Origin: Halodesulfurarchaeum sp.
GTDB taxonomy: Archaea > Halobacteriota > Halobacteria > Halobacteriales > Halobacteriaceae
Reading direction: 5' to 3'
DNA length: 64,000 nucleotides
NCBI GenBank assembly: GCA_042216015.1
Contig: JBDGUI010000013.1
Span: forward strand, 22,838 to 86,837
Shown here: in pieces, positions 1 to 64,000 of the stretch
How positions within the stretch are numbered: the stretch's first letter is position 1
Layout: each line of letters begins with the position of its first letter
Translations under genes and position numbers: made by a program
The notes under the pieces: model-generated
Told to the model about the DNA's origin: nothing
Database searches by the model: none
What the model saw: the letters and a program-made list of their open reading frames with translations, nothing else

Positions 1-2
1 TC

Positions 3-1016
3 GGTCCCGTCGTGGAGCGGGCGATCCGGGTCGGCAAGCGGGTCAGGTCCGAGACCCGGATCAACGAGGGCAACTCCTCGATGGGCACCGCGGCGGCCGA
101 ACTCGCCAGCCGGCAGGTCGAGGACATCGCGGCGTCCCGGGCCATCGTCATCGGGGCCGGCGAGATGGGTCGACTCGTCGCCTCCCCGCTCGCGGATCGG
201 GGGGCGGACATCCTGGTGACCAACCGGACCTACGAGTCGGCGAAGGATCTCGCCGATCGGGTCGACGGCACCCCGATCTGCTTCGAGGCCGTCCAGTCGC
301 GTCTCCAGTACGTCGACCTGGTCGTCACCGCGACTGACGCCCCTCACCCCATTCTGGACGAGGTGACCTTCGAGGGGGCTGATGTCGTCGCGCTGGATCT
401 GTCGAATCCGCCGGACATCGACCCGTCGGTCGAGGAACTCGACTCGGTTCGAGTGTTCGATATCGACGACATCGGCAGCATCGTCGACAGCGCGATGGCC
501 CGGCGCAGCGAGGCGGCCACGGAGGCCGAGACGATCGTCGACCGGGAGATGGCGGCCCTCGAGCGCGACCTGAAAAAACGGGAGGCCGAATCGATGCTCT
601 CGACCATCTATGAGCGGGCCGAGGAGCTCCGTGCGGCCGAAGTTCGGCGAGCCGCCAACCGCCTCGAGGAGAAGGGTGGCCTGAACGAGGCGGAGCGGGA
701 GATCCTCGAGGAGATGGGCTCTGCACTCGTCAACAAACTCCTCTCGACGCCGACCCGGACGATCAAGGAGGCCGCCGTCTCCGAGGACTACCAGACCCTG
801 CAGGCGGTCGCCGAAGTCTTCCAGGTGCCGGAGACCCCCTCGGCGGGCGATGGACGGCCCAATCCGGGGGGCGAGGGGCAACCCAACCCGGCGAGCGATG
901 GAGAGCCAAAGTCAGCAGGTGAGGGGCAGCCCGAACCGGCTGGAGAGGACCCAGCGGACCCGTCCGACCCGGCGGCCACCGGGTCCGACACGGTCGAGAA
1001 CGGGCCAGATTCGTAG
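3..1016 (+). CDS. hemA: Glutamyl-tRNA reductase, 5'-truncated by the window edge
   Basis: AIRVGKRVRSET, NADPH-binding VIGAGEMG, VTNRT, DLSNPPDID and dimerisation-domain LVNKLL motifs; ORF is open to the window start. Confidence 0.9.
   Translation, partial: GPVVERAIRVGKRVRSETRINEGNSSMGTAAAELASRQVEDIAASRAIVIGAGEMGRLVASPLADRGADILVTNRTYESAKDLADRVDGTPICFEAVQSRLQYVDLVVTATDAPHPILDEVTFEGADVVALDLSNPPDIDPSVEELDSVRVFDIDDIGSIVDSAMARRSEAATEAETIVDREMAALERDLKKREAESMLSTIYERAEELRAAEVRRAANRLEEKGGLNEAEREILEEMGSALVNKLLSTPTRTIKEAAVSEDYQTLQAVAEVFQVPETPSAGDGRPNPGGEGQPNPASDGEPKSAGEGQPEPAGEDPADPSDPAATGSDTVENGPDS
840..959 (+). repeat. Five imperfect 24-nt (8-aa) tandem repeats in the HemA C-terminal tail
   Basis: SAGDGRPN/PGGEGQPN/PASDGEPK/SAGEGQPE/PAGEDPAD. 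Confidence 0.8.
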
Positions 1017-1111
1017 CGGTCGGCCACCGCAGGATTGGTGATGGTCGGTCACTGCAGTGGGTCCGCCGACCCAAAGGAACTTGATTATCCGGGCCATACA
1101 ACCGCCAAACG

Positions 1112-2341
<1,230 letters not shown>

Positions 2342-2394
2342 CGGCTCCGGCCACGGGTTTCGACCGGCCGGGATGGTGCACGGACCGCCCCCGG

Positions 2395-2476
2395 GACTCG
2401 GACTGGGCCGAACCGGTTTTCCAATGGACTCGGTTCGGACCGAACCGGTTTCCCGAACGACTCGGACCGAACCGAC
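2395..2476. repeat. Imperfect 32-nt-period tandem repeat (about 2.5 copies) upstream of pdaD
   Basis: GACTCGG...CCGAACCG units starting at 2395, 2427 and 2459. Confidence 0.65.
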
Positions 2477-2510
2477 ATGGATTAATTCGACACGCCCATT
2501 TTCAGAGAGG

Positions 2511-2984
2511 ATGGGGACGATCAGGGTCGTCTGGGGCACGGGACGCGGGCCGACCGAGACTGCGGCCTACGACGCCGCGCTCGCCGCGGCCAACGTCCAC
2601 AACTACAATCTCGTGAGCGTCTCCTCCATTATCCCGGCCGACGGAACGGTCGTCCGGAGCGACACCGCCCCGGATCTCGGCCCGGCCGGATACCGCCTCA
2701 CGGTCGTCGAGGGGTCCTCGACGGTGACGGGGCCGGGGGTCACCTCGGCCGCGCTCGCCTGGACGACGGGCGAGGGTCCCGGACTCTTCTACGAGTCGGC
2801 CGGTCCTTCGGAGCCCGAATCCGTCGAGACGCGGGTTCGGGAGGGCATCGAGGCCGGACGGGAACTCCGTGACTGGCCGGTGGACGGCGTCGAAACCCAG
2901 ACGGCGACCATCGAGGCCGAGAGTGGAGAGTACGCCAGCGCGGTGGTCCTTGCCGTCTACGGCGAGGCCGAACCGATCCTGTGA
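2511..2984 (+). CDS. pdaD: Pyruvoyl-dependent arginine decarboxylase
   Basis: YDAALAAANVHNYNLVSVSSIIP contains the Ser-Ser self-cleavage motif; start moved to ATG 2511 behind an ATTAATT box. Confidence 0.9.
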   Translation: MGTIRVVWGTGRGPTETAAYDAALAAANVHNYNLVSVSSIIPADGTVVRSDTAPDLGPAGYRLTVVEGSSTVTGPGVTSAALAWTTGEGPGLFYESAGPSEPESVETRVREGIEAGRELRDWPVDGVETQTATIEAESGEYASAVVLAVYGEAEPIL

Positions 2985-3122
2985 GATGGGGCCCCGATCG
3001 GGGATCCCTCGGCCGATTCGACCACTTTTCAGCCCCCGAAGCGGGCCGCTGGGCCGTGAAACCCGGCGATTGCCCGCTTCGACCGAAAGGGTTTACGCGG
3101 CAGGGGCCGCTATCGAATGGTA

Positions 3123-3491
3123 ATGTATGGAAACACGCCGTATGCGGGCCGGCCGGCCGAGGGAGACACCCCGGAGGTCTCGGCCACGACGCGGCGAGCC
3201 CTTCAGGAGCGGGTTTCCCACGTCGAGAAGCGCACCCGCCGATATCTCCCGGACGAGTACCAGGTCGGTTCCCAGGTGGTCAGCTCGACCACCGGGGCCC
3301 AGGTGACCGTCGCGGTGCGACCACCGATTGGAAACCCGGTCAGCGCTGGATTCACGCCGGACCTGGAAAACCCGGCTGAGGACCCGATCTCGGGCGAGGA
3401 CGTCGAGGAGGTCGCTCGCGGTCTCGCGGCGAGTGCCGCCCTGCAGGTCAAACAGGCACTCGGCGACGACGTGCCCCCGATGGCACGGTAG
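3123..3491 (+). CDS. Conserved haloarchaeal hypothetical protein (DUF5811-like)
   Basis: MYGNTPYAG...GLAASAALQVKQAL...AR pattern recalled from haloarchaeal proteins; GTTTAC box upstream. Confidence 0.7.
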   Translation: MYGNTPYAGRPAEGDTPEVSATTRRALQERVSHVEKRTRRYLPDEYQVGSQVVSSTTGAQVTVAVRPPIGNPVSAGFTPDLENPAEDPISGEDVEEVARGLAASAALQVKQALGDDVPPMAR

Positions 3492-3553
3492 AACGGATTT
3501 CGGTCATTACTGACAGTACTGCGGTTTTCCTCGATACGACCCGCCCGAGCTTG

Positions 3554-3691
3554 CTAGCTGGCCCGACAGGTCGGGCAGGTGTGGTCCTCCCCGTAATCGA
3601 CCAGCCCGACGGCCTTCCGCCCGCTGTGTCGCCAGAAGCTGTTGCAGTTCGGGCACTCCCTGATCTGGTGGAACTGGGTTGCGTGTTGCAT
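3554..3691 (-). CDS. 45-aa CPxC zinc-finger microprotein (absent from the ORF track)
   Basis: Hand translation MQHATQFHQIRECPNCNSFWRHSGRKAVGLVDYGEDHTCPTCRAS*; CTTAAG box about 31 nt upstream. Confidence 0.75.
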   Translation of the reverse strand: MQHATQFHQIRECPNCNSFWRHSGRKAVGLVDYGEDHTCPTCRAS

Positions 3692-4054
3692 CACGTCGTA
3701 TCCATCATGGTTGTGCACTTAAGGATTATCCTGAAACATGTGCTAACAATATTAGATCATTAAACACATATAAGGACAATCGAAAGGCGCCACTTTCCAC
3801 TTTCGTGTATCGGGCCGATCGGCAAACCGGCACGTGGGACCGATTCAGTCATTCCGAACCCAGCGAAAGGCGGGAGGACCCCTCATCGGTGGACTCGTCG
3901 AGGAATGGTCGGCCGCCTCGATGAAATGGCTGTGGGGGCACTTTAATGGCAGACACAGGGAGGCAGACGATTTGCCCTCATCTGGAGTTGGTGGGTAACA
4001 GCTCCCGGACATACTTCGTTGCTGAACGAAGACAGTCTATACAGCAACGACTTC

Positions 4055-4159
4055 GCCCCCTGATCTCGAATCGCGAATCGCCGGCAGGTCCATCGTTCCA
4101 TCGATCTCCCAGTTCCGAGCCTCCATGATCTGCTTGACAATACTCCAACCGATCCCGGG
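4055..4159 (-). pseudogene. Frameshifted remnant of a histidine kinase HATPase C-terminus
   Basis: PGIGWSIVKQIMEARNWEIDG then, after a 1-nt shift, DGPAGDSRFEIRG; compare GFGLSIVQHVVESHGWNI...GGARFEISG in the neighbouring intact kinase. Confidence 0.7.
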
Positions 4160-4310
4160 GGGAAATATCGTGTGACTAGTTCTTTCAAGAGACTAAAAAT
4201 AGATAACGTATGGACTCAGCGGACGTGACGCTGCCGCCATTCCATTCCATCACATATTGGATTACTTATTAGGACATCGCTCTTCTTTCCCTACAGGGTA
4301 TCAATTTACG

Positions 4311-5843
4311 ATGGATGGTGATTCTGGCGGAGGCCCCGAAAGATGGGACGAGGAGTGGACGTTTGATTTTGCCTCCGCCGATCGGCGCAAGCCTTTGATC
4401 GGGTTGTTCATCGCTGGGGTTACTTTTGTCGGGGCCTTTCTCCTCCAGGCGGCGAATTATCTGCTGTTCCACAGTCTCGCAGAAATGTTTAGTATCGTCA
4501 TCGCGAGTGGGGTGTTTATCATCGCCTGGAATTCACGAAAGCGGATTGCAAACAACTTCTTCATTATTATTGGAGTTTCGTATGGGTCGATCGCGATTCT
4601 CGATCTCATCCACGCACTCTCCTATGCTGGAATGGGAGTGTTTCCAGCATATGGGGCAAATCTTCCGACAGAATTATGGATCGGAGCACGATTGATAGAG
4701 GCACTTTCATTGGCAGTCGGAGCGGTGTTCGTCGCGAATTCCAAACTCAATGCCAGAATTTCGCTTGGACAGGATCTGACGGAGGATCTGTTGTTAGTTT
4801 CCACCTATTGTCTCATTACCACACTCGTATTGGGGTCGGTATTCCTCGGCATGTTTCCGGATGCGTATATCGAGGGGGTCGGCTTGACCACGTTCAAAAT
4901 ACTGAGCGAATATGTCATTATCGCGCTTCTCGTGATAGCCCTGGGATTGCTCTACCGGAACCGGCAGGTTTTCGAGAAGCGCATATTCCGGTATCTCGGA
5001 GTCGCAATCGTCCTCACAATCGGGGCCGAGTTCATGTTCACCCTCTATCTCAGCGTGTACGGAATCTCGAACATGCTCGGGCACGTTTTGAAAATCGCGT
5101 CGTTTTACTTCATCTATGTGGCCGTCATCAGGACGGGGATACGGGAGCCCCAGCGGGTCCTGTTTCGACAGCTAGCCGAAGAACGACGTGAATTAGCCGC
5201 CCGTAAAGAAGAACTCGAACGTCAAAACGATCGTTTGGATCAATTTGCAAGTCTCGTCTCCCATGATCTTCGGAATCCGCTCACTGTCGCGCAAGGACGG
5301 ATAGAACTTGCACGTGAATCGGCCGATAGCCCGCATTTGGATAAGGCGGCAAAGGCGATCAATCGAAGCTTGGATTTGATCGAGGATATGCTGTCACTGG
5401 CCCGGGCGGGTCGGCACGTGAGCGAGAAAGAAACCGTCGAACTTGAGGCCCTCGTCGAGAGCTGCTGGAATACTGTGGATACTGCGGAGGCAACGATTGA
5501 GTCCGATATCGATCGCTCGGTACGAGCGGATCGAAGTCGGCTGCAACAACTCGTTGAAAACCTCATTCGAAATGCGGTCGATCATGGAGGCGAGGATGTG
5601 ACCATTAGAATCGGACCGCTTCCAGATGGGTTCTTTATCGAAGACGATGGGCCAGGCATCCCACCTGAGGAACGGGAGCAAGTGTTCGAATCGGAGTATT
5701 CGACCGCTGAGAAGGGGACCGGATTCGGACTGTCCATCGTTCAGCACGTCGTTGAATCTCACGGCTGGAATATCCAGGTTACCGAAAGTGCTGACGGGGG
5801 TGCCAGGTTCGAAATATCCGGTGTTGAATCGGTAAACAAGTGA
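4311..5843 (+). CDS. MASE3-domain membrane sensor histidine kinase
   Basis: YLLFHSLAEMFSIVIA...ILDLIHALSYAGMGVF (MASE3-like transmembrane region), H-box VSHDLRNPL, ENLIRNA, DDGPGI, GTGFGL. Confidence 0.88.
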   Translation: MDGDSGGGPERWDEEWTFDFASADRRKPLIGLFIAGVTFVGAFLLQAANYLLFHSLAEMFSIVIASGVFIIAWNSRKRIANNFFIIIGVSYGSIAILDLIHALSYAGMGVFPAYGANLPTELWIGARLIEALSLAVGAVFVANSKLNARISLGQDLTEDLLLVSTYCLITTLVLGSVFLGMFPDAYIEGVGLTTFKILSEYVIIALLVIALGLLYRNRQVFEKRIFRYLGVAIVLTIGAEFMFTLYLSVYGISNMLGHVLKIASFYFIYVAVIRTGIREPQRVLFRQLAEERRELAARKEELERQNDRLDQFASLVSHDLRNPLTVAQGRIELARESADSPHLDKAAKAINRSLDLIEDMLSLARAGRHVSEKETVELEALVESCWNTVDTAEATIESDIDRSVRADRSRLQQLVENLIRNAVDHGGEDVTIRIGPLPDGFFIEDDGPGIPPEEREQVFESEYSTAEKGTGFGLSIVQHVVESHGWNIQVTESADGGARFEISGVESVNK

Positions 5844-5997
5844 TATTTGAATAACTTCACCTGACGATCGCTAGATGTCCTCCTCAACATCAGTTTTTGA
5901 AATAATTTCGTGCTGCATTCGCGCCATGAATTACGCACGTGTGATTTCTCGGAGTATCGAGACGTCCATCAGAAATCGTGATCCGAACGTGACACTC

Positions 5998-6183
5998 TCA
6001 TTGTCTTCCGTGATTCCCGACCGAATCGAATTCGTTCACCAACAGTGGGGCGATCACGCCCAGCCCGATGAGCACCGCGAGCCCGGCCTCGCTCGGCAGG
6101 TCGGTCCACCGCATGAGGCCGAAACTCGCGGCGATCGCGAGGAGGCCGAAGCCCGCGATGATCGTGTTCTCCCGGGACGGCAT
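5998..6183 (-). CDS. Small membrane protein with two predicted TM helices, downstream of infB
   Basis: 61-aa hydrophobic ORF starting 1 nt after the infB stop codon. Confidence 0.6.
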   Translation of the reverse strand: MPSRENTIIAGFGLLAIAASFGLMRWTDLPSEAGLAVLIGLGVIAPLLVNEFDSVGNHGRQ

Positions 6184-6184
6184 G

Positions 6185-7984
6185 CTATTTTCCCCAGAAT
6201 GGGTCTTTCTTCCGTCGCTTTTCGAGAAACATCGCCAGGGCCTCGCGTTCGTCGGCCGGGAGATCCTCGCGAAGCTCCTGCTCGAGCACCTTGGCGTGGT
6301 TCTCCGGCACGTCGACCCAGAGGACGTCCTCCTCGTCGATTCCGCGGCCCACCGTCGGCCCCTCGATGGAGACCGCAGCCCGCTCGCCGGCCCGCAACTT
6401 CTCGACCTCCTCGCCCTCGTCCTGGATCGTCTTCAACACGCCCACGCGCTCGAAGTCGCCGTTCTCGAGAAAGCCGACGGGGACGTTCCGGCCCAGGGTC
6501 CCCGTCGCGACCTCCACCCCGACCACCGCCGGCCCCGACTGGCGGAAGACGTGATCCCGGAGAATCCGGAACCGGGCCGGACGGATGACGTTCTCGAAGA
6601 CGGCCTCGCGCTGGCGCTCGCGGATCCCCTCGACGAATTCCTCGTAGTCCTCGATGAGCTGGTAGATGACGTCGTCCTCGAAGAGCTGCACGCCCGACTC
6701 GGCGGCCAGCTCGGCGGCGTCGTCGTGTACGTCCACGTTGAACCCCAGGATGGCCTGATGGGTGCCCTCCTCGGCCGTGGAGGCGACGCTCACGTCCCGC
6801 GGGGCGACGTCGCCGACCTCGGCCCGCAGGATCGGAATCTCGGCCTCGCGAAGCGAGTTGGCGATGGCCTCGAGACTCCCCAGGGTGTCGGCCTTGACGA
6901 CGATTCCGTCGTCGTCGGTTTCGACGGCCACCTCGGCCAACTCCTCCTCGACCGCCTCGAGGACGGTCTCGGTCTCGCGGTCGCCGACGACCCGGACCGG
7001 GGCGCCCGACATGGCGTCCTTGAGGTCCGGCGCGGCGATCTTCAGGCCCATCGCCGCGGAGACCGACTCGACCCGCTCGAACCGCTTCTCCGTGCGGATC
7101 TCCGCGAGGTTCCGCGGCTGGAGCAGCGCCCTCACGGTGGTGACGATCGGCCCCTGTGTCCCACCGACGACGATGGTATCGCCCTCCTCGATCGTGCCGT
7201 CATAGAGGATCACGTCGAGGGTCGAGCCGAATCCACGCTCCTCGGTGACCTCGAGGACGGTTCCCGCCCCCGGGCCCGCGATGTCGATCTCCATCTCCTC
7301 ACTCATGTAGCGCTGGGCAAGCCCCATGAGGACCGCGAGCAGATCCGGGATCCCCTCGCCGGTCTCCGCGCTCACGGGGATCACGCCGACGTTCTGCTGG
7401 AAGTCGGAGACCCGCCAGTAGAAGTCCGCGGAGAAGCCCGCATCCGAGAGGTCCCCGATGATCTCATAGAGGTACTCGTCGAGGGTCGACCGGACCCGGT
7501 CGCTCTGGGCGTCGTAACTGGCCTTGCTCGGGGAGTCCGGGTTCGGATTCCACCCCGGAATCGTGTCGATCTTGTTCGCGGCGACGACGAACGGCGTCTC
7601 GCTGTCCCGCAGGATCGAGACGGCCTCGTGGGTCTGGGGCTGGAATCCGTCGCTCACGTCGACCACGAGGATCGCGATGTCCGCGAGCGCCCCGCCTCGG
7701 GCCCGAAGCGTCGTGAAGGCGTGATGGCCGGGCGTGTCGATGAAGAGCAGGCCCGGCAGGTCGAACTCAGTCGGATCGACCAGGTCCCCCGCGATGGTCG
7801 AGACGACGTCGAGGGGGACCGCTGTCGCCCCGATGTGCTGGGTGATGGCCCCGGATTCCCCTTCGCTCACGGCCGAGCCCCGAACCGTGTCGAGGAGACT
7901 CGTCTTGCCGTGGTCGACGTGGCCCAGCACGGCCACGATGGGGGTGCGAAACGTGTCGGCGTGATTTGACTCGGAATCGGACAT
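6185..7984 (-). CDS. infB: Translation initiation factor IF-2 (aIF5B)
   Basis: [34 protein letters not shown]; ends KDPFWGK. Confidence 0.97.
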
Positions 7985-8142
7985 AGAACTCTCCGAGAAA
8001 CTCGGTACGTCGACTAACCCGTCGCCGAAAGTTAACTCCATCGTCACGGGGCCGAAGTGCCCCCGACTGGGGGTGTCGCCAGCCGGGAACCCCGGCGGGT
8101 CGGCCCACGGCATTTAAGGTCGCGGGTCGAGTCCCCTCGGGT

Positions 8143-8385
8143 ATGGCCGATATGCTCGCAGAAACCCTCTCGGGGAAGTCGGTGATGGGGGCCGACGGCA
8201 CCGAACTCGGGGAGCTTTACAACGTCACGATGGATCTGGAGACCGGGCGACTCGAACATCTGCTCGTTTCGCCACTCGAGGAGGGATCGGCGCAGGTCGA
8301 CTTCCCGACGGACGAGGGCGGTCGCTTCGAAATCCCGGTCTCCCGGGTGCAGGCGGTCAAGGACTACATCGTCGTCGAGCGGTAG
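8143..8385 (+). CDS. PRC-barrel domain protein
   Basis: LSGKSVMGADGTELGELYNVTMD...IPVSRVQAVKDYIVV; sits directly upstream of nob1. Confidence 0.85.
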   Translation: MADMLAETLSGKSVMGADGTELGELYNVTMDLETGRLEHLLVSPLEEGSAQVDFPTDEGGRFEIPVSRVQAVKDYIVVER

Positions 8386-8844
8386 ATGTACGTGCTCGAC
8401 GCGTCGGCGTTCATCGAGGAGTTCGAGACGGAGGAACCGGTCGCGACGATCCCCGCCGTCCGCGAGGAACTCAGGGACGGCGCGGGCTATCGCTACGACG
8501 CCATGGAGGGGGCCGGGATGCACGTTCACATTCCGGACGCCGACATCCTCGACCGCGTTCGTCGCGTTGCGAACTCGACCGGGGACCTCGACGTGCTCTC
8601 CGGGACCGACCTCCGGTTGCTCGCGGCGGCGTCCGAACTCGATGGGACCCTGGTGACCGATGATTACGCCATGCAGAACGTCGCGGACGCGCTCGAACTG
8701 ACGACGAAGGGCATCGCCCAGGACGGTATCACCGAGCGGCGGGACTGGCACTTCCAGTGTCAGGGCTGTGGTCGGGAATTCGAGGAATACCACGATCGGT
8801 GTCCGATCTGTGGCTCCGATCTGGCCCGGAAGAACCCGAGTTGA
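8386..8844 (+). CDS. nob1: NOB1 family PIN endonuclease
   Basis: VLDASAFI, LSGTD, TDDYAMQNVA and a C-terminal CQGC/CPICGS zinc ribbon. Confidence 0.92.
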   Translation: MYVLDASAFIEEFETEEPVATIPAVREELRDGAGYRYDAMEGAGMHVHIPDADILDRVRRVANSTGDLDVLSGTDLRLLAAASELDGTLVTDDYAMQNVADALELTTKGIAQDGITERRDWHFQCQGCGREFEEYHDRCPICGSDLARKNPS

Positions 8845-8887
8845 TCGGCCGGGATGGGCCGAGACCGCCGGGTATCGGGCCGGCGGA

Positions 8888-9964
8888 TCACAGGCCCCCT
8901 GACGTGACCAGCAGGTAGGCGAAGACGAACTGCACCGCGTTGTAGGTCCCATGGACCAGTGCCGGCACGACCACGTTTTCCGTACGCTCGTAGACGATCC
9001 CCAGCACCAGCGAGATGACGAACAGCTGGAGCAGGGTTCCGAATATCGCCGAAGGAGGGCCGGTCGCATAGGCCGGCAGGTGGATCGCGGTGAAGACGAG
9101 GGTCCCCACGAGCACCGCTGACGGCCGGGAGAACCCGTCGTAGAGGTGCTTCTGGACGATGTTCCGCGAGAGGAGCTCCTCGCCCGGCCCGATGGCGAGC
9201 CAGGACAGCGGAACGAAGACGAGCAGGATCATCGGCGCCTCCCGCGCCTCTTCGACCAGTCCGTGTTCGGCCGAGGGGATGCCAAGTAGCCCGGTGAGGA
9301 CGCCCAGTCCGCCGAGGAGGCCGAACATCCCGATCGTTCCCCCGATCACGTAGAGCCACCCCCGCCTCGTCGGCATCGCCACGTCGATGAAGGACCAGTC
9401 GCGGTCGGTCAGCACGAGGTACCCGATGGCGACGACGCCGAGTCCGAGGCTGAACGCGACGGTTCCGACTCCGCTACTCACGACCGTTCCGCGGCCGGCG
9501 ACCACGAGGGAGGCTCCGATCGAGAACAGGAATCCGACGAGCAGTCCCGTGAGACCGATGAATAGGGCGTCGGCAGCGTAGCGGCCCCGCACGAGTACGG
9601 CCCGGCGATCCTGCCCCAGGTAGTCGCCGGTCGCCACGCCAAGAGCGAGGAGGCCGACGACGAAGGCGACCGGAACTCCCACCCCGACTCCCTTCCCTGC
9701 CGACGGGTGGAGGACTGCGACGCTCGCCGCTGCCAGCAGACCGCCCGATCCGATCCCGGCGAGGACGGTCGATCGCCGGTCCGCGAGGCCGTACCGGCGG
9801 AGGGTGAAACCTCCGAACGCGATCAGGCCGAACACCACCCCGGGAACGCTCTCGACCGGACCGATGGCGACCGGATCGATCCACCGCAGAAAGCCGGTTG
9901 CAACCCCGACTCCGGCCAGGACGAACCCGAGTGAGGGGGCGAACCGATCGTCGGTCCCGGTCAT
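8888..9964 (-). CDS. CPBP (CAAX/Abi) intramembrane metalloprotease
   Basis: GPGEELLSR, FTAIH, HGTYN motifs; multiple TM segments. Confidence 0.9.
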   Translation of the reverse strand: MTGTDDRFAPSLGFVLAGVGVATGFLRWIDPVAIGPVESVPGVVFGLIAFGGFTLRRYGLADRRSTVLAGIGSGGLLAAASVAVLHPSAGKGVGVGVPVAFVVGLLALGVATGDYLGQDRRAVLVRGRYAADALFIGLTGLLVGFLFSIGASLVVAGRGTVVSSGVGTVAFSLGLGVVAIGYLVLTDRDWSFIDVAMPTRRGWLYVIGGTIGMFGLLGGLGVLTGLLGIPSAEHGLVEEAREAPMILLVFVPLSWLAIGPGEELLSRNIVQKHLYDGFSRPSAVLVGTLVFTAIHLPAYATGPPSAIFGTLLQLFVISLVLGIVYERTENVVVPALVHGTYNAVQFVFAYLLVTSGGL

Positions 9965-9995
9965 CCGGTTTCACCGTCCATTCCCGCGATCCGAT

Positions 9996-11303
9996 TCATG
10001 CAGCCCCACCTCCATTCGCTCCGCCGTCGTCGATCACGAGGTCGTCGTTGGCTTCGAGGGTCCGCTCCCCCTTGAGGAGTTCCCTGGCGGTCTCCTTCCC
10101 CCACTCCACGGCGGGCTGGGTGAACGTCTCGACGCCGGCCAGCTCGCCGGCCATGATGCAGGCCGCCTCCATCGTGTAGAGCAGCTCCCCGATGCCCGCG
10201 GCGTCGAGCGAATCGATCTCGATCCGGACGGTGGGAACCCTGGATTTCCGGAGGCTCGCCTCGGTCGCCTCGAACTCCGCATCGATTAGTTCCCGGAGGT
10301 CGGCCCCGCCGAGATAGGAGAGCTCCTCGTGATCGGCTTCGGGGATGGGAACGGACTGGCGCTTTGTGGGACGCACGAGGGTCACCACCTTGTCCGTCGG
10401 GCCGGCCCGGTAGAGCTGGAGCTGTGAGTGCTGGTCGGTCGCCCCGAGCGCGCGGGCCGGGGTCTGGCCCCGCCCGTCCTTACCGAGGCTCTCGGCCCAG
10501 AGCTGAGCGAACCACTCCGCGAACGGCTCGAGGCCCTCGGCGTAGGGCATCATCGCGGCGACTGTTGCGCCTCGCTCCTCGAGGGCGTGCATCGTTGCGC
10601 CGTAGGCGTAGGCCGGTGACTCGAAGAGCGAGACCGAAAGCGAATCGGCCGCGCGGGTTCCCCCGGCGAGGATCGCCTCGAGGTCCAGCCCCTCGAAGGC
10701 GGCCGCCGCGAGACCCACCGCCGACAGCGCCGAAAACCGGCCGGGGACGCCCTTCGGCACCGAGAGGACGGGAAGCCCGTGGTGCTCGGCGAGCGAGCGA
10801 AGCGGTCCCGAGTCCCCGGTCGTGACGACGGTCCGCTCGGTCCAGTCCACCCCCGCCCCCGCCATGGCGTCCCGGATCACGAGGAAGTTCGCGAGCGTCT
10901 CCGCGGTCGTTCCCGACCGGGAGACGACGTTCATCGCCACCGTCGAGAGGTCCAGTTCCTCGAGGAGGGAGGCGGTCGCAGCCGGGTCGACGTTGTCGAG
11001 AAAGCGGGTGTCGCCGTCGCCGTCGAGCGCCCCCGTGATCGTCGCCGCTCCCAGGGCGCTCCCGCCGATGCCGACGGTCAGAAACGTCTCGGCCGGACGA
11101 ACCTCGTCGACGGCCGTCTCGATCCGGTCCGGATCGGTCCGTTCCGGGAGATTCAGGGCCGCGTAGCCGTGTTCGTCCCGTCGGCGTCCGGCCGCAATTC
11201 GCTCGGCGGCGGTTGCCACGCGCCCCTCGAGGGTCTCGAGATCCGACCGGGAGACCCCGATCGGTCCGTGCTCGGCGAGGGCGTATCCGAGATGGAGTCG
11301 CAT
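9996..11303 (-). CDS. pgi: Glucose-6-phosphate isomerase
   Basis: GIGGSALG, SRSGTTAET, VPGRFSALS, QLWAESLGK, GATDQHSQLQ, QPAVEWGK. Confidence 0.95.
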   Translation of the reverse strand: MRLHLGYALAEHGPIGVSRSDLETLEGRVATAAERIAAGRRRDEHGYAALNLPERTDPDRIETAVDEVRPAETFLTVGIGGSALGAATITGALDGDGDTRFLDNVDPAATASLLEELDLSTVAMNVVSRSGTTAETLANFLVIRDAMAGAGVDWTERTVVTTGDSGPLRSLAEHHGLPVLSVPKGVPGRFSALSAVGLAAAAFEGLDLEAILAGGTRAADSLSVSLFESPAYAYGATMHALEERGATVAAMMPYAEGLEPFAEWFAQLWAESLGKDGRGQTPARALGATDQHSQLQLYRAGPTDKVVTLVRPTKRQSVPIPEADHEELSYLGGADLRELIDAEFEATEASLRKSRVPTVRIEIDSLDAAGIGELLYTMEAACIMAGELAGVETFTQPAVEWGKETARELLKGERTLEANDDLVIDDGGANGGGAA

Positions 11304-11376
11304 ACCTGCAGTGTGGTCCGGGGACCTAAGTCGTTTTCCGGTTCGGCGGCGGGTTTTTACGAGGCCGATTCCCCGA

Positions 11377-11991
11377 TCAGAGCCCTCCGAAACTGGCGGC
11401 GACGTCCCGCTCTTCCACCCCGGCCCAGCCCTGCCCCAGCAGCCCCACGATGACTGCCCCGACCCCGTCGAACAGGAGATCGAGGACGCTGTCCTGCAGG
11501 CCGTACTGGACGAGCAAGGGCTGCTGGCCGATCGATCTCAGGAGCATCCGGCCGAGGAACTCCACGAGTTCCCACGCCACCCCCGCGGCCATCGTGAACA
11601 GGACCACGTAGAGAAAGAGGAAATCGCCGGGCAACGAGATGCTCGCGGAGTGTTCGTCGAGTGCCCGGGCCAGCGCGTATCCCACGCTGGCCAGAAGCGC
11701 CGCCGAGAGGGTGTGCGTGAGGTGGTCCCACCACCAGACCGTCTCGTAGGACCCGGCCATTCCGAGGGTGTGAAGGAGCACGGCGATTCCGATCCAGAGC
11801 GCGAGCGGTCGGCCGACGGAGATCGACGCCATCCGAGAGAGCGCCCAGGGAAGCAGCGTCGTCGCCAGGCCGAGCAATCCGTTGACCACGAGGACACCAT
11901 TGCCCGCGAGGAGTCCCCACGCCACGATGACCCCAATGAGGAACCGAATGCCACGAAGCACGGTCGTGCTGAGGGGTGCCACGGTGGCCAT
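11377..11991 (-). CDS. Hypothetical membrane protein (DUF2238-like)
   Basis: TM helices with WWDHLTH, WELVEF and DSVLDLLFD motifs. Confidence 0.65.
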   Translation of the reverse strand: MATVAPLSTTVLRGIRFLIGVIVAWGLLAGNGVLVVNGLLGLATTLLPWALSRMASISVGRPLALWIGIAVLLHTLGMAGSYETVWWWDHLTHTLSAALLASVGYALARALDEHSASISLPGDFLFLYVVLFTMAAGVAWELVEFLGRMLLRSIGQQPLLVQYGLQDSVLDLLFDGVGAVIVGLLGQGWAGVEERDVAASFGGL

Positions 11992-12075
11992 TGTACCGGG
12001 TCGGTCATAAGCCCAAACTTTTGACCTTTCTGTGACGACAATTATAAGGCCACAGGTCCAGTATCCCCTCCAACG

Positions 12076-12705
12076 ATGATGGCCACCACCCACGCCCTCG
12101 TGGGGATTGCGATCGCGGCCGGCGCGTCGCTGGTCGTCCCCGAAATCACCGTCATCGGGGTGTTCGCGGCTGCAGCCGGCGGGATCTTCCCCGATCTCGA
12201 TCTCTACGCGGGTCACCGGGAGACACTCCACTTCCCGATCTATTACGCGTGGCTGGCCGCGCCCGCCGTCCTGTTGGCCGCCCTTCTCGCGATGCCGATC
12301 GGGTGGGCGGTTGCGCTCTTCGTCGTTGCCGCTGGGGCCCACTCGGTTATGGACGCGGCCGGCGGGGGCCTCGAACTGCGTCCCTGGCGGGGCACCTCCG
12401 ACCGGGCCGTCTACAGCCACTATCACGGGCGGTGGCTCCGCCCCCGTCGGATCGTGCCCTACGACGGTGCCCCCGAGGACCTCGTGCTGGGTGGGCTGGT
12501 CGCCATTCCCGGGTTGCTCGTCTTCGACGGGGTGCTCGCCCGGGTGATCCTCGTGTTGCTGGGACTTTCGGCACTCTACACGCTCGTCCGCAAGCCCATG
12601 GTCTCGGTCGCGGAGTGGCTCTTCGAGCGGGTTCCCGGATCGGTCAGGTCCTGGCTCCCCGAGCGCTTTCTCGAGGAGAGCGTCGGCGCAGATACGAAGT
12701 CTTAA
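12076..12705 (+). CDS. Membrane-bound metal-dependent hydrolase (YdjM-like)
   Basis: TTHAL, PDLD, HRETLH, HSVMD motifs. Confidence 0.85.
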   Translation: MMATTHALVGIAIAAGASLVVPEITVIGVFAAAAGGIFPDLDLYAGHRETLHFPIYYAWLAAPAVLLAALLAMPIGWAVALFVVAAGAHSVMDAAGGGLELRPWRGTSDRAVYSHYHGRWLRPRRIVPYDGAPEDLVLGGLVAIPGLLVFDGVLARVILVLLGLSALYTLVRKPMVSVAEWLFERVPGSVRSWLPERFLEESVGADTKS

Positions 12706-12730
12706 CCACCGCGCCGCCTCAGAGCCCGAT

Positions 12731-13591
12731 ATGCCGCAGTTCGAGGTCCCGGAGGTCGATTACAGCCGGTACTCGAACCGCCAGCTTCTTTCGATCCCGC
12801 TGGCGGTGCTTCTCGTTGCCCTCCTGATCGTCGGTGGGATGTGGGTGATGACCGGTTCGCCGGCCGACCTGGGTGTTGAATTCACGGGTGGATCGGAACT
12901 GACCGTGGAGACCAGTCTGTCCTCGTCGGAACTCGCCGCACAGTTCGAGGAACCCGTCGTGTCCGTCCAGGGAATCGAGGGCGGGAACAACTACATCGTG
13001 ACCTTCGAAACGGCCAACGTTGAAGCAGTTCGCGACACTGCAGAGGCCCACGAGTCGATAACCGTGCTGGGGAGCGGGGAGACCGATCCGGTCTTCAGTG
13101 ACGAGAACAAGAAGTGGGCCATCATCGGGCTGGCCATCGCGTTCACGGGGATGAGCATCGTCGCCTTCGCCCTTTTCAGGACCCTCGTCCCGAGCCTGGC
13201 GATCGTCGTTTCGGCGTTCTCTGACATGCTCGTTCCCATCGCAGTGTTCGACCTCCTCGGGTTGAAGGTGACCCTGGGGACCGTCGCCGCCCTCCTGATG
13301 CTCATCGGGTACTCCGTGGACTCCGACATCCTGTTGACCAATCACGTGCTTCGGCGCTCCGGTGGCTTTTATGAGTCGACCGTCCGGGCGATGGAGACCG
13401 GTGTCACGATGACAGTCACCTCTATCGCGGCGATGGCCGTCATGGCGGTCGCCGCAACCTTCTTCGGGATCGAACTCATGGCCTCGATCGGGCTGATTCT
13501 CGTCATCGGTCTGAGTATGGACCTGGTCAATACCTACATGTTCAACATCGCCCTGCTTCGCTGGTACAAGTACGAGGGGGTGGCGCGATGA
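12731..13591 (+). CDS. secF: Protein translocase subunit SecF
   Basis: LGVEFTGG, LMLIGYSVDSDILL. Confidence 0.95.
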   Translation: MPQFEVPEVDYSRYSNRQLLSIPLAVLLVALLIVGGMWVMTGSPADLGVEFTGGSELTVETSLSSSELAAQFEEPVVSVQGIEGGNNYIVTFETANVEAVRDTAEAHESITVLGSGETDPVFSDENKKWAIIGLAIAFTGMSIVAFALFRTLVPSLAIVVSAFSDMLVPIAVFDLLGLKVTLGTVAALLMLIGYSVDSDILLTNHVLRRSGGFYESTVRAMETGVTMTVTSIAAMAVMAVAATFFGIELMASIGLILVIGLSMDLVNTYMFNIALLRWYKYEGVAR

Positions 13592-15138
13592 ACGTTCGCG
13601 AGAACTGGCGACTCGTTCTGCTCGCCGTGTTGATCGTGCTGAGTGGGGTCGCGCTGTTCGTGCCGGGCGCCCCGGCCGGGGCCGTCGAGAGCGAGGCCGG
13701 GAATCAGTCAGCGGGAGTGACGAACCTCCAGTACGGAATCCAGCTGGACGGCGGCACCAAGATCCGGGTTCCGCCGGTCGGGATCACCGCCGAGGGGGTG
13801 GCGGTGCCGGCAGACCAGGAGACCCCACTCGCCCAGTCGATCGCCCAGCGCCTTGGCATCGACACGATCGACGTTCGGGTGGCAAGCGAGACGAGCACCG
13901 TGGAGGTGTTCAGCAAGAACGTGACCCACTCGGAGCTCCGCACGGCGCTGGAGGCGAAGGGATACGATCCATCGGAGATCCGAGAGGGCGTCACCACGCA
14001 CACGATGAACGCCCTGGTCGAGCGCGTCGAGGAGAAGCTGAGCAAGTCCGCATTGAGCGGGGGCTCAGTCCAGAAGATGACGCTCGGTGGCCGACAGATC
14101 ATCAGCATCACGGCCCCCGATCGGGACCGCGAGGAACTCGTGAGCATCCTCGAGGAGCGAGGGGTGGTCAGGATCTACGCCGTGACTCGGGCCGAGAACG
14201 GGACGTATGTCCACACGCAGGTCCTGAGCCAGGACGACTTCGCCAGCGTCGGGAATGCCGGGACGAATCAGAACGGCAAGCCTGGCGTGGAGGTGACGAT
14301 CGAAGGCGCCGTCGCCGAAACCTTCTCGAACCGGATGGCCGAGCTGGGCTTCGGCGACGGGTCGACGTGTACCGTCGACGCGGCGGCACACGACTCCATC
14401 GAGACGATCGAGGGCCAGTGCATGGTGACCACGCTCAACGGCAACCCGGTCTTCGTGGGCGGGGTCGAACCCAGCCTCGGGCAGGAGTTCGCGAGCGGGG
14501 ACTTCGCCAAGAGCCCGACCTTCACCATGACGACCACCTCGATGAAGCAGGCCCGAAACCTCGAGTTGAGTCTCAAGGCCGGACGGTTGCCCGCACCCCT
14601 CGACTTCGAGCAGGCCGATAGCCTCTCGGTGTCGCCGGCGCTCGCCGAGCAGTTCAAAACCAACTCGCTGATCGTCGGGATACTCGCGGTCATCGCGGTG
14701 AGCTTCGTGGTCTACTGGCGCTATCGCCGGCCGGAGATCGCTGCGCCGATGGTCGTCACGGCACTCTCGGAGGTGTTTCTCCTGCTCGGGTTCGTCTCCT
14801 TCGTGCAGTACCCGCTCAACCTCTCTCACATCGCCGGGTTCATTGCGGTCATCGGGACCGGGGTCGACGACCTGGTCATCATCGCCGACGAGATCCTCCA
14901 GCAGGGGGACGTGGCCACCGGGCGGGTCTTCCAGAGTCGCTTCCGGAAGGCCTTCTGGGTGATCGGCGGGGCCGCGGCGACGACGATCGTCGCGATGAGC
15001 CCGCTGACGGTGCTCTCCCTGGGCGACCTCTCCGGCTTCGCGATCATCACCATCGTGGGGGTCCTCATTGGGGTCTTCATCACCCGACCGGCCTACGGGG
15101 ACATCCTGCGAAACCTGATGCTCGTCCGAGGGGACTGA
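13588..15138 (+). CDS. secD: Protein translocase subunit SecD
   Basis: LQYGIQLDGG, AGRLPAPL, IGTGVDDLVIIADE; overlaps the secF stop. Confidence 0.95.
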   Translation: MNVRENWRLVLLAVLIVLSGVALFVPGAPAGAVESEAGNQSAGVTNLQYGIQLDGGTKIRVPPVGITAEGVAVPADQETPLAQSIAQRLGIDTIDVRVASETSTVEVFSKNVTHSELRTALEAKGYDPSEIREGVTTHTMNALVERVEEKLSKSALSGGSVQKMTLGGRQIISITAPDRDREELVSILEERGVVRIYAVTRAENGTYVHTQVLSQDDFASVGNAGTNQNGKPGVEVTIEGAVAETFSNRMAELGFGDGSTCTVDAAAHDSIETIEGQCMVTTLNGNPVFVGGVEPSLGQEFASGDFAKSPTFTMTTTSMKQARNLELSLKAGRLPAPLDFEQADSLSVSPALAEQFKTNSLIVGILAVIAVSFVVYWRYRRPEIAAPMVVTALSEVFLLLGFVSFVQYPLNLSHIAGFIAVIGTGVDDLVIIADEILQQGDVATGRVFQSRFRKAFWVIGGAAATTIVAMSPLTVLSLGDLSGFAIITIVGVLIGVFITRPAYGDILRNLMLVRGD

Positions 15139-15142
15139 CGGC

Positions 15143-15784
15143 TCAGAACGCGCCCAGATCGGACTGGGCGGCCGCCGCGAGAACGTCGGCACTCGTTTGC
15201 CACGACCGACGAGCACACGGGGGCAACTCGCCGTGCTGCTCGACGTACTCCTCGAGAAAGTGACGTGTCCGTTCGTCCCCGGGATAGCCGCTCCCGATGG
15301 GAGGGTCGTAGCGCTCCCCGAGCGCGGCGATGTGGTCGTCACGGGTGACCTTGGCCACGACGCTTGCGGCACTCACCAGTGGGTGGTGCTCGTCGGCCCG
15401 GTGTTCGGCCCGGATCGTGAGGTCGGCGTCCACTTGCCCTGCCACCCGCCGGCCGAACCGATCGGCGTTCACGTCGGCAGCGTCGACGGTGCCGGACTCG
15501 CCCGCCACGTCGACTGCCTCGAGTGCGCGGGCGTGGGCCTCGACGGTGAGTTCGTTCATGTCAGTTGTGGGGTCGTCGATCCGGGCCACCGGAACCTCCG
15601 CGAGTCCGATCGAGACTGCGGGGTCCTCACGGAGTCGGTCTGCCAGTTCCTCGCGTCGCTCGGGGGTGAGGGTCTTCGAGTCGGCGATCTCCCCGGGGAG
15701 TTGCCCGGGGTCGGCGACGACGCTCGCGGCGAACATCGATCCGAGCACTGGGCCCTTTCCCGCCTCGTCGACGCCGAAGGGCAT
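15143..15784 (-). CDS. rnhB: Ribonuclease HII
   Basis: GVDEAGKGPVLG, DSKTL, VSAASVVAKV, GSGYPGD. Confidence 0.96.
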   Translation of the reverse strand: MPFGVDEAGKGPVLGSMFAASVVADPGQLPGEIADSKTLTPERREELADRLREDPAVSIGLAEVPVARIDDPTTDMNELTVEAHARALEAVDVAGESGTVDAADVNADRFGRRVAGQVDADLTIRAEHRADEHHPLVSAASVVAKVTRDDHIAALGERYDPPIGSGYPGDERTRHFLEEYVEQHGELPPCARRSWQTSADVLAAAAQSDLGAF

Positions 15785-15862
15785 GGCCGAGTCATCGACG
15801 ACCCCTCGGTTAGTCGTTTCGGGACCGGTCGGGGACAGTCCTCCGGGCCGGATCCATCGAAC

Positions 15863-17149
15863 TCAGGCCGGCGGCTCCCGAAAGTACGCCTCGTCCTCGA
15901 AGGGCTCGTCCTCGCCCTCGACGGCCAGCACGTCGAGGGCGGTCACGTGGCAATCGACGCCGAGTTCGCCGGCGAGGCTGGGGGTGGTTCGGCCCGCGTC
16001 GGAACTCACGAGTTCCTTGACGTAGAGCCCTCCTTCGCCGTGGATCTCGACGGTGGCCTCGGTCGGCGACTCGAGGGTCCCCGAGATGGCATAGACCTCG
16101 CGGGTCCGGACCTTCGAGGCGCGCCGGTGGTCGACCCGGCTCGGGGTCTCCTGTTCGATGGTGGCACCGTCGAGCGCCACGAGGGCCTCCTCGAAGGCCG
16201 TCTCTTCGATCGGTTCCTCGAAACTCACCTGTGCCCGGTAGGTCTTCGAGGCGGGGAGTTCCTTCACGCGCTCGACGCTCTCGTATGTCGCGAGGCGCAA
16301 GCCCTCGACCTCGACTTTCCCGTCGGCGAAGTCGTTGACGCGCTCTTCGAGCGTCTCGACGTCGGGGAATCGGTCTCTGGGCGCCTCGACCTCCACGACG
16401 AAGGGGCGGCCGGTCCCGAGCATTTTCGCGTCGATGTCCTCGCGGCCGGCGCCGTGAAACGTCGAATCCGCGCCGTCCATGGCCGCTTCGATGGGTGGGG
16501 CGGTCAACTGCTCGACGGACTCGGGGTACTGGTACCCGGTTCCGTCACAGTAGACACACGGTTCGCCCGACCGGGTGCCCGAGCCGCCACACTCCCGGCA
16601 GGGCCACTCGGTCTGGGGGATGCCCCGTTCGAGTTTGCGGTAGCGGCCGTAGACGAACCCCGAGTTGATCGTCGCTTCGACCGTGTCCTCGGCGACATCG
16701 ATCACCAACTGGACGTCCGGGCGCTCGAAGTCGGCGGTGGCGCCGGTGGCCTCGCCGATTCGCTTTCCCACCTCGCGATTCATCTCGGAGTTGAACCGCT
16801 CGCCCGCATCCTCGGATAGATCGGCCAGCTCGCGAAGCATGGTCTCGTTCTCCTCGATCAGCGGCGAGGGCCGGGTGCCGACCTGATAGGTCTCGAAGGC
16901 CACGTCGCCGATGGCCGCGACCGCCCGCTCGGCCCACTCGTCGAAGGTAGCGGTCTCCCCCTCACAGACCCAGCACTCCCCGGGCGCTTCGAAGGGCTCG
17001 TCCCTCTCCATCGCGACGGCGACCCGGAGCCCGCGGCCCCGCTTTGCGTTCGTCAGTCCGTGGCTCAGGTGGGCGAAGGGCCGGCCAAGGCAGGGGTCAC
17101 AGAGCGGCCCGGTTTCGAGGACCGAGCCTGCGTCGGCGAGCAGCGTCAT
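15863..17149 (-). CDS. pus10: tRNA pseudouridine(54/55) synthase Pus10
   Basis: LCDPCLGR, GRYRKLERGIPQTEW, HGAGREDIDAKMLGTGRPF, GGLYVKEL. Confidence 0.95.
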   Translation of the reverse strand: MTLLADAGSVLETGPLCDPCLGRPFAHLSHGLTNAKRGRGLRVAVAMERDEPFEAPGECWVCEGETATFDEWAERAVAAIGDVAFETYQVGTRPSPLIEENETMLRELADLSEDAGERFNSEMNREVGKRIGEATGATADFERPDVQLVIDVAEDTVEATINSGFVYGRYRKLERGIPQTEWPCRECGGSGTRSGEPCVYCDGTGYQYPESVEQLTAPPIEAAMDGADSTFHGAGREDIDAKMLGTGRPFVVEVEAPRDRFPDVETLEERVNDFADGKVEVEGLRLATYESVERVKELPASKTYRAQVSFEEPIEETAFEEALVALDGATIEQETPSRVDHRRASKVRTREVYAISGTLESPTEATVEIHGEGGLYVKELVSSDAGRTTPSLAGELGVDCHVTALDVLAVEGEDEPFEDEAYFREPPA

Positions 17150-17281
17150 GGGGGAGTCTACCGAGCGGAGGGGTTCGTATGCTTCGGTCCGGACCCGTGG
17201 ACATCGCCCACTGCATCGTGCCACCACCGTTCCTGTCGAAATGGATACTTCTTTGTGGCCCGCGGTCGGTGTCTCACCCGT

Positions 17282-18280
17282 ATGGCCCTCCACGCAGTCG
17301 ACGATTTATCGGACGCGTACCGGGCGACCCGGGCGTTCCTGCTCCCGCTCGAGTGGGGGCGCTGGCTCCGACTGGCGCTGCTCTCCCTGTTCGTCGCGGG
17401 GAGCAGCGGCGGCGGCGCCCCGACGGGTGGCTTCCAGGGACCCCTGGGCACGAGCCCCGATCTCACTCCCGGCGGCGGGACCGAGTTTGGCGGCACGATC
17501 GATCAGATCGGGGCGATGCTTTCGAACAACCTCTGGTTCATCCTGGGCGTCATCGGCGTTTTCTTCCTTCTGGGGTTGGTCCTCCAGTGGGTTTCAGCGA
17601 CCTTCGAGTTCACCTTTCTCGAATCCCTCCGCACCGACGAGGTCCACGTCAGGGAATTCACGAGTGAATACACGGGGCTCGGGACGCGTCTCTTCGCCTT
17701 CCGGATCCTGTTTGGACTGGCCACGCTTCTGGTGTTCGGTGGACTCGCGCTGCTGGCCATCGGCCCGCTCCTGATGGGCATTTCACCCGCCGCCCCGCTC
17801 CTCTTGCTCGTGTTCCTGATCCCGGTCTCCTTCGTGCTGGGGATCGTTGCCGCGGTCGGCTACGTCTTCACCACGGCCTTCGTGGCACCCATCATGCTCC
17901 TCGAGGACAGGGGGGTGCTCTCGGCGTGGAAGCGCTTCTGGGGCGTGTTCAAATCGGCGTGGACGGACTTCCTCGTCTTCGTGCTCGTGGGACTGTTCCT
18001 CATGATCGCGATCGGGATCGTCGTGGGGATCGCGATGGCGGTGATCGGGGTGGGAATCGCCCTGCCGGTCTTCGTGGCGCTGCTCGCCGGTGGACCGCTT
18101 CTGGCCGCCCTCCTTGGAATTCCGGCAGCCGTTCTCGCCATCCTCGCGTGGGCGATGGTGCAGGTGCCGGTCCAGACGTACCTCCGACACTGGGCGCTCC
18201 TCGTGCTGGGTGACATCGAGCCCGAACTCGACCTGATTCCGGACCGTCGAGGGGCGGTGCGAGGCGAAACGACTTCCTGA
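17282..18280 (+). CDS. Conserved multi-pass membrane protein
   Basis: Hydrophobic 332-aa ORF with typical codon usage and a CTTCTTTG box upstream. Confidence 0.75.
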
Positions 18281-18300
18281 GTGGCCGACGTGGTACGCCC

Positions 18301-18894
18301 ATGCGCCGTTTCATCGTCCTCGGGCACACCGCCCCCACCGACCCGGATTTCAGCCTGGACGACCTCGCGGGCGGGGCCGGGCGGCTCGACGTCCTCGCGC
18401 GGTGTGTCAACTCGGCGTTCTTCCTCTCTCATGGCATTCGCGAGACGGTCCGGGTGTATCTGGTCCTCTCGGATGCGGTCACGATCCGCCTCGAGGGCGT
18501 GGAGCTCCGGTATATGAACCCCGACGAGCGCAACATCGCGGCGCTGCTTCGCCAGGCGCTGGAGGCCCGCGAGGAAGCCATCGGCCACAGCGAGGTCGAG
18601 TCCACCCCGGGGATCTACGTTTCGAATCGCGGCTTCGAGGACGTGCTCAGGGCCGCCGCCCGCGAGGGAGCGATCGTCCAGCTCCACGAGGACGGCGACC
18701 CGCTCTGGGAGGTCGAGCCGCCGGAGAACCCGGCGTTCGTGCTCTCGGACCATCAGGATTTCACTTCCGACGAGCAGGCCCTGCTGGAGGAACTCGCCAC
18801 CCGGCGGGTTCGTGTGGGGCCGGAGGCCCTTCACGCGGATCACGTGATCTCGGTGGTGCACAATTATCTGGACACGGGCGGGTATTCCCGCTAA
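18301..18894 (+). CDS. trmY: tRNA (pseudouridine54-N1)-methyltransferase
   Basis: [33 protein letters not shown]-type FVLSDH...LHADH. Confidence 0.95.
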
Positions 18895-18944
18895 CCCCAG
18901 TGTTTCGAAACGTTAAACCCGCACCATCACGTTGTCTCGCCTGC

Positions 18945-19017
18945 GGGCCGGTGGGGTAGCTTGGTATCCTTCGGCCTTCGGGTGGCCGTAACCGCGATTC
19001 AAATTCGCGCCGGCCCA
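18945..19017 (+). tRNA. tRNA-Pro (anticodon CGG)
   Basis: Cloverleaf: acceptor GGGCCGG/CCGGCCC, anticodon arm CGGCC-TTCGGGT-GGCCG, T-loop TTCAAAT; GTTAAA box upstream, TTTTT tract downstream; CCA not encoded. Confidence 0.95.
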
Positions 19018-19200
19018 TTCTCCCACCGTTTTTACCGAGGAGCGGTGCATTTCCACTCATCGTGCAGGATTTGCCTCATCTCGTCGGTCGTCACTGCTCC
19101 GGACCACAATCGTACCACGATTGTTTTCCCAATCGTCGTTTCGGCGATGAGACTGCCGCCTCAGTCGGTCGAGGGAGTTCCTTTGCTTGACTCCGACTCT

Positions 19201-19629
19201 TCACAACTCCGATTCGGGCTCCGGGATTTGCCGCGTCGTCCCGATGATCCGGACCGGCTCCCCGTTCTCGGTGATGACGTCACCCTGCCCCTCGAGCCAC
19301 ACCTCGCCGGACGCCAGCTTGAGCGGGTACTGGACGTGGTAGGAGGTTCCCTCGTCGATGGCCCGCTCGAACGCCTCGACGACCTCGTCTCGATACTTGG
19401 CGGGCACCCGCTCGACGAAGTTCTCGAAGATCGGCTCGAGTTCGCTCGCGTCCACGTCGAAGAGGGCCTCGAAGGATGGATACCGGTCGACGGTATCCGT
19501 CTCGAGGTCCCACTCCCATGCGTAGGTGTTCGTGGCCTTCAGCGCGCTGATGAGCTTGTCCCGGACCGTCTCCAGCTCCTCGATCTGTGCTTCGAGTGCC
19601 GCGATCCGGTCGGTCGATTCCGGTGCCAT
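19201..19629 (-). CDS. Stand-alone coiled-coil plus PAS domain protein
   Basis: AWEWDLETDTV...FVERVP...YHVQY...VWLEGQG...RIIGT (PAS_3-like). Confidence 0.8.
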   Translation of the reverse strand: MAPESTDRIAALEAQIEELETVRDKLISALKATNTYAWEWDLETDTVDRYPSFEALFDVDASELEPIFENFVERVPAKYRDEVVEAFERAIDEGTSYHVQYPLKLASGEVWLEGQGDVITENGEPVRIIGTTRQIPEPESEL

Positions 19630-19779
19630 GTGTGAACGGTATGCACGCCAGCACCATCGAGTTTTCGTCGGTCACCGGTTCACGCGGCTCGGCGGGTTCG
19701 AAACCGACTCCGCAGCCGCGACGGGGCGAGTCCCGCGGGGACACGACACGTTTCAGGCTCCGCCTTTGTATGCCGGGAC

Positions 19780-21960
19780 ATGACACGGCCCACGGACCGG
19801 AACCGTCTGAACGAGGCGGCGAGTCCCTACCTCCAGCAACACGCCGAGAACCCGGTCCACTGGCAACCGTGGGACGAGACGGCCCTCGCTGCGGCCCGCG
19901 AGCTGGACCGGCCGATCTTTCTCAGTGTGGGGTACTCCTCCTGTCTCTGGTGTCACCTCATGGCCGAGGAATCCTTCGAGGACCCGGCCATCGCCGAGCG
20001 CCTGAATCGCGATTTCGTCCCGATCAAGGTCGACCGGGAGGAGCGCCCCGACGTCGACAGCATCTACATGACCGTCTGCCGGCTGGTGACCCGTGGTGGC
20101 TGTGGCTGGCCGCTCTCGGTGTGGCTCACGCCGGATCGTCACCCATTCTTCGTCGGCACGTACTACCCGCCGTCGGAAGCACACGGCCGTCCGGCCTTCG
20201 GAGACCTGCTCGATGGCATCGCCGATTCCTGGGAGACGGATCGACGGGAACTCGAGGAGCGGGGTGAGGCGTGGCTCGCCGCGGCCCGCGACGAATTGGA
20301 ATCCGTGCCGATCCCGGGGAATTCCGAGCCGGAAACGGCGGCCGATTCGACCGACCTGCTCGCGGCCGCCGGCGATCAGTTCTGCCAGACTGCCGACCGG
20401 ACTCACGGGGGATTCGGCACGGGCCAGAAGTTCCCGCACGTCGACCGCCTGCTCGTGCTGGCTCGTCTCGCCCGGCGAACCGACCGGATGGAGTACGAGT
20501 CGGTCCTCTCGGAGTCGCTCTCAGCGATGGCGACCGGCGGCCTCCGCGACCAGCTCGGGGGCGGCTTCCACCGCTACTGCGTGGATCGGGACTGGACGGT
20601 TCCCCACTTCGAGAAGATGCTCTATGACAACGCCCTGATCCCGCGGGCGTTCCTCGCCGGCCACGCACTCACCGGAAAGGACTCATTTGCGATGGTCGCC
20701 GAGGAGACGTTCGATTTCCTCAAGCGGGAGTTGACCCATCCTGACGGCGGCTTCTACAGCACGCTCGACGCGAGGAGCCCGCCGAAAGACAAAGACGTCA
20801 CGGAGGAGGCCGTCGAAGGCGCCTATTACACCTGGACGCCGAGTGCGGTTCGCTCGGCGATGGAAACCACCGCGGCTGGGGACAGCAGGTTCGATCCCGA
20901 CTGGCTCGCGACGCTCTTTCGGGAGCGGTTCGGCGTGACCAAGACGGGGAACTTCGAGGACGAGACGGTTCTTACGCAGTCACGGCCGATCGACGAATTG
21001 GCCGCCGAATTCGACCGTCGCCCTGTCGAAATCGAAGCGGCTCTGGAGGCGGCCATCGACCGTGCCCGCCGTGCTCGCGAGAAACGGCCCCGCCCACCGC
21101 GGGACGAGAAGATCCTGGCCGACTGGAACGGCCTGTTGATCGGTTCGCTGGCCACCGGGTCGATCGTCCTGGATACGCCGGAGTTCGCCGAGCGAGCGAC
21201 CGCGGCCCTTGAGTTCGTCCGCGAGCATCACTGGGACGGCACTCGGCTCGCCCATCGGTACCGGGACGGCGATCGCCTCGAGGTGGACTACCTGGCGGAT
21301 TACGCGTTCCTCGCCCGCGGCGCCCTCAAACTCCACGGTGTGACGGGTAATCTCGCCCCGCTCGCATTCGCGCTCGATCTGGGCCGAGCGATGCGAACCC
21401 GGTTCTGGGATCCGGAACAGGAGACGCTCTTTTTCACCACGGAGGGGGCGGACGGCCTTCCGATTCGTCCGACTGGCGCCCAGGACGAGTCCACGCCGTC
21501 GAGTACGGGCGTCGCCGTCGAGGCCCTCGCCGCCCTGCACCACTTCGATCCGGGGGCCGGGTTCGAATCGATGGCCGACAGCATCCTGCGCTCCCACCGC
21601 GAGCAACTGGCCTCGAGCCCGGACCGCTTTGTGACCCTCGCGATGGCCGCCGATACCCTCGAGCAGGGGCACCTCGAAGTCACGATCGCCGCGGACTCGA
21701 TCCCGTCAGACTGGCGAACCGCACTCGGGAACGTCGCCCAGCCGAACCTGTTGCTCACCAGACGACCCCCCGACGAACGGACGCTCGGCCGGTGGCTCGA
21801 TGTGCTCGCGCTCGAGTCGGTCCCGCCAATCTGGGAGGGCCGGGCCGCGCGTGGCGAGCCAACGGCCTTCGTTTGCCGTCGGAGCTGTTCGCCCCCGGTG
21901 ACGGACCTCGCCGACCTCCAGGATTGGCTCGCGGAGTTCGCCGTGGACGGGGTCCGTTGA
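19780..21960 (+). CDS. Thioredoxin domain / six-hairpin protein (YyaL/SPATA20 family)
   Basis: NRLNEAASPYLQQHAENPVHW, KVDREERPDVD, GGGFHRY, PHFEKMLYDNA. Confidence 0.92.
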   Translation: MTRPTDRNRLNEAASPYLQQHAENPVHWQPWDETALAAARELDRPIFLSVGYSSCLWCHLMAEESFEDPAIAERLNRDFVPIKVDREERPDVDSIYMTVCRLVTRGGCGWPLSVWLTPDRHPFFVGTYYPPSEAHGRPAFGDLLDGIADSWETDRRELEERGEAWLAAARDELESVPIPGNSEPETAADSTDLLAAAGDQFCQTADRTHGGFGTGQKFPHVDRLLVLARLARRTDRMEYESVLSESLSAMATGGLRDQLGGGFHRYCVDRDWTVPHFEKMLYDNALIPRAFLAGHALTGKDSFAMVAEETFDFLKRELTHPDGGFYSTLDARSPPKDKDVTEEAVEGAYYTWTPSAVRSAMETTAAGDSRFDPDWLATLFRERFGVTKTGNFEDETVLTQSRPIDELAAEFDRRPVEIEAALEAAIDRARRAREKRPRPPRDEKILADWNGLLIGSLATGSIVLDTPEFAERATAALEFVREHHWDGTRLAHRYRDGDRLEVDYLADYAFLARGALKLHGVTGNLAPLAFALDLGRAMRTRFWDPEQETLFFTTEGADGLPIRPTGAQDESTPSSTGVAVEALAALHHFDPGAGFESMADSILRSHREQLASSPDRFVTLAMAADTLEQGHLEVTIAADSIPSDWRTALGNVAQPNLLLTRRPPDERTLGRWLDVLALESVPPIWEGRAARGEPTAFVCRRSCSPPVTDLADLQDWLAEFAVDGVR

Positions 21961-22034
21961 GGCCCCGTTCCAATCGAACCGAATGGTTGGCGCACACGAC
22001 GACGTTAAACTGCCCGACCCCAAACAAACGCGCA

Positions 22035-23150
22035 ATGCCGCCGGAGACCTCCGAGGAGTTGCCCTCGCCCGAGGCCCTCCAGTCGGTCTTCCGGGTCTAC
22101 GAGGTGACGCAGGACGGCGAGGGCGTCCACTACTACGGCGATCCCCTCGTGAACCAGCAACAACTCCTCGAGGCCGTCTGGCCGCAGTTCCGCGAGGCCG
22201 GCTATGAGGTGTCCCTAAGGCGTCGGCTGGGCGAGTTCGTGCTCGTGGCCAAGCCCCGCGAGACCGGCGAGGACGGCATTCCGTGGACGAACATCGGGTT
22301 GGCCCTCTTGACCGTCCTCTCGACGCTCTACGTGGGGACGAGGTGGTACTACGTTCAGGACCCCCTCTCGCTGGAACTGCTCGATGCCGTGCCGTTCACG
22401 CTCGCCGTGATGGGAGTCCTCGGCACCCACGAACTCGGCCACTACGTCATGAGCCGCCATCACGACGTCCCGGCGTCGCTTCCCTATTTCATCCCGTTCC
22501 CCTCGGTCATCGGGACGATGGGGGCGGTGATCCGCATCCGCGGCCGGATCCCGGACCGCCGGGCGCTCTTCGACATCGGCGTGGCCGGACCGCTCGCCGG
22601 GCTCGTCGCGACGGTGATCGTCACCGCGATCGGACTCTCGCTCCCGCCGGTGTCGGTCCCGGACTGGATCTTCGCCGCCGGATCGACGGTGGAGATACAG
22701 TTCAACTACCCGCCGCTTTTGACGGGCATCGCCTATCTGCTCGGCGAACCGCTCTCCTATGCCGACCCGCGGCTCGTCGTGAATCCGGTCGTGATCGGCG
22801 GCTGGGTCGGGATGTTCATCACGTTCCTGAACCTGATCCCGGTCGGCCAACTCGACGGCGGCCACATCCTCCGGGCGATCGTCGGACCCGCCCAGGAGCG
22901 GGTTGCGCCGCTGATTCCGATCGCCCTGTTCTCCCTCGCCGCGGGGCTCTATCTGTTCACGGACGCGGGCCAGATGGTCGGGGTCTGGGTCCTCTGGGGG
23001 TTCATGGCGATGATCGCGACCTACATCGGGAGCGCGGCGCCGATCGCGGAGGAGCGACTCGATCCCCGGCGGAAGGCACTCGGCGTCCTGACCTTTCTGC
23101 TCGGGTTGCTCTGTTTCACGCCGATCCCGATCGAAATCATCGGCCTGTAG
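22035..23150 (+). CDS. Site-2 protease (peptidase M50)
   Basis: HELGH, AGPLAG, NLIPVGQLDGGH. Confidence 0.92.
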   Translation: MPPETSEELPSPEALQSVFRVYEVTQDGEGVHYYGDPLVNQQQLLEAVWPQFREAGYEVSLRRRLGEFVLVAKPRETGEDGIPWTNIGLALLTVLSTLYVGTRWYYVQDPLSLELLDAVPFTLAVMGVLGTHELGHYVMSRHHDVPASLPYFIPFPSVIGTMGAVIRIRGRIPDRRALFDIGVAGPLAGLVATVIVTAIGLSLPPVSVPDWIFAAGSTVEIQFNYPPLLTGIAYLLGEPLSYADPRLVVNPVVIGGWVGMFITFLNLIPVGQLDGGHILRAIVGPAQERVAPLIPIALFSLAAGLYLFTDAGQMVGVWVLWGFMAMIATYIGSAAPIAEERLDPRRKALGVLTFLLGLLCFTPIPIEIIGL

Positions 23151-23154
23151 TCGA

Positions 23155-24039
23155 TCAGGTCCTCCCGTGGGTGTAGCCCTCATTCGCGAGTGGCTCCCCG
23201 TCCAGTTCGATCCCCGCCTCCGCCGGTTCGACCGTCCCGAGCACGGAGAGCGGGACCGACAGCCGCTCTCGAACCGTCTCGACCCGCTCCTCGGGGAGCG
23301 TACAGACGAGTTCGAAATCGCCGCCGTGGGTGATGGCCGCCTCGAGCGGATCCGTTCCAACCCCGAGGTAGGTGTCGAGGTCCTCGGCGATCGGAATCGC
23401 CGACCCGTCGATGGCAACCCCGACCCCACTCGCGGCAGCGAGTTGGTGAAGCGAGCGTGCCAGGCCGTCGCTCGAATCGATCATCGCGGTGGCGTCCGGG
23501 CCGAGTGCTCGACCGGCGGCGACCCGGGGCGTGAACTGGAACAGGTCGTTTCCTCCGTCGATCGCTCCCGCCTCGAAGGCCCGAATCCCCGCGGCAGCGC
23601 GTCCGAGGGTCCCGGTGACACAGACGACCTCGCCCGGACTGGCCCCGTCGCGGGTGACCGGATCCGTCGCTCGACCGATCGCCGCCGTCGCGACCGTGAA
23701 CTCCCGATGGGTGTCCAGGTCGCCGCCGACGTAGCTCGCACCGACGGCCTCCGAGACGGCGCTGGCACCCTCGAGGAACGGCTCGAGGTCCTTCGCGTCG
23801 AATTCCGGGACTCCGACGGCCGCGACGGTCGCGGTCGCCTCCGCCCCCATCGCGGCGACGTCGGAGAGCGAGACGCCGATGGACCGCCAGCCGGCGGTGT
23901 ATCGGCTCGTTCCCGGGGGGAAATCCGTCGTCTCGTGGAGCATGTCGATGGTGAGGACCGTCTCGTCGAGGATGGCCGCGTCGTCACCCTCACCGGCGAT
24001 GAAATCCGTGACCAGTGAGAGCGCCCCGTGCTCGTCCAT
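23155..24039 (-). CDS. thiL: Thiamine-monophosphate kinase
   Basis: GDDAA, SLSDVAAMGA, VGGD, VTGTLG, MIDSSDGL, GGDFEL. Confidence 0.93.
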   Translation of the reverse strand: MDEHGALSLVTDFIAGEGDDAAILDETVLTIDMLHETTDFPPGTSRYTAGWRSIGVSLSDVAAMGAEATATVAAVGVPEFDAKDLEPFLEGASAVSEAVGASYVGGDLDTHREFTVATAAIGRATDPVTRDGASPGEVVCVTGTLGRAAAGIRAFEAGAIDGGNDLFQFTPRVAAGRALGPDATAMIDSSDGLARSLHQLAAASGVGVAIDGSAIPIAEDLDTYLGVGTDPLEAAITHGGDFELVCTLPEERVETVRERLSVPLSVLGTVEPAEAGIELDGEPLANEGYTHGRT

Positions 24040-24145
24040 GTCACTCACTTGCCCGGCGGGAAAAAAAGCCGTCCGGTCCGGGGGACAGAACCGCCGTCGA
24101 ACGCCTAACGAATGGTTTAAACGGCGGCATCGAGAATCCGCGGGC

Positions 24146-24601
24146 ATGGCAACTCTCTACGACGCCCCTGCGGACGAGCTCATCGCGGCGCTCGCCGAGG
24201 AGCTCGCCGAGCGACTCGAGGAGCCCGACTGGGCCACGTACACGAAGACCGGCGCGAGCCGGGAACTCCCCCCCGAACAGGAGGACTTCTGGGCCACCCG
24301 CACCGCGAGTGTCCTTCGAAAAGTGGCGATGAACGCCCCGATCGGCGTGGAGCGCCTCTCGACGGCCTACGGTGGCACGAAGGACGGCTCGAACCGCTAC
24401 GAGGTCGCGCCGAGCAAGCGCAGCGACGGCTCACAGAAGATCCTCCGCGAGATTCTCCAGGACCTCGAGGAGGAGGGCCTGATCATGACTCGCGACGGTG
24501 AAGGCCGGGACATCACGCCCGAGGGCCAACAGCTCCTCGACGAGACCGCCGGCGAGGTCATCGAGGCGCTCGACGATCCGGCTCTCGAGCGCTACGCCTA
24601 A
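24146..24601 (+). CDS. rps19e: 30S ribosomal protein S19e
   Basis: PDWATYTKTGASRELPP, FWATRTAS, GRDITPEGQ. Confidence 0.96.
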   Translation: MATLYDAPADELIAALAEELAERLEEPDWATYTKTGASRELPPEQEDFWATRTASVLRKVAMNAPIGVERLSTAYGGTKDGSNRYEVAPSKRSDGSQKILREILQDLEEEGLIMTRDGEGRDITPEGQQLLDETAGEVIEALDDPALERYA

Positions 24602-24657
24602 TTTTCGACTGCCGCTTTTTCGACCGCTGGGTTCGGTTTCATCGCACCAGCCGAAGG

Positions 24658-24798
24658 TTTATCAGCAAAAACCGGGCCAGTCCGGTTCATGCCCTAACCC
24701 GACGCCCGGATCGGTTCGCGGGAGTGCGACGACCCGATTCGGCACGATTCAGTCGCCTGTTCGCCCCGTCTCGTCCCGTTCGCCGACCGAACCCGATC
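24658..24798 (+). ncRNA. Copy A of a dispersed TATA(-31)/ATG-CCC-TAA element (putative small transcript)
   Basis: TTTATC at 24658, ATGCCCTAA at 24689-24697; sequence similarity to copies at 38018-38159 (-) and 45187-45337 (+). Confidence 0.55.
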
Positions 24799-26077
24799 AG
24801 GTGCCCTGCTGCCAGCTGTCCATGTACTCCTGCTGGGTCGGAGTGAGCTCGTCGATCGCGATGTCCTCGGCCTCGAGCTTGATCTCTGCGACCTCCCGGT
24901 CGAGTTCGTCGGGGACCTCGTGGACACCGGCAGCGTAGTCCTCGCCGTTCGTGACGAGTTCGCGGACACAGACGGCCTGGATGCCGAAGCTCTGGTCCAT
25001 GACCTCGACGGGATGGCCGAGCGAGACCGGGCTCGCCAGGTTCACCAGCCGTCCCTCGGCGAGTACGTTGATCCGGCGTCCGTCCCGCAGTTCGTACTCC
25101 CGGATGCCGTCACGGACTTCGGACTCCGCCACGGCGAGTTCGGACAGACCCTCGAGGTCGATCTCGACGTCGAAGTGGCCGGCGTTTGCCAGCACCACGC
25201 CGTCTTGCATCCGCTCGACGTGCTCGGGTGTGATTATGTCCCGGTTGCCGGTGGTGGTGATGAAGACGTCACCCTTTTCGGCAGCGTCGGCCATCGGCAG
25301 GACCTCGTAGCCCTCCATGTGGGCCTCGAGGGCTCTGCGGGGATCGATCTCGGTGACGACGACCGAGGCGTTCTGGCCCGAGGCCTTCCGGGCGACGCCG
25401 CGACCACACTGGCCGAAGCCCGCGACCACGACGGTCTTTCCGGCCCAGGAGAGGTTCGTCGTCATCGCGATGCTCGAGAGGGAAGCCTCCCCCGTGCCGT
25501 GGACGTTGTCGAAGAGCCGCTTCATCGGCGTGTCGTTCACGGCGAAGACCGGATACTCGAGCGCGCCGTCTTCGTCCATCGAGCGGAGCCGGTGGACGCC
25601 GGTGGTCGTCTCCTCCGAGCCGCCGACGATCGAGTCGATCAGCTCCGGGTGTTTCTCGTGGATGCGGAAGACCAGATCCCCGCCGTCGTCGACGGTGATG
25701 TCCGGCTCGTGGCCGATCACGGCCTCGATGGCGTCGTAGTAGCCCGTTTCGTCGACGCCCCGCTCGGCGTAGGAGGTGATTGCATCGTTCGCGTCGAGGG
25801 CCGCGCTCACGTCGTCGTGAGTCGAGAGCGGGTTGCAGCCAGTGATGGCGATCTCCGCCCCGCCGGCGGCGAGCGTTTCGACGAGCGCCGCGGTCTTGGC
25901 CTCGACGTGGAGGGCCATCCCGATGGTGTAGCCTGCAAAGGGTTGTTCGGCCTCGAAATCGGCTCGGAGGGACTGGACGATCGGCATGTGCTCGAACGCC
26001 CAGTCGATCTTCTTTCGGCCGTCGGCGACGGCCCCATCGACGTCGGAGAGTCGGTCACTGATCGGAGAAGCGGTCAT
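24797..26077 (-). CDS. ahcY: Adenosylhomocysteinase
   Basis: [49 protein letters not shown]. Confidence 0.97.
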
Positions 26078-26121
26078 GCCCGAACGGAGGGCCAGCGAGC
26101 TTTAATGGGTATCGGAGACGG

Positions 26122-27408
26122 TCAGGCGCGATCGGCCAGGTCGGCGGCCCGCGATCTGGCCGCCGCTCGGACGGCTTGCTCCTCGAGAACCCGCACCTTG
26201 CGGTCCGCCATGAGGACCGCTCCGTCCACCATCGTGTGGCGGACGTCCTCCCCGTGGGCGGCATACACGAGGTGAGAGACGTGCTCGTGGACCGGCGTCA
26301 TGCGCGCCGCGCCGAAGTCGACAACGATCAGATCCGCGGCCGCACCAGGCTCGATGCGACCCCCGGGGAGCCCCAGCGCCCGGGAACCCCCCTCGGTCGC
26401 CATGCGGACGACGGCCTCGGCCGGCACGGCGCTGGCCTCGTCCGCTGCCAGCTTGCCCAAAAGCGCCGCATCGCGCATCTCCCCGACCATGTCGAGGTCA
26501 TTGTTCGAGGCGGCCCCATCGGTTCCAAGCGCCAGCGGGACCCCCCGATCGAGCAATCGCTCGATTGGCGCCATGCCCGAGGCCAGCTTCATGTTCGAGG
26601 CCGGGCAGTGGACGACACTCGGCCCCTGATCGGCCAGAATGTCCACCTCCGTCCCGTCGACGTGGACGCCGTGTGCGAGGAAATCCTGGGCCTCGAGCAG
26701 GCCAAGCTCGACGGCGTATTCGAGCGGTCGCACACCCTCGCTCTCGACGATCGGTTCGACCTCGTCGGGTGTCTCGTTTGCATGGATGTGGAGCGGCACG
26801 TCGAGGTCCCGGGCGGCCGCGACCGTGTCGCGGAGGGCGTCCTCGCTGACGGTCGTGAGCGAGTGCGGGGAGAGCGCCGGCCGGATTCGGTCGTTCTCGC
26901 ACTCGACCGTTCGGCGAGCGAAGTCGATCCCCTCCTGGACATCGGCTTCGGCTCCCTCCTCGTCCTTCCCGACGGTGACGATGCCGTGGGAGAGTCGAGC
27001 CCGGAGCCCGGCCCGCTCGACGCTCGCGAGGACCTCGTCCATGTGGAAGTACATGTCCGCGAAGGCGGTCGTCCCCGAGCGGATCATCTCGAGCAGCGCG
27101 AGGTCGGTGCCCGCCCGGACGTCCGCCGGTTCGAGGGCGGCCTCGGCCGGCCAGATGTCCTCTCGAAGCCACGCGTCGAGGGGCCTGTCGTCGGCGTAGC
27201 CGCGAAGGAGCGTCATCGCGGCGTGGGTGTGAGCGTTGACCAGCCCGGGCATGACGAGCCCGCCGGCCGCCGAGAGGGTCCGGTCTCCGGCGAGGTCCTG
27301 GCCGACGGCTCGAATCTCGCCGTCGTCCTCGTCAACGAGGACGTCCGCCCGCGAGACCGAGGCGTCGGGGTGGAGCACGTGCCCGTCGGTCACACTGATG
27401 GTCGACAT
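26122..27408 (-). CDS. mtaD: Amidohydrolase, probable MTA/SAH deaminase
   Basis: [36 protein letters not shown]; adjacent to ahcY. Confidence 0.8.
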
Positions 27409-27544
27409 GGCCGCGGGTTCGGGATGGGCGGCCCTGAATCTGCCGCTTGGTTGCCCCCTCGATGCCGACCGGCCCGATGGGGGACCGCATCGTCGTGGCT
27501 CGCGATGGAAACGCAAATACGCGAGCCCCCGCTACGTGGCGCCA

Positions 27545-28393
27545 ATGCGTATCGCGATTCCGAACAAGGGGCGGCTCCACGACCCGGCCGTCGAACTCCT
27601 CGACCGGGCGGGTATCCACGTCGTCGACGGCGAGGACCGCCAGCTCTACGCCGACACGGTCGACCCGGACATCACGATCCTCTTCGCGCGGGCCGCGGAC
27701 ATCCCCGAGTACATCGCCGACGGCGCGGCCGACCTCGGCATCACCGGGTTCGACCAGGCCCAGGAGGCCGACAATGAGGCGGTCGTGTCGCTTCTCGATC
27801 TGGAGTTCGGGCAGTGCCGGATCGTCGTCGCGGCCCCGGAGGACGGTGAGATCACGGATATCGAGGATCTGGACGGCAAGACCGTCGCGACGGAGTTTCC
27901 CCACATCACGAAAAAACACTTCGCCGATGCCGGCGTCGACGCCGAGATCGTCGAGGTGTCGGGGGCGACGGAACTCACCCCGCATGTCGAGATGGCCGAC
28001 GCCATCGTGGACATCACGAGCACGGGCACGACCCTGGCGGTCAACCGACTCGCGATCATCGACGAGGTTCTCGAGAGTTCGGCCCGCCTCTTCGCCCACG
28101 AGGACGTCGTGAACGACCGGAAGACCTCCGAGATCGACCGGGCGCTCGAATCGGTGCTCGCGGCGGAGGGCCGTCGCTACATCATGCTCAACGCGCCGAA
28201 GTCGAACCTCGAGAAGATCGAGGAGGTCATCCCCGGCATGGGTGGCCCGACGGTGATGGATATCGCCGGGACCGAACAGGTCGCAATTCACGCCGTCATC
28301 AGGGAGGACGAGGTCTTTCGGACGGTCACGCGGCTCAAGGCGGAAGGGGCGACCGACATCCTCGTCACCGAGATCGAGCGGCTGGTCGAGTAG
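27545..28393 (+). CDS. hisG: ATP phosphoribosyltransferase (long form)
   Basis: [32 protein letters not shown]. Confidence 0.96.
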
Positions 28394-28417
28394 ACAGAAT
28401 CGATCGACTCCGAATCG

Positions 28418-28978
28418 CTATTCGAGCAGACCGAGTTCCTCGAGGCGGGAGACGATCTTGTCGACGGCGTGTTCGGCGTCCTCGGGGCGCTTGCCACCGG
28501 TGATGACCAGCTTTCCGCTGCCGAAGAGGAGGGCGACGACCTCCGGCTCGTCGAGGCGGTAGACCAGCCCGGGGAACTGCTCGGGTTCGTACTCGATGTT
28601 CTCCAGTCCGAGGCCGATGGCGATGGCGTTGAGATTGAGTTGCCGGCCCAGGTCGGCACTCGTCACGATGTTCTGGACGACGATCTCCGGCTCCTCCTCG
28701 ACCTTGATTGAGAGATCACGAAGCTTGTCGAAGACGATGTGGAGGCTCTCGTGGACGTCGTCGGTGCTCTTCGCCCCGGTGCAGACGATCTTCCCGGAAC
28801 GGAAGATGAGCGCAGCCGACTTGGGGTCCTGGGTCCGGTAGACCAGTCCCGGGAACTGCTCCGGGTCGTAGTCCGCCCCCTCGAGATCCATGGCGACCGA
28901 CTGGAGATCGAGCTCCTGCCCGATCCCGGTCGAGGCGACCACGTTCTCGATGTTGATGGTTTCCTTGGGATCACTCAT
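28418..28978 (-). CDS. tbp: TATA-box-binding protein
   Basis: Two YxPEQFPGLVYR repeats, NVVAS/NIVTS, SGKIVCTGA. Confidence 0.98.
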   Translation of the reverse strand: MSDPKETINIENVVASTGIGQELDLQSVAMDLEGADYDPEQFPGLVYRTQDPKSAALIFRSGKIVCTGAKSTDDVHESLHIVFDKLRDLSIKVEEEPEIVVQNIVTSADLGRQLNLNAIAIGLGLENIEYEPEQFPGLVYRLDEPEVVALLFGSGKLVITGGKRPEDAEHAVDKIVSRLEELGLLE

Positions 28979-28983
28979 GTGCG

Positions 28984-29012
28984 TTTTAAGGCTTGTATTT
29001 AAGCTTTATAAA
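28984..29012 (-). promoter_or_regulatory. tbp promoter with three tandem TATA-like boxes
   Basis: Minus strand reads TTTATAAA-G-CTTAAATA-CAAGC-CTTAAAA-CGCAC-ATG. Confidence 0.7.
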
Positions 29013-29156
29013 TATTTGCAGTGCACGACTCGTTCACACGAGCTGATGAGTCGGGAACACTGTCCGGCCGACCGCCCCGGATCGACGGTGAGTCGCAGGT
29101 CACGAACACCCCTGTGGACCGATACGCTCAGGGGGGTGGCCCGATTTGGTCCCGGC

Positions 29157-30128
29157 GTGTACGTCCTGGAGTTCGCGGGGGAGGACGATCCGTTCGCGGC
29201 GGCGGAGGCCCGGGCGGCCGCGAGCGACGTCTCCATTCTCGCCTCGGGGATCGGCACGGCCGACACCGTCGACGTCGCCCGGGTGGGGGGACTGGCCTTC
29301 ACGCGGCGGGTGTCGGAACTCGTGGGTCGGGTCGACGCCGACGTCGAGGCCGCTGCGGCACACCTCGAACAGGTCGACGTCTCGCGATCGGGGAGCGTCG
29401 CCGTCCGGGCCAGGGACGTGCGGGGAACCGCCGATATCGACACGCAGGCCGCCGAACGGGAACTGGGCCGGGTCCTCGTCGACCGGGGCTTTTCCGTCGA
29501 CCTTTCGGCACCGGATCACACGCTCGTGGCCCTCTTCGCGGACGAGTCGGCGGTCCTCGGCTGGGAGGTCGCCACCTCGACCCGCGAGTACGGCGAGCGG
29601 GCGCCGACCGACAGACCGTTCTTCCAGCCCGGGAGCATGGACCCGCTGCTCGCCCGTGCGGTCTGTAACCTGGCCAGGATCGAGCCGGGCGACCTCGTGC
29701 TCGATCCCCTGTGTGGAACCGGCGGTTTGCTCATCGAGGCCGGGCTGCTGGGCGGCCGAGTGATCGGCATCGACGCTCAGGAGAAGATGGTCCGGGGGAC
29801 GTTGCGGAATTTACAGGCCGAACTCGACCGATCGCCGTTCGTGGCTCGTGGCGACGGAACGGCCCTCCCGCTCCCGGCGAAGAGCGTGGATGCAGTCGTC
29901 TTCGACGTCCCCTACGGCCGCCAGTCGAAAATCGAGCGCCACGGGCTCACGGATCTGGTCCGTGGTGCCCTCGCCGAGGCCAGGCGAGTGGCCCCGCGAG
30001 CCGTCGTCGTGGCCGATCGCTCCGCCGAGGCCGGAGCCCGGGAGGCCGGCTGGACGGTGCGGGAGACATACGAGCGGCGGGTCCACCGTTCGCTCACCAG
30101 GCACGTCCACGTCCTGCGTGCCGACTGA
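29157..30128 (+). CDS. THUMP-domain tRNA methyltransferase (TrmG10/Trm11-like)
   Basis: VDLSAPD, RPFFQPGSMDPLLARA, VLDPLCGTGG, FDVPYG; GTG start inferred. Confidence 0.85.
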   Translation: MYVLEFAGEDDPFAAAEARAAASDVSILASGIGTADTVDVARVGGLAFTRRVSELVGRVDADVEAAAAHLEQVDVSRSGSVAVRARDVRGTADIDTQAAERELGRVLVDRGFSVDLSAPDHTLVALFADESAVLGWEVATSTREYGERAPTDRPFFQPGSMDPLLARAVCNLARIEPGDLVLDPLCGTGGLLIEAGLLGGRVIGIDAQEKMVRGTLRNLQAELDRSPFVARGDGTALPLPAKSVDAVVFDVPYGRQSKIERHGLTDLVRGALAEARRVAPRAVVVADRSAEAGAREAGWTVRETYERRVHRSLTRHVHVLRAD

Positions 30129-31173
30129 GCTCTCGGGGTTTCGGGGATCGGGACGGTTCGAGAGTGGCGTCCGGATCCAGCAGCGAGAGGAAGTGTGCGA
30201 GGTGGATCCGGGCACTCGTTCCCCGGGTGAGGTCGAATTCGACCCGGCCGGCGACCTCGTGGAGTTTCGCGAGCCTGGCCCCGCTGTGGCGCGTTCGAAC
30301 GGCATCCATCATCTCCTCGAGGAGTTCCTCCCCCGAGCGCCCCTCGTCGATGAGGAGGTCGTCGAGGATCGATCGTGCGTCCTGGAACTCGCCGGCCTCC
30401 GCGGCGTCGAGCATCTCCGCGATGCGGTCGTCCAGGCCCACGTCCTGCAGCGGTTCCAGCACGGCTGTCCCCCGCAGTTCGCCGATCTCCTCGAATGCGG
30501 TCTGGGCGGCCAGAATCGCCTCCCGGAGGTCTCCCTCGGCGTAGGAGGCCAGGTACGAGAGTCCCTCCTCGTCGTACTCGACGCCCTCGTCGGTCGCGAT
30601 CGACTCGAGGACGGCGACGGTCTCCTCGCGGGTCGGGGCCCGCACCGGGATCGGGACACACCGCGACCGGATCGGCGAGATGAGCTTGCTCGGTTGTCGG
30701 GTGGTGATGACGAACTGGGTGGCCTCGTAGTACTGCTCCATCACCCGCCTGAGAGCCTGCTGGAAGTCCTCCCGGATCGCCTCCGCGTTGTCGAGCAGGA
30801 TCGTGTTGTACGAGCCGGACACCGGCGGGTGGCTCGCGCTCTCGGTGAGGACGTGGTTGATCAGATCGGCCTTCGATGAGTTGCGCTTCCGCTTCGGGGT
30901 GATGAACCGCTCGAAGCGGGGGTCCTCGCTCAACTCGTTTTTGGTCATCCCGAAGAAGTCAGCGACGTTGATCTCGATCAGGTCGCCCGCCGGGTCCTCG
31001 TGGGCCGCGTCCGCGAGCGCGCGCACGGCGGCCGTCTTCCCCACTCCGGCGGGACCATGCAGGACGAGATTAACCGGCTCGTCGACCGCATCCGCGAGCC
31101 GATCCCGCACCGATTCCTGGGGGAGTTCCGACAGGTCGGGGGCGTGCCGGTCGATCCAGAGGGGCCGCTCCAT
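30094..31173 (-). CDS. Replication factor C small subunit homolog
   Basis: LWIDRHAP, HGPAGVGKT, LLDNAE, QQALRRVME, PIRSRC, GDLREA. Confidence 0.88.
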   Translation of the reverse strand: MERPLWIDRHAPDLSELPQESVRDRLADAVDEPVNLVLHGPAGVGKTAAVRALADAAHEDPAGDLIEINVADFFGMTKNELSEDPRFERFITPKRKRNSSKADLINHVLTESASHPPVSGSYNTILLDNAEAIREDFQQALRRVMEQYYEATQFVITTRQPSKLISPIRSRCVPIPVRAPTREETVAVLESIATDEGVEYDEEGLSYLASYAEGDLREAILAAQTAFEEIGELRGTAVLEPLQDVGLDDRIAEMLDAAEAGEFQDARSILDDLLIDEGRSGEELLEEMMDAVRTRHSGARLAKLHEVAGRVEFDLTRGTSARIHLAHFLSLLDPDATLEPSRSPKPRELSRHAGRGRAW

Positions 31174-31264
31174 CGGGCGTGGGTACCCGTCGGCCGGATA
31201 AGAATCGGTCGGTCTCCCGGGCCGGGTCCGAAGCGGGTTTACCGGGACCGGCCGAAACGGGGGT

Positions 31265-32191
31265 ATGACCCTTCGCGTGACGTTTCTGGGGACCAGCGGG
31301 GCCATTCCGACGACGGCCCGCAACCCCTGTTCGATCTTCTGCCGGCGGGCCGGCGAGGCCTTTCTCTTCGACGTCGGGGAGGGGACCCAGCGCCAGATGA
31401 TGCGGTTTGGGACCGGATTCGACATCGACGCGGTCTTTCTGACTCACGTCCACGGCGATCACGTCCTCGGTCTCCCTGGCCTGATCCAGACCTGGGGGTT
31501 CAACGAGCGGACCGACCCGCTCGCGATCTACACCCCGCGGGGAACCCGGACCGAAGTCGTCTCCCTCATCCACGCGATCACTGAGGAACCGGCCTATCCC
31601 ATCACGGTGGAGGAGGTCACGCCCGGCTCGACCGTCCGGGAGCGCGAGGAATACGAGATCCGGGCCATCGAGGTCGACCATCGCACCTCTGCGGTGGGAT
31701 ATGCGCTCGTGGAGGCCGACCGAAAGGGTCGCTTCGACCGCGAGCGTGCCGAGGAACTGGGCGTCCCGGCCGGGCCGAAGTTCTCGCGGCTTCACGAGGG
31801 GGAGTCGGTGGAACTCGAGGATGGGACCGTCGTCGAGCCCGAGCAAGTCGTCGGCCCGTCGAGACCCGGTCGCCGACTCGTCTACACGGGAGATACGCGC
31901 CCCGTCGGGTCACTCGAATCGGCCGCCCGTGACGCGGATCTCCTGATTCACGACGCGACGTTCGCCGAGGCCCAACGCGACCGGGCTCGCGAGACTGGCC
32001 ACTCGACCGCCCGGGAGGCCGGCCGGCTCGCGACCCGGGCAGGGGCGAAGCGATTGGCACTGACACACGTCTCACCGCGCTACGCGGGCGATTCGGGGAT
32101 CCTCCTCACGGAAGCACGCGACGCCTACGACGGCGAGGTGATACTCGCCGAAGACGGCCAGACGATCGAGATCCCGTATCCGGACGAGTAG
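31265..32191 (+). CDS. rnz: Ribonuclease Z
   Basis: FLGTSGAIP, DVGEGTQRQ, THVHGDH, YTGDT, HST, LTHVSPRY. Confidence 0.96.
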   Translation: MTLRVTFLGTSGAIPTTARNPCSIFCRRAGEAFLFDVGEGTQRQMMRFGTGFDIDAVFLTHVHGDHVLGLPGLIQTWGFNERTDPLAIYTPRGTRTEVVSLIHAITEEPAYPITVEEVTPGSTVREREEYEIRAIEVDHRTSAVGYALVEADRKGRFDRERAEELGVPAGPKFSRLHEGESVELEDGTVVEPEQVVGPSRPGRRLVYTGDTRPVGSLESAARDADLLIHDATFAEAQRDRARETGHSTAREAGRLATRAGAKRLALTHVSPRYAGDSGILLTEARDAYDGEVILAEDGQTIEIPYPDE

Positions 32192-32250
32192 GTCGGGCGT
32201 TTCGTTCGAACCGCGCTTGATGCGAAAAAACCGCCCCGAAATCGGGCCCT

Positions 32251-32568
32251 TCAGCCGTACTTGTAGGTCATTCCCGACCCGTTGGGTGGGTTCTCCCAGA
32301 TGACGTTGTCGTAGGGGCAGGCCCAGCGACAGCTGCCACACTCGAGGCAGTTCTCGTAGGCGATGAGGGGGACGCCGTCCTCCTCGCCCTCGTTACGCCA
32401 GACGTTCGCGGGACAGACCGAGACGCAGTCGTAGGTCTCACAGTCGATGCAGGTGTCCTCCTCGAAGACGCCGAGGTGGGAGTCCTCGTGGTCGGTGTAC
32501 TTGTTGGCGTAGAGGCGATCCTCGATGCTCGGCCGCTCGACCTCGGGTGTCTTTGGTTGTGCGCTCAT
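32251..32568 (-). CDS. fixX: FixX-type ferredoxin
   Basis: CVSVCPA, ENCLECGSCRWACP, W-x-x-P...G-x-x-YKYG ending; overlaps the fixC stop. Confidence 0.9.
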   Translation of the reverse strand: MSAQPKTPEVERPSIEDRLYANKYTDHEDSHLGVFEEDTCIDCETYDCVSVCPANVWRNEGEEDGVPLIAYENCLECGSCRWACPYDNVIWENPPNGSGMTYKYG

Positions 32569-33899
32569 GAGAGGAGTTTCCGGTATTTCCAGGCCTTCTT
32601 CGCCGCGCCGGTCCAGCCGCCGAGGGCGCGTATCACCATCGTCTTCGCGCGGGTCGCGTGAGTCTCTTTCGGCTCGTAATCCTGGCGGAAGAACTCCTCC
32701 TCGGCGTTTGCGACCACGTCCGGCAACTCGGTGAAGAGGAAGTCCTTCTCGCCCCGGGCGAAGTCGCCGAACCAGTCGTAGTTCCGGAGGTTCTCGAGCA
32801 CGTAGGAGTCCTCGATGCGGTCGGGATACCCCTGCAGTCCCTCGGCGTCCGTTCGGCCCGCCTCGACGGCCTCCGCGACGGCCTCGCCGGCCAGATAGCC
32901 GCTCTCGACGGCCATGTTCGTGCCCTCGAGGTGGATGCCGTTGTTGAGCACGAGGCTGGCCGCGTCGCCGACGATGACGGCCCCGTCGTGAGCGAGGTCC
33001 GGGACCGCAGAGGCCCCGCCCTCGGGGATGGCCTTGGCCGAATACTCGACCACGCGACCGCCCTTGACCAGCGGTGCGACGGCCGGATGCTCCTTGAAGT
33101 CCGAAAGCACCTCGTCCGGCTTTCGTGGGTCCTCGACGGCGTCGGCGATGGTGTAGGCCAGGCCGATGGCGAGGGTGCGCTTGTTCGTGTAGATGAAGCC
33201 ACCGCCGACGGCGTTTCCGCAGGCTCCTTCACCGAAGTAATGGTAGGCCGCGCCGTCGTCCTCGCCCAGGCCGAAGCGCTCCTGGATCGTCTCTCGGTCG
33301 TACTTCCTGACCTCCTTCACGCCGATGGCGACCTCGTCGCGCTCGTCGGGCTCCTTGAGCCCGGCGGCCTCGGCGACGAGGGAGTTGCCACCCTCGGCCA
33401 GCACGACGACCGGTGCCCGGATCGTCCCGTCCGGTCGGTCGGTCTCGACGCCGACGATCGAGTCCCCGTCGTCCCGGAGCAGCCCCGTCACCGTGGTCTG
33501 GGTGACGACCGTGGCACCCGCCGCCTCGGCCTGCTCGGCGAACCACTCGTCGAAGTTGCTCCTGAGGACGGTGTAGGTGTCGTTGTGTGGCTCCTCCCGC
33601 CAGGCCCCCGGCCGCATCGAGACGGCGGTCTCGTCGGTCTCGGAGAGCAGGCTGAACTGCTTCTCCGCCAGGTAGCGCTCGACCGGGGCGTCCTCGAAGT
33701 CCTCGCCGGCGAGTTCCCGGATCCGGGGGGTGAACAGGGTCCCGCCGAAGACGTTCTTCGCGCCGGGGTAGTTTCCCCGTTCGATGACGAGTGGCTCCAG
33801 TCCCCGCTGGGCCATGGTCAACGCGGCCGCACTGCCCGCGAGGCCGGCCCCGACGACGATGGCGTCGAAGTGGTCGTCGTAGTTCGGCGTTTCAGTCAT
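32565..33899 (-). CDS. fixC: FixC-type ETF:quinone oxidoreductase
   Basis: VGAGLAG, ERGNYPGAKNVFGG, APVER, GGGFIYTN, IPEGG, VGDAA, EGTNMA. Confidence 0.9.
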   Translation of the reverse strand: MTETPNYDDHFDAIVVGAGLAGSAAALTMAQRGLEPLVIERGNYPGAKNVFGGTLFTPRIRELAGEDFEDAPVERYLAEKQFSLLSETDETAVSMRPGAWREEPHNDTYTVLRSNFDEWFAEQAEAAGATVVTQTTVTGLLRDDGDSIVGVETDRPDGTIRAPVVVLAEGGNSLVAEAAGLKEPDERDEVAIGVKEVRKYDRETIQERFGLGEDDGAAYHYFGEGACGNAVGGGFIYTNKRTLAIGLAYTIADAVEDPRKPDEVLSDFKEHPAVAPLVKGGRVVEYSAKAIPEGGASAVPDLAHDGAVIVGDAASLVLNNGIHLEGTNMAVESGYLAGEAVAEAVEAGRTDAEGLQGYPDRIEDSYVLENLRNYDWFGDFARGEKDFLFTELPDVVANAEEEFFRQDYEPKETHATRAKTMVIRALGGWTGAAKKAWKYRKLLS

Positions 33900-34909
33900 G
33901 CTGTTTCCTCCATCGTGTTCCGAATCGCATCTGTGAGGGCGGGCAGGATCTCGAAGAGGTCACCGACCAGCCCATAGTCGGCATCGTCGAAGATCGGTGC
34001 GTTCGGGTCGTCGTTGATCGCGACGATGGTCTTCGAGTCGTTCATGCCCTCGAGGTGCTGGATGGCGCCGCTGATGCCAGCGGCGATGTAGAGATCGGGT
34101 TTGACGGTCTTTCCGGTCTGTCCGACCTGTCTGGCAGCCTCGATCCATCCCTCCTCGACGGCCTCGCGTGTCGCGGCCACCTCGCCCCCCAGGACCTCGG
34201 CGAGATCCTCGATGGGGCCGAAGTCGCCCTCGGTGCCGAAGCCACCCGCGACGATCACCTCCGCGTCGGTGATGTCGGTGATGTCGCCCACGACCCGCTC
34301 GATGACCCGGGCGTGGACACTCGACTCGTCCACACCGGCCTCGATCTCCGTGATCGTCCCCTCGCGGTCGGGGTCCGGCTCGGCCGCGTCGAAGACGCCG
34401 GGTCGGACCGTCGCCATCTGTGGCCGGTGGTCGACGCACTTGATCGTCGCCATCGCGTCGCCGCCGAAGGTGGGTCGCTTGGCCAAAAGCAAGTCGGTGT
34501 CGGCCTCGATCTCGAGTTCCGTACAGTCGGCAGTCAGACCGGCGTAGGTCGGGACGGCCACGCGGCCGGCGAAGTCCCGGCCGGTGTGACTGCCGCCGAT
34601 GAGGACGACGTCCGGTTTGCGCTCCTCGACGAGGATTCGGAACTGCTCCCCGTACGGGCCGGGGAGGTACGGTTCGAAGATCCCGTCCTCGACCACGAGC
34701 ACCTCGTCGGCCCCGCGCTTCGTGGCTTCCGCTGCGAGGTGGGTCACCTCCTCGCCCATGACCAGCGCCACGAGTCGCTCGCCCTTCGCGTCCGCGAGTT
34801 CTCGCCCCTTCTGGAGCAGCTCCCACGAGACCTTGGCGGGCTCGCCGTCGTGCTGTTCGATGAAGACCCAGACGTCCTCGTATTCCTCGGTGTTCACTTC
34901 ACCCGGCAT
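33896..34909 (-). CDS. fixB: Electron transfer flavoprotein alpha subunit (FixB)
   Basis: [55 protein letters not shown]. Confidence 0.93.
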
Positions 34910-35695
34910 CTAGATCGCCCCCTCCTCGCGGAGTGCCTCGACGAGTTCATCGACCGAGTCAAGCATCTGCCGTTTGCGCTCGACCGGCTCGGCGGTGTCC
35001 ATGCCGCCGACGGAGGTGGGCGAGGCCGCAAGCCCCACGGATTCCTCGATGCCGAGGTCACTCGCGGTGTACTGCTCGGGCTCGAACTCCGTCTCGGAGT
35101 AGATCTTCCGATGGAGTCCGGCGACCCGGGGCTCGTTCATGCCGAAACCGACGGCCACGACGACCGGGAGGCTTGCGGCGACCTCCTCGTGTCCCCCCTC
35201 GATGTCCCGGATCGCAACCAGTTCGTCGTCCTCGGGATGCGGGTCGAGTTCCTCGACGTAGGTGAGCTGGGACCAGTCGTTGTGGGCGGCGATCCCCGGT
35301 GGCACCTGCCCCGTCGAGGAGTCGGTACTCTCCTCGCCGCAGATCACCACGTCTGCGTCGAGTTCCTTCGCGATCGAGGCCAGCGCCAGGCTCGTCGGCC
35401 AGGTGTCACTGCCGCCGAAGGCCCGGTCGGTGAGGAGCACGCCGTCGTCGGCTCCGAGGCCGACCGCCGTCTCGAGGACGGCTTTTGCGAATGGCGGGCC
35501 CATCGTGACGGCGGTCACCGTGCCGCCGACCGCCGCTTTCAGTTCCAGGGCCGCCTCGATCGCGTTGTAGTCGGGCTTGTTGAGGACGGCCTCGGCGTCG
35601 GAGCGATTCAGCGTTCCGGTGTCGGGATCGATCGAGACGTCGTCCGCGTCGGGCACCTGTTTGACGCAGACGACTATGTTCCATTCTCGTGACAT
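34910..35695 (-). CDS. fixA: Electron transfer flavoprotein beta subunit (FixA)
   Basis: IVVCVKQVPD, TMGPP, LTDRAFGGSDT, GEESTDSSTGQVP. Confidence 0.93.
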   Translation of the reverse strand: MSREWNIVVCVKQVPDADDVSIDPDTGTLNRSDAEAVLNKPDYNAIEAALELKAAVGGTVTAVTMGPPFAKAVLETAVGLGADDGVLLTDRAFGGSDTWPTSLALASIAKELDADVVICGEESTDSSTGQVPPGIAAHNDWSQLTYVEELDPHPEDDELVAIRDIEGGHEEVAASLPVVVAVGFGMNEPRVAGLHRKIYSETEFEPEQYTASDLGIEESVGLAASPTSVGGMDTAEPVERKRQMLDSVDELVEALREEGAI

Positions 35696-35975
35696 ATGCG
35701 TATCGATGGTGGTAGGCCGGCTCCGTGATCCGATCCGATCGTCCGGCTAGCGGGCGGGAAACGCGTTCTAACGGGCGGTAGATTTGCCCTCCAACCGGTC
35801 GCGCGCCGGGTCTCTTGCACCAGTGTTGGCAAACTTTGCGGGCCCCAGCAATGAATCCACCTCTTTTTCCCGGTGGACGGCAGTGCAGGTTCGGCCCCCT
35901 CGCACATGGTCACCGAACGGAACAACCCCGCTGGCCCGGAACGGACTTATTTGGCTCGCCACCTTATCCAGTCCC

Positions 35976-37970
35976 GTGAGCACCCGGACCGAGGCCCTCG
36001 ACGCCCTGGTCTTCGGCGTCGACGTGCAGAGCGGCGACGTGCGCGGGGACACGCCGTCCTATGCGCTCTGTGTCTTCGACGGGAAGCCGGTGGAACGGAC
36101 GACGGTGAGCTATCACAACCTCCTCCGGCGGATTCAGGACGTCGAACCCGATCTCGTCGCGACGGACAACATGTACGAACTGGCGGCGGACAAGGACGAC
36201 CTCGTTCGCTTTCTCCAGCGTCTGCCGGCAGAAACCACGCTCGTCCAGGTGACCGGCGACGAACGGCCGGAACCCCTCTCCCGGGTGGCCAACCGGCATG
36301 GCGTCCCGTACGACACGGACCCGATGGCCGAAGCCGAGGCCGCAGCGCGGCTCGCGGCGCGGAACGTCGGCTCCGCCGTTCGGGCCTTCGCCGATCGCAC
36401 GACGGTGAAGATCTCGAGAGGGCGCTCGATCGGGAAGGGCGGATCGAGCGAAGATCGGTACACCCGCCGGATCCACGGCCACGTCAAGACCGAGGCCCGA
36501 CGCGTGGAGTCCGCCCTCGAGGAGGCCGGACTGGAGTTCGAGCGGGAGGTGACCGAGAAGTACGGCGGTTTTTCGAACGCGGTTTTCACGGTCGAGGCAC
36601 CGGTGAGCGAGATTCCCGTGTCCGCCGGCCGCTCGGGTGACACCAGAATCGAGATCGAGCCGGTCGAGCGCGATGGCATCGACTTCCAACCGCTCGTGAC
36701 CCGGCGAGACAGGGTCTTCGTCGGCGTCGACCCCGGCACGACGACCGCCGTGGGGATCGTGGACCTCGACGGGAATCCACTTGCGACCTGGCACAGCCGG
36801 ACCGCCGACAGGGCCCGGGTCATCGAGTGGATCATCGAGCGCGGGCAGCCGGTGCTCGTTGCCGCCGACGTGACGCCGATGCCCGAGACCGTCGAGAAGA
36901 TCCGGCGGAGCTTCGACGCGGCGGCCTGGACCCCCGCGACGGACCTGCCGGTCGACGAGAAGCTTCACCGGACCCGCGAGGCGGCGACGGCGAACGACCA
37001 CGAGCGGGACGCTCTCGCCGCGGCGCTTTACGCGTTCGACGCCCACGAGGAGACGATCGAGCGAGTCGTCTCGAAGGCGCCCCGGACGGCCGACCGGGAG
37101 GCGGTCGTTGGCCGGGTGATCAAAGAACAAACCTCCGTGGAGGCGGTCCTCAGGGAACAGGAGGAGACCCAGGCGGAATCGGACACCGAAACGGAGTCGG
37201 AACCCGCCGAACCGAGCCCCGAACAGCGTCGGATCCGCGATCTCGAAACACAGGTCGAGCGACTCCAGTCCCACGTCGAGGATCTCAAGGGCCGCCTCGA
37301 CGAGAAGGACGCGACCATCGAGGATCTCCAGGACCGGCTCACCGAGGCCAAGCGCGAGGAGCGAACCGAGGCCCGCGCCCGCCGGGAGGTCTCGAGGCTT
37401 CAGTGGGAGACCGATCGGTTGGAGGCCGAACTCGAGGAGGAGCGCCGTGCGCGCGAGGACCTCGAGGGGAAACTCGAGCGGCTGAAGGAACTCTGGAAGC
37501 TCGATCACTCGAACTTCCCCGACGTGGACCAGTCCGGCGATCTCACCCCGGTCAAGGTGGTCGAGAAGTTCACCGTCGAGGCGATCGAAGCCACCCACGA
37601 GACCTACGGAATTGCGGCCGGGGACGTCGTCTACCTCCGGGACGCCTCCGGGGCTGGCCGTCGGACGGCCGAGCGGCTGGTCGAGTTCGAACCGCGGCTC
37701 GTCGTGCGGAACGGCGGGATCTCGGACGTGGCCGACCGATTGCTCTTCGAGAACGAGGTCCCCCTGGCTCCGGCCGAACTGGTGACGATCCAGGAGGTCG
37801 ACGAGCTGGCGGTGGCCCGCGAGGCTGACGTCGAGGCGGCGATCGAGGACTGGGAGGACCGGGCCGCGGAGCGCCGCCGCTCACGGAATGCCGAAATGGT
37901 CGATCAACTCATCTCCGAGCACCGGGCCGACCGGCGGGACGCCGACCCGAGCGAGTTGCTCGATTCCTGA
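35976..37970 (+). CDS. DUF460 family protein (RNase H-like domain plus coiled coil)
   Basis: VATDNMYEL, GGSSEDRYTR, VGVDPGTTTA, NDHERDALAAA; GTG start inferred. Confidence 0.85.
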   Translation: MSTRTEALDALVFGVDVQSGDVRGDTPSYALCVFDGKPVERTTVSYHNLLRRIQDVEPDLVATDNMYELAADKDDLVRFLQRLPAETTLVQVTGDERPEPLSRVANRHGVPYDTDPMAEAEAAARLAARNVGSAVRAFADRTTVKISRGRSIGKGGSSEDRYTRRIHGHVKTEARRVESALEEAGLEFEREVTEKYGGFSNAVFTVEAPVSEIPVSAGRSGDTRIEIEPVERDGIDFQPLVTRRDRVFVGVDPGTTTAVGIVDLDGNPLATWHSRTADRARVIEWIIERGQPVLVAADVTPMPETVEKIRRSFDAAAWTPATDLPVDEKLHRTREAATANDHERDALAAALYAFDAHEETIERVVSKAPRTADREAVVGRVIKEQTSVEAVLREQEETQAESDTETESEPAEPSPEQRRIRDLETQVERLQSHVEDLKGRLDEKDATIEDLQDRLTEAKREERTEARARREVSRLQWETDRLEAELEEERRAREDLEGKLERLKELWKLDHSNFPDVDQSGDLTPVKVVEKFTVEAIEATHETYGIAAGDVVYLRDASGAGRRTAERLVEFEPRLVVRNGGISDVADRLLFENEVPLAPAELVTIQEVDELAVAREADVEAAIEDWEDRAAERRRSRNAEMVDQLISEHRADRRDADPSELLDS

Positions 37971-38017
37971 GGTTCGAGTGGCGGATCGAACAGGTGGCCT
38001 GCAGGAACTGGCGGTCT

Positions 38018-38159
38018 CCGGAACGGTGGGCCACACCCGGCAGGGGAACGGGAATGATCGCAGGAGCACGCCTGCCGCGGTCGGAAAATCCGCTCTCGCG
38101 AACCGTTCCGGGCGACGGGTCAGGGCATGGGGCGAGATGGTCAGGTTTTCGTACTTGAA
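38018..38159 (-). ncRNA. Copy C of the dispersed TATA(-31)/ATG-CCC-TGA element
   Basis: Minus strand TTCAAG at 38159-38154, ATGCCCTGA at 38128-38120, then CCCGTCGCCCGGAACGGTTCGCGAGAG; 10-bp inverted repeat 38018-38027/38102-38111. Confidence 0.55.
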
Positions 38160-38242
38160 CCTCGGGTCGGCACGGCGGGATTTTGACCCCTCGATGGAAC
38201 CCTTCCAGAAGCCATAACCTCCCGGCACGATTGCGGTGGGAT

Positions 38243-39223
38243 ATGGATCCCTACGACCTCCTGACGCGGAACGCCTCGGAGGTGGTCACGGAGACGGAAC
38301 TCCGGACGATCGCGGACGACCCCATGGGCAAGCGGGCCTACGTGGGATACGAGCCCTCAGGAGTTCTCCACATCGGGCACCTGTTGACCGCGAACAAGCT
38401 GATCGACCTGCAGGAGGCGGGTCTGGAGGTCGTGGTGTTGCTTGCGGACGTGCACGCGTATCTCAACGGCAAGGGCACGTTCGAGGAGATCCGGGAGACC
38501 GCCGAGCAGATGAAGGCCCAGTTTCTCGCCTACGGCCTCGATCCAGAACAGACGGAGTTTCGCTACGGCTCGGCCTTCCAGTTCGAGGAGGAGTACGTGC
38601 TCGACCTCCACACCCTGGCCCTCGAAACGTCGATCAATCGCGCCCAGCGGGCGATGGCCGAGATTCAAAGCGGGGAGACGGTCACGGTCTCCCACGTGAT
38701 CTACCCACTAATGCAGGTCCTCGACATCGAGTATCTCGATCTCGATCTCGCGGTCGGCGGGCTGGACCAGCGCAAGGTGCACATGCTCGCCCGCGAGAAA
38801 CTTCCGGACCTGGGATATGCCGTGCGCCCGGCGATCCACACGCCGATTCTGGGGGACCTGACGACCGGCGAGGGCAAGATGTCCTCGAGTGCGGGCGTCA
38901 CGCTCTCGATGGAGGACTCCACTGCGTCGATCGAGGAGAAGGTCAATTCGGCGTTTTGTCCACCGACTCGAGATCCCGAGGGCGAGAAAGTCAACCCAGT
39001 TCTCGAGCTGTTCGAGTACCAGATATTCCCCCGATTCGACCGCGTCGTCGTCGAGCGCCCCGAGAAGTACGGCGGGAATCTCGAGTATGCGACCCACGAG
39101 GCGCTCGCCGACGACCTCGAATCAGGCGACCTCCACCCGGCCGACGCGAAGTCGGCATTGGCCAGTCACCTCGACGACCTGATCGCCCCCGGTCGGGAGC
39201 GGTTGCGGGAGCTTCGGGACTGA
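38243..39223 (+). CDS. tyrS: Tyrosine--tRNA ligase
   Basis: YVGYEPSGVLHIGH, YPLMQVLD, GGLDQRK, KMSSS. Confidence 0.96.
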   Translation: MDPYDLLTRNASEVVTETELRTIADDPMGKRAYVGYEPSGVLHIGHLLTANKLIDLQEAGLEVVVLLADVHAYLNGKGTFEEIRETAEQMKAQFLAYGLDPEQTEFRYGSAFQFEEEYVLDLHTLALETSINRAQRAMAEIQSGETVTVSHVIYPLMQVLDIEYLDLDLAVGGLDQRKVHMLAREKLPDLGYAVRPAIHTPILGDLTTGEGKMSSSAGVTLSMEDSTASIEEKVNSAFCPPTRDPEGEKVNPVLELFEYQIFPRFDRVVVERPEKYGGNLEYATHEALADDLESGDLHPADAKSALASHLDDLIAPGRERLRELRD

Positions 39224-39325
39224 GCGGGCCGTTCGTGCGGCGAGAAATTCTGTGAACCCTCGGCGGCGGTCGGCAGGCGACCGCGTGTGATGGGGTTTAA
39301 GCCGCTGTGTTGCAAATTCGGTGGC

Positions 39326-39613
39326 ATGAGCGAGAACGAGCGTGGACGGACTGACCTCAGGATGCCCGACGACGACGAGGTATTCGCGGTGGTCGAAAAC
39401 ATGCTCGGCGCGAATCGCGTGAAAGTGAGGTGCGAGGACGGGGTCGAACGCACGGCCCGCATCCCGGGCCGGATGCAAAAGCGGGTCTGGATCCGCGAGG
39501 ACGACGTGGTTCTGGTCGAACCGTGGGACTGGCAGGACGAGAAGGCCGACATCGTCTGGCGCTACGAGAAGAGCGAGGCCGACCAACTCCGGGAGGAGGG
39601 CCACATCGGGTGA
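39326..39613 (+). CDS. eif1A: Translation initiation factor 1A
   Basis: [40 protein letters not shown]. Confidence 0.96.
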
Positions 39614-39616
39614 GCT

Positions 39617-40474
39617 GTGACCGATGAATTCGTCGAGTCCGACGCCGTCGATGGGGTCGGCGACGAGTGGGAGGAACTCGACGTCTCGGACACGGCGGCC
39701 GACCGGATCGCCCGGAAGCAGGACCGCGAATTTTCCGAGTTCCGCAAGCGCCTGAAGGACACGGAGCAGTTCAAAGTCGAGGGGTCGGTCTTCGACGATG
39801 CGACCTACGCCGCCCTGTACAAGCTCGTTCAGGACGGCCACCTCCAGGCCTTCGGCGGCCCAATCTCCACGGGCAAGGAGGCAAACGTCTACGAGGCCCT
39901 CGACGAGGCCGGCGACACCGTCGCCGTGAAGGTCTATCTCACGACGACGAGCAACTTCCGGCAGATGAGCGACTATCTCGAGGGGGACCCCCGCTTCGAG
40001 GGCATCCAGGGCTCGACGACGAAGGTGGTCATCGCGTGGGTCAAAAAGGAGTACTCCAACCTCAAACGGGCCAAGGCGGCCGGCGTCGCCGTTCCGGACC
40101 CGATCGCCGTCCAGCGGAACGTCCTCGTGATGGAGTATCTCGGCGAGGAGGACGACCCGGCGCCCACCCTCAACGACGTCACCATCGAGAACCCCGAGAC
40201 GGCCTTCTCGGTCGTTCGGGAGTACATGCGTCGACTCCACGACGCGGGACTGGTCCACGGCGACCTGAGCGAGTACAACCTGGTCGTCCACGACGGACAG
40301 ATCATCGTCATCGACGTCGGACAGGCGGTCACCGTTCACCATCCAAACGCCGAGGACCTCCTCGAGCGGGACTGCCGAAACGTCGCCGCCTTCTTCGCCG
40401 ACCTCGGCGTGGACGTAACCGCTGAGTCCCTTCGGGCCCATCTCGACCGCGAGGCCGCGCCACACGAGGACTGA
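39617..40474 (+). CDS. rio1: Serine/threonine kinase Rio1
   Basis: ISTGKEANVY, KEYSNL, NVLVMEY, VHGDLSEYN, IDVGQAV. Confidence 0.95.
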   Translation: MTDEFVESDAVDGVGDEWEELDVSDTAADRIARKQDREFSEFRKRLKDTEQFKVEGSVFDDATYAALYKLVQDGHLQAFGGPISTGKEANVYEALDEAGDTVAVKVYLTTTSNFRQMSDYLEGDPRFEGIQGSTTKVVIAWVKKEYSNLKRAKAAGVAVPDPIAVQRNVLVMEYLGEEDDPAPTLNDVTIENPETAFSVVREYMRRLHDAGLVHGDLSEYNLVVHDGQIIVIDVGQAVTVHHPNAEDLLERDCRNVAAFFADLGVDVTAESLRAHLDREAAPHED

Positions 40475-40517
40475 CTCCCGGAGAACCCTTAAACCCACAG
40501 CGTCGCTAGTCTCGGCC

Positions 40518-41069
40518 ATGACACACGTGAAGATTCCGACGGAGCGGATCGGGGTGCTGATCGGCGAGGGAGGTGAGACCGTCGAGACGATCGAGGAGGC
40601 CGCGGAGGTCGAACTCACCATCGACTCGGAGAACGGCGCCGTGAAGATCGAGTCGGTCGGCGACTCGGTCAAGGGGATGACCGCCTCGGACATCGTCCGG
40701 GCGATCGGCCGTGGTTTCGCCCCGGAGGAAGCCCTGACCCTCCTCGAGGACGAGATGCGGATGTTCGACCTGCTCGACATCGAGCGGGTCGCCCGGAACG
40801 ACAACGACCTGCGCCGCCAGAAGGGGCGGCTCATCGGAGAGGGAGGTCGAACGCGAGAACTCATGGAGGAACTGACCGGCGCGAGCGTGGCGATCTACGG
40901 CTCGACGATGGGCATCATTGGGTCCCCGCGCGAGGTCGAGATCGTGCGAAGCGCCGCGGACATGTTGCTCGACGGGGCTCCCCACGGTGCCGTCTACTCC
41001 TTCCTCGAGCGAAAGCGCGTCGAGGAGCTGAAAAGCCAGGGAATGGATTACCACGAATTCACGGGCTGA
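40518..41069 (+). CDS. KH-domain RNA-processing protein (Pno1/Dim2-like)
   Basis: RIGVLIGEGG, AIGRGFAPE, KGRLIGEGG, GAPHGAVY; eif1A-rio1-KH gene order. Confidence 0.92.
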   Translation: MTHVKIPTERIGVLIGEGGETVETIEEAAEVELTIDSENGAVKIESVGDSVKGMTASDIVRAIGRGFAPEEALTLLEDEMRMFDLLDIERVARNDNDLRRQKGRLIGEGGRTRELMEELTGASVAIYGSTMGIIGSPREVEIVRSAADMLLDGAPHGAVYSFLERKRVEELKSQGMDYHEFTG

Positions 41070-41176
41070 GTCGCTTGCCACCGTCGTCCGTGAGCCACGT
41101 AAATGATCGTGGCATGTGAGGCCACCACACGGATTTCGTGGTCCTCTTGCCGTCGCTGTACCTTGGACCAACACGC

Positions 41177-41195
41177 TTATATAGAATAGCAAAAC
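41177..41195 (+). promoter_or_regulatory. Thermosome promoter (TATA box followed by CAAA)
   Basis: CTTATATAGAATAGCAAAA immediately upstream of the thsA start. Confidence 0.6.
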
Positions 41196-41210
41196 AACTC
41201 CCTTCCGAAC

Positions 41211-42914
41211 ATGGCGCAGATGGGTAATCAACCCCTCATTGTACTCTCCGAGGAGTCCCAGCGAACGTCCGGGGAAGACGCACAGTCGATGAATATCACG
41301 GCCGGGAAGGCCGTCGCGGAGTCGGTCCGCACGACCCTCGGCCCGAAGGGGATGGACAAGATGCTCGTCGACTCGACGGGCAACGTCGTCGTGACGAACG
41401 ACGGCGTCACGATCCTCAAGGAGATGGATATCGAGCACCCGGCGGCCAACATGATCGTCGAGGTCGCCGAGACCCAGGAGAACGAGGTCGGTGACGGCAC
41501 CACCACTGCCGTCATCGTCGCCGGTGAACTCTTGAAAGAGGCCGAGAACCTGCTCGAACAGGACATTCACGCCACCACCCTGGCTCAGGGGTACCGCCAG
41601 GCTGCCGAAGCGGCAAAAGATCAGCTCGAGGAACAGGCCATCGAGATCTCCACCGAGGACACCGAGCACCTCGAGCAGATCGCCGCGACGGCGATGACCG
41701 GCAAGGGCGCCGAGACCGCGAAGGACGCGCTCTCCTCGCTGGTCGTCTCCGCCGTCCAGTCCGTCGCAGACGAGGAAGGCATCGATACGGACAACGTGAA
41801 AATCGAAAAGGTCGTCGGCGGTGCCATCGACAACTCCGAGCTGATCGATGGCGTCATCGTCGATAAGACCCGCGTCGACGAGAACATGCCCTACGCCGTC
41901 GAGGACGCCAACGTCGCCCTGGTCGACACCGGGCTCGAGGTCGAGGAAACCGAGATCGACACGGAGGTCAACGTCACCGATCCCGACCAGCTCGAGGAGT
42001 TCTTAGAGCGCGAGGAGGCCCAGCTGCGCGAACTCGTCGACGCGCTCGTCGAGGTCGGCACCGACGTCGTCTTCGTCGACGGGGGCATCGACGACATGGC
42101 CCAGCACTTCCTCGCCAAGAAGGGCATTCTTGCCGTCCGGCGCGTGAAGGGAGACGACATGACCCGCATCGCCCGGGCCACCGGCGGGACCCCGGTCTCG
42201 AGCGTGCGGGATATCTCCGCCGACGATCTCGGTCACGCCGGCTCCGTGGCTCAAAAGGACGTGGGCGGCGACGAGCGCATCTTCATCGAGGACGTCGAGG
42301 AGGCCAAATCCGTCACGATGATCCTCCGCGGTGGCACCGAGCACGTGGTTGACGAGGTCGAGCGGGCCATCGTGGACTCGCTCCACGTCGTCCGCGTCAC
42401 GCTCGAGGACGGCAAGGTCGTCCCAGGCGGCGGCTCGCCGGAGACCGAACTGGCTCTCGAGCTGCGTGACTTTGCCGACTCCGTCGGCGGTCGCGAGGCC
42501 CTGGCCATCGAGCACTTCGCTGACGCACTCGAGGTCGTCCCACGCACGCTCGCGGAGAACGCGGGTCACGACCCGATCGATTCCCTCGTCGAACTCCGCA
42601 GCCAGCACGACGCCGGTTCGACCGGCTCCGGGCTTGACGCCTACACTGGAAGCGTGATCGACATGGAGGAGGAAGGCGTCGTCGAGCCGCTCCGCGTGAA
42701 GACCCAGGCCATCGAGTCCGCTACCGAGGCCGCGGTGATGATCCTCCGCATCGACGACGTGATCGCCGCCGGCGACCTGAAGGGCGGTGAGGTCGGCGGT
42801 GACGATGACGACGACATGCCCGCAGGCGGCCCCGGCGGTGCCGGCGGCATGGGCGGCATGGGTGGCGGAATGGGCGGTATGGGCGGTATGGGTGGCATGG
42901 GCGGCGCGATGTAG
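41211..42914 (+). CDS. thsA: Thermosome (group II chaperonin) subunit alpha
   Basis: [25 protein letters not shown]-terminal GGM repeats. Confidence 0.95.
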
Positions 42915-43025
42915 GATAGGTCGAAGATCTATCGAACGGACGAACGGGCCACTTGTGGCTCGTGAGACTGGAGAAGCGCGAAGCGCTTCTCCGAACGAGC
43001 GAGCGGGCCGTTCGGGGCCCGCGAG
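42915..43025. repeat. Cluster of four palindromes (REP-like)
   Basis: GATAGGTC-GAA-GATCTATC; ACGGGCCAC-TT-GTGGCTCGT; GGAGAAGCGC-GAA-GCGCTTCTCC; GCGGGCC-GTTCGG-GGCCCGC. Confidence 0.7.
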
Positions 43026-43126
43026 CCGGATCCCGTCACTCAGCCCATCTTCCTCACCCCAACCGACTCGAACCGACCGCTGAGAACGCACGTTCCGTTT
43101 CTGCGTATCGAAAGAAGGAGCCGTCG

Positions 43127-43297
43127 CTACACTTCGTAGATGCTATCCTGGAGCTGGCTGACCGTCGCTTCGTCCAGTTCCATCTCCGGGTGTGCGCTTT
43201 CGACGTGTTCGCGGGCCTGTTCCATGACTTCCTCCTCGGTGCCGGCCTGGCAGAACCCGTCACAGCCGTCGACGGGACAGTCGAGTTTGAGTGCCAT
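43127..43297 (-). CDS. 56-aa small metal-binding protein (DUF1059-like; absent from the ORF track)
   Basis: Hand translation MALKLDCPVDGCDGFCQAGTEEEVMEQAREHVESAHPEMELDEATVSQLQDSIYEV*. Confidence 0.8.
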   Translation of the reverse strand: MALKLDCPVDGCDGFCQAGTEEEVMEQAREHVESAHPEMELDEATVSQLQDSIYEV

Positions 43298-43465
43298 TGC
43301 ACGAGGTCAAACGTCCCCTGGCATCATAGGCCCACGTCGCTCCCCAACGTGAGGCTGGAGAGCACGAAATAGTTAAGTCGACTGGCGATCCGGCCCGAGT
43401 CCGCGGCCACCCGAAGAGTCCTCCGGTCACCCGAATTTACATGCCTTCTCTCACTACCGTTTGGC

Positions 43466-44002
43466 ATGGCAACTCCCGATGCACAGGTCTTCGAGTGCGA
43501 GTCGTGTGGCAACACGCTCGTGGCCGAGCACCGACCCGAGGAACTGCACTGCTGTGGGGCCCCGATGACCCCGATCCAGGCGGACGAACCGATCGTCGAG
43601 GAGCCGGACCTCGAGACCCTCTGGCGGGAGATCTTCGGTCTCTCTCGCACACGCATCCTCGTCTGCATCTGTGTGTTGATGGACGAGCCGACGACGGTCG
43701 CCGAAGTCGCGGAGATGAGCGGCCTGAGCGAGAGCACCGCCTCGAACCATCTCGATCCGCTCGTGGAGGCCGGGATCCTCGAACGGTCGGTAAAGAACCT
43801 CCGGGAGGGGGGAACGATCCACGTCTACCGGGGCGCGCCGATCGAGACCCAGCAGGAGATCTACCGGCGGGGGCTGTTCACGTGGTTCGCCCGGGCGATC
43901 ACCATGATCGAGGAATACAGCCCCGATCAGCTCAAAGCGCCATACACCGCCGTCGCGGAGACCGAAACCCAGCAGGCACAGGCCGCGGTGTTCTGGGACT
44001 GA
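43466..44002 (+). CDS. TrmB-like wHTH regulator with an N-terminal desulforedoxin-like Cys motif
   Basis: FECESCGN...LHCCGAPM followed by TTVAEVAEMSGLSESTASNHLDPLVEAGIL...GGTIHVY. Confidence 0.8.
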   Translation: MATPDAQVFECESCGNTLVAEHRPEELHCCGAPMTPIQADEPIVEEPDLETLWREIFGLSRTRILVCICVLMDEPTTVAEVAEMSGLSESTASNHLDPLVEAGILERSVKNLREGGTIHVYRGAPIETQQEIYRRGLFTWFARAITMIEEYSPDQLKAPYTAVAETETQQAQAAVFWD

Positions 44003-44109
44003 GCCTCGCTTGGCGACCGCGGAGCCGGGCCCGGGATCCGCTGACGCGATGAAGCGACGACGAATCGAATTCTCCTCCCTATAAGTACGACCTCGCAAAA
44101 CTTACGGAC

Positions 44110-45105
44110 ATGCCAGCGCGCACGACGCGGCTCTTGACGAGCGACCAGGTCGACCGCGAGATGCCGATGGACGAACTCATCGCCGGCGTGGAGGACGCGT
44201 TCCGGGCCTACGAGCTCGGCAACGCCCAGATGCCCGCGAAGTCCTACATCGACCTCCGGAAGTACAACGGCGACTTCCGCTCGATGCCCGCGTACCTCGA
44301 GACCGAGGACTGGGACGCGGCCGCGATCAAGTGGGTCAACGTTCACCCCGACAACCCCGACAAATTCGACCTGCCCACGGTCATGGGGACGGTCATCTAC
44401 AGCGACCCGGAGACGGCCTATCCGCTCGCGCTGCTCGACGGCACGATCCTCACCCAGAAGCGGACCGGCGCCGCCGCCGGGGTCGCCACGGACCATCTCG
44501 CCGTCGAGAACGCCTCCTCGATGGGGATCATCGGGGCCGGGATCCAGGCCTACACCCAGCTCGAGGCGGTCGCCACCGTCCGGGACATCGAGGAGGTCGT
44601 CGTCGCTGACGTCGACGACGAGAAGATCCAGGCCTTCATCGATCACTTCGAGGACCGATTCGAGGTCCGCGGCGGCTCGAACGCGGAGGCCGCGAGCTGT
44701 GACGTGCTCTCGACGGTCACACCCGTTCGCGAGCCGATCGTGAACCCCGAGGACGTCGGCGAGCACACCCACATCAATGCGATGGGCGCCGACGCCGAGG
44801 GCAAACAGGAACTGGCAACCGACCTGCTCCTCGAGGCGACCGTCGTCATCGACGACTACGAGCAGTGCACCCACTCCGGCGAGATCAACGTCCCGTTCCA
44901 CGACGGGGACCTGGCCGACGAGGACATCTACGGCGAGATCGGACAGATCGTCGCCGGGAACAAGGCCGGGCGGGAGGCCATCGAGGGCGTCACCGTCTTC
45001 GACAGCACGGGTCTCGCGATTCAGGACGTCGCGGCCGCCCACGTCGTCTACGAACACGCGATCGAGGAGGACATCGGCACGGAGTTCGACCTGCTCGGGG
45101 TCTAA
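44110..45105 (+). CDS. Ornithine cyclodeaminase/mu-crystallin family protein, probable archaeal alanine dehydrogenase
   Basis: GDFRSMPAY, IKWVNVHP, RTGAAA, IGAGIQA, HINAMGAD, FDSTGLAIQD. Confidence 0.85.
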   Translation: MPARTTRLLTSDQVDREMPMDELIAGVEDAFRAYELGNAQMPAKSYIDLRKYNGDFRSMPAYLETEDWDAAAIKWVNVHPDNPDKFDLPTVMGTVIYSDPETAYPLALLDGTILTQKRTGAAAGVATDHLAVENASSMGIIGAGIQAYTQLEAVATVRDIEEVVVADVDDEKIQAFIDHFEDRFEVRGGSNAEAASCDVLSTVTPVREPIVNPEDVGEHTHINAMGADAEGKQELATDLLLEATVVIDDYEQCTHSGEINVPFHDGDLADEDIYGEIGQIVAGNKAGREAIEGVTVFDSTGLAIQDVAAAHVVYEHAIEEDIGTEFDLLGV

Positions 45106-45186
45106 TTCTACCTCTCCGACATCTCATTCCGGGCGGCCCGGCGTGTAATTCCAACCCGTCCGCCGTCTCATTCAGACCCCCTAACG

Positions 45187-45337
45187 TTTTTCTCCGATGA
45201 CCGGGCCAGTCCGGCTCATGTTCTGAGCACTGGCCCGGGGCGATGCGCGGCTGCAAGCGATGACGCTTGCCGGTGAGCCTGCCCGCTCGCCGGTGTGACT
45301 CCTCGTCTCGGGTTCTTCATTCGGTCACCTGCTCGCC
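45187..45337 (+). ncRNA. Copy B of the dispersed TATA(-31)/ATG-TTC-TGA element, hairpin-rich
   Basis: TTTTT at 45187, ACCGGGCCAGTCCGGCTCATG matches copy A at 20 of 21 nt, ATGTTCTGA at 45218-45226. Confidence 0.5.
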
Positions 45338-45366
45338 AAAACGTGGGCAAAATTGCTACCAGAAAG

Positions 45367-48201
45367 CTACGACAGAAGAATCGCCGGCCTGAACGGCTCG
45401 GCCTGGCTCGCTTTGTCCTCGTTCGTGTCGGCTTCTGAAACGACCTCGACCGTGGCGTCGAACTCGCTCTCGAGGAACCTGGCGGCCTCCTCGTAGAGCG
45501 CTCGCTCGTCGATTTCGGTCATGGCCTCGAGTTCGGCGTCGTCGAGTCCGTGGACGGTCTCGATCAGGTCCCCGACGAGGTCGTTGACGGCCTCGCCGCG
45601 CTCCCTGAGGTCGGGGTTCTCCATGACCCGTCCCATTACAGCGCCCCGGTCTGGACCGGTCTCGAGAAGGGTCTCGAAGACCTCGGTCTTCCAGTCGGCC
45701 GCGAGGAAGAGCTGGATCGTCTCGGGATCGGTTCCGGTCACGTCCACGATGTCCCGAACGTCCTCGGTGACATCGTCGATGAGATCCTCTTCGAACTCGA
45801 CGACCTGGCTCTCGAGCTCGGGATCCGGCTCGGGCCAGCTGGCGTCTTCGACCGGTTCGCCGACCAGCTGCTCGTGGAGTTCGTTCGTCATGAACGGAAT
45901 GATCGGAGCGAGCAGCCGGAGGCGGGTCTGGAGGACTTTCGCCCGGGTCCAGCGTGCGCCCGGGGGATTCAGGTCGGTCCGCTTCCGGTACCAGCGAAGC
46001 GCCTCCTCTAGCTGGTAAAAGGCGTCCTGACTGGCGTGTCGGGTACTGAACCCGTCCATCGCCTCGGTGACGTCCCGGACGACTCCCTGGAGCTTCGAGA
46101 GCAGCCACCGATCGATGCGCTCGAGGTCGGGCCGGGTTTCGGGGACGTCGGTCTGGATGACCTCCTGTGCCCGCCGCCAGAAGCCCGCGAGCTGATCGCG
46201 GGTCCCCTGAACGTCCTCGGCGCGCCAGTCGTAGTCCTGCCAGGGCTCCGCGGAGTTGAGCAGGAAGAACCGGACGGTGTCTGCGCCGTACTCCTCGATG
46301 GCGTCCGTGGGGAGGACGACGTGCCCCTTCGAGGAGGACATCTTCGTTCCCTCGAGGAGCCCCATCCCCATGATGGTGATTCCCTGGGGCCACTGGGGCT
46401 CCTCGAAGAGTTCGGCGTGGTGGAAGAGATAGAAGGAGAGGTGATTGGAGATGAGGTCGTTGGCCGAGCACCGGTAGTCGACGGGGTACCAGTAGTCCCA
46501 CTCCTCGCGCAATTCGAGGGCCTGTTCGTCCGGCTCATCCACCGCATCCGGACCGTAAAAGAGCGTGTCGAAGAACTCCCTCGTGAGATCCTCGACGGGG
46601 ACCTCGTCGATCCGGTGGGCGATCGTGTAGTAGGCCATGTAGATCGTGGAGTCCGAGAGCGGCTCGATGACGAAGTCCTCGTCCCACGGGAGCCGGGTGC
46701 CGAGACCGTAGTTCCGGATGCAGGGCCACTCGTTCAGCCAGTCGATCGTGTGGTAGTACTGCTCCCGGGTGTTCTCCGGGATGGCGTCCATGTTCTCGAC
46801 GATCTTCCGGGTCTGTGCTTTCCAGTCTTCGTCGCTGTAGCTGAGAAACCAGGTCTCCTGCTTGGCGACCTCGACGTCCCCGCCACACCGGCAGACGACC
46901 TTTTCCGAGAACTCGTGCATCGAGTCGAAAGCGCCCCGGGACTGGAAGTGTGCGTCGAGTTCGTCCCGGACGTCCTCGACGATCTCGCCGGCGTACTCGT
47001 CGTACAGGTCCTTGAGCCGTCCGGCGTGGAACTCCCGGTTGTACACCTCCTGGGTCGCCTCTTCGAGGGCGGGGTCGTCCTGGCTCTCGATGTCGTGTTC
47101 CTCGACGGCGTCTCTGGCCGGGAACTCGCCGTAGCCCTCGACGTCGATGATCGAGCGGGGCTCGATGGCTCCGACGGCCTCGGGGTCGATGCCGAACTCG
47201 CGCATGCGATCTGCGTCGGCCTTTGCCTCCTCGAGGGCCACCCAGTCATCGGGGCTGTGGCCCGGAACTGACATGACGACGCCCGTTGCGTTCTCGGGGT
47301 CGACGAAACTGGCCGGGAGGATCAATACCTCCTCGTCGGTGACCGGGTTGCTGACCGTCTCGCCGACCAGCTCCTCTCCCTCGAACTCTCGCCTGACGGT
47401 GACCTCGCGTTGCTGGAGTTCGAGCTTCTCCACGGCCGGGACCGAGACGATCCACGACTCGCCGTCCACCTCTGCCTCGACGTAGTTCCCGTCGGGCAGG
47501 ATGAAGGCGTTCGTGACCCCCCGAACGGTCTCCGGTCGGAGCGTGGCCATCGGAATCGTCGTGCCGTCGTGGTCGAACTTGATGAGGGTGTACTCCTGGA
47601 ACTCGGCCTCCTCGCCCTCGAGGAGGTCGTGGGTCGTGACCGGGTTCTCCTCCTCGGTGCAGTACTTGACGGGGTGGAGACCCTTCTCCAGCCGGCCGCG
47701 GTCCCGGAGGGTCTCGTACTGCCAGGAGATGAACTTCGAGTAGCGCTCGTCGTTCGTGGTGAACTCCCGGCGCCAGTCGATCGAGAGCCCCAGGGACTGC
47801 ATGTTCTGCTTGTAGTGATTCTCGATGAAGTAGCGGGCATACCCCATGGGCGTCTCGAGATCGGAGAGTTCGTCCTCGGGGACGCCGTAGGTGTCACGGA
47901 GGACGGAGAGCTGCTCTTCCTCGCCCTTCTGCAGGCGGTTCACGGCTCCGACGATCGGCGTCCCCGTGACGTGCCAGCCGATGGGGAAGAGGACGTTGTC
48001 CCCCTGGAGGCGTCGATACCGGGCGTACACGTCCGGGACCGTGTACGTGCGGGCGTGGCCGATGTGCATCCCGCCGCTGGGGTAGGGATACGGGACGGTG
48101 ACGAAGGTCGCCTCCCCGTCGTCGGGATCGACCTCGTACCGCCCGTCCCTCGCCCAGCGCTCCTGCCACTTCCGCTCGATGTCCCGGGGGGTGTAGTCCA
48201 T
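45367..48201 (-). CDS. leuS: Leucine--tRNA ligase
   Basis: PYPYPSGGMHIGH, ATLRPET, IEPLSDSTIYMAYY, KMSSSKG. Confidence 0.96.
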   Translation of the reverse strand: MDYTPRDIERKWQERWARDGRYEVDPDDGEATFVTVPYPYPSGGMHIGHARTYTVPDVYARYRRLQGDNVLFPIGWHVTGTPIVGAVNRLQKGEEEQLSVLRDTYGVPEDELSDLETPMGYARYFIENHYKQNMQSLGLSIDWRREFTTNDERYSKFISWQYETLRDRGRLEKGLHPVKYCTEEENPVTTHDLLEGEEAEFQEYTLIKFDHDGTTIPMATLRPETVRGVTNAFILPDGNYVEAEVDGESWIVSVPAVEKLELQQREVTVRREFEGEELVGETVSNPVTDEEVLILPASFVDPENATGVVMSVPGHSPDDWVALEEAKADADRMREFGIDPEAVGAIEPRSIIDVEGYGEFPARDAVEEHDIESQDDPALEEATQEVYNREFHAGRLKDLYDEYAGEIVEDVRDELDAHFQSRGAFDSMHEFSEKVVCRCGGDVEVAKQETWFLSYSDEDWKAQTRKIVENMDAIPENTREQYYHTIDWLNEWPCIRNYGLGTRLPWDEDFVIEPLSDSTIYMAYYTIAHRIDEVPVEDLTREFFDTLFYGPDAVDEPDEQALELREEWDYWYPVDYRCSANDLISNHLSFYLFHHAELFEEPQWPQGITIMGMGLLEGTKMSSSKGHVVLPTDAIEEYGADTVRFFLLNSAEPWQDYDWRAEDVQGTRDQLAGFWRRAQEVIQTDVPETRPDLERIDRWLLSKLQGVVRDVTEAMDGFSTRHASQDAFYQLEEALRWYRKRTDLNPPGARWTRAKVLQTRLRLLAPIIPFMTNELHEQLVGEPVEDASWPEPDPELESQVVEFEEDLIDDVTEDVRDIVDVTGTDPETIQLFLAADWKTEVFETLLETGPDRGAVMGRVMENPDLRERGEAVNDLVGDLIETVHGLDDAELEAMTEIDERALYEEAARFLESEFDATVEVVSEADTNEDKASQAEPFRPAILLS

Positions 48202-48312
48202 ACCACTGGGTCTCGGGGCGGCGATAAAAGGACTTGTGACACCGATTCGAATCCCCGGGCGGCTCACGCGGCGACGTTCCGTTCACTCGATAGACGGGCC
48301 GCCGGTGCCCGG

Positions 48313-48747
48313 TCAGTCGATGTCGATATGGTGGGCGTCCTCGTCCGTCTCCACTTTCGGGAGACGGACGGTCAGAACGCCGTTCGTGAAGCTCGCCTCG
48401 ACCTCGTCGGCCTCGACTGGCCCCGGGAGTGAAACCCGTCGGTCGACCGACCGCTCGCGTCGCTCTCGGCGGACGTACCGGCCCGGCTCCGCCTCTTCCT
48501 CCTCGGATTCCGTCTCGGCCTGGATCCGGAGGGTGTCCTCGAGGAGTTCGACCTCGATGTCCTCGGGCTCGAAGCCCGGAAGGTCGGCGGTGACCTCGAA
48601 GGAATCGTCGAACTCCGCGACATCCACCTTGAGTCGGCCCGGCCAGGCCGATTCGATCCCGCTCCACTGCTCGACGTCCTGGAACTGGTCGCTCATGCGC
48701 TCGAAGAGCCGTTCGATTTCGTCTATAGGGGTCGGCTTTCTGGTCAT
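48313..48747 (-). CDS. Hsp20/alpha-crystallin small heat shock protein
   Basis: VTADLPGFEPEDIEV, RRVSLP, ASFTNGVLTVRLPK. Confidence 0.93.
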   Translation of the reverse strand: MTRKPTPIDEIERLFERMSDQFQDVEQWSGIESAWPGRLKVDVAEFDDSFEVTADLPGFEPEDIEVELLEDTLRIQAETESEEEEAEPGRYVRRERRERSVDRRVSLPGPVEADEVEASFTNGVLTVRLPKVETDEDAHHIDID

Positions 48748-48815
48748 GCCAGTATTATATCGGCTCGCAAAGGACAAAAAGCTATTCCTCGGATCGGACC
48801 GGCCCGGACATCCCG

Positions 48816-49622
48816 TCAGACGACGTGTTCGACGTCGTAAGAACCCATCCGTTTGACCCAGCCGTTTTCGGCCAGGGTGTCGATCTCCTCGATCGCGGCC
48901 TGGGTCCGGTCCTCGTAGAGCCCGGCCTCGAGGTCGATGTGGAAGACGTAATCGCCGAGCCGCTCGCCGCTGGGTCGGGATTCGAGCCGCGAGAGGTTGA
49001 TGTCGCGGTCGGCGAACGGTTCGAGTAGCTCGAGCAGGAGTCCGGGGTAGTTCGTGTTCGGGTAGACGATCAGCGAGGTCTTCCCGCCCGAGGTGGTCCG
49101 TTCGGCCGGCCCGGCGATGGCGAAAAACCGGGTGGCATTCGACGTCCGGTCCTGGATGTCCTCGGCGAGAACCGTGAGATCATCGCCCGCGTTGTCGGGA
49201 TGGCCGATCCCGGCGATAGTGGGGTCCTCTCGGGCCCGCTCGACTCCTCTGGCGGTTGAGGCCACCGCCTCGAGGTCGGCCTCGGGATAGGCATCGAGCA
49301 GATAACTCCGGCACTGCGCGAGGGCCTGGGAGTGGCTCGCGACGATCGAAAAGTCCGCTCCCTGGGCTAACAGTGCGTGCCGGATCGGGGTGACGATCTC
49401 GCGGGTCACCGCAACGTCGGCGTCGGCGAGCGCGTCCAGGCTTTCGGTGACCGATCCCTCGATGCTGTTCTCGATGGGCACGACCCCCCGGTTGAACTCC
49501 CCGGAGGCCACCCCGCTCACGATGCCGTGGACCGACTCCCGGAACGCAATCTCCCCCTCGGCGACGGCGGTCGCGGCGCGATGGGAGTAGGTGCCTTCCG
49601 GGCCCAGCGTGACGGTCGTCAT
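48816..49622 (-). CDS. pheA: Prephenate dehydratase
   Basis: LGPEGTYS, PIENSIEGSV, SHSQALAQC, NATRF, ACT-domain NLSRLESRP. Confidence 0.95.
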   Translation of the reverse strand: MTTVTLGPEGTYSHRAATAVAEGEIAFRESVHGIVSGVASGEFNRGVVPIENSIEGSVTESLDALADADVAVTREIVTPIRHALLAQGADFSIVASHSQALAQCRSYLLDAYPEADLEAVASTARGVERAREDPTIAGIGHPDNAGDDLTVLAEDIQDRTSNATRFFAIAGPAERTTSGGKTSLIVYPNTNYPGLLLELLEPFADRDINLSRLESRPSGERLGDYVFHIDLEAGLYEDRTQAAIEEIDTLAENGWVKRMGSYDVEHVV

Positions 49623-49707
49623 GCTTCGGGATACAGCGTGGCGTGGGAAAAGGTCATCGGGGCGGGGAATCACTCGATCGGCGGCCGATTCACCGATTTA
49701 GCCCGAT

Positions 49708-51126
49708 CTACCGGTTCAGCGTGTGGATCGCGTGCCCGAGGGCGTTCTCCGCGGCCTCCATCGTGGCCTCCGCGAGCGTCGGGTGGGTGTGGATCGTCTC
49801 GGCCACCTCGTCGACGGTCGCGCCGGTCTGGACGGCCAATCCGAGTTCCGCGACGAGTTCGGAGGCCTCCGGACCGACGATCCGGGCGCCGAGGACGGCC
49901 CCCGTGTCCGCGCTGCCGATGATCCGGACGAAGCCCTCGGTGTGCCCGGTGCTCAGTGCGCGCCCGCTGGACCGGAAGGGGAACTCGCCGACGACGGTCT
50001 CGTGGCCGGCGTCCTCCGCCTCCGTCTCGGACTGGCCGACCATCGCGATCTCGGGGTCGGTGAACACGACCGCGGGGACGACCTTCTCGGCCATCGAGGC
50101 GTCCCCGCCGGCGATGGCGTCTGCGGCGACCAGGCCCTCCGCGCTCCCGGCGTGGGCGAGTAGCGGTTCGCCGGCCACGTCGCCGATCGCGAAGACGTGC
50201 TCCTGGCTCGTGTGACACTGGTCGTCGGTCTCGACGAACCCGCGGTCGTCGATGTCGATCCCGAGGGCCTCGAGGTTCGCCGTGTCGGTGACCGGCTCGC
50301 GGCCCACCGCGACGATGGCCGTGTCGGCCTCGTAACTCGACACGTCGCCGTCCTCGGTCTCGGTTTCGAGGACGATGCCGGAATCGGTCGACTCCCAGTC
50401 GCTCGCGGCCTCGCCGAACTGGAATTCGATGCCGAGATCCGCGGCCTTTTGCTCGACCGGACGGGTGAGGTCCCGGTCGTACCCCGGCAGCATCTCCTCG
50501 AGCATCTCGATCACGGTCACGGAGACCCCGAGCTTGGCGAAGACCGTCGAGAGTTCCATGCCGATGTAGCCCGCGCCGACGACCACGAGTTCCTCGGGGA
50601 GTTCCTCGAGGTCGAGGGCGTGACGCGAGGAGAGCACGTGCTCGCCGTCGAATTCGAAGCCGGGAACCTCGATCGGTCGGGAGCCGGTCGCGACGATCGC
50701 GTGATCGAACCCGTAGCGCTCCTCACCACCCTCCAGAAGATCGACGGTGAGCGAGTGTTCGTCCTCGAAGGTGGCCGTTCCCTCCACGATGTTCACGCGG
50801 TTGGCCTTGCAGAGTTTCTCGACGGCCCCGGTGAGGGTGTCGACGACGCCGTCCTTCCAGTCGACCATCTCCCCGAAGTCGACCTCGGGGTCCGCGTAAA
50901 CGCCCATCTCCTCGGCGTGGGCGGCGTCGTGGGCCACGTTCGTGGCGTGGATCAGTGCCTTGGAGGGGATGCAACCGGCGTTCAGACAGGTGCCCCCGAA
51001 CTCCCCGGCCTCGATGAGCGTGACGTCCAGATCGAACTGGGCGGCCCGGATCGCGGCGACGTAGCCGCCCGTTCCGGCCCCGACGATTGCGACTTCCGTG
51101 TGTGTCGACTCCGAATCTGCGGGCAT
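49708..51126 (-). CDS. lpdA: Dihydrolipoyl dehydrogenase
   Basis: GAGTGGY, GGTCLNAGCIPSK, GAGYIGME, HTHPTLAE. Confidence 0.93.
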   Translation of the reverse strand: MPADSESTHTEVAIVGAGTGGYVAAIRAAQFDLDVTLIEAGEFGGTCLNAGCIPSKALIHATNVAHDAAHAEEMGVYADPEVDFGEMVDWKDGVVDTLTGAVEKLCKANRVNIVEGTATFEDEHSLTVDLLEGGEERYGFDHAIVATGSRPIEVPGFEFDGEHVLSSRHALDLEELPEELVVVGAGYIGMELSTVFAKLGVSVTVIEMLEEMLPGYDRDLTRPVEQKAADLGIEFQFGEAASDWESTDSGIVLETETEDGDVSSYEADTAIVAVGREPVTDTANLEALGIDIDDRGFVETDDQCHTSQEHVFAIGDVAGEPLLAHAGSAEGLVAADAIAGGDASMAEKVVPAVVFTDPEIAMVGQSETEAEDAGHETVVGEFPFRSSGRALSTGHTEGFVRIIGSADTGAVLGARIVGPEASELVAELGLAVQTGATVDEVAETIHTHPTLAEATMEAAENALGHAIHTLNR

Positions 51127-51241
51127 TGTCGGCCATACTGGCGGGGGGCTATTGAGCGATTCCCTTCGCTCCGGACGAACGGGATCTCGGACCCGCTCGG
51201 GACGAAACGGCTTTCCGGGGACCACCCGTCCCAACGCATAG

Positions 51242-53578
51242 ATGGACGTCGCCGAGGTTGTCCCCGAGTTCGCCGACGTATTCTCCTTCGATTCCTTCAA
51301 CGAGATGCAGCGGACGGCGCTTCCAGCCGTGCTCGAAACGGATGACAACGTCGTCATCAGTGCGCCGACGGGCAGCGGCAAGACCGCCCTCGCGGAACTC
51401 GCGATCATCGAGGCCCTCGAATCCGGTGGCACGGCGCTCTTTGTCGCTCCCATGCGCGCGCTCACGAACGAGAAGGAAAGCGAGTGGGAGCGCATCGAGG
51501 CGCTTGGCTATTCGGTCTACGTGGTGACCGGCGAGCGCGATCTCAATCCTCGGCGCGCAGAGCGCGCGGACGTGCTCGTGATGACACCGGAGAAAGTCGA
51601 CTCTGCCACCCGGAAGCACGACACCCCGCGATACGCCTTCGTCACCGACGTGGACGTGGTCGTTATCGATGAGGTCCACCTGCTCGATTCCCGGTCGCGG
51701 GGAAGCGTGCTGGAGGTGGTCGTCTCGCGGCTCCGGCGGCTGGTCGATCCGCGCTTCGTGGCACTCTCGGCGACCATGCAGAACATCGAGGAGGTCGCCG
51801 CCTGGCTCGACGCCCCCGAGGGGACCACCTTCGACTTCGGGTCGAGCTACCGGCCGGTGGATCTCCACGCCGGGGTAGAGACCTACACCCACGGCGAGAA
51901 CGCCTTCGCGGACAAGTACCGGCGGCTCTACACCGCCCTCGACCTCGCCGAGCCACACCTCGCGGAGGACGGACAGGCGCTGGTCTTCGTCTCCTCCCGC
52001 CAGGACACCGTGAAGGCCGCCGAAACCGCCAGGGACGAGATCACCGAGCGCGACATCCCGCTCGGGGACCGGGGCGATTATGACTTTCACTCGAAAACGC
52101 AGGTGCTTGACAACGACACGCTCCGCCAGTCGATCCTCGACGGGGTGGCCTTCCATCACGCGGGACTCTCGAAGAACGACAAGGACCACGTCGAGGCGTG
52201 GTTCCGTGAGGGGCGGATCGACCTGCTCTTCTCGACGTCCACGCTCGCCTGGGGGGTCAACCTCCCCGCCCGGTGTGTCGTGATCCGCGATACGAAGCTC
52301 CACGACCCGCTCGAGGGCGAGGTGGACATGAGCCCGCTCGACATCCTCCAGATGCTCGGCCGGGCCGGCCGCCCGGGCTACGACGACGTGGGCTACGGCT
52401 GGGTGATCGCCGACCGCGTCGAGGCCGAGAAGTACCGGCGCCTGCTCCGGGACGGAAAGGAGATCGAGTCCCGGCTGGCGGAGAACCTCCCGGAACACGT
52501 CAACGCCGAAATCTCGCTCGGCACGATCGCGGGACTCGAGGACGTCCTCGACTGGCTCGAGACGACCTTCTACTTCCAGCGGGCCGGCTACGCCCCCGGC
52601 GATTCGGCCTACGAGGACGTTCGCGAGCGCGTGCGTGCCGTCCTGGCGGATCTCCTCGACCGTGGCTTCGTCGAGACCGACGGGGAGCTGGTGCTCTCGC
52701 CGACGCCGATGGGCCAGCTGGCCTCCCGGTACTACCTCCGCCTCCCGACCGCAGCGCGTTTCCGGGACCTGGTCGACGTCGAACCCGAGGAGCGCGAAAT
52801 CCTCGCGGCGGTGGCCCAGGCCGAGGAGTTCGACAGCGTGAGCGCGAGAGGCGACGAACGGGACGCCATCGAGTCGGTGCTCGGCCGGGACACCGGCTCG
52901 CACGAGCAGGGGGCCCGGAAGATCCTCGCGATTCTCGAGGCCAGCATGGATGGGGAGTTGCCACCGGAACTCCGCTCGGACGCGTGGGTCATCAAACAGA
53001 ACGCACTCCGGCTGCTCGCGGCCGCCCGGGCCTTCTTCGACCGCTTCGACCGACCGGGGGGCGCGAATCTCTGCCGGCGGCTCGAGGCCCGGGTCGAGAC
53101 GGGCGTCCCGCCCGAAGCGGTCGGGCTCACGGCCATCGACGGGGTCGGTGCGGGGCGCGGGCAACGACTCGCCAAGGCCGGGCTGACGGACCCGGGTGCC
53201 GTCGTCGAGGCCGGGGTCACGGGGCTCGTGGACGCCGGACTCGGCGAGGAAGTGGCGGGAACGGTCGCGAGACAGGCGGTCCAGCTTCCCCGCGTCGAGA
53301 TCGACTGGGGGGACTTTCCCGACTCGGTGCCGGCCGGAGAGAACGACATGCAGGAGGTGACCGTCCGAACCGAGGGTGGGGGCGCCCGACTCGGGGTCAG
53401 GGTGACGGTCAACGGCGTCGAGATGACCCGGTCGGTCCGGTACGTCACCGATGCCGAGACGGTCCCGGTCGGCGTCTTCGGCGCGGATAGCGACGAACTC
53501 ACCTACGCCATCGAGGTCACGTTCCCCGATCACCCGCTCCGGCCGGTCATCGAGACCCGCGCCGTGGCCGTCGAATGA
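51242..53578 (+). CDS. Ski2-like DEXH helicase (Hel308-related)
   Basis: APTGSGKT, IDEVH, LSAT, FHHAGL, TLAWGVNLPA, QMLGRAGRP. Confidence 0.9.
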   Translation: MDVAEVVPEFADVFSFDSFNEMQRTALPAVLETDDNVVISAPTGSGKTALAELAIIEALESGGTALFVAPMRALTNEKESEWERIEALGYSVYVVTGERDLNPRRAERADVLVMTPEKVDSATRKHDTPRYAFVTDVDVVVIDEVHLLDSRSRGSVLEVVVSRLRRLVDPRFVALSATMQNIEEVAAWLDAPEGTTFDFGSSYRPVDLHAGVETYTHGENAFADKYRRLYTALDLAEPHLAEDGQALVFVSSRQDTVKAAETARDEITERDIPLGDRGDYDFHSKTQVLDNDTLRQSILDGVAFHHAGLSKNDKDHVEAWFREGRIDLLFSTSTLAWGVNLPARCVVIRDTKLHDPLEGEVDMSPLDILQMLGRAGRPGYDDVGYGWVIADRVEAEKYRRLLRDGKEIESRLAENLPEHVNAEISLGTIAGLEDVLDWLETTFYFQRAGYAPGDSAYEDVRERVRAVLADLLDRGFVETDGELVLSPTPMGQLASRYYLRLPTAARFRDLVDVEPEEREILAAVAQAEEFDSVSARGDERDAIESVLGRDTGSHEQGARKILAILEASMDGELPPELRSDAWVIKQNALRLLAAARAFFDRFDRPGGANLCRRLEARVETGVPPEAVGLTAIDGVGAGRGQRLAKAGLTDPGAVVEAGVTGLVDAGLGEEVAGTVARQAVQLPRVEIDWGDFPDSVPAGENDMQEVTVRTEGGGARLGVRVTVNGVEMTRSVRYVTDAETVPVGVFGADSDELTYAIEVTFPDHPLRPVIETRAVAVE

Positions 53579-53611
53579 GGTTTAAATCCGAAGACCGGGC
53601 CAGGGAGGGCC

Positions 53612-54343
53612 ATGCAGGACGCGATTCGAATGATCGCCGGTCGATGTACGGTCCGTCACGAGGCAGACGAGCAGTCAGAATCGGAGGGCGACGTGGTCGT
53701 GCTGGTCAAGCCCGACAACACGGTGCTCGTGCACGACGCGTCGGGGTACCGACCGGCCGGGTGGCTGACGCGAGCGGATTCGGTCCAGCTCTCGCTGTCA
53801 GAGCGCTCCTTCGAGCTTCACGCAAACTCGGGCGGGGAGACCCTCCAGGTCACCGGCGAGGACCCCACGGTCGCGGAGCTCCCCGCGACGACGGCAGGCC
53901 CCGTCGTCGGAACCTGTCCGGACTGTGCGGCCACGATGGTCCGGGCCGCCGGGGAGGTCTCCTGTCTGGGCTGTGGGGCCACGTATCCCCTTCCGCGGAA
54001 CGCGGCGGTCACGGACTCGACCTGTGAAACCTGTGACTTGCCAACCATCTCGCTCACGCGGGGAACCGACCTCGAGGTCTGCCTCGACCGGGAGTGTGAC
54101 CCGATCGACGCGGTCGTGCGGGCGACCTTCGAGGGCGAATGGCACTGTCCGACCTGTGGGTCGACCCTGGAGATCGCCCGGGCCAGAACCCTGGGTGCTC
54201 GGTGTCCGACCTGTGAGACCCACTTCCCGATCCCGGACGGGAGGGTCGCCGGCACCTGTGACTGTGGGCTCCCCTGGTTCGAGACCGACCACGGCGGTCG
54301 GTGTCTCGACCCGGCGTGTTCGGCGGCGACGCCGACGCTCTGA
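53612..54343 (+). CDS. NucS-like N-terminal domain plus multiple C4 zinc-ribbon protein
   Basis: VVLVKPDNTVLVHD...PAGW followed by repeated CxxC pairs. Confidence 0.75.
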   Translation: MQDAIRMIAGRCTVRHEADEQSESEGDVVVLVKPDNTVLVHDASGYRPAGWLTRADSVQLSLSERSFELHANSGGETLQVTGEDPTVAELPATTAGPVVGTCPDCAATMVRAAGEVSCLGCGATYPLPRNAAVTDSTCETCDLPTISLTRGTDLEVCLDRECDPIDAVVRATFEGEWHCPTCGSTLEIARARTLGARCPTCETHFPIPDGRVAGTCDCGLPWFETDHGGRCLDPACSAATPTL

Positions 54344-54425
54344 CCCGGTCGCTGGGACTCGGGCCGACTCACTCCAGCCGGGCCCCGAGAGTCACATTGA
54401 TGCGGGCCCCGTCCCAGTGGCCGGT

Positions 54426-55532
54426 ATGGACGGCGCGTTGCGGGATGGAGAGATTCACGTCGGCGGGGACGCGAAGCAGCGCTTTCACGACTCCCGGGGG
54501 TATGGCCGCCCCCTGACGGGCGATTCCATCGCTCTGGCGCCGGTCGAGGCGGCCCACCTCCTCTACCGGGGTGACCTCGACTCGGTCTCGGGGATGGGAT
54601 TCCGGGCGTTCCTCGCCAGCCGGGAGCCGGGCTTTGCCCCCCGCTTTCTGGTCTACGTCGATCTGCGGGACCGGGGATTCTACCTCTCGCCCGCACGCGA
54701 TGGATGGATCCCCGAAGGAATCGACGCCACCGGTGACGGCCGGGACGAGGCTTCCACGGGCGGCGGGTCGGACCGCGATGGAACCACCCCGACGGATCCG
54801 GACTTCGTGGTCTATCCGCGGGGGAAGGGCCCCCAGAACGGTGCGGTCGCCCATCGAGTGACGGTCGTCGGGGAGCGGGCCGAAATCCCGGGAACGGCAC
54901 TCCGTCCAGGGGTCATCGCCGTGGCCGACGAGGAGGGCGACCTGACCTACCTTGAAGTCTCGGCCTTCGATCCGGACGGCGAGACCGAGTTCGAGCCGCG
55001 GGGAACGGTCTCCGGTTCGCTTCTCGACGACCGCGTGCTCGTCTTGGACCCGCCCGGACGTCTCCACGAGGACGGCTTCTACGGCCAGCCGCTCGCGGGC
55101 CGAGGGGCGACACACGACGTCCTCCACCTCTCGCTGCTCGAAGCGGCGGACCTCGCGGCTCGGGGAGTCCTGGGAATCGAATCGGGGGATGGCGTCGAGG
55201 CGATTCTGGACCGTGGCAGGGCGGTCGAGGGGGAGCGCTTCGACCGCCGGCTCCGGGTCTATCGGACCCTCCGGGATCGCCACACCGCTCCCCGGACCGG
55301 GTTCAAGTTCGGGGCGGACTTCCGGGTCTACCGGGCCGTGGAATCCGCCGCCGACCTCGGCCACTCAGCGTTTCTGGTCCGGGTCCGCCGGGCGGATCAC
55401 GTCTTCGGCCCACGCGATCTGGCCCTCGACGTGCGGATGGCCCACGGGGTCAGGAAACGAATGGTTTTTGCGCTCGACGGGGCCAAGGGCGAACAGACAC
55501 GGTGGCTCGCGGTGAGTCGCCTCACCCCCTAA
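54426..55532 (+). CDS. endA: tRNA-intron lyase (splicing endonuclease)
   Basis: VEAAHL, VYVDLRDRG, RTGFKFGADFRVY, RMAHGVRK. Confidence 0.93.
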   Translation: MDGALRDGEIHVGGDAKQRFHDSRGYGRPLTGDSIALAPVEAAHLLYRGDLDSVSGMGFRAFLASREPGFAPRFLVYVDLRDRGFYLSPARDGWIPEGIDATGDGRDEASTGGGSDRDGTTPTDPDFVVYPRGKGPQNGAVAHRVTVVGERAEIPGTALRPGVIAVADEEGDLTYLEVSAFDPDGETEFEPRGTVSGSLLDDRVLVLDPPGRLHEDGFYGQPLAGRGATHDVLHLSLLEAADLAARGVLGIESGDGVEAILDRGRAVEGERFDRRLRVYRTLRDRHTAPRTGFKFGADFRVYRAVESAADLGHSAFLVRVRRADHVFGPRDLALDVRMAHGVRKRMVFALDGAKGEQTRWLAVSRLTP

Positions 55533-55533
55533 C

Positions 55534-57084
55534 ATGACAGAGGACACATCACCCGAGGATCGGGCGGCGGGGGCCGACGAGGTCACCCTGGACCCGTGGG
55601 GCTCCTCGACGATCGCGGATTACCGCTCGCTCTTCGAGGAGTTCGGAATCGAGGCCTTCGAGGCGCTCCTGCCCGAGGTCCCCTCGCCACACTACCTGAT
55701 GCGGCGGGCGATCATCTTCGGCCACCGGGACTACGACCGCGTCGTCGAGGCCATGCGTACGGACCGCCCCTTCGCCGCCCTCTCGGGGTTCATGCCGACG
55801 GGCGACCCGCACATCGGCCACAAGCTGGTCTTCGAGGAACTCATCTGGCACCAGCAGCAGGGCGGGGACACCTACGGCCTCATCGCGGACCTCGAGGCCC
55901 ACAGCGCTCGCGGCCTGTCGTGGGACGAGATCGACGAGCACGCAGAGGACTACCTCCTCTCCCTGCTGGCCTTCGGATTCGATCCCGAGGAGGGGACCCT
56001 CTACCGCCAGTCCGAACGCCGCGAGGTGCAGGACCTGGCTTTCGAGCTGGGCATCGAGGCGAACTTCTCGGAACTCGGGGCCATCTACGGCTTCGACGGC
56101 GAGACCGACATCTCCCACATGCAGAGTGTCGTGACACAGGTCGCGGATATCCTCTACCCGCAACTCGAGGAACCGAAGCCGACGGTGATTCCGGTCGGGC
56201 CGGACCAGGACCCGCACATGCGGCTGTCCCGGGATCTCGCCTCGCGGATGCGGTACTTCGGCGTCACGCGTGCGTACGCGAGTTTCGAGGCGGAGCCTGC
56301 GGAGTTGGCCCACATCGAGCGGGCGTCCGATGCCCTGGCGGACCAGGAAACGGTGCGCTGTGCGGACGCCGCGGACTGGCTCGAGGACGACGGGTCCGAT
56401 CCAGTCGCGGAGGGGGTCGGCGCGGTCGACGACTCGGGCCGCTCCGGTGCCATCGAGAAACTCAGGGCCGCCGGCCAGGAACCGCTCCGGCCGCGGGTCC
56501 GCTTCCTCGACCGGAACGCGACGGCGGAAGCCTTCGAGGGACTCATCGAGGCGATCGAGGGCGAAAAGCGGGTGTACGACGAACACGTCGACGCCTTCGA
56601 CATGGATCGGGCGGACGCCGAGGCACTCGCCCGGGAGGTCGAGGTCGAACACGGCGGCTACGGCTTCGTCCAGCCCTCCTCGATCTACCACCGCTTCATG
56701 ACCGGGCTCACGGGAGGGAAGATGTCCTCCTCGATCCCGGCCAGTCACATCAGCCTCCTCGACGACCCCGAAGAGGGAGCCGAGAAGGTCCGCTCGGCGA
56801 CCACTGGCGGACGCGAAACCGCCGAAGAGCAGCGCGAACTCGGCGGCGAACCCGACAGGTGCCCGGTCTACGAACTCTACGCCTACCTGCTGGCCGGGGA
56901 CGACGACTCCTACGCCGAGCGGGTCTACGCGGAGTGTGAGGGCGGCAAACGCCTGTGTGGCGGGTGCAAGGCCGAGGCCGCAGAGGAGATGGAGACGTTC
57001 CTCGCGGAGCACCAGGAGCGCCGGGAGGAACTCCGTCCGGTCCTCGAGGATCTCGACGTCGCGATCAGCCCCGACCGGATCTGA
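55534..57084 (+). CDS. trpS: Tryptophan--tRNA ligase
   Basis: GFMPTGDPHIGH, PVGPDQDPH, GGKMSSS, CGGCK. Confidence 0.95.
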   Translation: MTEDTSPEDRAAGADEVTLDPWGSSTIADYRSLFEEFGIEAFEALLPEVPSPHYLMRRAIIFGHRDYDRVVEAMRTDRPFAALSGFMPTGDPHIGHKLVFEELIWHQQQGGDTYGLIADLEAHSARGLSWDEIDEHAEDYLLSLLAFGFDPEEGTLYRQSERREVQDLAFELGIEANFSELGAIYGFDGETDISHMQSVVTQVADILYPQLEEPKPTVIPVGPDQDPHMRLSRDLASRMRYFGVTRAYASFEAEPAELAHIERASDALADQETVRCADAADWLEDDGSDPVAEGVGAVDDSGRSGAIEKLRAAGQEPLRPRVRFLDRNATAEAFEGLIEAIEGEKRVYDEHVDAFDMDRADAEALAREVEVEHGGYGFVQPSSIYHRFMTGLTGGKMSSSIPASHISLLDDPEEGAEKVRSATTGGRETAEEQRELGGEPDRCPVYELYAYLLAGDDDSYAERVYAECEGGKRLCGGCKAEAAEEMETFLAEHQERREELRPVLEDLDVAISPDRI

Positions 57085-57153
57085 ACTGGCGACACACCGA
57101 TATGGGGGATTGGGTTCGCAACGCTTTTGTCCGTGCTCGTGGCAGTCGTACTC

Positions 57154-57237
57154 ATGCTTGCCGAATCCGCAAGCGGGATGCACGGTGTCGGCGAAACGCC
57201 CCGCAGCCAGGGATTCGGCTTCTTTTTCGGGGCCTGA
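57154..57237 (+). CDS. Putative Phe-rich leader peptide of pheST (27 aa)
   Basis: MLAESASGMHGVGETPRSQGFGFFFGA*; CTTTTGT box at 57124-57130; ends 34 nt before pheS. Confidence 0.6.
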   Translation: MLAESASGMHGVGETPRSQGFGFFFGA

Positions 57238-57271
57238 CTCGCATCGATCGAACCGACGACTCCAGCAGACG

Positions 57272-58777
57272 ATGAAACTCCCACCAACGCAAGTCGCGGT
57301 GCTCGAAGCGGCGAGCGCCGACGACCCGACCGACGTCGACGAACTCGCGGCACAGCTCGCAGAAAAACCCGAGACGGTCACGGGCGCAGCCTTCGCCCTC
57401 GAGGAGGAGGGCCTGCTCTCGATCACCGAGACCGAGGACATCGAGGTCTCGCTGACCGCGGAGGGCCGCCGCTACGCCGAAAACGGACTCCCGGAGGTTC
57501 GGCTGTACCGGGCCGCGATCGAGGCCGGCGCGGAGACCGAACCCGTCCCGATGGGCGAGGTGATCGCGGCGGCCGGTCTGGACGGCCAGGCCGTCGACAT
57601 CGCGCTCTCGAACTTCGCCCGGAAGGGCTACGGCGAGATCGAGTCGGGCCAACTCACCGCCGCCCCGGAAGTCGACCCCGAGGCGGACGCCGAGGCCCGG
57701 GCCCTCGAGGCGATCGCCGAGGGCGAGGCCGTCGACGAGAACGTCCGGGCGTCCCTCGAATCCCGGAACCTGATCGAGACCACCGAGCGCACCCGACGGG
57801 CCGTGACGCTCACCGAGGACGGGGTGACCGAACTCATGGCCGGCGTCGAGGTCGCAGAGCGGGTCGACCGGCTGCGGCCCGAGCACCTGAGTTCGGGGGA
57901 CTGGGAGGACCTCGCGTTCGCGGCGTACAACGTCGAGGCCGAGGCGGAGGCGCCGACGCCGGGCAAGCGACACGTCCTCCGACAGATGGCAAAGCGGGTG
58001 AAGGAGGTACTCGTGGGCATGGGCTTCGAGGAGATGCAGGGTCCCCACGTCGACGCGGACTTCTGGATCAACGACTGCCTGTTCATGCCCCAGGACCACC
58101 CCGCACGCACCCACTGGGACCGGTTCGCGCTCGCCTCGCCGAGCCGGATCGACGAACTCCCCGAGGAGCTTTTAGAACGGGTCGAGCGGGCCCACCGGGA
58201 GGGCGTTGGAGCGGACGGCGAGGGCTATCACTCGCCGTGGACCCGCGAGTTCGCCTCCGAACTCGCGCTTCGCGGCCACACGACCTCGCTCTCGGCCCGG
58301 TATCTCTCCGGGGAGCAGGTGGGCGACCTCGAGCCGCCCCAGCGCTACTTCAGCGTCGAGAAGGCCTACCGGAACGACACCCTCGATGCGACCCACCTCC
58401 TCGAGTTCTTCCAGATCGAGGGGTGGGTGATGGCCGAGGACCTCACGGTTCGGGACCTGATGGGGACGTTCACGGAGTTCTACAGCCACTTCGGCATCAC
58501 CGATCTCCGCTTCAAGCCGACCTACAACCCCTACACCGAGCCGAGCTTCGAACTCTTCGGTCGCCATCCCGAGACCGACGAACTCATCGAGATCGGCAAC
58601 AGCGGGATCTTCCGCCCGGAGATGCTCGAACCGCTCGGCGTCGAGGCCGACGTGATGGCGTGGGGGCTGGCCCTCGAACGCCTTCTGATGCTCGTCTCCG
58701 GGTTCGAGGACATCCGGGACGTCCACGGGACACTCGCCGATCTCGACTTTCTCCGATCGGTGGAGGTGGAGTACTGA
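57272..58777 (+). CDS. pheS: Phenylalanine--tRNA ligase alpha subunit
   Basis: GLPE, LFMPQDHPAR, LRGHTT, YRNDTLDATHLLEFFQ, YNPYTEPS, AWGLALER. Confidence 0.97.
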   Translation: MKLPPTQVAVLEAASADDPTDVDELAAQLAEKPETVTGAAFALEEEGLLSITETEDIEVSLTAEGRRYAENGLPEVRLYRAAIEAGAETEPVPMGEVIAAAGLDGQAVDIALSNFARKGYGEIESGQLTAAPEVDPEADAEARALEAIAEGEAVDENVRASLESRNLIETTERTRRAVTLTEDGVTELMAGVEVAERVDRLRPEHLSSGDWEDLAFAAYNVEAEAEAPTPGKRHVLRQMAKRVKEVLVGMGFEEMQGPHVDADFWINDCLFMPQDHPARTHWDRFALASPSRIDELPEELLERVERAHREGVGADGEGYHSPWTREFASELALRGHTTSLSARYLSGEQVGDLEPPQRYFSVEKAYRNDTLDATHLLEFFQIEGWVMAEDLTVRDLMGTFTEFYSHFGITDLRFKPTYNPYTEPSFELFGRHPETDELIEIGNSGIFRPEMLEPLGVEADVMAWGLALERLLMLVSGFEDIRDVHGTLADLDFLRSVEVEY

Positions 58778-60492
58778 TGCCGGTCGTCGACGTCGATGCC
58801 GACGAACTCCGGGAGCTGACCGGTCGAACGGAGAAGACTGAGGACGAACTCAAGGACGACCTCTTCACCCTCGGGATCGAGTACGAGGGCGAGACCGAGG
58901 ACGGAAAGATGCGCCTCGAGTTCGAGGCCGACCGGCTCGACCGGCTCTCGATCACCGGCATCGCCCGCTCCCTGTCGTATCATTACGGCGATCTCTCGGG
59001 GATTCACGTGCCGGACACGAACGACCCCGACTGGACGATCGAGGTCGCAGACAGCGTGCCCGACGAGCGCCCGTACGTGACCGGCGCCGTCATCAGGGGG
59101 CTCGACCTCGACGAGACGGACCTCGAGGCGATCATCCAGCTCCAGGAGAAGCTCCACGCCACGATGGGGCGCAAGCGCGCGAAGGGGGCGATCGGGGTCC
59201 ACGATCTGACGATGCTGAAGGGCGGGTCGGCCAGAGGAGGTGCGGAAAACTCCATCCGCTATGCGGGCGTCGAGCCCGATGGCGATCGCTTCGTCCCTCT
59301 CGACAGCGACAGCGCGATGACGCCGGCCGCGGTACTCACCGAGCACTCGACCGGCCGTGAGTACGCCGATCTGGTCGCCGAGTACGACCGCTACCCGGCC
59401 ATCTACGACGACATCGGCCTGTTCAGCTTCCCACCGGTGATCAACGGCGCCCGCACCGAGGTCTCGACGGAATCCCGGGACCTCTTCGTCGAGATGACGG
59501 GGACCGACCAGTGGACCATCGACAGGATGCTCGCGATCATGGTGTATGCCCTCGACGCCCGGGGCGGGCAGGTCGAGGAGGTCCAGATCGCCTATCCCGA
59601 CCGCGAACTGGTCCGCCCGGACCTCTCACTCTCCACGAAGACCCTCTCTCACGACCGGGTCGAGAACACGCTCGGCCTCGATCTCGAACCGGCGCAGGTC
59701 CGCGAGCTGCTCGAGCGATCCGGCCTCGAGGTCGACGACGCGGCATCCGGGACGACTCCCGACAGCTACGAGGTCCTGGTCCCGGCCTATCGGGTCGACG
59801 TGCTCCACCCGGTCGACCTGGTCGACGACATCGGGCGAGCCTACGGCTTCAATCAACTCGTTCCGCGGTACCCGGACGTGAGTACGGTCGGGGCCCGGAC
59901 CGAGGACTCACGCCACGAGGAGGCCGTCCGCGATCTGCTGCTCGGGCTCGGATTCGAAGACCTCCTCAACTTCAATCTCACGAGCCCCGTGGAACTGTTC
60001 GACCGAATGGGTCTCGATCCAGGGGCCGAGGCCCACGGGGCCAGCGACCCGCCGGAACTCGTCGAGTCCTACAGCGAGGACTTCACGGTGTTGCGAACCT
60101 GGGCGCTCCCCTCCCTCGTGCAGGTACTCGAGAACAACACCCATCGCTCGTATCCCCAGCACCTTGCGGAGATCGGATTCGTGGCCGAAATCGACGAGTC
60201 GACCGTGACCAACGTGGCAGAGCGCCGCTCCGTGGCCGCGGTCCTCGCGGAGCCCGAGGCGTCCTACGAGACGGCGAAGGGTCGGTTGCAGGCGCTGGCG
60301 CGCAATTTCGGCGTGGAGCTGGAAACGCCCTCGACCTCCCACCCGAGCTTCATCGAGGGACGCGTGGCGGACGTCGTCCTCGACGGTACCGTCGCCGGCG
60401 TCATCGGCGAACTCGACCCGGCCGTGCTTGAGGAGCACGACCTCGAGGTGCCGGTTTCCGGGTTCGAACTCGACCTCGAAGCCCTTCGTTAG
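58777..60492 (+). CDS. pheT: Phenylalanine--tRNA ligase beta subunit
   Basis: TGATG coupling to pheS; QEKLHATMGRKR, SFPPVING, YRVDVLHPVDLVDD. Confidence 0.96.
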   Translation: MPVVDVDADELRELTGRTEKTEDELKDDLFTLGIEYEGETEDGKMRLEFEADRLDRLSITGIARSLSYHYGDLSGIHVPDTNDPDWTIEVADSVPDERPYVTGAVIRGLDLDETDLEAIIQLQEKLHATMGRKRAKGAIGVHDLTMLKGGSARGGAENSIRYAGVEPDGDRFVPLDSDSAMTPAAVLTEHSTGREYADLVAEYDRYPAIYDDIGLFSFPPVINGARTEVSTESRDLFVEMTGTDQWTIDRMLAIMVYALDARGGQVEEVQIAYPDRELVRPDLSLSTKTLSHDRVENTLGLDLEPAQVRELLERSGLEVDDAASGTTPDSYEVLVPAYRVDVLHPVDLVDDIGRAYGFNQLVPRYPDVSTVGARTEDSRHEEAVRDLLLGLGFEDLLNFNLTSPVELFDRMGLDPGAEAHGASDPPELVESYSEDFTVLRTWALPSLVQVLENNTHRSYPQHLAEIGFVAEIDESTVTNVAERRSVAAVLAEPEASYETAKGRLQALARNFGVELETPSTSHPSFIEGRVADVVLDGTVAGVIGELDPAVLEEHDLEVPVSGFELDLEALR

Positions 60493-60522
60493 TTCGCGGG
60501 CTGCCGACGGGGATCGCCCTTC

Positions 60523-61572
60523 TCATTCCAGGTCCGCACCGACGGCCGCCTCGACGGAGTCGAAGCCGTCGGCCTCGAGCAGGTCGAGCAGCCCCTCGTT
60601 GATGTCCCGCGCGACGGTCGGGCCCTGGTAGATGAAGCCGGTGTAGAGCTGGACGAGGTCCGCGCCGGCTCGGATCTTCTCGTAGGCGTCCTCGGCCGTG
60701 AAGATGCCACCGACCCCGACGATCGGGAGGTCGGTTCGCTCCGCGACGAAGCGGACCGTCTCGGTCGCCCGGTCGGCTATGGGCTCCCCGGAGAGGCCGC
60801 CGGATTCCTCCGCAGCGGCGCTTGCGAGGGTCTCCGGCCGGTCGATGGTCGTGTTCGTCGCCACGATGCCGGAGAGGCCCACCTCCTCGGCGAGGTCGAC
60901 CACGTCGGCGATCGCCTCCCGGTGGAGATCCGGGGAGAGTTTCACGAGCAGCGGATCGGCTCCGGCCCCGACGAGCGTCCGGAGAATTCGTTCGAGGGGC
61001 TCCCTGTCTTGCAGTTCGCGGAGCCCCGGCGTGTTCGGGCTGGAGACGTTGACCACGAAGAAATCGGCGTGGGGGGCCAGGCGCTCGTAGGTGTACAGGT
61101 AGTCCGAGGCGGCGTCCTCGAGGGGCGTGGTCTTCGTCTTGCCGATGTTGGCCCCGATCGGGACGGTGGGCTCGACGGTCGAGAGCCGATCGGCGATCGC
61201 GTCAGCGCCCGCGTTGTTGAATCCCATCCGGTTGATGATGGCTCTGTCCTCGGGGAGTCTGAAGAGTCGGGGTCTGGGATTGCCGGACTGGCCCTCCGCC
61301 GTGACGGCCCCGATCTCGACGTGCCCGAAGCCGAGGGCGCCGAGCATTGTGGGGATTCGTGCGTTCTTGTCGAAGCCGGCGGCGACGCCCACGGGGTTGT
61401 CGAAGGGAATGCCGAAGACGCTTGTCTCGAGGCGCGGGTCCTCGACCTGCAGGTACGTTGCGAGTGCCGTCCGGATCGGTCCCCACTGTCCCGCCCTGAG
61501 TGCCGTCACCACGGTCTCGTGGGCGGTTTCCGGCGGCAGGGCAAAGAGTAGCCGCCTGAGGGAGCGATACAT
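60523..61572 (-). CDS. pyrD: Quinone-dependent dihydroorotate dehydrogenase
   Basis: NPVGVAAGFDKN, GNPRPRLFRL, INRMGFNN, NVSSPNTPGLR, GGLSG. Confidence 0.96.
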   Translation of the reverse strand: MYRSLRRLLFALPPETAHETVVTALRAGQWGPIRTALATYLQVEDPRLETSVFGIPFDNPVGVAAGFDKNARIPTMLGALGFGHVEIGAVTAEGQSGNPRPRLFRLPEDRAIINRMGFNNAGADAIADRLSTVEPTVPIGANIGKTKTTPLEDAASDYLYTYERLAPHADFFVVNVSSPNTPGLRELQDREPLERILRTLVGAGADPLLVKLSPDLHREAIADVVDLAEEVGLSGIVATNTTIDRPETLASAAAEESGGLSGEPIADRATETVRFVAERTDLPIVGVGGIFTAEDAYEKIRAGADLVQLYTGFIYQGPTVARDINEGLLDLLEADGFDSVEAAVGADLE

Positions 61573-61576
61573 GCCC

Positions 61577-61774
61577 CTAGAAGTCGTGTTCCACGTCCTC
61601 GGGATCGGCTTTCTGAATGATTATCTTGTCCTCGCGAACCCGCACGAAGACCTCGTCGCCGATCTCGAGGCCGGCCACGGCGAGTTCGTCCTCGTGGAGG
61701 TTCACGTGCGCGTTGTGGTAGGCCTCATCCTCGCCTTTCGCACCCGACGGACTGAGCGTCTTCTTTCGAACCAT
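61577..61774 (-). CDS. Small conserved protein with an AbrB/MazE-like fold
   Basis: LAVAGLEIGDEVFVRVREDKIIIQK; immediately upstream of pyrD. Confidence 0.75.
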   Translation of the reverse strand: MVRKKTLSPSGAKGEDEAYHNAHVNLHEDELAVAGLEIGDEVFVRVREDKIIIQKADPEDVEHDF

Positions 61775-61957
61775 CGCGGGGTCTTAGGTGCCCTTGGCAA
61801 CAGCGGATACTTAAGTTCTTCCGAGTCCGTTTTTCATCGATCGCCACCGATCTGGCCGACTCGGGGGGTCGAACCCGCCGACTGGTCGGCGATTGCTGCC
61901 GAAATCGCCGGTATATTTATACCACATTCTTGTGTTGGGTTCGCATGGGACATAACC

Positions 61958-62272
61958 ATGGTACGAGAGGACGGCAAGCGGAACTTCGCGCTTCGTGAGG
62001 ACGACGGCTCGGAACCGAGCGTATTCAGCGGGAATACGCCACGACAGGCCGCCAAAAAAGCAGCCAGACGGCTTTCTGATGTGGGTGATACCGAGGAGGG
62101 CGCCCCACGGACCGAAATCCAGCTGCGCGAAAAGGGGACAGACAAGGTCCACATCTACGAGGCCTGGGCCTGGAACGAGTCAGCACCGGCGGACTCGCCG
62201 GACTGGATGCCCGAGGAGATCACGAAAGGAAACGTCTCGAAACAGGGGATCGAACACCTCGAAGAGGTCTGA
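61958..62272 (+). CDS. Non-histone chromosomal protein MC1
   Basis: KRNFALR, FSGNTPRQAAKKAA, LREKGTDKVHIY, PDWMP, NVSKQG. Confidence 0.94.
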   Translation: MVREDGKRNFALREDDGSEPSVFSGNTPRQAAKKAARRLSDVGDTEEGAPRTEIQLREKGTDKVHIYEAWAWNESAPADSPDWMPEEITKGNVSKQGIEHLEEV

Positions 62273-62636
62273 GACTCGAAACGCATACCCGACCGCCGTC
62301 CATCAGGGACATCTGCGCGGTCTCTCCCGGCCCGACCAGGCGTACGAACGCGGGATGACCGGCCGCCCTCCGACCGCGCAACAGTTTCGGAACCAGTACC
62401 GACTGGTTTCTTTTCACGGTCCGACGGAGGACACCGTCCCGAGAGCTGGGTGGCGTGTCCACAGTCCGGCGACTGATCCAGGCGTCCCGGCAGCTGTCCA
62501 TGTGTGGCGGAGGCACCGACAGGGGACCTCCCAAGACCCCCGTTGCTGGGGGCTCACGAGCCCGCTCGGTCGGACGGGCATAGGGATGTCGATCCCGCCG
62601 CTTCTGCCATGAAACACCGTCACGAACCGGGCTCGG

Positions 62637-62918
62637 TTCGACGGCCTTATGTTGGACCCGGGCCTCGGATGTGATGTGACGATGAGGTGGCCCAGGTGAC
62701 TGGCGCCACTGATGTACGATGCCGACATCAAGGCGGTCGACGGTTCGATGGCCTTATGTACTTCCTGGCGATTCGGGTTTAATGCGTTCGGCGGCCGGCA
62801 GCAGTGCCGGGCCGCCCCCGATCGCCGGTCGATCTCCTGCAATTCTGCAGGGGTCACTTTCGGCATCGGTGTCCCGATGGATCGACCATCGGTGCCGGGT
62901 CCCTTCGATGGGTTTAAC
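62637..62918 (+). promoter_or_regulatory. Three tandem rRNA operon promoters
   Basis: TTCGACGGCCTTATGT (62637), TTCGATGGCCTTATGT (62744), TTCGATGGGTTTAAC (62904). Confidence 0.75.
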
Positions 62919-62949
62919 ACCCGTCGTCGACAATATACGGGTCCGGAGG

Positions 62950-63105
62950 AAATGAGGATTCCACCCCTGCGGTCCGCCGTACAGATGGGATCTGATGTTA
63001 GCCTTGATGGTTTGGTGATATCCGGTCGGCCACGCTCGTGGTGGCCTACCGATACCCGCCAACCAGAGTGACTCTCTCTGGCCGCCGGGGTCTTTCCCCG
63101 GCAAC
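62950..63105 (+). other. rRNA 5' external transcribed spacer, including the 5' strand of the 16S processing stem
   Basis: GAGGATTCCACCCCTGCGGTCCGCCG and GGATCTGATGTTAGCCTTGATGG resemble haloarchaeal rRNA leader sequences. Confidence 0.65.

Positions 63106-64000
<895 letters not shown>

Follow-up and report, generated by a model that had tools for sequence, protein, structure and literature searches.

Three related elements in the window

The window analysed here is a stretch of 64,000 nucleotides from a Halodesulfurarchaeum genome, and it contains three copies, A, B and C, of a small intergenic element. Each copy carries a TATA-like box that begins 31 nt upstream of the A in an ATG-NNN-stop series, and each is aimed at the 3′ end of a convergent gene. 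Both features had been described in the initial annotation and were verified for all three copies, the former in its coordinates and sequences.

Copy A lies on the plus strand. Its promoter (24652–24663) consists of a BRE-like CGAA (24652–24655) and a TATA-like TTTATC (24658–24663). A conserved GGGCCA box is situated between the TATA box and the start, at positions −15 to −10 (24674–24679). The RNA, with its predicted start at the A of the ATG, spans 79 nt (24689–24767) and scores 84.8 bits (E 2.3e-16) with the covariance model R1. It opens with a conserved, unpaired 5′ segment, ATG CCC TAA C (24689–24698), for which the consensus is RUG-NNC-URA-C. The 5′ strand of helix a, CCCGGATCGG (24705–24714), is followed by loop 1, TTCGCGGGAGT (24715–24725), which is conserved and unpaired with the consensus YCGCGGGWGY; the GCGG within it is almost invariant in the alignments. 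Then come the 5′ strand of helix b, GCGAC (24726–24730), the 3′ strand of helix a, CCGATTCGGC (24734–24743), and the 3′ strand of helix b, GTCGC (24752–24756). Both helices show covariation and helix a is also formed in the minimum free energy (MFE) fold of A. As the 3′ strand of helix b is situated 3′ of that of helix a, the arrangement is a pseudoknot. The conserved 3′ tail, CTGTTCGCC (24757–24765), closes the element, with conservation stopping 2 nt further on. For copy A, no T-run was found after the tail in the aligned downstream flanks, and no terminator-like site in a terminator scan. A pairing of GATCGGTTCG with CGAACCCGATC had previously been proposed for this copy. The sequence does contain this pairing; GATCGG, however, is part of helix a, where its covarying partner is CCGATTCGG at 24734–24742.

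The gene facing copy A encodes an adenosylhomocysteinase (24797–26077, minus strand), with its stop codon 29 nt past the end of the A RNA. The identity of this gene derives from a Pfam AdoHcyase match of the orthologue in genome G009, and the window protein is 87–88% identical to matches in G002, G004 and G011. Syntenic orthologues of copy A occur 3′ of the adenosylhomocysteinase gene in G001, G008, G009 and G010, and orthologues of copy C are present in the first three of these genomes.

Copy B, also on the plus strand, faces the 3′ end of a convergent class-I tRNA-ligase gene. Its TATA-like box is TTTTTC (45187–45192) and its RNA, of 122 nt (45218–45339), starts with ATG TTC TGA (43.3 bits with R1, E 1.1e-6). 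Read in the family register, helix a joins 45234–45243 to 45303–45312 and helix b joins 45295–45299 to 45324–45328, followed by the tail at 45329–45337. Loop 1 holds an insertion of 42 nt (45251–45292) that contains its own hairpin, and the MFE fold of copy B forms both helix a and this hairpin.

Copy C is encoded on the minus strand, with a TATA-like box TTCAAG (38154–38159) and an RNA of 146 nt (37983–38128) that starts with ATG CCC TGA at 38128; a search of the locus with R1 gave 33.8 bits (E 1.9e-5). Helix a pairs 38111–38102 with 38027–38018, and was recovered independently as a perfect 10-nt inverted repeat. Helix b pairs 38033–38029 with 37999–37995, the tail runs from 37994, and an insertion of approximately 56 nt occupies loop 1. 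The facing gene encodes a DUF460 protein (36492–37967, plus strand); this convergent frame is open from stop to stop and leaves 15 nt between its end and the 3′ end of copy C. Copies B and C are long variants of the element with insertions in loop 1, and none of the three RNAs has the length of roughly 110 nt first assigned to them.

The relatedness of the copies is evident at several levels. Recounting reproduced the agreement between A and C at 32 of the first 36 nt. A blastn-short search of the whole 1.68-Mb assembly aligned the two at 30 of 33 positions with an E-value of 5e-5, and their similarity is therefore beyond chance. The match between A and B (20 of 21 nt) was recovered by the same search with an E-value of 0.013, which is marginal taken alone. 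A covariance model from which B and C had been left out matches all three copies over their full length.

A covarying pseudoknot and its strand

The conserved RNA is about 80 nt long. A single-stranded 5′ segment of 15–17 nt, made up of RUG-NNC-URA-C and some six variable nucleotides, precedes the H-type pseudoknot, in which a stem a of 10 bp and a stem b of 6 bp cross in the order a5′ < b5′ < a3′ < b3′. Loop 1 (CGCGGGWGY, 11–14 nt) is conserved, loop 3 is variable, and the 3′ tail CUGUUCGCC is again conserved.

Covariation supports both helices of this predicted fold, and it was scored on MAFFT alignments that had been fitted to no structure. With 24 sequences, 96.7% of the cells pair, compared with 35–47% when the strands are slid; 11 of the 15 pairs are doubly changed, and none of 500 shuffles reached the observed values. 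With 126 sequences, 91.4% of the cells pair (slid controls, 32–50%), 15 of 16 pairs are doubly changed, and 368 compensatory cells are observed against 105 expected. In this larger set, helix a pairs in 87.5% of cells with all ten pairs changed on both sides, while helix b pairs in 97.9% with five of six doubly changed. An all-against-all column scan returned these two helices and no others. The proposal of a multicopy family of small structured RNAs is upheld by both alignments. Thermodynamic folding is unremarkable, with z-scores of +0.37, −1.19 and −0.14.

The strand of the RNA is indicated by its imperfect pairs. G-U pairs exceed A-C mismatches, at 105 to 48 on alignment A5 and at 68 to 27 with a register chosen symmetrically for the two strands. 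The orientation of the promoter agrees with the strand indicated by this excess.

Promoter and 5′ segment

A profile of 142 copies has T at −30 in 93%, A or T at −28 and −27, C at −37 in 76% and A at −35 and −34 in 44–58%. The TATA box spans −31 to −26, with its centre about 28 nt before the predicted start. The same distance is seen at most Haloferax volcanii promoters in the dRNA-seq table of PMC4983044 (supplement 2, part 1). The GGRCCA box at −15 to −10 is a further element of the profile (G at −15 in 74%, G at −14 in 72%, C at −12 in 66%, C at −11 in 87% and A at −10 in 62%), and the start itself is marked by C at −1 in 79% and a purine at +1 in every copy. The profile bears out the suggestion that the copies carry their own promoter, placed for transcription to start at the ATG or GTG. 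A scan for bacterial-type promoters and terminators returned nothing, as expected for an archaeon. Pairing of the GGRCCA box with helix a was also considered; 24 of 137 copies hold perfect 6-mers, compared with 16.4 ± 3.5 in permuted sets, which is unconvincing.

Conservation of the 5′ segment is strong: position 1 is invariably A or G, with U2 in 99%, G3 in 91%, U7 in 92%, R8 in 98% and A9 in 96%. G occurs at position 4 in only 4%, and C at position 6 in 70%. A start (ATG or GTG) and a stop (TGA or TAA) are both retained in 123 of 137 copies. GTG (83 copies) is more frequent than ATG (44), TAG is absent from all 129 stop codons, and codon 2 is mostly ACC, CGC, CGT, TCC or CCC, with ACC (32) and CGC (19) the commonest. 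Given the majority of GTG and the absence of TAG, translation of the two-codon frame is unproven. A reading in which all copies bind one common partner, as put forward below, leaves the near-universal RUG-NNN-URA pattern unaccounted for.

The all-against-all column scan found no covarying partner for the 5′ segment. When pairing with loop 3, loop 1 or the tail was considered, only nt 2–6 against loop 1 were slightly elevated (31 against 18.2 ± 3.3 permuted). This candidate was dropped, as column-wise covariation is absent and the excess probably stems from relatedness.

It could be postulated that the 5′ segment serves to dock ribosomes. The transcript would be leaderless, so that its 5′-terminal AUG or GUG would recruit a ribosome directly, and the stop at codon 3 together with the GC-rich pseudoknot would hold that ribosome or release it quickly. 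In this case the RNA would serve to decoy or trap ribosomes, or to sense the status of translation through a single codon. Losses of the start and of the stop are associated (Fisher p 9e-4, uncorrected for relatedness), codon 2 varies freely, and one copy (L031), in which ATG is immediately followed by TGA, keeps the frame. Helix a begins at nt 16–18 in 105 of 126 copies, which leaves a free 5′ segment of about the length that an initiating ribosome covers downstream of a start codon in the P site. The spacer from the stop codon to the pseudoknot is 7–8 nt, and viral recoding signals place 7–8 nt between their stop and pseudoknot. The preponderance of GTG nonetheless sits poorly with this explanation, as leaderless translation in Haloferax strongly prefers AUG. 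The complete avoidance of TAG indicates that position 9 is constrained as an A and not as “any stop”, and the rarity of G4 and frequency of C6 resemble an RNA motif. Six copies have a stop but no start, and the second H. volcanii copy begins with ATT CTG TGA. A docking function of this kind is quite unlikely.

A fuller form of the same idea is a dedicated RNA in which RUG, a free codon, a URA stop and a pseudoknot at the edge of the initiating ribosome would capture ribosomes without making protein, upon induction from a repressible promoter. This version is distinctly improbable. If docking were true, the family could provide for sequestration of ribosomes in times of stress or a one-codon test of translation capacity. 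To our knowledge, such a translational regulator has not been described in any domain of life.

Distribution and age of the copies

The initial annotation counted three copies, and this number was too low, with at least nine found in this 1.68-Mb genome by the covariance model. It had also suggested searching this genome and other Halobacteria with such a model, and many further copies were returned. Matches occur in 67 of 151 Halobacteriales genomes, with 1–26 copies per genome, and in 55 of the 99 that are at least 90% complete. A separate unfiltered search of genome G157 gave 27 copies, every one on the main contig. All 22 Haloferax genomes searched are positive, 21 with two copies and one with three. 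No match was obtained with the covariance model in 132 genomes from other orders of the phylum.

Copies within a genome are diverged. In G157, 26 aligned copies have a median identity of 53%, and six copies of this genome one of 54%; the closest pair of paralogues, 82% identical, is a tandem duplicate. By these values, the paralogues are old and selected for their fold.

The multicopy, dispersed and patchy occurrence of the element, with two complete genomes of the same genus devoid of it, would fit the suggested non-autonomous mobile element, similar to a MITE or SINE, with an outward promoter. A short inverted repeat also flanks copy A, and another flanks copy C. Across the family, however, such repeats flank 20 of 137 copies, where permuted controls give 17.9, and are not a family feature. 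Since the paralogues are old and terminal repeats are lacking, the element is not a MITE. Filled and empty sites were compared (the latter 3′ of the adenosylhomocysteinase gene in G011 and G004) and no target duplication was seen. PLSDB yielded no haloarchaeal plasmid copy, its single weak match being a chance-level one to a Streptomyces plasmid, and no copy was found among phages and viral contigs. The 70 neighbouring proteins include no transposase and no Cas domain, and the presence of copies throughout Haloferax is equally at odds with a mobile element. The related proposal that the copies are stubs of a longer Met-Pro gene fails on two counts: a longer ORF in that frame is not a family feature, and the substitutions in the helices are compensatory and not codon-like. 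Either origin is extremely unlikely.

The remark that no description of the family was known also stood. Rfam 15 searched with the whole window at gathering thresholds gave SSU rRNA only, and region 24600–24830 at E-values up to 10 gave three chance-level matches of 11–13 bits against thresholds of 40–50. The family was not found in the literature searched, which included term searches of the main text of two motif surveys from the Breaker laboratory (PMC5737381 and PMC2864571) and of two 2026 bioRxiv preprints.

Placement at convergent 3′ ends

The downstream neighbour is convergent in 50 of the 69 copies for which one was called, and lies within 55 nt in 41 of these 50; orthologous loci are part of these counts, and the ORFs come from a GC3 heuristic. 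The remaining 19, which do not include A, B or C, have a co-oriented downstream gene. The tRNA genes of this genome, scored in the same manner, have a convergent neighbour in 9 of 16 cases and never nearer than 76 nt. A purely trans-acting RNA would not need so tight a fit to convergent 3′ ends.

The convergent genes encode adenosylhomocysteinase, CtaA, signal-peptide peptidase, MiaB-like enzymes, HAD hydrolases, UvrC, MoaC, His- and Leu-tRNA ligases and DUF460, among others, and they share no common function. No neighbour family or partner recurs among the 70 neighbouring proteins. A shared HAD neighbour was considered, but the HAD gene that adjoins the RNA in Haloferax proved to be only 28% identical to the one in this genome, so the two are not orthologues.

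This placement raises the possibility of a distributed cis-antisense switch. A read-through transcript antisense to the convergent 3′ end would carry the pseudoknot at its 5′ end as a sensor or handle, and all genes with the element at their tail would be co-regulated. The absence of both a T-run and a conserved terminator after the tail would allow for read-through, and conserved loops within an H-type pseudoknot are a typical trait of small ligand-binding aptamers. The proposal is difficult to reconcile with the functional diversity of the convergent genes, with the 19 copies that face a co-oriented gene and with the lack of orthology between the HAD neighbours; the placement counts in its favour also contain orthologous loci and depend on heuristic ORFs.

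Published transcript data from H. volcanii bear on this. The species has two copies, both on the plus strand, with predicted starts at CHR 2560328 and 2697532 and ends at 2560408 and about 2697637. The published dRNA-seq table, which represents one growth condition, has no start at CHR 25603xx or 26975xx, and a four-condition transcript table has no transcript on the RNA strand over either copy. The sole trace is an assembled 657-nt transcript on the RNA strand (2559810–2560467) listed for the oxidative-stress sample of PMC5892119. It runs 59 nt beyond the element into the end of the convergent gene, as an antisense switch would predict. The mRNA of that convergent gene, however, ends 11 nt short of the element, so the two RNAs need not overlap. 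On the evidence from placement and transcripts, a cis-antisense switch is unlikely.

Alternatively, the opposite strand could be the functional one, with the element forming a structured 3′-UTR or terminator module that is co-transcribed with the abutting gene and the “promoter” being a by-product. The orientation and the nearness to the stop codon of the neighbour fit this idea, and on that strand A and B read as a hairpin with TTTTT behind it. For H. volcanii, the published tables give opposite-strand transcripts to either side of the two copies, and the downstream pieces start exactly 11 nt beyond the predicted +1, where no primary start is listed. The G-U excess, however, favours the promoter strand. 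In composition and spacing, the AT-rich block corresponds to a BRE/TATA box, and the T at −30 would read as A on the other strand, so that there is no U-tract there; the A-rich stretch at −21 to −18 is only about 50% A per position. The conservation of C at −1 and a purine at +1, and the 19 copies that do not lie behind a co-oriented gene on that strand, are further points against it, and a role for the opposite strand is very unlikely.

An apparent constant gap in the opposite-strand transcripts at both copies was discounted, since its 3′ side arose artefactually from a truncated model match at the second copy. After this correction, only the coincidence on the 5′ side, at −11, remains.

Proposed function

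The preferred explanation is that these elements encode small structured non-coding RNAs of a class that had not been filed before and that, among the genomes searched, occurs only in Halobacteriales. The probability of this explanation is estimated at slightly above one half (about 0.55). Each copy would be a self-contained unit, with a BRE/TATA promoter at −37 to −26 and the family-specific GGRCCA box at −15 to −10. Transcription is predicted to start at the purine that forms the first base of RUG. The GGRCCA box may act as an operator, silencing the genes during standard growth.

Positions 4–5 and 11–16, loop 3 and the sequences of the helices vary even between orthologues, whereas the conserved loops, the tail and the fold are constant everywhere. 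From this contrast we infer that all copies do one job through the conserved fold and loops, probably by binding one common partner, which could be a protein, the ribosome or a small ligand. The RNAs would act in trans, and the many copies may supply dosage or differential control. A function as guide RNA was considered and rejected, as positions 11–16 and loop 3 differ among seven orthologues 3′ of the adenosylhomocysteinase gene. The copies are probably neither sequence-specific guides nor a peptide-coding gene.

Relation to known systems

The family resembles the leaderless mRNAs of haloarchaea in that a BRE/TATA promoter is centred about 28 nt before an ATG or GTG, so that the transcript should begin at the start codon. 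The frame, however, is only two codons long and mostly begins with GTG, and the remainder of the RNA evolves by compensatory base-pair changes. A transcript start at the start codon is also missing for the two H. volcanii copies from the dRNA-seq table of the one growth condition. The bar minigenes of phage lambda and CreT of Haloarcula similarly have a tiny ORF on a small RNA, and any effect would come through the translation machinery and not through a peptide. CreT has a Shine–Dalgarno site and rare codons, sequesters a tRNA and resides beside creA in cas loci. In the present family codon 2 is usually a common codon, the 70 neighbouring proteins are free of Cas domains, and the RNA is not known to be toxic.

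Two crossing helices and a conserved loop 1 are shared with the SAM-II, preQ1-II and fluoride riboswitches and with viral readthrough and frameshift signals, and the distance at which the pseudoknot opens after the stop codon recalls the recoding pseudoknots. Unlike these H-type aptamers and recoding signals, the family is without an Rfam match even at E-values up to 10 and has no conserved extended frame. It also differs from a cis-acting riboswitch or 5′ leader, given how few copies precede a co-oriented gene. Riboswitch-controlled antisense RNAs of bacteria have a structured 5′ domain and a transcript aimed into a convergent gene, as here, whereas this family has 2–27 copies per genome that face unrelated genes, with no evident ligand, terminator or antiterminator.

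Repeats of the REP and MITE type are likewise short, multicopy and favour the intergenic regions at gene tails; the family differs from them in lacking terminal repeats and near-identical copies and in having its own promoter and strong covariation. Box C/D sRNAs were also considered. These carry a C box RUGAUGA and a D box CUGA that form a kink-turn; here only CUGA (nt 6–9) is present, RUGAUGA is missing from the consensus, and no Rfam C/D model matches. In sequence and in structure, the class is new.

Apart from the universal ones, few classes of structured non-coding RNA are known from archaea, and almost none is specific to haloarchaea. The three strongly conserved unpaired motifs of this family mark a candidate binding surface. 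H. volcanii is a genetically tractable model and has just two copies, which would make pull-downs, structure probing and a double knockout straightforward. The start-X-stop series at the 5′ end, with a pseudoknot at the distance of a ribosome footprint, would furthermore make the family a test case for the use of leaderless initiation for a purpose other than making protein.

Copies and Distribution

The feature is real, and it is far more widely spread than could be seen at first reading. Three copies lie in the window: copy A on the forward strand (TTTATC at 24658-24663, ATG CCC TAA at 24689-24697), copy C on the reverse strand (TTCAAG at 38159-38154, ATG CCC TGA from 38128) and copy B on the forward strand (TTTTT from 45187, ATG TTC TGA from 45218). 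The initial annotation described a TATA-like box starting 31 nt before each ATG and, ahead of each copy, a convergent gene with its 3' end towards it. Both are borne out; the gene encodes adenosylhomocysteinase at A, a DUF460 protein at C and a class-I tRNA ligase at B. The identities it counted also hold: A and C share 32 of their first 36 nt (blastn-short against the 1.68-Mb assembly, E 5e-5), and A and B share 20 of the 21 nt that end with the ATG (E 0.013). The window also contains a tRNA-Pro(CGG) gene (18945-19017) and an archaeal 16S rRNA gene (63106-64000; the 5' 897 model positions, cut by the window end).

The A region, used as a query against relatives, matched syntenic copies in other species of the genus, lying downstream of their adenosylhomocysteinase gene, together with numerous non-syntenic copies; the C region gave the same picture. 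In an alignment of 31 copies, the conserved unit spans the BRE/TATA box to CCTGTTCGCC. A covariance model (R1) was trained on 24 typical copies, with B and C left out. It recovers eight copies in this genome at E <= 4e-5, including A (84.8 bits) and B (122 nt, 43.3 bits), while a search of its locus recovers C (146 nt, 33.8 bits). B and C are long variants with loop 1 insertions of 42 nt and about 56 nt, respectively, and their helices a and b and tail are in the family register. The proposed dispersed family is thus multicopy as claimed, but its size was underestimated, as the genome holds at least nine copies by R1. Three of these fall within 21 kb of one another (window 24689-45339), and the other six are on other contigs, at C25:12953, C22:14146, C18:29749, C2:77898, C27:11230 and C19:26484 (contig:position).

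Across the order, R1 matches 67 of 151 genomes, 1-26 times each, from 27 of 59 genera; among genomes at least 90% complete, the figure is 55 of 99. One genome from a genus other than Haloferax (G157), searched alone and without the stricter filters, has 27 copies, and its main contig carries them all. The nine positive genomes of a phylum-wide sample all belong to the one order, and none of 132 genomes of other families matches. An exact-pattern scan of named genomes found 50 loci, in Halodesulfurarchaeum (the genus of the window), Haloferax, Haloarcula, Halobaculum, Halolamina, Halosimplex, Halobellus, Halorientalis, Natronomonas and others. All 22 Haloferax genomes carry the element, with two copies in 21 and three in one. 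By R1, G002 and G011 (loci L134 and L135), both complete genomes from the genus of the window, lack the element entirely. The S19e-adenosylhomocysteinase intergenic region of G011 is only about 70 nt and keeps CAGCCGAAG, the 9 nt just 5' of the TATA box of copy A. One exact-pattern match (L091) lies on an 18.5-kb contig of a record titled MAG: Rubrivivax sp., a betaproteobacterial bin; mis-binning of a haloarchaeal contig is the likelier explanation, ahead of a true bacterial copy.

The Rfam comparison that the initial annotation proposed, made with release 15, returned no matching family and, as far as searched, the family is not described there or in the literature.

Promoter, Fold and Strand

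A profile of 137-142 unique copies defines the promoter. It has a BRE-like element (C at -37, A at -35/-34), a TATA box with T at -30 in 93% and W at -28/-27, a conserved GGRCCA box at -15 to -10, C at -1 in 79%, and a purine at +1 in all copies. The predicted RNA begins with RUG-NNC-URA-C and about 6 variable nt. The 5' strand of helix a follows, which 105 of 126 copies start at nt 16-18, and then loop 1 (YCGCGGGWGY), the 5' strand of helix b, 2-3 nt, the 3' strand of helix a, loop 3 (variable, 7-12 nt in most copies), the 3' strand of helix b and the tail CUGUUCGCC. Sequence conservation ends 2 nt past the tail, and no T-run occurs after it in the downstream flanks. In alignment A5, a loop 1 subfamily (G157 copies and others) has CGAGGCGGG in place of YCGCGGG. 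The same alignment contains tail variants CUGCAAGCC, CUGUCAGCC and CUGCCAGCC in several copies, which makes CUG-NNN-GCC the actual consensus of the tail.

Helices a and b cross and therefore form a pseudoknot. Covariation was measured in two MAFFT alignments, fitted to no structure. With 24 sequences, 96.7% of cells pair versus 35-47% when the partner is slid, and 11 of 15 pairs have double-sided changes, values that no shuffle reached. With 126 sequences, the corresponding figures are 91.4% versus 32-50%, with double changes in 15 of 16 pairs; compensatory cells number 368, where 105 are expected. No helix beyond a and b emerged when every column pair was scanned; the 5' segment, loop 1 and tail are conserved yet unpaired. 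Helix a appears in the minimum free energy folds of A, B and C, the energies of which do not differ from shuffles. The stem originally drawn in copy A is rejected because it joins half of helix a to a non-conserved partner.

The RNA strand was examined in a register set by Watson-Crick pairs alone, so that both strands were treated alike. On the promoter strand there are 68 G-U pairs against 27 A-C mismatches; alignment A5 gives 105 against 48. From this excess and the promoter direction, the promoter strand is taken as the RNA strand.

The Start-X-Stop Motif

Of the 137 copies with a score of 30 bits or above, 83 open with GTG and 44 with ATG, and the third triplet is TGA in 116, TAA in 13 and TAG in none. 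Both signals are present in 123 copies (start alone 4, stop alone 6, neither 4), so the pattern is real and strongly kept. Codon 2 is free, with 29 variants; G is nearly excluded at position 4 (4%) and C makes up 70% of position 6. As to the two-residue ORF first proposed, the GTG majority, the total lack of TAG and positions 4 and 6 argue that RUG-NNN-URA serves at least in part as an RNA motif. The boldest reading concerns the 5' geometry. A free segment of 15-17 nt and a spacer of 7-8 nt between stop and pseudoknot would suit a ribosome seated on the 5' end. An RNA that docks ribosomes through this mini-ORF would use both the geometry and the kept start and stop; set against the signs of an RNA motif, it is judged quite unlikely.

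Genomic Setting and Origin of Copies

ORFs were called by a GC3-based heuristic, and the neighbour counts include orthologous loci. A convergent gene comes next downstream for 34 of 43 copies, and for 16 of 26 in a single genome (50 of 69 together); in 41 of these 50, it is no more than 55 nt from the end of the RNA. As a small control, this genome's tRNA genes scored alike gave 9 of 16 convergent, never closer than 76 nt. This proximity would be expected of a distributed switch acting in cis as antisense; the neighbours, however, are unrelated housekeeping genes, and such a switch is considered unlikely. Flanking genes often function in translation or RNA/DNA metabolism, e.g., S19e, S17e, Leu-, His- and Tyr/Trp-tRNA ligases, MiaB-like and Elp3-like enzymes, an aCPSF-like beta-CASP protein, NFACT, an SRP54-type GTPase, RFC and PolD, which may reflect only stable housekeeping neighbourhoods. 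A classical riboswitch is rejected, as a co-oriented gene is downstream in just 19 of the 69 copies with a called neighbour. A guide RNA is rejected, as the variable segments differ even between orthologues.

A mobile element, also suggested initially, has in its favour an inverted repeat flanking each of A and C. Across the family, flanking inverted repeats occur in 20 of 137 copies versus 17.9 in permuted controls. Empty sites in two relatives have no target duplication, searches of plasmids, phages and viral contigs found no haloarchaeal copy, and transposase and Cas domains are absent from the 70 neighbouring proteins examined. The paralogues are old, with a median identity of 53% among 26 aligned G157 copies and 54% among six copies here. 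The family is not a MITE or IS remnant, and mobile elements, or pseudogene stubs, are extremely improbable. The best paralogue pair (82% identical) is the tandem duplicate L162/L163, on the same strand 1 kb apart (G157:C1 2563390-2563477 and 2564423-2564517), the sole clearly recent duplication seen. It suggests that new copies arise through local duplication.

Transcripts at the Haloferax volcanii Loci

Contig 1 of the Haloferax volcanii genome (G164; 2,847,757 nt) is collinear with the published chromosome, since a 70-nt string at the CHR 2560249 (Rev) start matches exactly. Both copies are on the forward strand: copy 1 (L075) at G164:C1 2560328-2560408 and copy 2 (L164), with ATT CTG TGA and a loop 3 insertion, at G164:C1 2697532 to about 2697637. 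The searched dRNA-seq table (PMC4983044 supplement 2) lists no start at either copy, and the searched four-condition table (PMC6490895) lists no forward-strand transcript over either. In the latter, opposite-strand transcripts flank both copies on each side. The downstream pieces begin at 2560317 and 2697521, in both cases exactly 11 nt 5' of the predicted +1 and inside the conserved GGCCAG box. The dRNA-seq entries include no primary start there, and these ends may mark a processing site or an exonuclease block. In the 3'-end table (PMC7237163), the convergent mRNA ends 11 nt before copy 1. Such opposite-strand transcripts would accord with a 3'-UTR module of that strand, which is very unlikely against the promoter-strand G-U excess. 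The oxidative-stress sRNA list (PMC5892119 file 1) has one forward-strand transcript, 2559810-2560467, over copy 1.

A repressed promoter would fit the lack of a listed start under standard growth. The reading preferred here, at a probability of roughly 0.55, is a family of structured non-coding RNA genes that act on a common partner by way of their conserved fold and loops and are probably conditionally controlled.

Follow-up and report, generated by a model that had tools for sequence, protein, structure and literature searches.

A putative phenylalanine-responsive leader open reading frame upstream of pheST in Halobacteria

Organization of the pheST locus

The region described here lies between two aminoacyl-tRNA synthetase genes on the forward strand of the 64-kb window, that is, the whole stretch of DNA analysed. 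The upstream neighbour, trpS for tryptophanyl-tRNA synthetase (55534..57084, + strand), was assigned from its translation and from Pfam tRNA-synt_1b (E 3e-43), and lies outside the element. Downstream are pheS for the PheRS alpha subunit (57272..58777, + strand; Pfam tRNA-synt_2d, E 1.4e-79), whose product shares 91% identity with a Halodesulfurarchaeum sp. PheS, and pheT for the beta subunit (58777..60492, + strand; Pfam tRNA_synthFbeta, B5 and B1 domains), the ATG of pheT and the stop codon of pheS overlapping by one base. The gene proposed to be regulated is pheS.

Between trpS and pheS, a leaderless ORF of 27 codons (MLAESASGMHGVGETPRSQGFGFFFGA*, 57154..57237, + strand) begins with the ATG at 57154, ends with the TGA at 57235-57237 and has the C-terminal end GFGFFFGA*. 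The promoter-like sequence AACGCTTTTG is found 28 nt upstream of this ATG; the surrounding BRE/TATA-like element TTCGCAACGCTTTTGT (57117..57130, + strand) contains CTTTTGT at 57124-57130, and the centre of its T-run is 28 nt upstream of the ATG. Codons 21, 23, 24 and 25 (57214-16 and 57220-28) are the only Phe codons of the ORF. The last three of them, TTC TTT TTC (57220..57228, + strand), form a U-rich tract with a T5 run at 57223-57227, located 136 nt downstream of the trpS stop, and are proposed, on their codon periodicity, to be a sensor and also a termination or cleavage signal. From the stop of this upstream ORF (uORF) to the ATG of pheS at 57272 there is a spacer of 34 nt (57238..57271, + strand), in which neither a TATA-like box nor a Shine-Dalgarno-like sequence is found. 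Since no promoter-like box is present between the uORF and pheS, pheST transcription in this genus must run through the uORF. The original prediction had placed the promoter-like site, the ORF, the Phe codons and the spacer at these same coordinates, all of which were correct on re-check, and its statement that no T/A-rich box precedes pheS in the spacer was likewise confirmed.

When the whole window was translated in six frames, the motif GFxFF(F)/GFFF was matched only once, in the leader ORF, and a window-wide scan for small ORFs having a TATA-like box at -34 to -22 and an ATG gave 12 candidates, among which only the pheS leader ORF has a Phe cluster. A scan for bacterial-type terminators and promoters over positions 56800-57600, whose models cover no archaeal signals, gave nothing. 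The leader peptide has no match to a Pfam family, six uORF peptides gave no match to an NCBIfam family at E up to 10 and thus show no similarity to the PheM family, and ten uORF peptides were all absent by exact look-up in a collection of 15 billion proteins, which means that the ORF is unannotated in these genomes.

Conservation of the leader ORF among haloarchaeal pheS loci

For the survey of pheS loci, 80 loci were kept out of 406 confirmed. The original prediction had proposed looking for a conserved Phe cluster before a stop upstream of pheS across Halobacteria, and 69 of 81 haloarchaeal pheS loci proved to have a leaderless uORF, 24-48 codons long, in which Phe residues cluster at the C-terminus. 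A strict Phe motif was matched in 57 of the 81 pheS leaders and only twice among the remaining 1,014,620 residues obtained by six-frame translation of these loci. Four Phe residues are present in the last 12 residues of 42 of 67 uORFs and three in 19, and the stop codon follows the last Phe by 1-3 residues in 62 of 67. The distance from the centre of the T-run to the uORF ATG is also kept, being 28 nt in 59 of the 67 loci, 27 nt in five and 26 nt in one. The central part of the peptide is not conserved across relatives.

The reading frame was examined in 62 loci chosen by the RNA motif alone. An upstream ATG in the Phe frame is present in 59 of them, and a stop within 10 codons is found in the Phe frame in 55 but in each other frame in only five. 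In the three Phe codons, T fills the first two positions in 57-66 of 67 uORFs, and the third holds either C or T in 65-66; because the variation is restricted to C or T at the third position, selection acts on the amino acid or the codon, beyond the U content. Two loci with insertions (L035 and L076) have them in frame, so that the ORF is still open. Taken on sequence comparison, these results indicate that the leader ORF with its Phe cluster is more than a chance open frame, that it is conserved, and that the cluster stays in the coding frame. The original proposal of a leaderless ORF with terminal Phe codons was therefore borne out as a real and conserved feature of the class.

The uORF tracks pheS and not trpS. 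The end of trpS is at most 250 nt upstream in 20 of the 67 uORF loci, is 278-2016 nt away in 23, and is absent from the examined upstream sequence in 24. The original prediction had named loss of the Phe frame among relatives, lack of a start at 57154, and a role of the tract as nothing but the trpS terminator as sequence observations that would speak against it, and none of these was found.

U-rich tract and spacer

The U-rich tract is retained within this genus, as the original prediction would have it, but does not extend to all relatives: the longest T-run in the Phe cluster is at least five in 37 of 67 relatives, at least four in 44, and three or fewer in 23 (e.g., TTCTTCTTC). Because the Phe cluster of these 23 relatives has no T-run longer than three, a classic oligo-U terminator is not universal. 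The share of TTT among Phe codons is 22.7% in the uORFs versus 5.6% in pheS, and the spacers between uORF and pheS, with lengths of 34 to 202 nt, have no T-run longer than three in any locus. The published intergenic termination motif of Haloferax volcanii consists of T stretches and, according to a review, the KH domains of aCPSF1 bind terminator U-tracts and aCPSF1/FttA is a nuclease.

In most relatives, a structured element is conserved between the uORF and pheS, and it is absent from this genus. This element begins 1-10 nt past the uORF stop and carries an invariant GGA...GAAAC conserved in 54 loci; its pattern, written as a regular expression, gave 52 matches in pheS leaders versus 14 elsewhere in about 1 Mb on both strands. 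The GGA/GAAA internal loop was considered as a kink-turn or as a T-box-like tRNA contact and rejected, since its strands are symmetric and it does not appear to match those motifs; the element is left unnamed.

Helix P1 and other RNA structures

Three helices had been proposed in the leader, and all exist as written: GCTTGC (57156-61) with GCAAGC (57169-74), the 9-bp GCCGAATCC (57160-68) with GGATTCGGC (57211-19), and GCCCCG (57198-203) with CGGGGC (57228-33). Covariation was found for the 9-bp helix only, and the other two are confined to the genus and show no compensatory change. The 9-bp helix, designated P1 and obtained from the RNAalifold consensus and pair counts, has its 5' arm in codons 3-5 (57160..57168, + strand) and its 3' arm in the Gly20-Phe21-Gly22 codons adjoining the Phe/U-tract (57211..57219, + strand). 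In relatives, the general arms are a 5' CCGAAYCC pairing with GGRTTCGG, with Phe codons next and a stop only a few codons further on, and the leader in the window has this arrangement.

In the alignment, 87.5% of P1 cells are paired and 49 cells are changed on both sides, and none of 500 shuffles gave a value as high. Alignment columns 13/77 are CG in 34 leaders, UA in 20, UG in 12 and other in one, the synonymous third base of Gly20 (G/A) covarying with C/U at position 1 of codon 5. Compensatory double changes occur in four loci (L010, L018, L052 and L072); L010 trades GAA/UUC for AGA/UCU and loses one Phe, in L033 the 5' arm persists in a different reading frame, and L028 retains the helix with one Phe only. 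The predicted pairing of codons 3-5 with the Gly-Phe-Gly codons is thus supported by covariation. When the window leader was folded as a single sequence, P1 was missing from the minimum-free-energy fold and the stability was no greater than that of shuffled sequences (z = 0.83 and -0.37); because of this, the structural case for P1 rests on comparison and not on energy.

The aligned leaders yielded no conserved alternative helix of the antiterminator type, nor any conserved base pairing that would link the uORF region to the pheS start. A chain of alternative helices, leading from the sequence after the Phe codons to the downstream element and then to the sequence beyond it, can be drawn by eye in L008 and L017 but not in L009 and L066, and is not claimed. 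In Rfam, the window leader gave no match at E up to 10 beyond chance level, two related leaders gave nothing meaningful at E up to 10, and 20 related loci gave none at the gathering score; a T-box riboswitch, having no covariance-model match in any of these searches, was rejected.

The homologue in Haloferax volcanii

A direct homologue of the leader ORF is HVO_2948A (sORFribo5) of H. volcanii, a uORF that encodes 26 amino acids and sits within the 5'-UTR (212 nt) of pheS (Babski 2016, Table 2 and Table S1; Hadjeras 2023, Table S5D). According to the supplement of Babski 2016, transcription starts at the uORF AUG, 212 nt upstream of pheS, with a TATA box centred at -28, and Table 2 of the same work lists no second transcription start site (TSS) at pheS itself. 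The supplement of Hadjeras 2023 gives HVO_2948A as a newly named leaderless ORF supported by Ribo-seq/DeepRibo. By arithmetic, subtracting the 81-nt uORF from the 212 nt leaves about 131 nt for the spacer, a length like that in H. larsenii.

Like the leader ORF here, HVO_2948A is leaderless with TATA at -28, lies upstream of pheS, and has the 5' arm TCCGAACCC, the 3' arm GGGTTCGGA and a C-terminal Phe cluster (GFGVFF). The two differ in that HVO_2948A has three Phe residues and the ORF here four, in the length of the spacer (about 131 nt versus 34 nt), and in the structured spacer element, which is carried by the Haloferax relatives L040 and L055 whereas this genus is without it. In the published tables HVO_2948A appears solely as a catalogued small ORF, and it is unnamed in the main text of Hadjeras 2023, which likens small ORFs in 5'-UTRs generally to uORFs and leader peptides. 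In the examined part of the published 3'-end supplement for H. volcanii, made by a method that short RNAs may escape, no RNA 3' end is listed within the leader, the nearest being 9 nt upstream of the uORF TSS.

The supplement of Hadjeras 2023 also contains a W-R-W uORF ahead of the Trp-tRNA ligase gene of H. volcanii, a hint that the principle may reach other synthetases. Trp-rich uORFs were found before the chromosomal trpS in none of 22 loci with sufficient upstream sequence.

Proposed mechanism

On the basis of these features, we think it probable that the leader senses the charging of tRNA-Phe and thereby controls pheST. Transcription would start at or beside the A of the ATG at 57154, 28 nt past the TATA-like box, and give a leaderless RNA; a ribosome would load on the 5' AUG and read the 27 codons, four of codons 21-25 being Phe. 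When Phe-tRNA is ample, the ribosome would clear the Phe codons, reach the stop two codons on and depart, and P1 could form between nucleotides 7-15 of the RNA (GCCGAAUCC) and the Gly-Phe-Gly codons (GGAUUCGGC). This helix would conceal most of the 5' end from new ribosomes and expose the U-rich Phe tract right behind it, leaving the tract open to intrinsic oligo-U termination or to U-tract recognition by aCPSF1/FttA, with fewer full-length pheST messages as the result. When Phe-tRNA is scarce, the ribosome would stall on the Phe codons with its footprint over the P1 3' arm and the U-tract; P1 would then be blocked and the tract masked, so that more message would extend into pheST and more PheRS would be made.

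That a leader peptide sensing Phe in cis sets pheST expression by this specific output, namely termination or cleavage at the U-tract, is a serious possibility that we hold with some reserve. Since RNA polymerase is past the Phe codons before the ribosome reads them, stalling there cannot block a simple hairpin-plus-U termination, and the model needs either delayed cleavage-linked termination or post-transcriptional cleavage. In addition, because PheRS is essential and depends here on read-through, any termination must be leaky. Several further observations count against the model: frequent termination in rich medium should leave a 3' end in the leader, and none is listed in the examined part of the published H. 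volcanii map; 23 relatives have no T-run above three in the Phe cluster; P1 is missing from the minimum-free-energy fold of the window leader; no conserved alternative helix was found in the aligned leaders; and the model makes no use of the structured spacer element of most relatives. More tentative still is the full proposal that the terminal Phe codons of a leaderless ORF are at once sensor and U-rich termination or cleavage signal, that a stalled ribosome, and not an antiterminator hairpin, shields that signal and holds a 5'-to-3' helix open so as to couple PheRS synthesis to the charging of tRNA-Phe, and that this would be the first archaeal ribosome-mediated amino-acid sensor, extending over the class Halobacteria.

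Alternative explanations

The same Phe sensor could have a translational output, in which the stalled ribosome remodels the leader or alters re-initiation and gives more starts at the pheS AUG with transcript levels unchanged. The evidence for a translated uORF conserved in the Phe frame applies equally to this explanation, which has a precedent in the leaderless poly-Cys sORFs of mycobacteria and agrees both with the lack of a listed premature 3' end in the examined part of the H. volcanii supplement and with the loci whose Phe cluster is without a T-run. The spacer here is just 34 nt and, as a geometry that we infer, a terminating ribosome would unwind the relatives' spacer element, 1-10 nt past the stop, while a stalled one would not. 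However, when a stalled ribosome was simulated by blocking a 28-nt footprint in 67 leaders, the thermodynamically predicted unpaired probability at the pheS start had a median change of 0.0, with shifts of more than 0.1 upward in eight leaders and downward in three, and the pheS start window is already about half unpaired by prediction. Because the simulated stall had no consistent effect on the pheS start, translational unmasking was ranked lower and is considered unlikely. The failure to find conserved pairing that joins the pheS start to the uORF region also opposes it, spacers of 34 to 202 nt with stable hairpins make simple re-initiation unlikely, and the fourfold TTT excess is unexplained by it unless the excess stems from slow wobble decoding.

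It is similarly improbable that the leader senses no Phe at all, its Phe codons being a by-product of a structured 5' leader RNA (P1 and the relatives' downstream element) that binds a protein or governs how stable the RNA is, or of a trans-acting peptide with a hydrophobic tail. P1 is selected at the RNA level even at the expense of the peptide (L010, L033 and L028), the 54 loci with the invariant GGA...GAAAC provide a second structured element, and the H. volcanii ORF is catalogued in the published tables just as a small protein, all of which would suit this explanation. It has nevertheless to account for Phe codons that vary between C and T at position 3 only, for an ATG, a frame and a nearby stop that are all retained, for a peptide middle that is unconserved, as in leader peptides, for a peptide without Pfam or NCBIfam family match, and for an element tied to a single gene whose product charges tRNA-Phe. 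Far less credible is the view that the T-tract is only the terminator of trpS and the ORF a chance open frame. The tract does lie near trpS (136 nt past its stop), and GC-rich DNA often has open frames, each of the three being open across the 20 codons that precede the 3' arm in 53-58 of 62 loci; but this view was rejected since it is contradicted by the motif statistics, which oppose chance, by the frame test, by a conserved promoter of the uORF's own at a fixed distance, and by the trpS distances, the uORF being present with trpS remote or absent from the examined upstream sequence. According to the published supplement, the H. volcanii homologue is also translated. Sensing of tRNA-Phe charging by the leader remains our preferred explanation.

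Comparison with known systems

Leader-peptide attenuation is a textbook bacterial mechanism relying on coupled transcription and translation. In Escherichia coli, the pheM leader peptide and the pheST attenuator involve a short ORF with many Phe codons immediately ahead of pheS-pheT. The leader here has likewise a Phe-rich ORF before pheST, and the proposed logic is shared, since low Phe-tRNA would lead to a stall and to more PheRS. In contrast to the E. coli system, there is no sequence relationship (no NCBIfam match), the host is an archaeon whose RNA polymerase and termination apparatus are archaeal, the transcript is leaderless, the Phe codons come right at the end of the reading frame, where they double as the U-tract, and one long-range helix is supported instead of a 1:2 / 2:3 / 3:4 hairpin set. 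With respect to what defines a leader-peptide attenuator, the short ORF is in the 5' leader of the same transcript (34 nt with no box between, and a single TSS in the published H. volcanii table), the cognate codons are clustered (four Phe in codons 21-25, a cluster kept in 69 of 81 loci), and translation of the ORF is indicated by comparison here and by Ribo-seq in the published supplement for the H. volcanii homologue only. With HVO_2948A it shares the arrangement of a leaderless ORF placed 28 nt past a TATA-like T-run directly upstream of pheS.

Analogies exist also to other systems. In E. coli tnaC and Rho-dependent attenuation, a ribosome held at the end of the leader ORF hides an adjacent RNA site from the termination factor, and tnaC is the nearest analogy for masking the U-tract from aCPSF1/FttA. 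tnaC, however, senses free tryptophan via the nascent peptide and not tRNA charging, and Rho is a helicase whereas aCPSF1/FttA is described as a nuclease in the review. T-box riboswitches do the same job as is proposed here, coupling synthetase expression to tRNA charging, but read the tRNA directly without an ORF. For the leaderless poly-Cys sORFs of mycobacteria, the preprint reports that ribosome pausing unmasks a downstream ribosome-binding site (Canestrari et al. 2020, bioRxiv 10.1101/834739). As in the leader here, a leaderless short first cistron carries a run of cognate codons, and pausing serves as a sensor for the downstream operon; they differ in being bacterial, in having cysteine metabolism and not an aminoacyl-tRNA synthetase as target, and in an output by unmasking, the in-silico equivalent of which had no effect here in the thermodynamic prediction.

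Significance

No demonstrated case of leader-peptide attenuation in archaea was found in the literature searched, and the search for earlier reports that the original prediction had called for found no prior description of the pheST leader as a Phe leader. The pheST leader ORF thus appears to be a new archaeal form of leader-peptide control with a putative mechanism. Since a homologue is present in the genetically tractable H. volcanii, where the start site and translation have already been mapped, the question is directly testable. If sensing of Phe-tRNA is true, archaea monitor metabolism through the position of the ribosome on mRNA that is nascent or newly made, and the leader would be a natural test bed for the interplay of translation with archaeal termination (oligo-U and aCPSF1/FttA). 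It would also assign a role to one small ORF among the many that archaeal Ribo-seq has turned up without explanation.

Locus and leader ORF

In the window, the tRNA-intron endonuclease gene (53925-55532), trpS (55534-57084, + strand), pheS (57272-58777, + strand) and pheT (58777-60492, + strand) are arranged in succession, and a convergent dihydroorotate dehydrogenase gene comes after pheT. The endonuclease ORF runs to 55532, with the trpS start at 55534; the pheS stop TGA (58775-77) and the pheT ATG (58777-79) share one base, as is typical of translationally coupled genes. The DNA is from a haloarchaeon, genus Halodesulfurarchaeum, and its PheS shares 91% identity with that of a Halodesulfurarchaeum sp. 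genome and 84% with that of H. formicicum. The 187-nt gap between trpS and pheS contains, as the original prediction described, a promoter-like TTCGCAACGCTTTTGT (57117-57130, + strand), a 27-codon leader ORF (uORF) MLAESASGMHGVGETPRSQGFGFFFGA on the + strand (ATG at 57154, TGA at 57235-57237), and a 34-nt spacer without a T/A-rich box before the pheS ATG. Phe is encoded at codons 21, 23, 24 and 25 only, and codons 23-25 (TTC TTT TTC) include five consecutive T (T5, 57223-57227). All three helices proposed for this leader are also present at their predicted coordinates; one of them, P1, pairs 57160-57168 with 57211-57219, the codons of Gly20-Phe21-Gly22.

Distribution among relatives

For comparison, pheS neighbourhoods were taken from the 80 best of 406 confirmed relatives, each another species, and 79 of these species carry haloarchaeal names. 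The exception (L062, contig PWGL01000012.1), labelled Candidatus Pacearchaeota, has a pheS of ordinary haloarchaeal type (70% identity), and its leader ORF, ending GFGFFFAR, is likewise typical; it is probably a mis-binned contig. In the 400 nt ahead of pheS, the + strand encodes the motif GFxFF(F)/GFFF in 57 of the 81 sequences (80 loci plus the window), as against 2 matches among the other 1,014,620 residues of the six-frame translations of those loci; its one match in the whole 64-kb window is at the leader ORF. Under looser rules (24-31 codons, at least two Phe in the last 11 positions) the ORF was detected in 67 sequences, and with L035 and L076, where it is enlarged in frame to 48 and 46 codons, the predicted Phe cluster before a stop is present in 69/81. 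These two enlarged ORFs start 282 and 278 nt upstream of pheS, respectively, that of L035 carrying a tandem duplication that repeats RERRTCSGV; both extensions are in-frame insertions that leave start codon, helix arms and Phe cluster intact. Three loci (L028, L039, L060) have kept promoter and start with a decayed Phe cluster, and in nine (L011, L019, L020, L030, L031, L038, L051, L061, L074) no such ORF was found in the upstream sequence examined. Of the 67 uORF loci, 20 have the end of trpS no more than 250 nt upstream and 23 have it 278-2016 nt away, while in 24 trpS was not found in the upstream sequence examined; the leader ORF thus tracks pheS and not trpS.

Translation of the leader ORF

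To avoid circular reasoning, 62 loci were chosen by the RNA motif GGRTTCG[GAC] alone. ATGs 40-100 nt upstream of this motif were in the Phe frame in 59 loci and in the other two frames in 2 and 1, and a stop within 10 codons downstream was present in 55/62 in the Phe frame versus 5/62 in each other frame. The three consecutive Phe codons have T at positions 1 and 2 in 57-66 of 67 sequences and solely C or T at position 3 in 65-66, a pattern that is the signature of protein-coding constraint. One to three residues separate the last Phe from the stop in 62/67, and the middle part of the peptide is not conserved. These counts, from 62-67 loci, bear out the expectation that the Phe tract is kept in a coding frame with an ATG and a nearby stop. 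The distance from the centre of the TATA-like T-run to the ATG is 28 nt in 59/67; five more loci have 27 nt and one has 26 nt. Such spacing is expected for a transcription start at the ATG.

Published data on Haloferax volcanii agree with this, and the Ribo-seq support for translation comes from this homologue. In the start-site data of Babski et al. (2016; PMC4983044), the long 5'-UTR of pheS (HVO_2948) harbours a uORF of 26 aa; transcription starts 212 nt before pheS, from a promoter with the motif seen in the window and its TATA box centred at -28. That distance is the sum of the 81-nt uORF and about 131 nt, the length of the H. larsenii spacer. In Table 5D of Hadjeras et al. (2023; PMC10117724) the same ORF is entered as leaderless sORFribo5, with Ribo-seq/DeepRibo support and the new name HVO_2948A; the encoded peptide has the C-terminus DGFGVFFLTA, and both helix arms of the window leader recur in the DNA. 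It is thus already known as a catalogue entry. The main text of Hadjeras et al. names neither sORFribo5 nor HVO_2948A and remarks generally that 5'-UTR small ORFs resemble uORFs or leader peptide genes; Phe content, conservation or a PheRS link of the ORF are not discussed in the parts of the two papers covered here. Their Table S5D also lists a Ribo-seq-supported 23-aa uORF with W-R-W in the 5'-UTR of HVO_A0127 (tryptophan-tRNA ligase, pHV4), which suggests that further synthetase genes may be preceded by cognate-codon uORFs; a Trp-rich uORF before chromosomal trpS was found in 0/22 loci of our comparison set.

Helix P1

RNAalifold predicted a single consensus helix for the 67 aligned leaders, pairing transcript nucleotides 8-16 with the Gly-Phe-Gly codons, and found no conserved alternative helix. 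For the ten P1 pairs counted, 87.5% of cells are paired (0/500 shuffles as high) with two-sided changes in 49 cells, and with the partner shifted by one column pairing is down to 63% or 45%. In the most telling pair, codon 5 is joined through its first base to the synonymous third base of the Gly codon, as C-G in 34, U-A in 20 and U-G in 12 sequences (unpaired in 1); such covariation of a synonymous site with a distant base cannot be explained at the protein level. Whole arms are compensated in four loci, namely L010 (AGA with UCU, one Phe lost), L018 (GAC with GUC), L052 and L072, and L033 retains the P1 arm in another reading frame; the seeming conservation of the N-terminal peptide (M-A-S/P-E-P/S) is therefore RNA pairing. 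Glu codon 4 of the uORFs is GAA in 55 versus GAG in 2, and GAA makes up 26% of pheS Glu codons. The minimum-energy fold of the window leader uses the other two predicted helices and not P1, and is no more stable than shuffled controls. While covariation upholds P1, those two are limited to the genus and show no compensatory change.

U-tract and additional elements

TTT accounts for 22.7% of Phe codons in the uORFs versus 5.6% in the adjacent pheS genes, which points to additional pressure for U as the wobble base. The maximum T-run length is at least 5 in 37/67, exactly 4 in 7/67 and at most 3 in 23/67; the predicted U-tract thus holds throughout the genus and its sister L006 (T5 in all six sequences plus L006) but not in those 23 relatives. 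Because the uORF-pheS spacer has no T-run longer than 3 in any of the 67, an archaeal termination signal, if located in the leader, is the Phe cluster. T stretches are reported as the intergenic termination motif of H. volcanii (Berkemer 2020), and a 2026 review (PMC13675443) describes recognition of terminator U-tracts by aCPSF1 KH domains. One H. volcanii RNA 3' end is mapped at 2783352 (minus strand), immediately past the TATA T-run and 9 nt before the start site of the uORF, and this promoter T-run may also serve to terminate transcription of the preceding gene.

A structured element starts 1-10 nt past the uORF stop in 54 loci (e.g. L017, L032, and L006:2401-2443). Its outer helix, CGGnCGG with CCGnCCG, covaries (one pair is GC 31, CG 5, AU 4, GU 4), invariant GGA and GAAAC are opposed across an internal loop, and a variable hairpin is added. 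This pattern has 52 matches in pheS leaders versus 14 elsewhere in about 1 Mb on both strands, and no Rfam family corresponds to it. Most genera also have, 24-45 nt before the pheS ATG, a BRE/TATA-like motif (consensus GAACCGnTAACTGA) resembling the uORF promoter (e.g. L017), found in 43/81 by strict pattern and in further cases by eye. Loci that lack the uORF, such as L019 and L074, have it as well. Its role may be that of a second promoter or of an RNA signal; the dRNA-seq list of Babski et al. (2016; PMC4983044) gives no second start site, at pheS itself, for H. volcanii. The window has a mere remnant, GAACCGACGACTCC, at 57254-57267. Since the window and its five closest relatives have neither feature (spacer 34-43 nt), theirs is a minimal version, made up of promoter, leader ORF, P1, Phe/U tract and pheS.

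Proposed mechanism and alternatives

The leader-peptide reading is well supported by the comparison and by the published start-site and Ribo-seq data on the homologue, and the leader ORF is probably a sensor of charged tRNA-Phe. Its anatomy, conservation and translation and the helix P1 are established here, whereas we infer that ribosomes stall, in which direction regulation goes and how the output is produced, as follows. When Phe-tRNA is plentiful, the ribosome would reach the stop two codons past the last Phe and depart; P1 would form, shutting off most of the 5' end from new ribosomes and exposing the U-rich tract behind the helix to termination or cleavage. When Phe-tRNA is scarce, a ribosome stalled on the Phe codons would place its footprint over the P1 3' arm and the tract, so that more RNA would extend to pheST. 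Since polymerase passes the Phe codons before the ribosome reads them, a stall there cannot block a plain hairpin-plus-U terminator, and the model requires termination that is delayed and linked to cleavage, or else cleavage after transcription. Any termination must also be leaky, because all pheST transcription in this genus crosses the tract. Such attenuation is plausible and unproven: the T-run missing in a third of relatives counts against it, as does the lack of a conserved alternative helix, and the H. volcanii 3'-end supplement, obtained by a method that may lose short RNAs, lists no 3' end between 2783131 and 2783343 in the possibly incomplete text covered, the only one nearby being 2783352, which counts against frequent termination.

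That missing 3' end would be compatible with a translational output, by analogy with what is reported of the leaderless poly-Cys ORFs of mycobacteria; however, in a simulation that blocked the stall footprint, the predicted accessibility of the pheS start did not change in the median (0.0; 8 up, 3 down, n=67). The leader might instead act as a structured RNA or a trans-acting peptide with no Phe sensing, as the strong RNA-level selection and the second structured element in relatives would allow, but this leaves unexplained both the codon-position pattern of the Phe codons and the location before the sole tRNA-Phe-charging enzyme. That the tract is merely the trpS terminator, or the ORF a chance one, is contradicted by the motif statistics, the conservation of frame and stop, the fixed TATA spacing, and the presence of the uORF where trpS is distant or was not found nearby.

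A search for earlier reports found no Phe-rich leader or attenuator for archaeal pheS in the full-text literature covered, most subscription journals being outside its scope, and an earlier mention is possible. No Rfam, Pfam or NCBIfam family matches the leader or its peptides, and ten uORF peptides were absent from a collection of 15 billion proteins. The systems for comparison are E. coli pheM and tnaC, and likewise FttA polarity. Leader-peptide control is known from bacteria, the putative archaeal form presented here is new, and its mechanism is directly testable in H. volcanii.
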